Shown here one piece after another: positions 1 to 38,519 of a DNA stretch of 38,519 nucleotides. A program made the translations under genes and the position numbers. The stretch's first letter is position 1; every line of letters starts with the position of its first letter. Source of the stretch: an uncultured Saprospiraceae bacterium (lineage in GTDB: Bacteria; Bacteroidota; Bacteroidia; Chitinophagales; Saprospiraceae). The notes beneath the pieces are model-generated. The model made no database searches, was not told where the DNA came from, and saw only the letters and a list, made by a program, of their open reading frames with translations. Location: contig CAZDHV010000007.1 of NCBI GenBank assembly GCA_964505335.1, positions 1 through 38,519 of the forward strand. Direction: 5' to 3'.

Positions 1-2
1 TC

Positions 3-89
3 TATCGCCAAGCAGTTACAGCAGCAGGTACAGGATGTATGGCCGCTCTTGATGCTGAGCGCTACTTAACTGAGCAGGGGATTATATAA
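3..89 (+). CDS. trxB: Thioredoxin-disulfide reductase, C-terminal fragment (gene begins before the window)
   Basis: Frame 3 reads YRQAVTAAGTGCMAALDAERYLTEQGII*, the characteristic TrxB C-terminal motif; stop TAA at 87-89. Confidence 0.9.
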   Translation, partial: YRQAVTAAGTGCMAALDAERYLTEQGII

Positions 90-140
90 TTTCATCAATT
101 TTGTCTTAGCTATTTAAGATCATTTTACTATTTATGTGCT

Positions 141-515
141 ATGAAAAAACTGAATATCCTAGTCTTATTTATAGCCATGATCGGTCTGATCGCTTGTGGT
201 GGAGATAAGAAGGCTCCAACAACAAATAACACTGCCAAATCGAAGACAACCACTACATCTTCTGATAAAGCTGCAAGTAATGCTGGCAATCGAAAGGGTA
301 AACTTGTATACAAGCAATATTGTGTAATCTGTCATGGTGCTGATGGTAAGCTTGCTGTGAGTGGAGCTACTGATCTCTCGGCATCCACAGTTACCTTAGA
401 AGAACGCATCAACCAAATTACCAATGGTAAGGGTCTGATGACTCCATACAAGGATATATTGAGTAAAGAACAGATACAATCTGTAGCAGAATATATCGAG
501 GAGCTTAGGAAGTAA
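141..515 (+). CDS. Monoheme class I cytochrome c lipoprotein
   Basis: Lipobox LIAC, Thr/Ser/Lys-rich linker, CxxCH motif (CVICH), distal Met in GKGLMTPY. Confidence 0.9.
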   Translation: MKKLNILVLFIAMIGLIACGGDKKAPTTNNTAKSKTTTTSSDKAASNAGNRKGKLVYKQYCVICHGADGKLAVSGATDLSASTVTLEERINQITNGKGLMTPYKDILSKEQIQSVAEYIEELRK

Positions 516-517
516 GG

Positions 518-2542
518 ATGAAACTATTCTTCCTTACGTTGCTCTCGATCTTGGGTTGTCACATTTATGGTCAGGTTCATGAAGACTCAATCATTATCGA
601 AGAAGTCTTCATCTCTGTAGAGCGTCTCCCTAGTAAATTTCAATCCTCCATCAAGTCCGTCGAAACTGTTCCGATAGACTATCTGACGGTTAATTCTGCA
701 GCAATCAATGATTATGTCGAAGAGGTTCCTGGCTTGTACATCACTAATGGATTTAACTACGCTCAGGACTCAAGGATTGCAATAAGGGGATTTGGCGCCA
801 GGTCAGCATTTGGGATAAGAGGAGTAAAGCTTATTGTAGACGGTATTCCAGAGACTACACCCGATGGTCAAGGCCAACTCGACAATATCAATGTTGCAGC
901 AATCAATCAGATTGAAATATTGAAGTCAGGAGCGTCATCGCTATATGGCAACGCCTCAGGCGGAGTCATCAATATCACCACTCAACGTGAAGTCGAAGAA
1001 GAGTTTGTCAAAGCGACGGCTGCATTTGGTTCTTTTGGATTGCAGCGATATGATGTCGCCACCGGTCAGAAGCTGGGGATGGCTAATCTACTCCTTAATG
1101 CGAACTATACGGACTATACAGGTTACAGAGATAATAGTGAGTTGCAATCATTTAATCTCAATGGTAGATGGAATATTGACCTTGACAATCAACGGATAGA
1201 TGTCATCGCCAACTATACCAACTCTCCGACAGCTAATGATCCAGGAGGGATAAATCTCGAACAAGCCATTGCCGAGCCACGTTCTGCCAGAGACCAAAAT
1301 CTGACCTTTCAATCGGGCGAGGCTATAGACCATTTTAAGTTGGGCGTCAATCATGCGGTTGATCTGGGTAATAATCAGACTATAGAGAGCTATGCTTTTT
1401 TTAGTCGAAGAAATTTTGAAGGGCGGTTGCCATTTGGATTTAGTGGTTTGATAGATCTGGGTAGGACCTATTATGGAATCGGCTCTGCCTACAGAAATCA
1501 AGCCATATGGGATGCAGGCCTCAATACCTTACAACTTGGCGTGGATATAGGAATCCAAAGTGATGATAGAGACCGATTTGTCAATCTTGAAGGGGCCCGA
1601 GGAGATTTAGTTTTTTCTCAGGTAGAAGGTTTTCAGAGCTATGGTGTGTATTTGATCGATCGGGTAGAGCTCGATCGCTGGTCAATAGAGGGAGGGCTAC
1701 GGTTTGATCTCAACAGGCTAACAGTCGATGATCGCAATTTGTCCAATGGTGACAACTCAGATGATATTTCGTTGTCGAGCTTTAATCCCAATTTTGGCCT
1801 GTCCTATCGTATAGCTCCTGAAACCATAGTAAGGGCTCAGTTCTCCACTAGCTTTGAGACGCCTACTCTTAGTGAGCTGTCTGCAGATCCAGAAGGTGCA
1901 GAGGGCTTCAATGAAGACTTGGCACCTATGCGGGCTACGACTGTTGAAGTGGGCTTTAGATCAGCGATATCCAATCTGGAGATAGACTTGAGCCTATATA
2001 CTGTAAATACCACGAATGAGATCATCTCATTTGAGCTGGAACAGTTTCCCGATCGAGATTTCTTTAGGAATGCTGGTAGTACCTCAAGAAGAGGGATTGA
2101 ATTGGCTTTAGATTATGATATAGGTGAACAGATTCATGTCAAAGGTACTTATGGACATATCAGGGCACAATTTGACGAGTTTGAAGTGAATGGCTCAGAT
2201 CTAAGTGGCAATAGCCTTCCTGGGATACCGCAGAATAGATTTACACTCAGTGGTGATTGGTCTTTGGACTTCGGTTTGAATGTAGGGTTGCAGTTTTTGT
2301 CTACGGGACGCCTCTATGTCAATGACCAAAATTCCATCAGTACAGAGTCTTTTAACTTGCTCAACTTTTACAGCTCGTATGAGATACATACTTCAAAACT
2401 CACAATAGCGCCATTTATTAATGTGGCTAATCTCACAGGTACTCAATACTTTAGTAATATCAGAATCAATGCTTTTGGTTCGAGATTTTATGAGCCTGCT
2501 CCCGATCGACAGCTTGTAGGTGGGGTGACGGTCACGTTTTAA
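518..2542 (+). CDS. TonB-dependent receptor, YncD/PqqU-like
   Basis: Signal peptide; plug motif NYAQDSRIAIRGFGARSAFGIRGVKLIVDGIPETTPDGQGQ; IEILKSGASSLYGNASGGVINI; C-terminal RFYEPAPDR...VTVTF ending in Phe. Confidence 0.9.
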   Translation: MKLFFLTLLSILGCHIYGQVHEDSIIIEEVFISVERLPSKFQSSIKSVETVPIDYLTVNSAAINDYVEEVPGLYITNGFNYAQDSRIAIRGFGARSAFGIRGVKLIVDGIPETTPDGQGQLDNINVAAINQIEILKSGASSLYGNASGGVINITTQREVEEEFVKATAAFGSFGLQRYDVATGQKLGMANLLLNANYTDYTGYRDNSELQSFNLNGRWNIDLDNQRIDVIANYTNSPTANDPGGINLEQAIAEPRSARDQNLTFQSGEAIDHFKLGVNHAVDLGNNQTIESYAFFSRRNFEGRLPFGFSGLIDLGRTYYGIGSAYRNQAIWDAGLNTLQLGVDIGIQSDDRDRFVNLEGARGDLVFSQVEGFQSYGVYLIDRVELDRWSIEGGLRFDLNRLTVDDRNLSNGDNSDDISLSSFNPNFGLSYRIAPETIVRAQFSTSFETPTLSELSADPEGAEGFNEDLAPMRATTVEVGFRSAISNLEIDLSLYTVNTTNEIISFELEQFPDRDFFRNAGSTSRRGIELALDYDIGEQIHVKGTYGHIRAQFDEFEVNGSDLSGNSLPGIPQNRFTLSGDWSLDFGLNVGLQFLSTGRLYVNDQNSISTESFNLLNFYSSYEIHTSKLTIAPFINVANLTGTQYFSNIRINAFGSRFYEPAPDRQLVGGVTVTF

Positions 2543-2560
2543 CTAACTAACAGTTGTCAT

Positions 2561-3070
2561 ATGGAGTTTAAGTTTTGTCCCAAATGCCGTTCCGAAATGT
2601 CTATTGGTGACTTGGGGTACAACTATTGTCAAAGTGATGACTGCAACTTTGTCCAATATCAAAATCCTACTCCTGTTGTTGCTGCTGTTGTAGAGTATGG
2701 GCTCAACCAAGTGATTGTTGCTCACAACAGGTTATGGCCTCCAGGATGGTTTGGGCTCATCACTGGATTTCTTGAGAAGCATGAGCATCCCGATGGATGT
2801 GTAGTACGAGAGGTAAAAGAAGAGCTCGGAATAGACGCCGAGATTCAATCATTCATAGGACACTATTCGTTCAAACGGATGAATCAAATCATTATCGCCT
2901 ATCATCTCAAGGCTGATACCGCTCAAGACATCATCCTTGAAGACGAGTTGGACGAGTACAAAATTGTTCCTTTTGACAAGGCTGAATACTGGCCTGCAGG
3001 AACGGGCTACGCTCTAAGGGACTTCTTAACAGCAAGAGGTTATGAGCCAGTTCTTAAGCCTTTTTCCTAA
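2561..3070 (+). CDS. NUDIX hydrolase with N-terminal zinc ribbon (NudC-like)
   Basis: FCPKC...C-x4-C zinc ribbon, YQNPTPVVAA, Nudix box GFLEKHEHPDGCVVREVKEELG. Confidence 0.9.
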   Translation: MEFKFCPKCRSEMSIGDLGYNYCQSDDCNFVQYQNPTPVVAAVVEYGLNQVIVAHNRLWPPGWFGLITGFLEKHEHPDGCVVREVKEELGIDAEIQSFIGHYSFKRMNQIIIAYHLKADTAQDIILEDELDEYKIVPFDKAEYWPAGTGYALRDFLTARGYEPVLKPFS

Positions 3071-3672
3071 AACTTGTAGTTGAAATCAATCCAGTATTCT
3101 AAACTATTGACATCTCTAACAATTTCATCAAATGGGTATAAGATGTGTACACCATATGTCCACGGACCTAAGCCTGTTTTATAACCGGCACCAACCGCTG
3201 CGCTAAATTCATTAAATCTGAAGGTGTTGAAGCTTTGATCAAAAAGATTCAATGAGTAATAATTATATTCTCCAATCAAAAAGAACTCATTTACTATTTT
3301 TATTCGGGCTTGCGGGCCTATGCCATAACTCAACAAGTTGAGATCTGGTATGCCTCGTAAATTGAGGAAGTCATATTGAAATCTAGCATTAGCTCCGATA
3401 GAAAATCGGTCGTTAAATTCAAAACCATATGAGAATTTCGTGCTCAGTGAAAAGCCTCCGTTAAATCCGACGTTACCTAAGTGAATAGCAAGCCACTGCT
3501 CGGCAAGCTTCTCTTTTTCGACTGTTCTGCGGCGATCATCAACGGTAGACCGACTTGTGCGACTTGATGTGCGTCGGCTGCTTGTAGAACGTCTTTGTGC
3601 TTGAATATCGTCAACAATGATTAAGCTCATTAAGACGAGGATAAAGGTGTAGAACAAATTGGGCCTCCTCAT
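3067..3672 (-). CDS. Hypothetical exported protein, probable small outer-membrane beta-barrel
   Basis: Signal peptide ending IQA, Arg/Ser-rich N-terminal segment, amphipathic beta-strand pattern, C-terminal YWIDFNYKF. Confidence 0.6.
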   Translation of the reverse strand: MRRPNLFYTFILVLMSLIIVDDIQAQRRSTSSRRTSSRTSRSTVDDRRRTVEKEKLAEQWLAIHLGNVGFNGGFSLSTKFSYGFEFNDRFSIGANARFQYDFLNLRGIPDLNLLSYGIGPQARIKIVNEFFLIGEYNYYSLNLFDQSFNTFRFNEFSAAVGAGYKTGLGPWTYGVHILYPFDEIVRDVNSLEYWIDFNYKF

Positions 3673-3817
3673 ATCATTAGTTTTTTTGTGTGTACTTAGT
3701 ATTTACCATTAATAATGATAAAGTGTGTTTTAGTAATCTTTGTTTCGTTTGATTTATGATTGATTTAACAAAGATAGGTAGTGTAACTACTTTTCAGCCT
3801 ATTTTTTCGTTACAGTA

Positions 3818-6800
3818 TTGACCATGACCATATCCTGTTACATAAGACCTTGGCTAATGATATGCTGTATAGTGACGGTATTAAATCATAGTTTGTATGG
3901 GCAGTGTAGAGTGGAGACATTAAATGGATCGGACATTGTTCTTGAACCAGTAGATGAAGTCTCTTTGAGGATCTTAGTTTCAGATGCTGCAATTCCAGAC
4001 TTAGCATCGCCAGACCAAGGGGTTTGTGGTGTACGGTTAGATTTTGTGCATCAGGATATCACGGACTTAAACTTCACCCTTATTAGCCCACAAGGAGATC
4101 AAGTCATCCTCATTGGTCCAGCAACTTCTACCGGTAATAGCTTACAGATCTTCGGTGTTCCGCATGATCTATTGTTTGTCCCGAGCACCGAACCGGCTGC
4201 TCCTGATCCAGGTCTATCTGACAGATGGGATAATAGGGACCCAGATTGGGGTGACGCTACGGCTTATGCTGGAATATATTACCCATTTGGCGGAGATCTC
4301 GATGTGAATTTTGCCGCAGGGTCAGTAGAGGGTATCTGGGAATTAAGGCTTATGGATCAGTTTTTAGGTTCTGTAGATCCATCTTCTTTTAGAGGATTTG
4401 ATTTAATTTTTTGCGACGATCAGCTGACTTGTAATAGTTGTGAGTCCATCCCAGGTGAGTTTACTCAAGACTCCCTAACTGTATGTGAAGGACAGTCGGT
4501 TTCACTTCCTGCCATCTATGAGGTAGATAATTTTGAACCTCAGCAGTATGTCGATATTCCGCTGGCATTTACTGGCGACGACTTGTTTGCTATAGGCACT
4601 TTTCCTGACGTAACAGGTACTTATGAGGTGTTCATACTTAATGTATTAGCCTCGCAGGAACAAGATGTGATGGATGCGTTGATTGGCTTAACTCGGGATG
4701 AGATTTTGGATTTAGTGGATAATACAGGTGGTACGCTATGTCTGAGTAGGACTGATATGCCTTTAATCTTAACAGTATCTGGGACCAGCGCTATTACTGC
4801 GGTAATCGATGTTGAGCCCGAAGAACTATCATGTATCAATTCTACAGTAGTCTTGAGCTCTACTAACTCCACCATAAATGGTACTACTCAATTTAGTTGG
4901 ATAGATAGTTCAGGTAATGTAGTATCCCAGGCGGATTCATTAATTGTTCAGGAAGCTGGTTTTTACGGCTTGTTCGTAGATGACGGCACCTGTATGGATT
5001 CAGCTTCGGTTGAGATTGTAGATGTTACAGAAGACCTGCAATTTGATGTTACCACCACTTGTGACATTGACGGGATCATGCTGAGTTTCAGCGCGAGTTT
5101 TTTGCCGGACTCCATCATTTGGTATGATGAGAATGGAGACTTTGTAACCAGTATGGATTCCCTATTAGTTGAGGCAGATGGGATCTACGTTTTATCACTT
5201 ATAAGAGATGGTTGCAGAACTAACGATACGATTAACATAGTTATAGATAATATAAGACCAGCGCTTACAGTCATCACTGATACCATAACTTGTGTAAGCC
5301 CTGTGGCGACATTGATGATACAAGATTCCGATATAGATGTGAGATATGACTGGATGGAGAATGATGCGGTTATTGAGACAGGCCCAATACTCACCGTAAC
5401 ACAAGCTGGGGAATTTGAAGTATTTGCAATAGCTCCTAACGGTTGTGTAAGTTCAGAGATCGTAATAGTAGAAGAAGATATGGAGACGCCAACAATAGAT
5501 CTTCCTACAGACACGGTCATCAATTGTTTCAACTCTATGCTTAGCTTATCTCCAGGATTACCTCCTTCAACAGTCATTAATCAATCTATTAATGGTGGAC
5601 CTTTTACCGTTGTATCAGACATAGAAATAGATCAAGGTGGGCAATATAGCTTCAGAATCGATTTCGACAATGGATGTATGGCTGAACATGACCTCACGGT
5701 TATGGATTTGGTATCGCCACCAGAGGTGTTACCTGTCGTCATGGATACATTGACATGTATAATGGACAGTGTTGTCCTTCGCTCTACATTAGATCCTGAT
5801 TTGCACACGTTTCTGTGGGTTTCTGTTGATACCACTGATCGGCCGACGCAGGTTGTTCGGGATGCGGGGCAATTGGTTTTATTTGCGGAAAATATTGAAA
5901 CCGGATGCAATACCATTGAGGACTTTATAGTGATAAGCGATATTGATGAGCCTGAAGCGGTTATAACTGGAGATAGTATAGTGAGTTGTATGGACTCCAC
6001 TTTTACACTCACTGCTCTTGTTACAGATTCAGATGCAACAGTAATATGGACAGCGCCGAATGCTGATGTAACAGAATCAGCCACTATTACTGGTAGTCAA
6101 TTGGGAACCTATAGCTTCCAGATAATTTCTTCTAATGGTTGTCGAACAGAGGGCGTACGTGTCGTGACGGCGGATCAGAGCATTCCTACTGCTGATGTTC
6201 CTACAGAGATAGCTCTTGACTGCAACAATCCACAAATGACTTTGGAGATAGACCTTTCACTCTTTGCAGATGCTTTCTGGACTATTGGCGGAGATGTAAT
6301 AAGAGACGCACAAATTTTAGTAGATAGTGCTGGGATCATACTGTTAGATGTAGAAAACAGTAATGGTTGCTCCAACCAATATATGATTGATGTCTTGGAT
6401 AATCGGGATAGTCCAGCGATCAACATAATCAATAGGGATAGCATCTATTGTTCCCCGCAGACTTTGTTTATAAGCGCAACAGACTTGGGGCCAGGAGCGG
6501 ATATATCGTATGAGTGGTTTCTCGATGGGCAGCTGGTGTCTCAAGAAGTTGAGTTCATCAGTTCTGATTTTGGAGTCTATAGCTTATTGGCTATTGACAA
6601 CAATACAGGCTGCTTCATTGAGGGTACAGTTGAGCTACTTCTTAGTGAAGACCCCATTACAAGTGTTAGCATAGACGTTCAGGACGAATCCTGCATAGGT
6701 GACAACGATGGTGTGATTGACATCCTTATGGTCGAGGGGGGTATGGGGCCGTTCTCATTTTTCATAGGAGATATGGAGATTCAACAGACTAGTGATAATC

Positions 6801-7429
6801 TAATGCCTGATGACTATACGATCTCCATCATTGATGCTAATCAGTGCAGGGTTGACACCTCTGTTACTGTTGCACTAGGAGAGGATATATCTGTCTCGTT
6901 GCCTGCTGATCTCACTATTAACCAAGGGCAATCAGTAGACATCATGGCCGATATCGTAGGAGATTTGGCAAATGTCGAATGGTTTATAAATGGTCTGTCT
7001 GTTTCCACTGGAGTCGAAACGATCAGCACCACTATTGATAATGATCAGGATGTCGTGGTTCAATTGATCAGCGATAATGGATGTGTAGCAAGTGATACGT
7101 TATTGATCGATGCTATCATCGAATTTGAAGAAACAGAATTTTTTATCCCCAATGGATTTGTGCCATCGAGTGGGGGACCGAATAGTGTGTATTTCTTATC
7201 CCTTCCAGATGATATAATCGCCGTCGATCGCTTTGAAATATATGATAGATGGGGAAATCAAATCGTCAATGTAATTAATCCGCCAGGTAGGGAGCGTGTG
7301 GAGATCTGGAACGGCTTTTTTCAAAATGAATTAGTCAACCCCGGCGTGTTTGCCTACTTCTGCGAAGTCACCTCTGCAATAGATAATCAGAAGAGAACAT
7401 TTAGCGGTACGATTACTGTCGTTAACTGA
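3818..7429 (+). CDS. Large T9SS-secreted surface protein with type B (gliding-motility/CHU_C) C-terminal domain
   Basis: Signal peptide; P-proprotein-like N-domain (VRLDFVHQDITDLNFTLISPQG...GIWELRLMD); repeated Ig-like units (LxC...W...G.Y...NGC); SprB-like repeat (DESCIGDNDGVI...GGMGPF...YTISIIDANQC); CTD FIPNGFVP...IYDRWG...WNG...GTITVVN. The start may be the ATG at 3824. Confidence 0.85.
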   Translation: MTMTISCYIRPWLMICCIVTVLNHSLYGQCRVETLNGSDIVLEPVDEVSLRILVSDAAIPDLASPDQGVCGVRLDFVHQDITDLNFTLISPQGDQVILIGPATSTGNSLQIFGVPHDLLFVPSTEPAAPDPGLSDRWDNRDPDWGDATAYAGIYYPFGGDLDVNFAAGSVEGIWELRLMDQFLGSVDPSSFRGFDLIFCDDQLTCNSCESIPGEFTQDSLTVCEGQSVSLPAIYEVDNFEPQQYVDIPLAFTGDDLFAIGTFPDVTGTYEVFILNVLASQEQDVMDALIGLTRDEILDLVDNTGGTLCLSRTDMPLILTVSGTSAITAVIDVEPEELSCINSTVVLSSTNSTINGTTQFSWIDSSGNVVSQADSLIVQEAGFYGLFVDDGTCMDSASVEIVDVTEDLQFDVTTTCDIDGIMLSFSASFLPDSIIWYDENGDFVTSMDSLLVEADGIYVLSLIRDGCRTNDTINIVIDNIRPALTVITDTITCVSPVATLMIQDSDIDVRYDWMENDAVIETGPILTVTQAGEFEVFAIAPNGCVSSEIVIVEEDMETPTIDLPTDTVINCFNSMLSLSPGLPPSTVINQSINGGPFTVVSDIEIDQGGQYSFRIDFDNGCMAEHDLTVMDLVSPPEVLPVVMDTLTCIMDSVVLRSTLDPDLHTFLWVSVDTTDRPTQVVRDAGQLVLFAENIETGCNTIEDFIVISDIDEPEAVITGDSIVSCMDSTFTLTALVTDSDATVIWTAPNADVTESATITGSQLGTYSFQIISSNGCRTEGVRVVTADQSIPTADVPTEIALDCNNPQMTLEIDLSLFADAFWTIGGDVIRDAQILVDSAGIILLDVENSNGCSNQYMIDVLDNRDSPAINIINRDSIYCSPQTLFISATDLGPGADISYEWFLDGQLVSQEVEFISSDFGVYSLLAIDNNTGCFIEGTVELLLSEDPITSVSIDVQDESCIGDNDGVIDILMVEGGMGPFSFFIGDMEIQQTSDNLMPDDYTISIIDANQCRVDTSVTVALGEDISVSLPADLTINQGQSVDIMADIVGDLANVEWFINGLSVSTGVETISTTIDNDQDVVVQLISDNGCVASDTLLIDAIIEFEETEFFIPNGFVPSSGGPNSVYFLSLPDDIIAVDRFEIYDRWGNQIVNVINPPGRERVEIWNGFFQNELVNPGVFAYFCEVTSAIDNQKRTFSGTITVVN

Positions 7430-8165
7430 TTAAAGATATGGCAAGCTGCATTGCCTGATCTAATTGTTCTTGTCTGCTGAGATTAGTGGTGTCAATGACA
7501 TGTGCATCGGCTACCTGTATGAGAGGGGAGTCTTCTCGTGTGGAGTCTATATGGTCTCTCTTTTTAAGATTCTCCAATATCTGATCGTAGCTTTCTTTGC
7601 TCCCTTTAGTGATCATCTCCTGATATCTACGCTCTGCTCTAATCTTTGGATCCGCTGTCATAAATATCTTCAGTTCTGCATTGGGGAAGACGACACTCGA
7701 GATATCTCTACCATCCATGACGATTCCCTTGGCTTGACCCATACGTCTCTGCTGATTGACCAAGTTGTGGCGCACAGCAGATATAGTTGCCACAGGACTG
7801 ACGAGCTCAGCTACTTTAAGGCCCCTGATGTGCGCTTCTATATCATCACCGTTGAGGAATGTACGACAAGCACCATCTATCTGTTGAAAGTCTATCTCGA
7901 TATCATCAAGATGAGACTCTACCGCTTGGATATCGGTAACATCTACGTCATGTGCGATCAGATGATAGGTGACAGCACGGTACATTGCACCTGTGTCGAT
8001 ATGCTTATAAGATAGCAAGGCGGCCAGGTCTTTGCTTAGTGTGGACTTGCCGCAAGACGAGTGACCATCAATAGCAATGATGATCGGTCTATCTGTAAGA
8101 GTTTTTATATGATCGCTATATGTGTTGATCAGAAGAGTAATCCCAATGGGGACATTAGTATTCAT
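7422..8165 (-). CDS. cmk: (d)CMP kinase
   Basis: IIAIDGHSSCGKST P-loop, IDTGAMYRAV, VMDGRDI, RDHIDSTREDSPL. Start uncertain: the nearest in-frame ATG is at 8165. Confidence 0.95.
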   Translation of the reverse strand: MNTNVPIGITLLINTYSDHIKTLTDRPIIIAIDGHSSCGKSTLSKDLAALLSYKHIDTGAMYRAVTYHLIAHDVDVTDIQAVESHLDDIEIDFQQIDGACRTFLNGDDIEAHIRGLKVAELVSPVATISAVRHNLVNQQRRMGQAKGIVMDGRDISSVVFPNAELKIFMTADPKIRAERRYQEMITKGSKESYDQILENLKKRDHIDSTREDSPLIQVADAHVIDTTNLSRQEQLDQAMQLAISLIS

Positions 8166-8376
8166 CCTCATTGAATAAGAAATCATCCTTGCGAGGATAG
8201 TCAGGCCAGATATCTTCTATGTTTTCATAGGTTTCCTCCTCCTCCTCGAGTTGATTGAGGTTCTCAATCACTTCAAGAGGTGCGCCAGAGCGCACTGCAT
8301 AATCTATGAGCTCATCACGTGTTGCCGGCCATGGGGCGTCTTCAAGGTGATGTGCGAGTTCTAAAGTCCAATACAT
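8155..8376 (-). CDS. DUF2795 domain-containing protein
   Basis: MYWTLELA...DAPWPATRDELIDYAVRSGAPLEVIENL...IWPDYP...FLFNEDEY, the highly conserved ~73-aa Bacteroidota protein. Confidence 0.9.
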   Translation of the reverse strand: MYWTLELAHHLEDAPWPATRDELIDYAVRSGAPLEVIENLNQLEEEEETYENIEDIWPDYPRKDDFLFNEDEY

Positions 8377-8458
8377 TTTATTCTACTACTGTTGTAATTA
8401 ATATTATTGACTCTACATATTGAGTGCCAGAATGGTTCCGAAAACCCTCAATTTGCCA

Positions 8459-8466
8459 CAAAATTA
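8459..8466 (-). promoter_or_regulatory. Putative Bacteroidota sigma-70 -7 element for DUF2795-cmk
   Basis: Minus strand reads TAATTTTG (TAnnTTTG consensus), ~80 bp upstream of the ATG at 8376. Confidence 0.55.
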
Positions 8467-8481
8467 ATCGAATTTCTGTCT

Positions 8482-8509
8482 TATAAAAGTCGATCTGATT
8501 ATATCGACT
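8482..8509 (-). terminator. Possible weak intrinsic terminator after queA
   Basis: AGTCGAT-8nt-ATCGACT stem overlapping the queA stop, followed by TTTATA on the minus strand. Confidence 0.35.
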
Positions 8510-9572
8510 ATAAGATTAGCATGGCATCACCATAGCTAAAGAATCTATACTTCTCCTTCACTGCTTCTTCATAAGCCGCCATAGTAAGATCTATTCCCGC
8601 AAAAGCTGCGATCATAATGATCAAACTTGATTTTGGCAAGTGCAAGTTAGTAATCATGCAGTCTGCGATGCTAAACTCATGCGGAGGGAATATGAACTTG
8701 TTGGTCCATCCTTCAGCCATCTTGAGATTAGATGTAGCACTAACTGCAGATTCGATAGATCTCATTGCTGTTGTCCCAACTGCACAAACTTTCTTATTAG
8801 TAGCTTTCGACTTATTCACAATGTCGACTGCTTGTTGATTAATCTTAAAGTATTCTGCGTCCATCTTATGCTTAGACAGATCCTCTACGTCGATACTTCT
8901 GAATGTACCTAATCCGATATGTAAGGTAAGCTCAGCAAAGTCGATTCCTTTAATCTCTAATTTTTTCATGAGCTCTCGACTGAAGTGTAATCCCGCAGTA
9001 GGCGCAGCAACAGCTCCAGTCTCCTTAGCATAGATAGTCTGATACCGCTCTATGTCTATTGGTTCAACTTCTCTCTTAATATATTTAGGCAGTGGCACCT
9101 GGCCTAACTCATCGAGGATTCCTTGAAATTCTTCTGTAGTGCCGTCAAAATAGAATCTGATCGTACGTCCGCGACTCGTGGTATTATCAACAACCTCTGC
9201 TACCAATCTATCTTCTCCAGCCGCATTCTTGAAGAAGAGCTTGTTGCCAACTCTGATCTTACGGGCTGGGTCTACGAGTACATCCCATAGCCTGCTTTCA
9301 GTATTCAACTCTCTCAATAAGAACACCTCAATATTGGCTTCTGTCTTTTCTTTGATGCCAAATAGTCTGGCAGGGAACACCTTAGTATTATTAAATATGA
9401 AAGTGTCTCCTTCGTCGAAATAGTCGATGACATCCTTGAAGATCTTATGTTCAATCTTACCCGTATCACGGTGAACGACCATGAGTCTGGACTCATCTCT
9501 TTCCTTGGTTGGATATTCGGCTACTAATCCTTCGGGTAATTCAAAGTCAAACTGAGATAACTTAGCTTTCAT
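8508..9572 (-). CDS. queA: S-adenosylmethionine:tRNA ribosyltransferase-isomerase
   Basis: [75 protein letters not shown]. Confidence 0.98.
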
Positions 9573-9620
9573 TTAGCGTTATTTATGATGATTTGCGCAA
9601 GGCTTAATTTCAAAAGAGCG

Positions 9621-9628
9621 CAAAAATA
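9621..9628 (-). promoter_or_regulatory. Putative -7 promoter element for queA
   Basis: Minus strand TATTTTTG(CG) matches TAnnTTTG, ~50 bp upstream of the queA start. Confidence 0.6.
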
Positions 9629-9787
9629 AAAATTTAGACATTACTATAGTGTAGTGTATGCCATTAGTAGCACATAAGGTGCCAATCTCTCTGCTAACTA
9701 ATAATGTATCTAACTGTAGAATGGTTTCAATTATTGATATAACACTGATTTGTCTGTGGCTGCTTAACTATAAATTGTAGATTTGAA

Positions 9788-11050
9788 ATGATGGTATTAT
9801 TCAAGGTGATTTTGGAGAGCATAAGCATGGCGTTCTCTCAATTATCGAGTAATAAGTTGAGAACCTTTCTCTCCTTATTGGGGATCACCATTGGTATATT
9901 TTGCATCATAGCTGTACTCTCAGCTGTGGACTCGTTGGAAAGAAGTATCAGGGATGGATTTTCTGAGTTGGGCTCAGATGTGATCTATGTCGACCGGGAG
10001 CCTTGGACGGAGGATCCAAACCGCAACTATTGGAAGTATCTTAGGAGACCAGAGCCAGGCATAAGAGACTACGAAGCGATTACGGATAGATCTAAGCTGG
10101 CAGACGGTGCTGCTTATGCATTCTTTGTTGGCGGGAATACTGTGAAACATGAGTCGAGCAGTATCGACGGAGCGTTTTATATGGGTACGACATATGAGTA
10201 TCAGCGTCTTCAGGAAGTCGAGATTATAGAGGGTAGGTACTTCTCTGAAATCGAGTATCGCAATGCTTCCAATGTGGTGATTATAGGACATACTGCCAAG
10301 GAGGAGTTATTTGGGGAGAGTGAGGCCCTTGGGAAGAGTATAAAGATGCTCGGACAAAAATTCAAGGTAATCGGGGTGCTCAAACAAGAGGGAGATAGTC
10401 CATTCAACTTTATCAATTTTGATGATGTCATCTGGACTGGATTAAATACGACCCGCAAATTTTACAATTTTAGTGACTTCACCCGTGGGTTCAACTATCA
10501 GAAGCTATTGCTCGTCAAGGCTAACCCCGGTGTTGATCTCGATGATCTAAAAGATGAGTTGACCGGCATTATTAGAGGGGTCAGGAGGCTTAAGCCGACA
10601 GAAGAGGAGAATTTTGCTCTTAATGAGTTGAGCATGTTTGAAGAGATCTTAGCACCGTTCTTTGGAGGACTCAATCTTGCAGGTTTCTTAATAGGCATAT
10701 TTTCCTTGATCGTAGGGATGATCAGCGTTGCCAATATCATGTTTGTCTCCGTCAAGGAGCGCACGAATCTCATTGGAATCAAGAAAGCCTTAGGGGCTAA
10801 GAAATATTTTATCCTATTCGAATTTTTAATGGAGTCCATATTCTTATGTGCGCTTGGTGGCTTACTCGGTCTCTTTATGGTCTTTGGGTTAATGAGTCTG
10901 ATATCCTTGCTCATTCCATTTGACATGTTCTTGTCAGCCCGAAACATCATCATTGGGGTAAGCGTGTCTGTGCTGGTTGGTATTATTGCAGGTACCATAC
11001 CTGCCATGCAAGCAAGTTCTATGGATCCTGTAGAAGCGATGAGGCACTAG
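9788..11050 (+). CDS. ABC transporter permease, MacB/FtsX-like (YknZ type)
   Basis: NKLRTFLSLLGITIGI, MacB periplasmic core (GRYFS), ANIMFVSVKERTNLIGIKKALGA, PAMQASSMDPVEAMR. Confidence 0.95.
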   Translation: MMVLFKVILESISMAFSQLSSNKLRTFLSLLGITIGIFCIIAVLSAVDSLERSIRDGFSELGSDVIYVDREPWTEDPNRNYWKYLRRPEPGIRDYEAITDRSKLADGAAYAFFVGGNTVKHESSSIDGAFYMGTTYEYQRLQEVEIIEGRYFSEIEYRNASNVVIIGHTAKEELFGESEALGKSIKMLGQKFKVIGVLKQEGDSPFNFINFDDVIWTGLNTTRKFYNFSDFTRGFNYQKLLLVKANPGVDLDDLKDELTGIIRGVRRLKPTEEENFALNELSMFEEILAPFFGGLNLAGFLIGIFSLIVGMISVANIMFVSVKERTNLIGIKKALGAKKYFILFEFLMESIFLCALGGLLGLFMVFGLMSLISLLIPFDMFLSARNIIIGVSVSVLVGIIAGTIPAMQASSMDPVEAMRH

Positions 11051-11088
11051 GATAAAAATAGTGTTTCGTAGCGTAGCACAGAGTCGTT

Positions 11089-11111
11089 ATACGTAGCGTT
11101 TCACTACGTAT
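11089..11111. repeat. Inverted repeat/hairpin ATACGTAG-cgtttca-CTACGTAT
   Basis: Perfect 8-bp arms with a 7-nt spacer; GTAG-N7-CTAC core. Confidence 0.75.
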
Positions 11112-11197
11112 GGATATTCAGACTGTAAGCTATGTAGACTAATCAAGTTTTTTTGTTCACGAATGAATATTCAATAATAAGACCTGATTGATAATCA

Positions 11198-11220
11198 GTC
11201 TGTAGGTACAACCTACAGAC
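11198..11220. repeat. Inverted repeat/hairpin GTCTGTAGGT-aca-ACCTACAGAC
   Basis: Perfect 10-bp arms with a 3-nt loop; also GTAG-N7-CTAC; ends 4 nt before the duplicated gene tail. Confidence 0.8.
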
Positions 11221-11224
11221 AACG

Positions 11225-11443
11225 GCGTCCATCTTCCTCTGTGCTCTCGGTGGCTTACTCGGGCTAATGATGGTCTTTGGACTGATGAAGCTGATATCGC
11301 TCGCGATTCCATTTGACATGTTTTTATCGGCCCGCAACGTGATTATAGGCGTAAGTGTGTCGGTAATCGTTGGGATCATCGCAGGCACCATCCCTGCCTT
11401 ACAGGCCAACTCGATGGATCCGGTCGAGGCTATGCGTCAATAA
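11225..11443 (+). pseudogene. Headless diverged duplicate of the 3' end (last 72 codons + stop) of the upstream ABC permease (10832-11050)
   Basis: Gap-free alignment: ASIFLCALGGLLGLMMVFGLMKLISLAIPFDMFLSARNVIIGVSVSVIVGIIAGTIPALQANSMDPVEAMRQ* vs ESIFLCALGG...MDPVEAMRH*. By my manual count 63/72 aa and ~164/219 nt are identical. In-frame stop upstream at 11192. Confidence 0.9.
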
Positions 11444-11605
11444 AGCCACTCTGTATCTATATGGTGTAATGTAATTGGACTCTTTGCTGTAAGTTCATAA
11501 TCGTCGAGTTCGACATTTAACGCCTATAACCATATAGTGAACTCTAATTTCGACTTAGAGCTTTCATGCAAATTATTTCTTCATTATACGAGAATGTTAA
11601 ATGAT

Positions 11606-11613
11606 TAAATTTG
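11606..11613 (+). promoter_or_regulatory. Putative -7 promoter element for susCD
   Basis: TAAATTTG matches TAnnTTTG, ~105 bp upstream of the susC start, in AT-rich DNA. Confidence 0.4.
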
Positions 11614-11719
11614 GTTCATGTTGGATTTTGAAAAATAAAATTGGACAAACAGATAGGCATTTAAAATAAGTTTAAGTAATATCATATATCATTAATTCAA
11701 CACTTAAATAAGCTAACTT

Positions 11720-14707
11720 ATGAACAAACTATTTTACAATTATTTCATTTCCTTGTTAATACTATTGCTGGGTACGGTAGCCACTGTCGCACAGCAAAAT
11801 ATTTCGGGTACAGTAGTGGATGAAAATAGCTTCCCTGTTATTGGAGCCGCAGTGCTTGTGAAAGGTACCACGATTGGAACTGTTACGGATATAGACGGTT
11901 CTTATAATCTTAATATTCCTTCTGATGACGTTGAGATTGAGGTAAGCTATATTGGATTTAGCACTCAGACCGTACGATATGATGATGGCTCGTATGCAAA
12001 CATCACTTTATCAGAGTCATCGACTAGTTTAGATGAGGTCGTAATCACAGGACTGGCCTCGTCGATTAAGCGATCTAATTTGGCCAATGCAGTTGCCTCG
12101 ATTAGCGCTAAAGAATTGACTGGTGTGACCACTCAAAATACAATTGATGGGGCACTTTATGGAAAATTCAAAGGTGCCGATATTCGTGCGAATTCTGGAG
12201 CACCTGGAGGAGGGTTTTCTATCCGACTACGGGGGGTTACTTCTGTTTTTCTCAATCAGCAACCTCAATACATTATTGATGGAGTATACTTAGATAACTC
12301 GTCAATATCCTTAGGTACTGATATCGTGACGTCTGCTGCAGGCGGAGGAAACACCGCAACTAATCAAGATGATGCCTCCAATAGAATTGCGGATCTCATC
12401 CCCGAGGATATCGAATCTATAGAGATATTAAAGGGTGCATCGGCAGCTGCAATCTACGGAGTTGGTGGTGCTGGAGGTGTTGTAGTTATCAAAACGAAAT
12501 CAGGAAAATACAACCAAAAAGCAAAGATTAATTTTTCTCAGACTATAGGATTCAGTGAACCTACAGAACTCTTAGGTGACCGTGGTTGGGACGCCGCTTT
12601 AGTTGGTGAAGTCTTTGGAGCCGAAGAGGTTGAAAGATTTAATGCTAATGGTGTTACTGATTACGAATCTGTACTTTATGATAATAAGCCATTCCAGAGT
12701 ATTACATCTCTATCTGTAGGTGGAGGTAGTGATAAGACTAAGTATTTTGTTTCTGGTACTTACAGAGATCAAGGAGGTTTAGTAGAAAATACTGGATATG
12801 AAAAAGCGTCACTGCGAGCAAACATTACGACTAAAGTGACGGATCGTCTAACTTTTGATTTGACCTCGACCTACATATTTTCCGATGCGGATAGAGGGTT
12901 GTTTAACAACTCCAACGCCAACACAACAGTCGGTTATGCATTGGCATTTACTAGGCCTTGGGATGTCCTACAAGCTGATGAAAATGGCAATTTCCCGGCC
13001 AACTCGAGAGTGGGGTCTAATGTGCTCGAGACTGTCAATATTACAACTAACGAAGAGCGAGTCAATAGATTTTTTGGGAGTGGTAGATTGACCTACGACA
13101 TTCTCAGTCAAGAAAATCAATCGTTGAAGGCGGGCGTAGAAGTAGGGCTAGATCAATACACTCTTAGAACCAGGGGTATATTTCCGCAATCCTTGTCATT
13201 TTTTAGAGACCCATCTTCTTTAAGAGGGGCGTCAATAGCAGGGACCGGATTTAATAACCGAACAAATATTTCAGGATTTTTAGTTCATAATTATATCACG
13301 GACAACAATATCACTATTAGATCTCAGATCGGTGCTATAGAACTAAAGAGTAATCAAGATGTATTAAGAATTGTTTCTTCAGGTCTAAATGGTTCGCAAA
13401 CGAATATAGATCAGGCTGAAAATAGCTCGGTAAGCCAAGACAGACAAGAAGAAACGATTAGAGGTGTCTTCCTCCAAGAAGAGATCAATTATGACGACAA
13501 GATTATATTGACCTTAGGGTTGAGAGGAGACAGGTCATCTAATAATGGCGATCCAAATGACGTATTTTGGAATCCTAAAGCGAGTATTGCTGTCAACATC
13601 CATGAGCTCACCGATGTTGGCTCTGTTTTTTCTCAGTTGAAACCGAGATTTGCATATGGTCGTTCAGCGAGGTTTGCCGGATTTTCGGATCGTTTCAATG
13701 AGCTAAGCCCTGGTCAAATTGCTGGTAGTGCAGGATTATTTACAGCGCCATTACGAGGTAATCCCGATGTAGCTCCCGAAACTCAGACCGAATTTGAGTT
13801 TGGAGCGGATTTAGGCTTTTGGAATAATCGAATTCTCTTTAATGCGACTTATTATATTAAGACCATTGATGATCTATTATTGAGAGCTCAGGTTCCAGCT
13901 TCAAGTGGATTTTCTAATCAAGTCATTAATGCAGGAGAGTTGCGGAATCGTGGGTTGGAATTAGGTATTGAGGCAGAGGTCATTTCTACAAACAAAATCT
14001 CTTGGGCATCAGGATTAAACTGGTGGCGCAATCGATCAGAAGTGACACGTCTAGACATACCTGCATTTAATACAGGTGGATTTGCTGCCTTCTTAGGAGT
14101 AGGTAGGATTCAAGAGGGAGCGAGTGCAACACAATTGGGAGGAACGATAGATCCAAGTACATGCCTTAGTGCTACCGATTGTAGCAATGTTGACCCGGAA
14201 GGCGATGGATTTCAACAGTTTGGAGATATAGAAGCAGATTTCAACCTGAGTTGGACCAATAGCTTATTGCTTGGCAACTTTGAGTTAAATTGGTTAATCC
14301 ACTGGAAGCAAGGAGGCGATGGTATTAACTTAAGCACGTTGCTTTATGATTTGGGGAGCGTCACTTGGGATTTTGATGATACAGATTTAGATCCATCTGG
14401 TGAGCTTTCTAATGGCGATTTCAGATTGGCTGCATTAGGTACACATCCTGATGTATATATTGAAGATGCAGGATATGTAAGGCTAAGAGAACTTGGTTTG
14501 TACTATACTGTGCCAGGATCGAAGATAAAATTCGCTGAAAACCTGAGAGTGGGCGTATCGGCTAGAAACTTAGTCAACCTCTTTGGTTATAATAGTTATG
14601 ATCCTGAGGTCTCCAACTTCGGAAATAACGTCTTAATCAATTCTGTGGAAGTGACTCCGTATCCAGCGAGTAGAAATCTCAACTTCCACGTAAATGTTAC
14701 ATTTTAA
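11720..14707 (+). CDS. SusC/RagA family TonB-linked outer-membrane transporter
   Basis: N-terminal CarboxypepD_reg-like domain (VLVKGTTIGTVTDIDGSY), GAPGGGFSIRLRG, IIDG, PEDIESIEILKGASAAAIYG, PETQTEFEFGAD, C-terminal YPASRNLNFHVNVTF. Confidence 0.95.
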   Translation: MNKLFYNYFISLLILLLGTVATVAQQNISGTVVDENSFPVIGAAVLVKGTTIGTVTDIDGSYNLNIPSDDVEIEVSYIGFSTQTVRYDDGSYANITLSESSTSLDEVVITGLASSIKRSNLANAVASISAKELTGVTTQNTIDGALYGKFKGADIRANSGAPGGGFSIRLRGVTSVFLNQQPQYIIDGVYLDNSSISLGTDIVTSAAGGGNTATNQDDASNRIADLIPEDIESIEILKGASAAAIYGVGGAGGVVVIKTKSGKYNQKAKINFSQTIGFSEPTELLGDRGWDAALVGEVFGAEEVERFNANGVTDYESVLYDNKPFQSITSLSVGGGSDKTKYFVSGTYRDQGGLVENTGYEKASLRANITTKVTDRLTFDLTSTYIFSDADRGLFNNSNANTTVGYALAFTRPWDVLQADENGNFPANSRVGSNVLETVNITTNEERVNRFFGSGRLTYDILSQENQSLKAGVEVGLDQYTLRTRGIFPQSLSFFRDPSSLRGASIAGTGFNNRTNISGFLVHNYITDNNITIRSQIGAIELKSNQDVLRIVSSGLNGSQTNIDQAENSSVSQDRQEETIRGVFLQEEINYDDKIILTLGLRGDRSSNNGDPNDVFWNPKASIAVNIHELTDVGSVFSQLKPRFAYGRSARFAGFSDRFNELSPGQIAGSAGLFTAPLRGNPDVAPETQTEFEFGADLGFWNNRILFNATYYIKTIDDLLLRAQVPASSGFSNQVINAGELRNRGLELGIEAEVISTNKISWASGLNWWRNRSEVTRLDIPAFNTGGFAAFLGVGRIQEGASATQLGGTIDPSTCLSATDCSNVDPEGDGFQQFGDIEADFNLSWTNSLLLGNFELNWLIHWKQGGDGINLSTLLYDLGSVTWDFDDTDLDPSGELSNGDFRLAALGTHPDVYIEDAGYVRLRELGLYYTVPGSKIKFAENLRVGVSARNLVNLFGYNSYDPEVSNFGNNVLINSVEVTPYPASRNLNFHVNVTF

Positions 14708-14719
14708 AAATTGAGAATT

Positions 14720-16027
14720 ATGAAGAAATTAATATATATAGCAATTACTCTTGCAACGATTTCTATATCGTGTGACGTTGAAGAGGTCCTGAATCCAAAC
14801 TCTCCTACATTAGAGAGCTTTGAAGATGGAGCCACATTAGCTGATTTACAACTATTGGCTAATGGCCTACAGGCTGTCATACGAGAGGATATGCAGTTTC
14901 ATTTTTGGACTACTAATATGGTTGGCCGAGAGTATTATGATCTGCGTGGTACTGACCCCCGTTTTACGACAGAGTTATTGGGTCGTAATGGAGGATCACT
15001 TGATAATGCGGGATTCTTAACAACTCGGAGTTACTTTGGTCGATATAGATCCGTCCGCAACGCAAACCTTCTCAAAACAGCTATTCAAAATACGGTGGCT
15101 ACATTGTCTACTGATGAGACAAATTCATTGTTAGGATTTGCTAATACACTCCAAGCCTACGAGTTGTTGTTAGAGGCAACTCGACAATTTGAAAACGGCA
15201 TTAGGATTGATGTAGAGGATGTCAATGCCTTAGGTCCATTCTCTAATGGATATCAGGATGCACTTACTCAGATTTCAGCTTTGTTAGACGAAGGATTTGG
15301 CCAGTTAGCTAATACTGCAGGAGATGTCGTATTTAACCTGCAGGGCTTGAATTTCGCAGGTTCTGATATTGAGAGACTAGCTCAATTCAATAGAGCAATA
15401 GCTGCTAGATTAGCCCTTTATCAAAATGACAGAAACGGCGCATTGAGTGCACTTAGTAGTTCATTTTTTGATCTAAATGGGGATATAAATGATGGCGCTT
15501 ATTATACGTTTGGAGGCGCAACAGGCAACGATTTGCCCAATCCTCTTTTTTATGTTCCTGGTGTAGACAATTACTTGGCTCATCCAGAGTGGATAGAAGA
15601 TTCGACCGAGGGAGATAATAGATTGTCAAAAGTTGCAAGTCAGAGCACTCCGATTTCTCTTGATGATCTAACAGGTCAATTCTTGGTAACGCTCTATGAA
15701 AGCAATACTTCTCCAGCGTCGATAATAAGAAATGAAGAATTAATATTGATCTACGCAGAAGCAAATCTTGGGATAAATACTGCTGAATCTGTTAATGCAA
15801 TCAATACCATTCGTGCAACGGCAGGGTTAGCGCCTTATGATGGACCTATGGATGAGGAATCGTTAATAGACGAGATCTTATACCAGAGAAGGTATTCTCT
15901 TTTTGGTGAAGGTCATAGATGGATTGATCTGAGAAGATTTAACAGGATAGACGAAATTCCTTTGGATAGACCCGGTGATGTCGTTCATATTCAGTTCCCT
16001 CGACCGGCGTCAGAGGATAGTTTATAG
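14720..16027 (+). CDS. RagB/SusD family nutrient-binding lipoprotein
   Basis: Lipobox ISISC, IIRNEELILIYAEA, INTIRATAGL, ILYQRRYSLFGEGHRWIDLRR; directly follows SusC. Confidence 0.95.
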   Translation: MKKLIYIAITLATISISCDVEEVLNPNSPTLESFEDGATLADLQLLANGLQAVIREDMQFHFWTTNMVGREYYDLRGTDPRFTTELLGRNGGSLDNAGFLTTRSYFGRYRSVRNANLLKTAIQNTVATLSTDETNSLLGFANTLQAYELLLEATRQFENGIRIDVEDVNALGPFSNGYQDALTQISALLDEGFGQLANTAGDVVFNLQGLNFAGSDIERLAQFNRAIAARLALYQNDRNGALSALSSSFFDLNGDINDGAYYTFGGATGNDLPNPLFYVPGVDNYLAHPEWIEDSTEGDNRLSKVASQSTPISLDDLTGQFLVTLYESNTSPASIIRNEELILIYAEANLGINTAESVNAINTIRATAGLAPYDGPMDEESLIDEILYQRRYSLFGEGHRWIDLRRFNRIDEIPLDRPGDVVHIQFPRPASEDSL

Positions 16028-16059
16028 TGTGACATTTCTGATTTTATACAAGATTATTG

Positions 16060-16100
16060 AAACTAAAAAAGTGGGGCTATATGCCTCACTTTTTTAGTTT
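16060..16100. terminator. Rho-independent (probably bidirectional) terminator after susCD
   Basis: AAACTAAAAAAGTGGGGC-tatat-GCCTCACTTTTTTAGTTT hairpin with A and T tracts on both sides. Confidence 0.85.
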
Positions 16101-16242
16101 ATAATGCCCACATTTAAATCGATGCGGAATATGTCGCTGCTTGGGTACATACGGACTATATAAATCGTGAAGGTCATAGAAGCTATCTTTTAAAATGAAT
16201 GAGGAATGACTACTTTTTTGCTCCTCCTTTATCAAGGGTTAA

Positions 16243-17205
16243 ATGAATTTTAAAAAATATTTAATATTAATGATTTTGCTGTGTAATAGCATTTGTGCTA
16301 TGCATGGACAAAAACAATTGTTTAGAGTTATTGATACACAATCGAAAGAAGGTCTTGCTGATTGTATTATTTATACAGGAGGTCTTTTGTCATTGAGCAA
16401 TGATGATGGTCAATTTCAAATGGATTTTAAGGACTCTGTAGTCATACAACATCTTGGATATCGTACTGCCGTGTTTTATACTGACGAAAAGACCTATGAA
16501 TTAACAAGGTTGGCATTTGACTTAGACGAAGTGGTGATTACTGCTCGCAGTAATGAGGATATTTTATTCGATGCGATTGAGTCCCTTAGGCGGAGCATGG
16601 ATGTTTTTTTAGAAGAGGATAATACATTTAAATATGAGCTTTCAGATAATGACTTTGATCTAATCGCCTTAATTGCTTTAGATCCAAGCTTTAAACTCGG
16701 AGAGTTTGAAGTCTACAATGCCGCCTTTAAATGGAAAGATAATGAGCTGGATACCATGAAGATTCGCCCATTAACACAACTAACTTATTCGCTGAAAATT
16801 TGGCCTTCACTCAATCTAAAATCAAAGTTCTATACACGGAAACATGCCGAACGTAAGTATAAAATACAGGATGTCAAGATAAATGGTGAGGATGGTTCAT
16901 TAATCTATCATGTCCAATACAAGAAGTACTATGTCAAGATTGAAATTAATGAGTACCTTAGAATAGTCGATATCCAAACCTACAAAGATGAGAAATACAC
17001 AGAACTATGGACTCATCTCAGTTTTGAGCATGAAGTACCGACATCTCTAATGGCTTGGGGACATGCAGAGATAAAATGGCATTATAAATTGACGCCCATA
17101 CCCAATTTATCTTTCATTCAATCCTCTAACAAATACCTTGGTGTTAGCAAACTTGAGGACCTGCAATTTGGTCGCCTACAACTTGTTAACTTTAATGAGA
17201 ATTAG
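16243..17205 (+). CDS. Hypothetical secreted protein with CarboxypepD_reg-like N-terminal domain
   Basis: Signal peptide; VIDTQSKEGL...SNDDGQF...IQHLGY...LDEVVITA pattern; remainder not recognised. Confidence 0.6.
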   Translation: MNFKKYLILMILLCNSICAMHGQKQLFRVIDTQSKEGLADCIIYTGGLLSLSNDDGQFQMDFKDSVVIQHLGYRTAVFYTDEKTYELTRLAFDLDEVVITARSNEDILFDAIESLRRSMDVFLEEDNTFKYELSDNDFDLIALIALDPSFKLGEFEVYNAAFKWKDNELDTMKIRPLTQLTYSLKIWPSLNLKSKFYTRKHAERKYKIQDVKINGEDGSLIYHVQYKKYYVKIEINEYLRIVDIQTYKDEKYTELWTHLSFEHEVPTSLMAWGHAEIKWHYKLTPIPNLSFIQSSNKYLGVSKLEDLQFGRLQLVNFNEN

Positions 17206-17242
17206 CTTACCTAGTTTTATTCGTTACTCCTTATTATTCTCC

Positions 17243-17488
17243 TCACACAAAATCATCATCGTCATACTCTGGTGGTAAGGGATCTATATCGTGTGTGTCA
17301 TAATAGTTGGCATCAACTTCTTTTTCGAATATTATAATCGTACATCCCTTGCCTTTTCTGACTCCTGTGGTTAATGTGTTCAGTCTCCAGTCATCACGTC
17401 CGTGGTGATTAATAACGGCCATTAGATTTTGCTGTGGTCGACCAGTCCACATACCATGAGTGATTTCAACAGATTTATATGTATACAT
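17243..17488 (-). CDS. DUF4177-like small protein
   Basis: MYTYKSVEI...INHHGRDDWRL...IIFEKEV matches the YEYK...LNxxGxxGWEL...FKR pattern; ATG at 17488 preferred over 17527. Confidence 0.65.
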   Translation of the reverse strand: MYTYKSVEITHGMWTGRPQQNLMAVINHHGRDDWRLNTLTTGVRKGKGCTIIIFEKEVDANYYDTHDIDPLPPEYDDDDFV

Positions 17489-17577
17489 ATTTAGGAGGAT
17501 TAGGATTTTGCAATTTGCGTCATACAAAGTAAAATTAATGCCACCCCAAGTGGTCCGGAATTAAAGCTCTAAGTTTC

Positions 17578-19125
17578 CTACAACTTCCTCAACTCCTTCT
17601 TCAATATCTTCCCTGTTGCACTCATCGGTAGCGCATCTATGAATTCTACAACTCTCGGATACTTATAAGCCGCCAGCTTAGACTTCGTGTAGGCAATCAA
17701 TTCATCTTCTGAGATCGAGCCGTTGGCCTCTTTTACTACGTAGGCTTTAATCTCCTCACCCATCTTTTCATCGGGGATGCCGATTACGGCTACTAAGGAG
17801 ACATCGTCATGTTTAATCATGACTTCTTCGACTTCTCGAGGATACACATTCAGCCCTCCTCGTATAATCATGTCTTTCGTTCGATCTACTATAAAATAGA
17901 ATCCGTCCTCGTCTTTTATAGCAACATCTCCGGAATGGAGCCAGCCATCTTTGAGTGTTTTGGCATTGGCTTCAGGCTTCTTATAATATCCTTTCATCAC
18001 ATTATGACCCTTGTAGAGTAGTTCACCTTTTTCACCGACAGGTACTTCATTGCCTTCATCATCGACCAGTTTTACTTCAACGCCCCATACTTCTTTACCG
18101 ATTGATCCAGGCTTAGTTCCCAGCGAGGGCTGATTAAAGGTAACCACTGGCGATCCCTCTGACATGCCATAGCCCTCAAGCACACTAACCTTAAATCTCG
18201 CTTCGAAGTCATGTAACACTTGTACGGGTAGAGCAGCTCCTCCTGACGCACATAGCCTCAAGTTGTTTGAGATCTTGGCGTAGTCAAATTTGTCTTCTTT
18301 ATAGTTGAGCAGTCCCCAGTACATTGTTGGAACTCCTGCGAATATAGTTACCTCGTGTTTTTGCAGTAACCCAAAGACAGTCTCCGCATCAAATCTAGGC
18401 AACAGGATGGCATGTGTGCCCTTATAAATTCCAGCATTCATCAGACAGGTCATTGCGAATATGTGGAACAAAGGAAGCACGATCAGGGTAGTATCTTGGT
18501 CATTAAGGTCAAATAAATCACAGCATAGGACTGTATTACAAAATAGATTAGAGTGCGTTAATTCAGCCCCCTTAGGTCTGCCTGTTGTTCCTGATGTATA
18601 GATTATTACGGCCGTATCATCGGCACCAGTCTGTGCCATCTCAAATGTTGGTGCCTGACCAGCCATAAGGCTACCCAAAGTCTTAGTCCCTTCAATCGGG
18701 GAGGGTGACGTAGGGTTAGCGGTAATTACGAAGAAGTGTTCACACCCACTGGCCTTGTTGTAACCTTGATGACCCATTTGGGCCATGGGCAGCTCAGGCG
18801 TACCTTCAAAGCAGAAATAAGCCTTCGCTTCGCTATCATTAAGATGATATTCTATTTCATCCTCTTTTAAGAGCACGCTGAGCGGTACTACGGTAGCACC
18901 AGCTTTCAGGATGCCAAAATAGATCATCGGGAAGTAGGGAAGATTGAGACAACTCAAGGCTACCTTGTCGCCAGGAACGATACCTTGCTCCTTCAATCCA
19001 TTGGCTATTTGATTCGCAGCACCATTGATCTGACTGTAATTGAGTGTAGTGTCACCAAAGGTAAATGCCGGATTGCTGCCGTGTGATATGGCAGTAGCCG
19101 ATAGTATCGTAGCGAGGTTTAACAT
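17578..19125 (-). CDS. Long-chain-fatty-acid--CoA ligase
   Basis: AMP-binding motif YTSGTTGRPKG, EGYGMSE, GWLHSGD, DRTKDMIIRGGLNVYPREVE, PMSATGKILK. Confidence 0.95.
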   Translation of the reverse strand: MLNLATILSATAISHGSNPAFTFGDTTLNYSQINGAANQIANGLKEQGIVPGDKVALSCLNLPYFPMIYFGILKAGATVVPLSVLLKEDEIEYHLNDSEAKAYFCFEGTPELPMAQMGHQGYNKASGCEHFFVITANPTSPSPIEGTKTLGSLMAGQAPTFEMAQTGADDTAVIIYTSGTTGRPKGAELTHSNLFCNTVLCCDLFDLNDQDTTLIVLPLFHIFAMTCLMNAGIYKGTHAILLPRFDAETVFGLLQKHEVTIFAGVPTMYWGLLNYKEDKFDYAKISNNLRLCASGGAALPVQVLHDFEARFKVSVLEGYGMSEGSPVVTFNQPSLGTKPGSIGKEVWGVEVKLVDDEGNEVPVGEKGELLYKGHNVMKGYYKKPEANAKTLKDGWLHSGDVAIKDEDGFYFIVDRTKDMIIRGGLNVYPREVEEVMIKHDDVSLVAVIGIPDEKMGEEIKAYVVKEANGSISEDELIAYTKSKLAAYKYPRVVEFIDALPMSATGKILKKELRKL

Positions 19126-19355
19126 AGTCTTCTTTTTTGACTGATGAACATAGTAAAAATATGGTGCTATAACGCTTGAAGTATTATATGATTTTGAGTT
19201 GTTTTATTTGCGCCAGAGAATCTTCTATGTCGTTCAATTTGCAATCAGTAATCTCTACACTAGAATTAATGACGGCTACTTTACAGTTTAGTGTTCAGGA
19301 TGTAGGGGCCATGTATGAATAAGAATGTCTTTTTCAATGACCAGAAATAGAAACC

Positions 19356-19706
19356 ATGAGATCTTACACTAAGCTAGAGTCTAAGATGCTGTTGTTCATA
19401 CATGCGGCATACGAGGACAATAATTTCGCTATTGCTGAAAAGGAGTTCATAGAACGAAAGTTTAGCTCCACTAATATCGATCAGATCATTGAGGAGTATC
19501 AAGGGCTTGAACCTGGCCCAAAAATCGAGATCATTACTGACTTAGTCTACGACATGATCAATAACGAAAATAGTTTCAGTCAATTAAGAATGGAGCTTAT
19601 GCAGTTATTTGCTGTGGATGGTGATATCTGTCGATTTGAAAAAGGATTTTTAGAGCTCCTCGACAAAATGCAAAGAGCCTTGTCAATGACTGCCACTGCT
19701 GCTTAA
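19356..19706 (+). CDS. Hypothetical protein, TerB-like fold
   Basis: Two TerB-type helical hairpin motifs: HAAYEDNNFAIAEKEFI and LFAVDGDICRFEKGFL. Confidence 0.55.
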   Translation: MRSYTKLESKMLLFIHAAYEDNNFAIAEKEFIERKFSSTNIDQIIEEYQGLEPGPKIEIITDLVYDMINNENSFSQLRMELMQLFAVDGDICRFEKGFLELLDKMQRALSMTATAA

Positions 19707-19730
19707 CTGTCAGACTGAGTTATGCCAATG

Positions 19731-20813
19731 CTACAGTTTAAACCCAGCAGCAATAATCTGTTCTGCCGGTTTGTTTTGCGGAGTGAAATCAAGGCGATTG
19801 CGATCTCTTCGATTTCGTCCGTCGCCTCGCCATTGCCACAGGTGCATCCCAGCAAACCAGTTCTCATGCCATACCGTCTCAAACACCGATTGATAGGCAT
19901 TGGATTGTGTCTGAAATGATTGCTCAAACGTGGCGCCATTGTTATAATAGTCTATCCATTCCCATGGTTTAGAGGCGCCGTCCATTGTGCTTTTATATCC
20001 GATCTCAGTAAATAAGATAGGCTTGTTGAATTTGGCACTGAACCCCGCCAAGTCTGACGACTTACGCTCCCAGTATTGTTTTAATTCTGCCACGTCTGGA
20101 TTATCCTTATTAGTTAATGGGAAGTAGGCCTGGATACCTATGTAGTCTAGTTCATCCCAAAAGCTAATCGACTCATACTCCTTATACCAGTTGCCTGCAT
20201 AGGTCAGCTTGCCTTTATATACCGCTTTGACATCCTTAATTAAGCTACGCCAAAACTCTGGTTTGTTCTTGCTAAGACGGGTGAGCTCAGTGCCTATACA
20301 GAACATTTCCACTTCGGCTTGCTCAGCCATCTCCGCATAGAGTAAGATAAAAGAGCGGTAGCCTTCACTCCATGTGTTCCATTCGTCTTCATCGTCAAAA
20401 TATATATCAGAGCGCCACTTGCCATCAGCAGCATTGCGGATCCATATATGCGGCTTAAGGAATACTTTGAAGCCAGCTTCATGAGAAGCCTTGATCTGAC
20501 TGATCCAACGTTCATTACGCTCCTTGATATAATTAGGATCCTCGCTTCTGAAATATCTGATGTCTGGAGAGTCATGGCCATTTTGTCCAGCATAGGGTAC
20601 CAAGGTAATCCAGTCGGCATTGAGGCGAGATAGGTCTTCGTACGTGCTAGAATCCATCCTTCCGAATACATGGACCCCTCTGTGTTTATCTGTTGGCGCA
20701 ATGACCACTTGATGATTATCTTGACTGACGGGATAGTGGCAACAAGATAGACTTGCTATGATCAGAATGACCGCTAATACCACTGTTGTTCTACGAGAAT
20801 ATGGCTGACTCAT
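19731..20813 (-). CDS. GH113-like (clan GH-A TIM-barrel) glycoside hydrolase, probable lipoprotein
   Basis: Lipobox SLSC; GFKVFLKPHIW, IGTEL (acid/base Glu), LTYAGNW, DYIGIQAYFPL, ILFTEIGY (nucleophile Glu), GMHLWQW, FTPQNKPAE. Confidence 0.8.
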   Translation of the reverse strand: MSQPYSRRTTVVLAVILIIASLSCCHYPVSQDNHQVVIAPTDKHRGVHVFGRMDSSTYEDLSRLNADWITLVPYAGQNGHDSPDIRYFRSEDPNYIKERNERWISQIKASHEAGFKVFLKPHIWIRNAADGKWRSDIYFDDEDEWNTWSEGYRSFILLYAEMAEQAEVEMFCIGTELTRLSKNKPEFWRSLIKDVKAVYKGKLTYAGNWYKEYESISFWDELDYIGIQAYFPLTNKDNPDVAELKQYWERKSSDLAGFSAKFNKPILFTEIGYKSTMDGASKPWEWIDYYNNGATFEQSFQTQSNAYQSVFETVWHENWFAGMHLWQWRGDGRNRRDRNRLDFTPQNKPAEQIIAAGFKL

Positions 20814-20957
20814 TTTCGATTTTAAAAGTAATGCTACTATTACTACAATTTCAAAGTATCTGCAGACATAACATATAATTAATGATTGAATCCTATGGAT
20901 TACATGCTCATAACGCTACTCAGTATGCAGCTATATTGAGGTCATCATAGTCGAACA

Positions 20958-21848
20958 CTATCCGAATCGTTCCTTAATAAAATCATACAATTTGCTCATT
21001 CTCAAGTCTATGGTCGCTGGTCCTGTTCTGATGTAGAAGTGGTCAAGATTATCATTGGTCACATAACAAGGGATCGTTCCTGATTGGACATCTATGCGCA
21101 GAACCATCTTATCCTCGATATACTCGGTATGGTAGTGGATATGCTCCATATGTATGGCGCCAAGTCTGGCGTTAATGATGTTCGTGACGAACAGGAGCAT
21201 CTTATCCTCATTAGCGAATCTATCCAGCTCTAATCCTACTATTGAACCATCATCTGCTACTCCGACTATCAGGGTACCGCCATCAGAATTTAAGAATGCG
21301 GCAATGGTCTTGAGAATGGCATGCGTGATTCTGGTATCTTTTTTATCAGATTTTAGATTCCATCTGAGCGTTGACTTAAACTCTATATGATCGGTTTCTC
21401 CGGATGATATGATCTCCGTGGTACAGGTCTGTTGTATGGACTTGAGATAGTTAGTGACCCTTTTGCCAAGTCTTCTTACAATCTTTAAGCTTAATGCTGC
21501 CGAGACCTTGGCAGGGTCAAATAAGCAAGAAGTATTTATCGATATGATCTTGCTTTCTTCCTGTGATACCAGTCTGCCCAATCTGAAGTCGCCGTTAAGG
21601 ATGCCGATTTCACCGACTAGGTCATGAGGGGATAACTCAAGTTTAGAATTGTCAGGGAAATGTAGCGAAAGGACTCCTTCTAACAGAAAGAAAACTTGAT
21701 CAGGTAAGTCATCTATTTCCCATATGATCTGGTTAGTCTCAGCTGTTTTATACGAGAGAATCGTACTGAGTTGACTGATTTCGTTTGGATTCAACCCAGC
21801 AAAAACTTCATGCTGGGTGATTATTTCCACCATTTCCTGTTTAGTCAT
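20958..21848 (-). CDS. Cyclic nucleotide-binding domain + Schlafen/AlbA_2 domain fusion protein
   Basis: N-half: VFAGL...QVFFLLEG...LVGEIGILNGDFR (cNMP phosphate-binding cassette). C-half: GETDHIEFKSTLRW...KTIAAFLNSDGGTLIVGVADDG...FYIRTG (AlbA_2). Confidence 0.88.
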   Translation of the reverse strand: MTKQEMVEIITQHEVFAGLNPNEISQLSTILSYKTAETNQIIWEIDDLPDQVFFLLEGVLSLHFPDNSKLELSPHDLVGEIGILNGDFRLGRLVSQEESKIISINTSCLFDPAKVSAALSLKIVRRLGKRVTNYLKSIQQTCTTEIISSGETDHIEFKSTLRWNLKSDKKDTRITHAILKTIAAFLNSDGGTLIVGVADDGSIVGLELDRFANEDKMLLFVTNIINARLGAIHMEHIHYHTEYIEDKMVLRIDVQSGTIPCYVTNDNLDHFYIRTGPATIDLRMSKLYDFIKERFG

Positions 21849-21857
21849 ATCATCAGG

Positions 21858-22451
21858 TTATGCTGCCGATTTATAGCCTTCTTCCTGTATGACTTCTATA
21901 CAGTCTTTAAACTGTCGCTGGTGTCTTATGTACCATACGATCAGGCCCAAGACAATCAGGCCTCCAATGATGTAATACTTATATTCACCTATCGCAGAAA
22001 AAGAATTAAGCAAGGCGTCAGCGCAGAAGTAGGCCAACCCGCCAAAAACTGATAACCAGATCAGAGCAGCGATGGCGGAGTACAACGCAAACTTTGCGTA
22101 GCTCATATCTCTCAACCCGGACAGCAACAATATCACAGTATTCACGCCATATAGGAATTTGTAACTTATCAGCAGTAACACTGGATTTTTATCATACCAC
22201 TGACTTGAGCTATCTACTTTCTTACTCAGGCGACTACTTTTTTCTAAAAGTTTGCGCCCATGATTTTTTGCCAAGTAGAATTTAAACCACCCTTGGAGGT
22301 ATGTACCTATAAATGCGGCAATAATGGCTCCGAGTAGGCTTTGCTCACCCAGCTTAGCGCCGACAATTGACGCTGTCAGGAAAACCTCCCCTTCGAGAAA
22401 GGTTCCAATCAGGGTTCCAATAAAGCCACAAGCATTTGACATCATGTCCAT
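21858..22451 (-). CDS. DedA/VTT (SNARE-associated) family membrane protein
   Basis: IGTFLEGE motif, AFIGT...FYLAKNHG, KFLYGVNT, FALYSAIAALIW; several hydrophobic helices. Confidence 0.85.
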   Translation of the reverse strand: MDMMSNACGFIGTLIGTFLEGEVFLTASIVGAKLGEQSLLGAIIAAFIGTYLQGWFKFYLAKNHGRKLLEKSSRLSKKVDSSSQWYDKNPVLLLISYKFLYGVNTVILLLSGLRDMSYAKFALYSAIAALIWLSVFGGLAYFCADALLNSFSAIGEYKYYIIGGLIVLGLIVWYIRHQRQFKDCIEVIQEEGYKSAA

Positions 22452-22593
22452 AATCAAAGTTTATAGGATGCTATTTGTTAGGAGAGCATCTTTTTCTTGA
22501 GAATAAACAAGTATAACCCTTCAGAAACTGAAAGTAGATATCTAATGACGCATTTCTCATTGTAGATTGGGCATTATCTGTCCATAGCCGAGT

Positions 22594-22932
22594 TTAGTCT
22601 GTCACAAAATTAACCTTGGCGATCAATCCATCTTTGATTTGATATATGGCAATATAGTTCGAGCGATCTACTCCTGCTCTTCCAGTTATGATCTCCTTGT
22701 CTATTACTGTGTCACTCAGTACCATGCGCTGCACGACTTCTGAGTGAAGCTTCGGGGATCGGTCAAATATATCTTTATAGCGAGGTCTCAAGGCCTCTAT
22801 GCCGACTACAAATGGTTCATTGGTCCCAAGACTATATAGTTCTATCTCTGGGTGATGACATGCTACGAAGGCATCTATATCTCTGGTGTTATAAGCCTTA
22901 ACTTGTTTCTGGACTATTTCTTCTGGTGTCAT
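22594..22932 (-). CDS. SnoaL-like / NTF2-like family protein
   Basis: PEEIVQKQVKAYNTRDIDAFVAC...LHSEVVQRMVLSDTVIDKE...AIYQIKDGLIAKV. Confidence 0.85.
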   Translation of the reverse strand: MTPEEIVQKQVKAYNTRDIDAFVACHHPEIELYSLGTNEPFVVGIEALRPRYKDIFDRSPKLHSEVVQRMVLSDTVIDKEIITGRAGVDRSNYIAIYQIKDGLIAKVNFVTD

Positions 22933-23078
22933 GTGGTGTTATTTTAATCTTCAGAATTTATAAGCGAGTCGGATTATAGCTAAATTATAGAGTCATTAAT
23001 AATTATGGAAGTCTTTAACTCTATAATAGAGATAGATATTTAGCATTTTCACAGTTCTAACAAGATAATGCCGTTTAC

Positions 23079-26223
<3,145 letters not shown>

Positions 26224-26294
26224 ACGAGTTTTAATCGAAGTATGAGATTGAGAAAAGACAGGAAGTCGAGTTTATTACAACACTGATGTGATAA

Positions 26295-27032
26295 ATGATT
26301 AAAAGAGCCGCCCTCATAATCTTACTACTTGGTATTGCAACTATGGGAGTTCTCCAGTTTCCTGAGGCGTTTGTACCTAAGCAGTTAGATTATAAAAACT
26401 TCGAGCTTTACTCTAAGGATTCGATAGTTTTGAATGATGATTTAATAAAGGTATTGGACTCAGTCATAGTCAATATAAAGAAGAGTCAGTTTTATCAGGG
26501 TGATCAAGTCTTTGAGCTCTACTTTATCAAAGGGACTTTTTATGAGAGAGTAGCTCAGCTCTTCGGTGCAAATCATTTGGCTTCGTCCAAGTTTAATAAG
26601 CATCTTTATTTTGGTGATCCAAATTTTGCCCATAGTAAACTTGTTAAAGGATTAGAGGCACACGGCTGGGTAAACTTAGTGCAGATCATAAGCCATGAAG
26701 CTGTACATAGCCAAATGTATCAGGACTATTCACAATTTGGATTTATGAAGACCCAACCATGGATAAATGAAGGATATTGTGAGTATATATCATACGACCC
26801 ACAGAGAAATAAAGCCACTTATAATTTGGCTGACTTGTATCATAAGTACAAACATTCAGATAACGACTGGGTGGCGACTGAATATGCTTCGTTGACTCCG
26901 AGACTATATTTGAGAGACAGGATTATAATGGAATACCTAATGGATCATAAGGGGCTAAGCATCTTAGACATCATAGGAGATAGTCAATTGAATCCGGAGA
27001 CCATACTTACAGAAATAGATGGTCATCTATAG
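26295..27032 (+). CDS. Hypothetical N-anchored protein with HExxH zinc-metallopeptidase (gluzincin-like) motif
   Basis: N-terminal hydrophobic anchor; SHEAVH followed by PWINEGYCEY. Confidence 0.65.
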   Translation: MIKRAALIILLLGIATMGVLQFPEAFVPKQLDYKNFELYSKDSIVLNDDLIKVLDSVIVNIKKSQFYQGDQVFELYFIKGTFYERVAQLFGANHLASSKFNKHLYFGDPNFAHSKLVKGLEAHGWVNLVQIISHEAVHSQMYQDYSQFGFMKTQPWINEGYCEYISYDPQRNKATYNLADLYHKYKHSDNDWVATEYASLTPRLYLRDRIIMEYLMDHKGLSILDIIGDSQLNPETILTEIDGHL

Positions 27033-27094
27033 TCATGAGCAGAGAGGAGGAAATTGTCTTACGACTTTAGTCCTATAACCAGTAGGTGTGAAGA

Positions 27095-27685
27095 TCAAAG
27101 TGTTTTCTGGATACGCTTTAAGAAGGCGGCTACTTCAGCAAAAGCCCTTCCACGATGACTGATACTATTTTTGACCTCGGCGCTTAATACACCAAAGCTC
27201 TCGCTATATCCATCGGGCACAAAGATGGGATCGTATCCGAATCCTCCATTGCCAGTAGGGGACTGAGCTATATGGCCAGATACGATGCCCTCAAAAGTGT
27301 GTCGCTCATCATTGAGGATTAGCGCAACTACCGTCCTGAATTGCGCCTTTCGATTGTCCTTATCCACGAGCCCATTGAGGAGCTTGTTCATATTGTCTTG
27401 ATCACTGCGCTGTGAGCCTGCATATCTCGCGCTATATACGCCTGGCTCCATATCAAGTGCGAACACCTCAAGGCCTGTGTCTTCAGCGATAACATTACCT
27501 CCATATAATCTATGGATATGGTCTGTTTTTATCCAAGCATTTTCATTGAGAGTAGTACCTGTTTCGGCAATGTCTTCAGTAAAACCGATGTCCTTTAGTG
27601 TTTTCAATTGACACTGGTCTACACCAAGAATTTGGTTCACCTCGCTTGCTTTATGAGCGTTAGAGGTGGCAAATATGATTTCCAT
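27095..27685 (-). CDS. rdgB: Non-canonical purine NTP pyrophosphatase (RdgB/HAM1)
   Basis: FATSNAHK, EDTGL, PGVYSARYAG, GFGYDPIF, KNSISHRGRA. Confidence 0.96.
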   Translation of the reverse strand: MEIIFATSNAHKASEVNQILGVDQCQLKTLKDIGFTEDIAETGTTLNENAWIKTDHIHRLYGGNVIAEDTGLEVFALDMEPGVYSARYAGSQRSDQDNMNKLLNGLVDKDNRKAQFRTVVALILNDERHTFEGIVSGHIAQSPTGNGGFGYDPIFVPDGYSESFGVLSAEVKNSISHRGRAFAEVAAFLKRIQKTL

Positions 27686-27686
27686 A

Positions 27687-28136
27687 TTAAGATTGTTGAG
27701 GATAAAGTTTTTGCAATTCTGTCCAGAGCTTCATCTTGGCTTCTTTCTTCTCAGATAAGGTACTTAGCGATTCAGAGATTAGGATTGATAGCTCTCCAAT
27801 CATGGCGATGTGATACAACCGTTGATGTATGTTCAGTCCATTATTGTTCAAGTTTACTTCAAAGCTTAATAAGACTTTAGTATGTCCTTGCTGAATAACT
27901 TGATTTAGATGTGCCTGACCATTTTGATCTACGCTAACAAACTGAACCGAATCTAAGGTTTCGCCCACTGCGCTTAATATCTTGGACAAAAGCACCTTGT
28001 TGTCATCAGTCAGATCATGAGATTTACAGAGGACTATGGTTGTCGGTTGATTGGTACGGTCCGCACTGATATCTACCGTTTTCGAGGGCTCTATAATCTT
28101 ATATCGAGGATAGCTATCAAAATGTCCAAAAGTCAT
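27687..28136 (-). CDS. Hypothetical protein (resembles Bacteroidota proteins sometimes labelled DNA polymerase III psi-like)
   Basis: LLSKILSAV...SESLSTL...KMKLWTELQK pattern; 1 bp from the rdgB start, so probably co-transcribed. Confidence 0.5.
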   Translation of the reverse strand: MTFGHFDSYPRYKIIEPSKTVDISADRTNQPTTIVLCKSHDLTDDNKVLLSKILSAVGETLDSVQFVSVDQNGQAHLNQVIQQGHTKVLLSFEVNLNNNGLNIHQRLYHIAMIGELSILISESLSTLSEKKEAKMKLWTELQKLYPQQS

Positions 28137-28241
28137 AAATCGAAAGTATGTCTTATTCTTTCATTGTTATTGCATTTGAGCTTGAAACAATCAACATTGA
28201 TGGTATGAATTGTGTTAATTTTATGGGTATATACACAAGTC

Positions 28242-29302
28242 ATGAAAATAACTCGAGTAACGCAGTCTAAAATAGGTTCGGTAGACTTCAATGATTTACC
28301 ATTCGGTCGGATATGTAGCGATCACATGTACATTGCAGAGTATGCGAATGGCGAGTGGGGACCAGGAGAAATCAAACCACTGGAGAACTTTAGCATCCAT
28401 CCCGCCAACTTGACATTACACTATGGTCAGTCAATATTTGAAGGGATGAAAGCCTCGAAGCACCACGATGGAACTCCGATGTTATTCAGAGTTGACAAAC
28501 ATATCGAACGCCTCAATAATTCGGCTGTGCGAATGTGCATGCCAGAAGTTCCTGCTGAGATGTTTAGCAATGCAGTGCGAGAGTTAGTGTCGCTCGAGAG
28601 CGCATGGATACCACCGCAAGAGGGTAGTGCTCTATATATCAGACCTTTTATGTTCGCAACAGAAGAATTTGTCGGAGTCAGAGCTTCGGCAACATACAAG
28701 TTTGTAATATTTACCTGTCCAGTAGGTCCGTATTATTCGAAGCCCGTGAGCCTTCTAGCAGATAGCACTTATGTAAGGGCATGTCCCGGTGGTATAGGCG
28801 AGGCTAAGACTGCAGGCAATTACGCTGCATCACTCTATCCTGCTCAGAAAGCTAACAAGCTGGGTATGATCAGATTATGTGGATGGACCCATTCGAATTC
28901 AAGTATATCCAAGAAGTTGGCACCATGAACATCTTCTTTATCATAGGAGGTAAGGCCTATACGCCGGCTATTAATGGAGCTATCCTCAAAGGAATTACTC
29001 GAGATAGTATGATCCACGCAATGCGAGACAGAGGTATTGAGGTGATCGAAAAGAACCTTTCCATTGATGAAGTAATCGAAGCAAGCAGAGCAGGTAAGCT
29101 GCAAGAAGTATTTGGGACTGGCACTGCTGCCGTGGTGTCATTAGTTCATAAAATAGCTTACAAGGACACAGTGATCGAATTGAATCCAGAAAACTATCAA
29201 ATCGCTCCTTCGCTTAAGAAATATATTGATGGGATGAGAGTAGGGACTATCGACGACAAGTTTGGTTGGACTGAGCGAGTTGTAGAAGCTGTGATGAGCT
29301 AA
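28242..29302 (+). pseudogene. ilvE: Branched-chain amino acid aminotransferase, split by a one-base frameshift at ~28863-28865 (real lesion or sequencing error)
   Basis: 5' part: LHYGQSIFEGMKA, LYIRPF, EAKTAGNYAASL. 3' part in another frame: YDQIMWMD...EVGTMN...ILKGITRDS...EVFGTGTAA. One extra base restores KLGYDQIMWMD. Confidence 0.9.
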
Positions 29303-29378
29303 TATTCTTGACTTTTAGTTTCCAATGTAGGTAGCGCATCTCCGATTTGGTGTCTTATCAAAAGACAACCCTATCAAG

Positions 29379-30191
29379 ATGTTACAATTGAGATCTCTCT
29401 TATTGTCCTTTTGTTTATTGCCCTTCTGTCTATTGACTCAACTTTACGCAGATGAAGCTACAGTTTCAGATACTATAGATTTAGACCTTAAAGTCATACT
29501 CGAGGGAGCATATGATCCTGTTGATCAGCGGATGAATTCTGCACTGAAGGAGATCGGGTACTTACCTGGACAGACACCTCAGACGCTCTTTGGAGCGGCA
29601 ACAGGATCTGGACAACCGTACGGAGTTAATCCGTGGGTTTACGAGGGTGTAGAAGGACGAAATGAAGGTAACATCGAAGAGTTTTATCCCGAATCTACTA
29701 TTGATTGGATATTGGTGAGCTTAAGAAATGGAATCGAAAAAAGCACAGAACTGTTTCGAACGGCAGCTCTCCTACTAGCTAATGGTGAAGTATTAATCGT
29801 CAATCCCAAACCAATAGTTGTTGATGATTCAGAATGTTATGTTGTTGTTGAGCATCGCAATCATCTGATTGTTATGTCTCCACAACCTGTCCCAGTGATC
29901 AATGGCCGATTGACTTATGACTTTACACAATCCGATTCATATGTTTCTCTTCTTGGGCATGGTCAAAAAGAAATGAGTGATGGAACCTTTGCAATGTTTA
30001 TTGGCAATATAGAGCACGATGAACTCGGGATTAATGACATCAATATCAATGACTTACGAAACTTTATTGAAGCTAATGGTGAGCATAGTTCTTACTACGA
30101 AGCAGACGTGGATTTTAATGGAGACGTCAATGTTGTTGACCAGCAAAAGATTCTTGCCAACATGGGCGTATTTACTGAAGTACCACAGTGA
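29379..30191 (+). CDS. Secreted hypothetical protein with LEGAYD/HRNHL module and dockerin/EF-hand-like C-terminus (paralog 1)
   Basis: Signal peptide; KVILEGAYD, GQPY..PW.YEG.EG, IDWILVSLR, YVVVEHRNHL, DVDFNGDVNVVD, ends TEVPQ. Confidence 0.7.
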   Translation: MLQLRSLLLSFCLLPFCLLTQLYADEATVSDTIDLDLKVILEGAYDPVDQRMNSALKEIGYLPGQTPQTLFGAATGSGQPYGVNPWVYEGVEGRNEGNIEEFYPESTIDWILVSLRNGIEKSTELFRTAALLLANGEVLIVNPKPIVVDDSECYVVVEHRNHLIVMSPQPVPVINGRLTYDFTQSDSYVSLLGHGQKEMSDGTFAMFIGNIEHDELGINDININDLRNFIEANGEHSSYYEADVDFNGDVNVVDQQKILANMGVFTEVPQ

Positions 30192-30299
30192 TAAAGAAAT
30201 ACTGCAAGCTGGCTTACATTTCTGTCCTAATATCAAGCTTTTAATAGGTGCATAATGGAATATCGATTGTCATAATTATGTAGAACCAGAAACCAACTG

Positions 30300-31118
30300 A
30301 TGACAACTCTATTTTATAAAATGATGCTAATTCCATTCCTGGCATATACTTCTATGGCACAGCCGATAGAAACGTCAGGAACTGAAATAGAACTGTCACC
30401 ATCAAATATTAAATCTTACGTCTTTCTAGAAGGAGCGTACGATTCAGAGGAAGGGTTGATGCGGAACAAGCTCAATGAGCTTGGTTACCTACCTGGTATG
30501 AAGCCGAAAACATTCTTTTCTAAGAAAACTGAATCTGGACAACCTTACAAGTCGTATCCATGGAGTTATGAGGGCAAGGAAGGAATCGTCAAGACGAACG
30601 ATTACTACACCTACGATAAAAAAGTTGTTGACTGGGTACTCGTGAGTATCCGTGAGACAGAACATAACAACAGCACTGTATTTAGAGCCCCTGCTCACGT
30701 CTATGTGGATGGTCAGATTAAAATAGCCTCAGTAGGAGCTAAGTGTATGTTGGACTCTGAAAAGAAATATTACATCGTTATCGAACATCGGAATCACTTA
30801 GCTGTAATGTCAAAGCGACCTGTTTCCGTTGTGGATGGAAACCTATCATATGACTTCAGATATGATCAAGCGTATCAGGAAGGGCATAAAGAAATTGGAG
30901 ATGGTATGTATGCTATGATAGCTGGAAATGCGAATCCAAAGGATACGGAGCTCACTGCGGTTAGTATCGACGAAGATGATCTTAAGTCATGGGAAGGCGG
31001 TAATGGTTTGAACAGTAGCTACTTTATCCAAGATATTGATCTCAGCGGTGATGTATCCGTAAAAGATAAAGAGATCCTATTCAATAATATGGGATTGATC
31101 TCTACTGTACCACAGTAG
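30300..31118 (+). CDS. Secreted hypothetical protein, tandem paralog 2 of 29379-30191
   Basis: Signal peptide; VFLEGAYD, GQPYKSYPWSYEGKEG, VDWVLVSIR, YIVIEHRNHL, DIDLSGDVSVKD, ends STVPQ. Confidence 0.7.
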   Translation: MTTLFYKMMLIPFLAYTSMAQPIETSGTEIELSPSNIKSYVFLEGAYDSEEGLMRNKLNELGYLPGMKPKTFFSKKTESGQPYKSYPWSYEGKEGIVKTNDYYTYDKKVVDWVLVSIRETEHNNSTVFRAPAHVYVDGQIKIASVGAKCMLDSEKKYYIVIEHRNHLAVMSKRPVSVVDGNLSYDFRYDQAYQEGHKEIGDGMYAMIAGNANPKDTELTAVSIDEDDLKSWEGGNGLNSSYFIQDIDLSGDVSVKDKEILFNNMGLISTVPQ

Positions 31119-31155
31119 TTAACATAGTCTCTATATTCGCTGGCAAAAATCACAT

Positions 31156-32226
31156 TTGTTGGCTACTCCGAAAATTTCTATTAGAGCAGGTAGGCGCGCT
31201 TTCGAGCTGTTGTCAAATCGTCCTCTTAGCTCAGACCTAGTTGCAGGTGTTGCCGCAGCAGCAGGTGGACCCAAGTGGTTTACTACCTATGGACTGGTCA
31301 GATATATTATCGATGATCTATTAGATGATGATCAAAGTCGGTTTTATATAGGCTCTTCAGTTGGATCATGGCAAATGGCAGCGGCATGTACTGCTGATCC
31401 CGGTGCAGCACTCGATCGACTCAAATGTGCCTATGCTGGTCATATCTTCTCGGTAGACCCCGATGCTCATGACATTTCCAATGCAAGCGTTGAAATCATA
31501 AGACAGATGATAGCCGATCAATCCGATCACATACTTAATAATAAGTCTAAGCACCTCTACGTGACTACCTCCAGAGGTCGTGGGATGTGCAATACGGATC
31601 AGAGATACAAGTTAGTACCAGGATTAGCTTTAGCGGCAATAAGTCATTCGCTCAGAAGGACGTGGCTCCAAGGGTCTATGAGAAGGGAGTTGTTTACTAA
31701 TGGGTCTGTGATACCTTACAATACTCAAAAGGACGATTTAAAGACTGTACTCCGTACCCTCACTGCTGATAATCTTCTTGATGTCATGAGGGCGAGTGGC
31801 GCCATACCACTGATGATGGAGGGTGTATCCATTGCTGGGGCGGGAGATGGCATCTATTGGGATGGCGGCATAGTTGACTATCATATGGCCTTTCCATATG
31901 ATAGAAAAGACGGTAAAATCGTCTTACTGCCTCACTTTATGCATGATGTGTTGGCAGGCTGGTTTGATAAGCATCTACCCATGGCGAGGGGAGCCAAAAA
32001 AGAGTTCATGGCAGACGTAGTTGTTATATATCCTTCTGATGAATATGTTGAATCCCTTCCACGGCAGCAGATATCTACGATGGGCGATTTCGATTATTAT
32101 GGTGATGATGAACAGGCTCGTATCGCCTATTGGAATGAGATATCTCGAAGAAGCCTTGACCTTGGGGCAGAGTTAAAAGAACGTGTCGAATCAGATACCT
32201 TAGGAGAGATTATGAAGCCTTATTAA
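31156..32226 (+). CDS. Patatin-like phospholipase family protein
   Basis: Oxyanion AAGGPKW, nucleophile GSSVG, ASGAIP, catalytic YWDGG. Confidence 0.85.
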   Translation: MLATPKISIRAGRRAFELLSNRPLSSDLVAGVAAAAGGPKWFTTYGLVRYIIDDLLDDDQSRFYIGSSVGSWQMAAACTADPGAALDRLKCAYAGHIFSVDPDAHDISNASVEIIRQMIADQSDHILNNKSKHLYVTTSRGRGMCNTDQRYKLVPGLALAAISHSLRRTWLQGSMRRELFTNGSVIPYNTQKDDLKTVLRTLTADNLLDVMRASGAIPLMMEGVSIAGAGDGIYWDGGIVDYHMAFPYDRKDGKIVLLPHFMHDVLAGWFDKHLPMARGAKKEFMADVVVIYPSDEYVESLPRQQISTMGDFDYYGDDEQARIAYWNEISRRSLDLGAELKERVESDTLGEIMKPY

Positions 32227-32258
32227 AACAAAAAAGCCTGCTATGGTAAGTAGCAGGC
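32225..32258 (-). terminator. Intrinsic terminator for the minus-strand tlpA-metallophosphoesterase-GT2 unit
   Basis: GCCTGCTA-7nt-TAGCAGGC stem, followed on the minus strand by TTTTTTGTTTT. Confidence 0.75.
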
Positions 32259-32397
32259 GTCGTCATCATGAAAAAGGTATAAAATCTTATTGAATTTTAT
32301 ATACTGCAAGTAAAGAATAAACTATTATACCAGCAAGTATAAAACGATGATATTATAGCGCAATTACAAATAATATTGGCGAATCATTCAATTATCG

Positions 32398-33294
32398 TTA
32401 TTTTATATTATTTCGCATATGGTTTGCGAAATAATGTAGCTTGTACATGTCGTACAGGAATAGCTTTGGATTTTCGCCTTTAAGATTGTGTTCAATACGT
32501 GGCATTCGACGATTGAGTACACTGTGACAAGGCTTTAGAAGCCCCCATTTTATGAGTCTTTTGTATACTCGGAGCAGCCTAGTGTCGACGGTTTCGTCCT
32601 TCTGATAGAGTTGCCCGAGATTAACCAAAGCTTCCTTAGTTTCCTCTAGGAAGAGATTCACAGGCTTTAGGCCGGCATGTTTGATTGGATTGTCTATATG
32701 CATGATGGGATGATCCGTACTAACTTGATGGGCCCAATAGATGTCCTCATATCCATAGGTTGTGATAGACTCATCAAATTTATGTTTAGAGGTGACGGTT
32801 CTCGGTACGACAAAATTGTTGGAGTGAAATAATTCTGTAGCTCTTTTGTTTCTGATACTCGCCTTTGGCGATTCTCTCTTGGTCCCATAGCGCCAATGAA
32901 GTTTGTAGGCATCTCTCTTAGGTTCTTTCTTGGCATATGACCGCCCTCCTGAGATTACTGCCTGGGGGTTTTCTTCTATGGCTTGGAGAAACTTTTTGAT
33001 ATACCTCTTAGAGTTGATTTTACTATCCGAATCAATAAATAGAAGGTGTTCAAACCGCGCTAAACTGGCAAGTTTATTTCTAATTTTTGATCGACCACAG
33101 TGATCTGTGAGCTCCACATAATTGACGCCCATGATATGCTGCACAGCTCGATTGATGTCGTGAAATTTTGGTTGAGATACATCGTCGAGACAAATTATTT
33201 CAAACTGACATTTGGCTTTACCACATTGTGCGACGAATTCCTGGACCAGATCTACTATGGATTGATTGTATATAGGAATAAGGATAGAAATCAC
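32398..33294 (-). CDS. Glycosyltransferase family 2
   Basis: ISILIPIYN, EIICLDD, GRSKIRN, LFIDSD (DxD), FDESITTYGYED. Confidence 0.92.
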   Translation of the reverse strand: MISILIPIYNQSIVDLVQEFVAQCGKAKCQFEIICLDDVSQPKFHDINRAVQHIMGVNYVELTDHCGRSKIRNKLASLARFEHLLFIDSDSKINSKRYIKKFLQAIEENPQAVISGGRSYAKKEPKRDAYKLHWRYGTKRESPKASIRNKRATELFHSNNFVVPRTVTSKHKFDESITTYGYEDIYWAHQVSTDHPIMHIDNPIKHAGLKPVNLFLEETKEALVNLGQLYQKDETVDTRLLRVYKRLIKWGLLKPCHSVLNRRMPRIEHNLKGENPKLFLYDMYKLHYFANHMRNNIK

Positions 33295-33806
33295 TTCACA
33301 TCTGTTTTTCCACGCAGTCCGAGCTCTACAGCCTTAAGGTTGGAAATTTCTCCACCATTAATATCAAATTTTAGGAGGGTACGGAATTTATGGAATCCAA
33401 TCACACCGCATGCTCCCGGATTCATATGTAGGAGGTCATGTTTCTGGTCGCGCATTACCTTGAGTATGTGGGAGTGACCGCAGATATAGAGATCTGGCTT
33501 TTCTCTAAGGATTGTTTCCTTGGCTTTCTTGTACAACCTCCCAGGATAACCTCCAATATGAATGATATATACCTTCAGACCATCGACTGTAAAGACTTGT
33601 TCAAGAGGATATTGAGTACGCAGTGGTTTGCCATCAATATTTCCCCACACCATTCTAACTGGAGGGCCGATTTGCTCTATCTGCTCTGCAGTTGCAACAT
33701 CGCCTATATCTCCAGCATGCCAGATTTCATCGGCATCCTTGATATGCTTGATTACGTCACTTCCGAGATAGCTGTGTGTATCAGAAATTAGTGCAATATG
33801 TGGCAC
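33291..33806 (-). CDS. Metallophosphoesterase (YfcE/MJ0936 family)
   Basis: ISDTH, HAGDIG, VWGNID, CGHSH, MNPGA; GTG start. Confidence 0.92.
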   Translation of the reverse strand: MPHIALISDTHSYLGSDVIKHIKDADEIWHAGDIGDVATAEQIEQIGPPVRMVWGNIDGKPLRTQYPLEQVFTVDGLKVYIIHIGGYPGRLYKKAKETILREKPDLYICGHSHILKVMRDQKHDLLHMNPGACGVIGFHKFRTLLKFDINGGEISNLKAVELGLRGKTDVK

Positions 33807-33825
33807 AAGCTTTTAACCTACAATG

Positions 33826-34959
33826 TTATAGGAGAGATTGAACAGCTTGTTCGAGATTTCGTCGAGGATTGACATAAGCAATATTTCCGTCTCTATCTAA
33901 CAAAAATGTCCGTGGTATGCTTCGCACGCCATATGCTGCAGCTGCTGCACTGTCCCATTTACGTAGATCGCTGACATGTGTATCCCACTTGAGATTATCC
34001 TTTGCAATGGCATCGACCCATCGTTTTTTCTGATTTTTCATCTGATTGTCCAGCTGATTCTCAGGAAAACGCTGTTTAGTACGTTCATCCAGCCCATCAA
34101 GAGATACACTAAAAACGGTAAATCCTTGATCCTTATATTTATCATATACTCGCACCACGTTAGGATTTTCTTTTCTACATGGACCACACCAGCTCGCCCA
34201 GAAGTCTAATAGTACAATCTGCCCTTTGAGCTCAGAAAGACTTCTATCAAGGCCTCCTACATCTGGCAGTGTGATTTCAGGTGCGCTTTCACCAACCTTC
34301 ACTTTCTGCGTTGCCGCCTTACGCAGCGCCTCCTTGTGCATAGTCTGGGCAAATGAGTTATACTGAACTGCGAAGTCCTCACCACCATGAGTGCCATTCA
34401 ACTTGTTGCTGACTTGCATGTGAAGATCAGAGAATTCTACACTGCCTCCGAACAACTGTAAGGCCATCATCATCGCTATCGGTCCATCTGCTTCATTAAT
34501 TACATAGTTCTGTAGTGATTGGACATCCGTTTCGCCGGCTACATATGATTTCATCTGATTAACATATGCGCTGCTTGATTCAGAGCCGTCTACGCTATAT
34601 CCAAAGCTTGAGAGGGTATTCAGGTCACCATCAATTTTTATACCTTTCTCTGAGCCGTCTAGTATAAGGTATGCCGATTTAGCACCAACCCTAAGACGAT
34701 AGGTTCCAGCCTCTGGGGCAGCTTCCATCGGTATTGAAAATGAACCTGAACCGTTAGTTTCACCTCTGGCTACCACGCTATTGGCATTTTCAAAGAGATT
34801 CACTTTGTCAAAATATACAGATAGATCCGAGGCGTTAGCTATGTTACCTTTGATCTTATATCCTTCTTCTTCACAGCTGGTAAACAATACAAAAGCACCC
34901 AGAAAGAGAGCAAGTATTGAGGTCATTGTTAATCCGCTGCTGTTGACTTTTATAAGCAT
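33826..34959 (-). CDS. TlpA-family thiol-disulfide oxidoreductase lipoprotein (DUF4369-like N-domain + AhpC/TSA domain)
   Basis: Lipobox FTSC, YKIKGNI N-domain, GESAPEITLPD, LLDFWASWCGPCRKENP, SVSLD, YGVRSIPRTFLLDRDG. Confidence 0.92.
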   Translation of the reverse strand: MLIKVNSSGLTMTSILALFLGAFVLFTSCEEEGYKIKGNIANASDLSVYFDKVNLFENANSVVARGETNGSGSFSIPMEAAPEAGTYRLRVGAKSAYLILDGSEKGIKIDGDLNTLSSFGYSVDGSESSSAYVNQMKSYVAGETDVQSLQNYVINEADGPIAMMMALQLFGGSVEFSDLHMQVSNKLNGTHGGEDFAVQYNSFAQTMHKEALRKAATQKVKVGESAPEITLPDVGGLDRSLSELKGQIVLLDFWASWCGPCRKENPNVVRVYDKYKDQGFTVFSVSLDGLDERTKQRFPENQLDNQMKNQKKRWVDAIAKDNLKWDTHVSDLRKWDSAAAAAYGVRSIPRTFLLDRDGNIAYVNPRRNLEQAVQSLL

Positions 34960-35149
34960 GATTCTTAAGTTTTTCTCTACTAAGAAATAAAGTACAATAT
35001 TATGAAATCTAGAGATATGAATCTATAACTCCATTATGATTGGCATATTGTGAGCATACACACTATGGGTTATCCTTTCTATTAACGCTATCCACCATAA
35101 GATAATTACCCTTTCAAGACGAGTAGAGACATACTATTTTCACTTCGCA

Positions 35150-35398
35150 ATGTTAACTATAACCCAATTTAATAAGGAGTCATTCGACGTCCAGCGTGAG
35201 CAGACTTTCGAGAAAGGATCGTTTTTCGATGTCAATAGCTCTGGTGACCGCTTAATTTCCCTCTATTACTATAACAGTTTCTTGATAGAGGTTTATTTCA
35301 ATCCTTATATAAATGAGGTTGAGCGATTCTATGCGCTCAGTATTTGGGATGCAGCAGACAAGTACATCGATCTCAATCAACTATTTGTTGAGGCCTAA
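35150..35398 (+). CDS. Small hypothetical protein (Bacteroidota-type)
   Basis: 82-aa ORF with AT-rich leader; LYYYNSFLIEVYFNPYINEVERF resembles a recurring small-protein pattern. Confidence 0.6.
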   Translation: MLTITQFNKESFDVQREQTFEKGSFFDVNSSGDRLISLYYYNSFLIEVYFNPYINEVERFYALSIWDAADKYIDLNQLFVEA

Positions 35399-35405
35399 GC
35401 CTCTA

Positions 35406-35999
35406 TTAGATCATTCGATTTACCAAGAAGAAGATTATAAGATAAATCCACAAGGCATCGATAAAGTGCCAATAGATGCTTAATACCATCAATCTGCGCT
35501 TTTTATCGGGATCTGATAAGTAGAGCAGTACGCTTGCTGGCTCAACTAATCTCTTCTTTGCATCTCTTATAAAGAATCCTAAGAACGGAATTCCACCGAT
35601 TACATGAGCAAGGTGTATGGCAGAGATCACATATAGATAGCTCGCCAAGTTGCTGCTGGTCAGTCCGATATTCATTTGTATCATTTGCTTCCATGCAATG
35701 ATCTGAGCGATCAGAAATATCACACTCAAGATCATGGTCGCCCATAACAAGAGCTTATAGCGACTGGTCTGATCATTTTCATATGCCTTCTTGGTTTGTA
35801 TAAGTGTATAACTTGATCCGAGAAGTAGGATCGTATTTGCATAAAATAAGAATGGTATGTCGACAGGAGTCTCGCCATTCTGGACACGAGAGTAGATATA
35901 GGCAAAGCTGAATCCAAGAAATAAGGCAGTGATGCTGGCTAAGACCAATGCGATTTTGATATATAGGGGATGAATCAAAAAATCACGTTCTTTAGCCAT
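35406..35999 (-). CDS. Heme-copper (cytochrome c) oxidase subunit III family protein
   Basis: NTILLLGSSYT, FLIAQIIAW, AIHLAHVIGG, IYWHFIDALWIYL; ATG at 35999 preferred as start. Confidence 0.88.
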   Translation of the reverse strand: MAKERDFLIHPLYIKIALVLASITALFLGFSFAYIYSRVQNGETPVDIPFLFYANTILLLGSSYTLIQTKKAYENDQTSRYKLLLWATMILSVIFLIAQIIAWKQMIQMNIGLTSSNLASYLYVISAIHLAHVIGGIPFLGFFIRDAKKRLVEPASVLLYLSDPDKKRRLMVLSIYWHFIDALWIYLIIFFLVNRMI

Positions 36000-36117
36000 G
36001 GCCTGTTTTTGTTTAAGGTGTGTAACACACACATAAATCATAAAGTTGCCTAATTGTAAAATAGCATAGATCAACTTTGCTTTCTATTCCATAGCTTACG
36101 CTTAATTATAGAATCCT

Positions 36118-36798
36118 ATGGCAAAACACATCTCCCACCAATCGATGACGGTGGCCCGAACTGCTCATTATTCGACCTTTGGTTCGCTGAATAAAAAGAC
36201 GACCAAGTACATATGGATAGTCATGCATGGTTATGGTCAGATAGCGAGCAGAATCATTAACAAGTTTGATAAACTGGACCCCGAGGAACACTTCGTAATA
36301 GCGGTGGAGGGACTAAACAGATTCTATTGGACTGGTGAAGAAAGAGTCCCTGTTGCATGCTGGATGACAAGCAGAGATCGTTATGATGAGATCAATGACT
36401 TCACACGATACTTAGATCAGATCTATCAGAGATATGTGAGTCATGTAAATCAGGATACGGTCGAAGTTATATTGATGGGTTTCTCACAGGGCTGTGCAAC
36501 CATGTGGAGATGGATACACGCTTCCCAGCCTCACTATGACATAGCCATAAACTGGGCGGGCTGGATTCCGGAAGACATCTCATACAGACATCTTGAGGAA
36601 TACCTTGATGATAAGCAGCACCACCTGTGGTATGGGGATGAAGACCATTTCATAACAGATGAGGCCTTAGGAGATATCAAAAAGGTGATCGATGACAATA
36701 ACTTATCCTTGCGAATTGAAAAATTCAAGGGTGGACATAAGATTGTCCGTAGTGAATTCCAGCGATTTGTTGATACCTACATCCTGACAGATTCATAG
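36118..36798 (+). CDS. Alpha/beta hydrolase (phospholipase/carboxylesterase)
   Basis: HGYGQ oxyanion, GFSQG nucleophile elbow, YGDED, FKGGH. Confidence 0.9.
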   Translation: MAKHISHQSMTVARTAHYSTFGSLNKKTTKYIWIVMHGYGQIASRIINKFDKLDPEEHFVIAVEGLNRFYWTGEERVPVACWMTSRDRYDEINDFTRYLDQIYQRYVSHVNQDTVEVILMGFSQGCATMWRWIHASQPHYDIAINWAGWIPEDISYRHLEEYLDDKQHHLWYGDEDHFITDEALGDIKKVIDDNNLSLRIEKFKGGHKIVRSEFQRFVDTYILTDS

Positions 36799-38117
36799 CT
36801 CATTCTAACTGGGGGTATCCCGTCTATGACCTGAAAGTCATGACTTAAGCGGTAACCAACTACCCAGATTATTTGATCTCTCTGTGTCAGGACTTTTACG
36901 TTCTCTTTTTCAAATCGGTTGAGCTTTAAATCACCAAAGAAGTCACTTAGTTTCTTAGTTTGGCCTTTCATGCCAAATGGGCTAAATCGATCTCCTGTTG
37001 ACCAATTCCGTACAACAAGCGGTCCATGTGAGAAGTCGATACTTGCGATCTCGATGTTGCTATCTGATGAATATTGAACATTATCTGCAGGCGACAGTGT
37101 AAGCACGCCCGATCCGAGGTCATAGCTGCCCAAATCTTCTATTAATAGCTCCACCGAATCTACTGTTGAGATAGCTCTGATGAGTAGCTGGTCTTTTTTT
37201 ACCACTGCTTCATGTGTCGCACTATTGAAATAGCGTTCCTCTTCACCCTGTCGCTCAAGTATGAGTTCGGCTTGGCTCTTGTTAAATCCAAAATCTTTAA
37301 TCAAGCAAAACAATAGCAGTCCTGGAGTAGCATGCTCACTTAATAGACTCAATGAATTGATTGCTGTAAATTTTCCATTTTCAGTTACATAGTTTGATCG
37401 CTCTTGCGCCATATAGTAATCTCTAAACCTCTTGTCTTCCTCAAGAAAACTCAAGGTAGTTCGGAGCCCGTTTTTAGATCGAGATATTTCTGAATACAGA
37501 GGATCAAGTATTTCATTTCGAATGAAATTCCTTTCATAGTCAGACCTGAGATTACTTTGGTCCAATCGATAAGGAACTTGGTTCTGCCTGGCATAATCTA
37601 CAATGTCTCCTTTGGCTATACAGAGAAATGGCCTGCGCACATGATCTATTTGGGCATGCATCGCAGTAAGACCAGTGAGATTGGCACCACGAGTCATATT
37701 GATCAGCATCGTCTCAATTTGGTCGTCTCCATGATGTGCGACACAGAGATGATCCAACTGTTGTTCCCTTATTACCTTATTGAAAAAGTCATAACGGATG
37801 TTTCGGGCTTTCTCCTGTAGATTGCCACTTTTGAGGCTGCCAATCTGCGCTGAGGTCAATTCATATACATAACACGAAATGCCCTTAGACTGACAGTAGG
37901 ACTCTACTAATTGTTGATCTTGTTCCGATTCTCCATCTCGCAATCTATAGTTGATATGAGCTACTGATACTTTATAATTGTTGGCGTACAAGAACTGTAG
38001 TAGGCACATAGAGTCAATGCCCCCGCTAACTGCCACGAGCAGCTTGGAAGATTGATCAAAAAGAGATTCTTTTTCGATAAATTTGTGGACCTTATCGGCA
38101 AGTGGCATGGTTGTCAT
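36777..38117 (-). CDS. tilS: tRNA(Ile)-lysidine synthetase
   Basis: AVSGGIDSM PP-loop, AHINYRLR, ARNIRY, AHHGDDQIET, DQSN, RNFIR, C-terminal GDRFSPFGMKGQTKKLSDFF. Start at ATG 38117 or 38108. Confidence 0.97.
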   Translation of the reverse strand: MTTMPLADKVHKFIEKESLFDQSSKLLVAVSGGIDSMCLLQFLYANNYKVSVAHINYRLRDGESEQDQQLVESYCQSKGISCYVYELTSAQIGSLKSGNLQEKARNIRYDFFNKVIREQQLDHLCVAHHGDDQIETMLINMTRGANLTGLTAMHAQIDHVRRPFLCIAKGDIVDYARQNQVPYRLDQSNLRSDYERNFIRNEILDPLYSEISRSKNGLRTTLSFLEEDKRFRDYYMAQERSNYVTENGKFTAINSLSLLSEHATPGLLLFCLIKDFGFNKSQAELILERQGEEERYFNSATHEAVVKKDQLLIRAISTVDSVELLIEDLGSYDLGSGVLTLSPADNVQYSSDSNIEIASIDFSHGPLVVRNWSTGDRFSPFGMKGQTKKLSDFFGDLKLNRFEKENVKVLTQRDQIIWVVGYRLSHDFQVIDGIPPVRMSYESVRM

Positions 38118-38126
38118 CTGTCTTGA

Positions 38127-38134
38127 CAAAAATA
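38127..38134 (-). promoter_or_regulatory. Putative -7 promoter element for tilS
   Basis: Minus strand TATTTTTG matches TAnnTTTG; it overlaps the ORF-track TTG start at 38129, which argues against that start. Confidence 0.55.
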
Positions 38135-38146
38135 GAGATATATCTT

Positions 38147-38519
38147 ATGAGAGCATTCAATTATCTGTTATGCACACTGGTATTAGGTTTATTCATGGCT
38201 TGCGGGTCGGGAGGTAGCTCGGATTCCAAAAACGAATTAGTCATAGATAAGTCCAAATTGCCAGATCAGGTCTTTCCGGCTGAAATTCAGAAGGGCGGCA
38301 GTTTTGAATCCGTACAAGAGATCAGAATGCAGGCGAAAGCCATGATAGAAAGTAGAATAGAAAAGAATCCAGATCCACTGTCTATGGTCACGCATGATTA
38401 TTTTCTTCCAGAGTTTGTGTTGTTTAACCCTCAAGAGATATCGAAGAGTGGGGATTTTCAGGGGCATTGGATAAAGTTTGAAGAGGACTTTACCTACCAG
38501 TATGGCTACTATGAGGCAC
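38147..38519 (+). CDS. Hypothetical lipoprotein, 5' part (runs off the window)
   Basis: ATG 38147 opens MRAFNYLLCTLVLGLFMAC-GSGGSSDSKNEL..., with a lipobox and no stop before the window end. Confidence 0.8.
   Translation, partial: MRAFNYLLCTLVLGLFMACGSGGSSDSKNELVIDKSKLPDQVFPAEIQKGGSFESVQEIRMQAKAMIESRIEKNPDPLSMVTHDYFLPEFVLFNPQEISKSGDFQGHWIKFEEDFTYQYGYYEA

Follow-up and report, generated by a model that had tools for sequence, protein, structure and literature searches.

A conserved fusion of a cyclic-nucleotide-binding domain with a Schlafen domain, found away from defence islands, is a candidate cNMP-switched RNase

The window analysed here, a 38,519-nucleotide stretch of DNA from an uncultured Saprospiraceae bacterium, encodes a protein in which a CNBD (cyclic-nucleotide-binding domain) of the CRP type precedes a Schlafen/AlbA_2 domain. 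The protein belongs to a conserved fusion family, carried by marine-type bacteria, that avoids defence islands. In its biochemical core it is probably a cNMP-gated RNase, whatever purpose that activity serves. The more specific reading favoured here, a dimeric tRNase that is switched by a cNMP (probably cAMP) and wired to host signalling, is put forward tentatively, as somewhat less than an even prospect.

The original prediction had described a CNBD with a GE-x8-R phosphate-binding cassette, a C-helix leading directly into a Schlafen core with an E-x4-EFK motif, and the lack of a CRP-type HTH; this two-domain observation is confirmed (Table 1). The Pfam match to cNMP_binding (residues 36-107, E 3.6e-9) scores 36.9 bits against a cut-off of 27.5, and the cassette residues GEIGILNGDFR are in place at positions 79-89. 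SLFN_AlbA_2 is matched at residues 151-279 (E 6.9e-20, 72.2 bits, cut-off 25.3), with ETDHIEFK at residues 151-158 and the second stretch quoted for the Schlafen core, AFLNSDGGTLIVGVADD, at residues 184-200. The quoted C-helix stretch, LSLKIVRRLGKRV, occupies residues 119-131 of a helix that spans residues 117-138, after which the Schlafen domain begins at residue 143 and continues to residue 296. No HTH family was matched in the 296-residue protein by Pfam, and no NCBIfam family was found for it. A promoter and terminator scan gave matches at chance level (12 versus 9.0 and 3 versus 2.5).

Table 1 Positions of the fusion gene, its domains and motifs, and the adjoining gene in the window
Feature	Positions	Strand	Remarks
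cNMP-binding + Schlafen/AlbA_2 fusion gene	20958..21848	-	296 aa (P0001); M6 possible as start instead of M1
Cyclic-nucleotide-binding domain with C-helix	21435..21848	-	residues ~1-138; Pfam PF00027 and VIA-align against CNBDs
Phosphate-binding cassette G79-E80-x8-R89-L-G91	21576..21614	-	conservation among 174 relatives
C-helix, residues 117-138	21435..21500	-	DSSP H117-138; predicted dimer coiled coil
Schlafen/AlbA_2 nuclease domain	20961..21422	-	residues 143-296; C-terminal 'EFKSTLRWN' clade
Catalytic motif E151-x4-E156-F-K158	21375..21398	-	near-invariant in relatives; motif as in PMC13056530
DedA/VTT membrane gene	21858..22457	-	ends 9 bp upstream of fusion gene

The fusion is widely conserved. 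A homologue search returned 1,705 matches at E 1e-5; among the 120 matches listed, one of which is the window's own protein, 119 carry both domains by precomputed annotation, and the best 119 of the 1,705 relatives are 46-65% identical to the window protein. From 342 sequences collected, 221 span both domains and 174 are non-redundant at 90%. These comprise 147 sequences of clade A and 27 of a divergent clade B, whose fusions, among them those at loci L100-L112, L118, L126, L128, L133, L136 and L141, do not have the STLRWN loop. An artefactual or chance fusion is ruled out by the 46-65% identical relatives, which align, and by the motifs kept in the 174-member set. In the ESM Atlas, the cNMP + Schlafen architecture is represented by two clusters with automatic names (70 and 128 members). 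Of 80 loci kept from a genome scan, 44 are fusion loci. Most come from Saprospiraceae, Chitinophagales and Bacteroidales bins; Pirellulaceae contribute four, and Verrucomicrobiales, Ectothiorhodospiraceae and Rhodothermales one each. Across Saprospiraceae the fusion is distributed patchily. At E 1e-20, matches occur in 35 of 201 genomes; not counting the window's own genome, they span both domains in 29, five of which carry two copies of the fusion. One copy, in genome G139 (L101 / L142), ends at 203 residues, inside the Schlafen domain, and the copy at L040 is also interrupted.

Within the cassette, G79 and R89 are invariant (174/174), E80 is present in 170 of 174 sequences (with D in three more) and G91 in 169 of 174. 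In clade A, the mean identity of the cassette is 0.62, versus 0.39 for the rest of the sensor domain, a difference that would suit a fixed small ligand. The original prediction had been made to depend on conservation of the catalytic acidic residues among homologs, and these are kept: E151 is found in 173, E156 in 171 and K158 in 172 of the 174 relatives, the E-x4-(E/D)-x-K triad is complete in 171/174, and triad and G-E-R cassette occur together in 168/174. SLFN11 has Ex4ExK as its catalytic motif, and RorSlfn5 also needs it (PMC13056530); the Ex4(E/D)xK triad is likewise required in Cash (PMC13462974). By domain, fold and motif, the sequence is that of a prokaryotic Schlafen (pSlfn, PF04326).

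The full-length AlphaFold model consists of two confident domains whose relative placement is uncertain (pLDDT 88.8, pTM 0.54). The superposition of the model on SLFN and Pycsar sensor structures, proposed as a check of the domain assignment, bore it out. The N-terminal domain (model residues 1-141) fits the PycTIR CNBD (8jsk; VIA Z 15.6, rmsd 5.2, 149 aligned) and also 2gau (Z 16.9, rmsd 2.2, 128 aligned), and the C-terminal domain, modelled separately (pLDDT 96.4), fits SLFN11 (7fex; Z 9.5). Above Z 8, the C-terminal domain matches Schlafen/AlbA-type chains only (7 of 48,161 chains); its VIA matches include 3lmm (Z 13.9, rmsd 3.1, 136 aligned) and SAMD9 (7ksp; Z 13.3). A Foldseek search returned the VIA match set again, together with SLFN14 and a SAMD9 tRNase domain. 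Structures of Cash and RorSlfn5 are absent among the PDB search matches, which has no bearing on likeness to them.

A CRP/PycTIR-type homodimer, in which the C-helix of one protomer packs on the nucleotide pocket of its partner, is predicted. When two copies were modelled with cAMP as an unscored passenger, a dimer score of 0.65 was obtained, against 0.00 for the best control. The score passes a mark that 20 of the 30 solved pairs attained, as did 1 of the 23 single chains; the pass may stem from likeness to, and possibly memory of, solved CRP-type dimers. At least 73% of the contacts recur between prediction runs, with pLDDT of at least 84. The predicted interface joins C-helix residues 116-140 to cassette residues 81-90 of the partner in a CRP-type pattern, and the Schlafen domains have no confident placement in the homodimer.

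The sensor pocket was compared with those of PycTIR and CRP. In PycTIR, G86, E87 and R97 bind the ribose and cyclic phosphate (PMC11224242); the cassette here has the same residues, and the invariant cassette Arg of the fusion family points to a cyclic phosphate as a feature of its ligand. The cassette Arg and the C-helix Arg are 41 residues apart both here (R89-R130) and in PycTIR (R97-R138). Positions in the C-helix were mapped by residue offset and alignment ends: the alignment of the profile with CRP stops at profile position 133, equivalent to CRP 124 and to V131 of the window protein, and R130, Y134 and L135 align with CRP positions 123, 127 and 128. The base-reading CRP positions 127 and 128 are here Y134 (159/174) and L135 (150/174). 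At position 135, Leu (150) and Phe (14) occur, and Asn is not among the six commonest residues of the 174 sequences. On this mapping, the cUMP determinant of PycTIR, Asn143, corresponds to Leu135, and the residue that follows the cassette Arg is Leu90 in place of Ser98; the sequence signature of cUMP recognition is absent. Because Tyr and Leu stand at the equivalents of CRP 127/128 and Leu follows the cassette Arg, the base is unpredictable by known rules, and a ligand other than cAMP is possible.

A quick tree was built from 102 Schlafen domains (those of L032, L040 and L101 were dropped as too short). The C-terminal Schlafen clade is shared with GmrSD, BrxL, receiver, Cache and PAS proteins, and the GmrSD- and BrxL-Schlafen proteins are 41-50% identical over the Schlafen domain. 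Pfam partners among 91 other representatives of the clade are receiver (5), Cache/PDC (6), PAS (1), HATPase_c_2 + GNAT (2), BrxL (3), GmrSD (3) and N6-methylase (1), most representatives having no annotated partner. Judged by these partners, the clade serves both defence and signalling-type architectures, and the receiver, Cache/PDC, PAS and HATPase_c_2 + GNAT fusions place it behind ordinary signalling sensors already. In the quick tree, the cNMP label requires two changes, and a supported subclade (99) unites the window protein with members from Saprospiraceae, Chitinophagales and Pirellulaceae; this tree shows an apparent transfer to Pirellulaceae. The clade's fusions of Schlafen with receiver, Cache and PAS domains (P0146, P0154, P0172, P0188, P0212, P0170, P0222, P0225, P0226, P0256, P0264 and P0268) are candidate two- and one-component signalling RNases. 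A further member, P0254, joins a 7TM GPCR-like protein to a partial Schlafen domain; it may be chimeric or reflect a eukaryotic capture.

A cyclase had been reported as missing from the window, with the signal expected to come from elsewhere, and the first statement holds while the second is supported: profile matches in the host genome (86% complete) are confined to contigs C57 and C164, each of which carries one of two class III cyclases. Both host cyclases show a K...D pair, in KTIGD and DIWG, which we take to mark them as adenylyl-type. The search for neighbouring cyclases that had been suggested came out negative around the family as a whole: the 806 ORFs at 74 loci include a single cyclase, a receiver-cyclase at a distance of about 7 kb. 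The cyclase HMM was built from three sequences and divergent cyclases may escape it. An adjacent-cyclase operon of the Pycsar type is ruled out by this count (1/806 neighbouring ORFs). On contig C164 (L081, 58-3529), a PycTM-domain gene and a probable metallophosphoesterase come after the cyclase, which contains TPR repeats; the cluster is Pycsar-like in layout but adenylyl-type in signature. On contig C57 (L082, 19-3138), a gene that ends in a cNMP-binding domain faces an HD-like gene and a class III cyclase, so that the host holds a small cyclase/hydrolase/receptor cluster.

Class III cyclases were found in 29 of 29 carriers versus 31 of 40 non-carriers (Fisher p 0.005), the latter sampled in list order from 166 genomes without a fusion match. 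Restricted to genomes of at least 4.5 Mb, the counts are 27 of 27 versus 17 of 22 (p 0.014). Carrier genomes have a median of 10 class III cyclase matches. One genome of the same genus as the host (G072, 99% complete) has neither the fusion gene, the DedA gene nor a class III cyclase; the flanking synteny is kept, with GH113 and SnoaL adjacent, and the roughly 1.7 kb that contains the fusion gene and DedA is missing, whereas six other cNMP domains are present despite the lack of a class III cyclase. The co-occurrence and the absence in G072 are suggestive, and they are confounded by the larger size of carrier genomes (median 6.4 versus 4.65 Mb), the non-independence of kin, the general commonness of cyclases and the single case that G072 represents.

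The genes around the fusion gene are of a housekeeping rather than a defence kind. The DedA/VTT gene is likely co-transcribed with it, and DedA/VTT was not seen next to other family members. The other annotated genes of the window have housekeeping, transport or metabolic functions, and no defence gene is annotated in it by Pfam or PADLOC; these neighbours speak for a signalling switch. Elsewhere in the window (28212-29302, + strand), an ilvE-like class IV aminotransferase is split into two overlapping frames of 238 and 141 residues, each carrying part of Aminotran_4, as by a single frameshift that is possibly an assembly error. No operon partner is conserved across 45 family loci, and the only neighbour clusters in at least 6 of the 45 are response-regulator-like, short-chain dehydrogenase and thioredoxin-reductase-like. 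At five loci (L004, L005, L009, L012 and L013), the family member has a glutaredoxin-thioredoxin reductase fusion no more than two genes away; a link to redox stress, or shared ancestry, is possible.

Proximity to defence islands, one proposed test of the anti-phage claim, was assessed with PADLOC at E 1e-15 within two genes, a neighbourhood narrower than the 10 kb within which 69.6% of pSlfns have defence genes (PMC13056530). The scan covered 145 of 148 neighbours of 44 family loci and 116 neighbours of 36 control loci of sister Schlafen fusions (GmrSD partner in 18/36, BrxL in 7/36). Raw matches were obtained at 11 of 44 family loci versus 23 of 36 control loci. Seven family matches were discounted as generic methyltransferases or EngA GTPase by Pfam, and five partial control matches (three mad3 beside an MlaE-type transporter, one CARF-galactosidase and one sigma-54 activator) were dropped as likely housekeeping. 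Credible defence neighbours remain at 4/44 family loci (PycTM at L009 and L011, Cas9 at L018 and PDC-S22 at L032) versus 18/36 control loci (Fisher p 9e-5; 6e-4 on raw counts; kin are non-independent). A mobile-element origin was rejected: no full-length fusion was found in 72,556 plasmids (0 of 18 matches), in 50,697 phages (0 of 2 matches) or in IMG/VR, and the GC content of the gene (0.416) is that of the genome (0.414). With these contrasts, the host-like GC and the replacement of the PycTIR Asn, the anti-phage and Pycsar part of the original prediction finds no support in the context.

PycTM-domain genes fill 4 of 254 slots within two genes of the fusion at 74 loci (three duplicates dropped), against an expected 0.15-0.4, with a profile that was partly built from these neighbours and matches that were Pfam-confirmed. 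They are weakened as a mark of defence here, since PycTM (PF18967) genes occur in 30 of 30 Saprospiraceae genomes, in 1-6 copies and even without a cyclase. Our reading of these neighbours is a weak connection with a nucleotide/phosphate gene cluster rather than with Pycsar. PycTM genes often have a long N-terminal part, and one PycTM gene of the host is flanked by ppk and a large phosphoesterase-like outer-membrane gene (G000:C32, 1-7347); the domain seems to be put to a use other than Pycsar. At four Bacteroidales loci (L038, L042, L043 and L044), a Ub-Mut7C RNase gene directly follows the fusion gene.

The central proposal of the original prediction, a one-component switch that joins a cNMP sensor to an RNase, is supported by the near-invariant motifs, the predicted CRP/PycTIR-like dimer and a signal source elsewhere in the genome. 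In the proposed mechanism, a cyclic nucleotide, probably cAMP from the stand-alone cyclases of the host, would enter the cassette, and the C-helix of the partner would close the pocket. By analogy with PycTIR, Cash and RorSlfn5, the ligand may tighten the coiled coil or drive the formation of higher oligomers and so align the Schlafen active sites, which would switch on Mg/Mn-dependent cleavage of tRNA. Such cleavage would slow translation as an ordinary output of cell signalling. The least certain elements are cAMP as the ligand, activation rather than inhibition, and the physiological purpose, which might be stress, dormancy or lifestyle switching.

Three other readings were weighed against this host-signalling tRNase. 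The same cNMP-gated tRNase could be an orphan anti-phage effector that causes abortive infection when, during infection, a host sensor-cyclase or a remote Pycsar-like cyclase supplies a cyclic nucleotide in trans; this is the main rival, although we consider it unlikely. Its architecture copies that of PycTIR, a CNBD with a toxic enzyme, as reflected in the Z score of 15.6 to 8jsk and a weak PADLOC match to PycTIR (E 0.0024). In genomes, its nearest Schlafen relatives are the fusions with GmrSD and BrxL, which lie in RM and BREX loci, and one DUF262-Schlafen and one Ig-Schlafen protein protect E. coli (PMC13056530). The patchy presence, with gain or loss inside one genus, points the same way and, with the apparent transfer, counts against the physiological reading, such patterns often being a trait of defence genes; the defence-fusion relatives, the PycTM-domain neighbours and the single cyclase among the neighbouring ORFs weigh against it too. 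The PycTM-domain neighbours at four loci and the TPR-containing host cyclase with its adjoining PycTM gene would also fit, as would the RNA ligase (PF09414) and AAA_33/HD protein directly after the fusion gene at L035 (11062-12857), which resemble an RNA-repair pair. Against an antiviral role stand the defence-neighbour counts (4/44 versus 18/36 loci), the defence score of 0 of the catalogued pSlfn40 member (PMC13056530), the lack of a full-length copy in plasmids, phages and viral contigs together with host-like GC, and the PycTM genes in all 30 family genomes, one of them cyclase-free.

The remaining two readings alter the sensor or the output. An inverted switch, in which resting cNMP inhibits the enzyme and loss of the nucleotide frees it, or a pocket that takes another nucleotide, a metabolite or a protein, is improbable. 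Leu135, in 150 of 174 sequences, is unlike Ser128 of CRP and Asn143 of PycTIR, the conserved Y134 might occupy the pocket or cap it, and GD or GP replaces GE in 4 of 174 relatives; the cassette Arg, however, is invariant (174/174), and both Cash (by cA4; PMC13462974) and PycTIR (by cUMP; PMC11224242) are activated by their ligands. Quite improbable, too, is a cNMP-regulated nucleic-acid binder without meaningful nuclease activity, with the Schlafen domain in place of the HTH of CRP. Members are named 'putative DNA binding domain-containing protein' in databases, one close fold match is a SAMD9 domain whose structure was determined with DNA (7ksp), catalysis is lacking in some Schlafens (PMC13462974), and triad residues are lost in 3 of 174 relatives, two of them in clade B (L112 and L128) with the cassette retained. 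Retention of the triad in the other 171 is hard to explain without catalysis, however, and a SAMD9 domain has also been deposited as a tRNase domain (9o0d).

If the host-signalling tRNase is borne out, it would be the first non-immune role in prokaryotes for the antiviral Schlafen domain. The characterised prokaryotic Schlafens in PMC13056530 and PMC13462974 are antiviral, and the former leaves open the role of the 30% of pSlfns outside defence neighbourhoods. The fusion family offers a direct test for such non-defence pSlfns, with a small, self-contained protein and a likely ligand that can be purchased. That a housekeeping messenger, cAMP or cGMP, directly activates a tRNA nuclease, so that translation is throttled by one protein without a transcription step, is a doubtful but consequential prospect; taken with the receiver-, Cache- and PAS-fused relatives, it would mean that Schlafen was recruited as a general signalling output. 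Gating by cAMP or cGMP would make tRNA cleavage a new output of cyclic-nucleotide receptors and would hint at a possible function for the numerous class III cyclases of these Bacteroidota. Should the family be defensive instead, host cyclic-nucleotide signalling could arm an unlinked abortive effector. In either role, a simple ligand-switchable RNase is predicted.

The original prediction knew of no characterised protein with this architecture. That part stands, in that no study of a cNMP-Schlafen fusion was found in the literature searched, which covered few subscription papers; the architecture itself, however, had already been listed as pSlfn40, or 'Cupin.pSlfn' (cNMP_binding.SLFN_AlbA_2), with WP_257682133.1 as one of 5,930 entries (PMC13056530, Supplementary Table 2). 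It is not among the architectures tested there, and the main text of that paper makes no use of the terms 'cNMP', 'cyclic nucleotide' or 'cAMP'. The Pfam domains and their order are identical and their positions similar (28-110 and 145-277 in pSlfn40, 36-107 and 151-279 here); a single entry is listed there, whereas the family described here has two clades and no fewer than 174 non-redundant proteins. The likeness is one of domain architecture; the clusters of 10 clade B proteins do not contain WP_257682133.1. Cash (Schlafen-Csx15, PMC13462974) shares a Schlafen tRNase with the E-x4-D/E-x-K motif, a cyclic-nucleotide messenger and a fused sensor. In Cash, however, the sensor is a CARF/SAVED-like Rossmann domain that reads the cA4 of type III CRISPR, to which the system is linked, whereas the protein described here has a CRP-type CNBD and a C-terminal Schlafen domain; no cNMP sensor is listed in PMC13462974 or its six supplementary files, and no type III CRISPR was seen beside the family loci, where Cas9 at L018 is the sole CRISPR neighbour. 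With the GmrSD-Schlafen (EcoSlfn7/pSlfn7, DUF262) and BrxL-Schlafen proteins, compared through GmrSD- and BrxL-Schlafen relatives, the C-terminal Schlafen clade is held in common, but those belong to defence loci and have a nuclease or an ATPase as partner. The CNBD fold and predicted coiled-coil dimer are those of CRP/FNR proteins (E. coli CRP, Clr), from which the fusion differs by the absent HTH and by Tyr and Leu at positions 127/128. PycTIR (PMC11224242; 8jsk) shares the N-terminal CNBD, the G/E/R cassette, the C-helix dimer (predicted here) and the fusion to a toxic enzyme, but its effector is TIR rather than Schlafen, it adjoins a PycC cyclase that has no counterpart here, and Leu135 stands for its uracil-reading Asn143 and Leu90 for its Ser98; neither of the Pycsar effector domains, TIR or transmembrane, is present in the fusion. 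In design, the protein is like PycTIR or Cash, yet it is neither Pycsar nor Cash.
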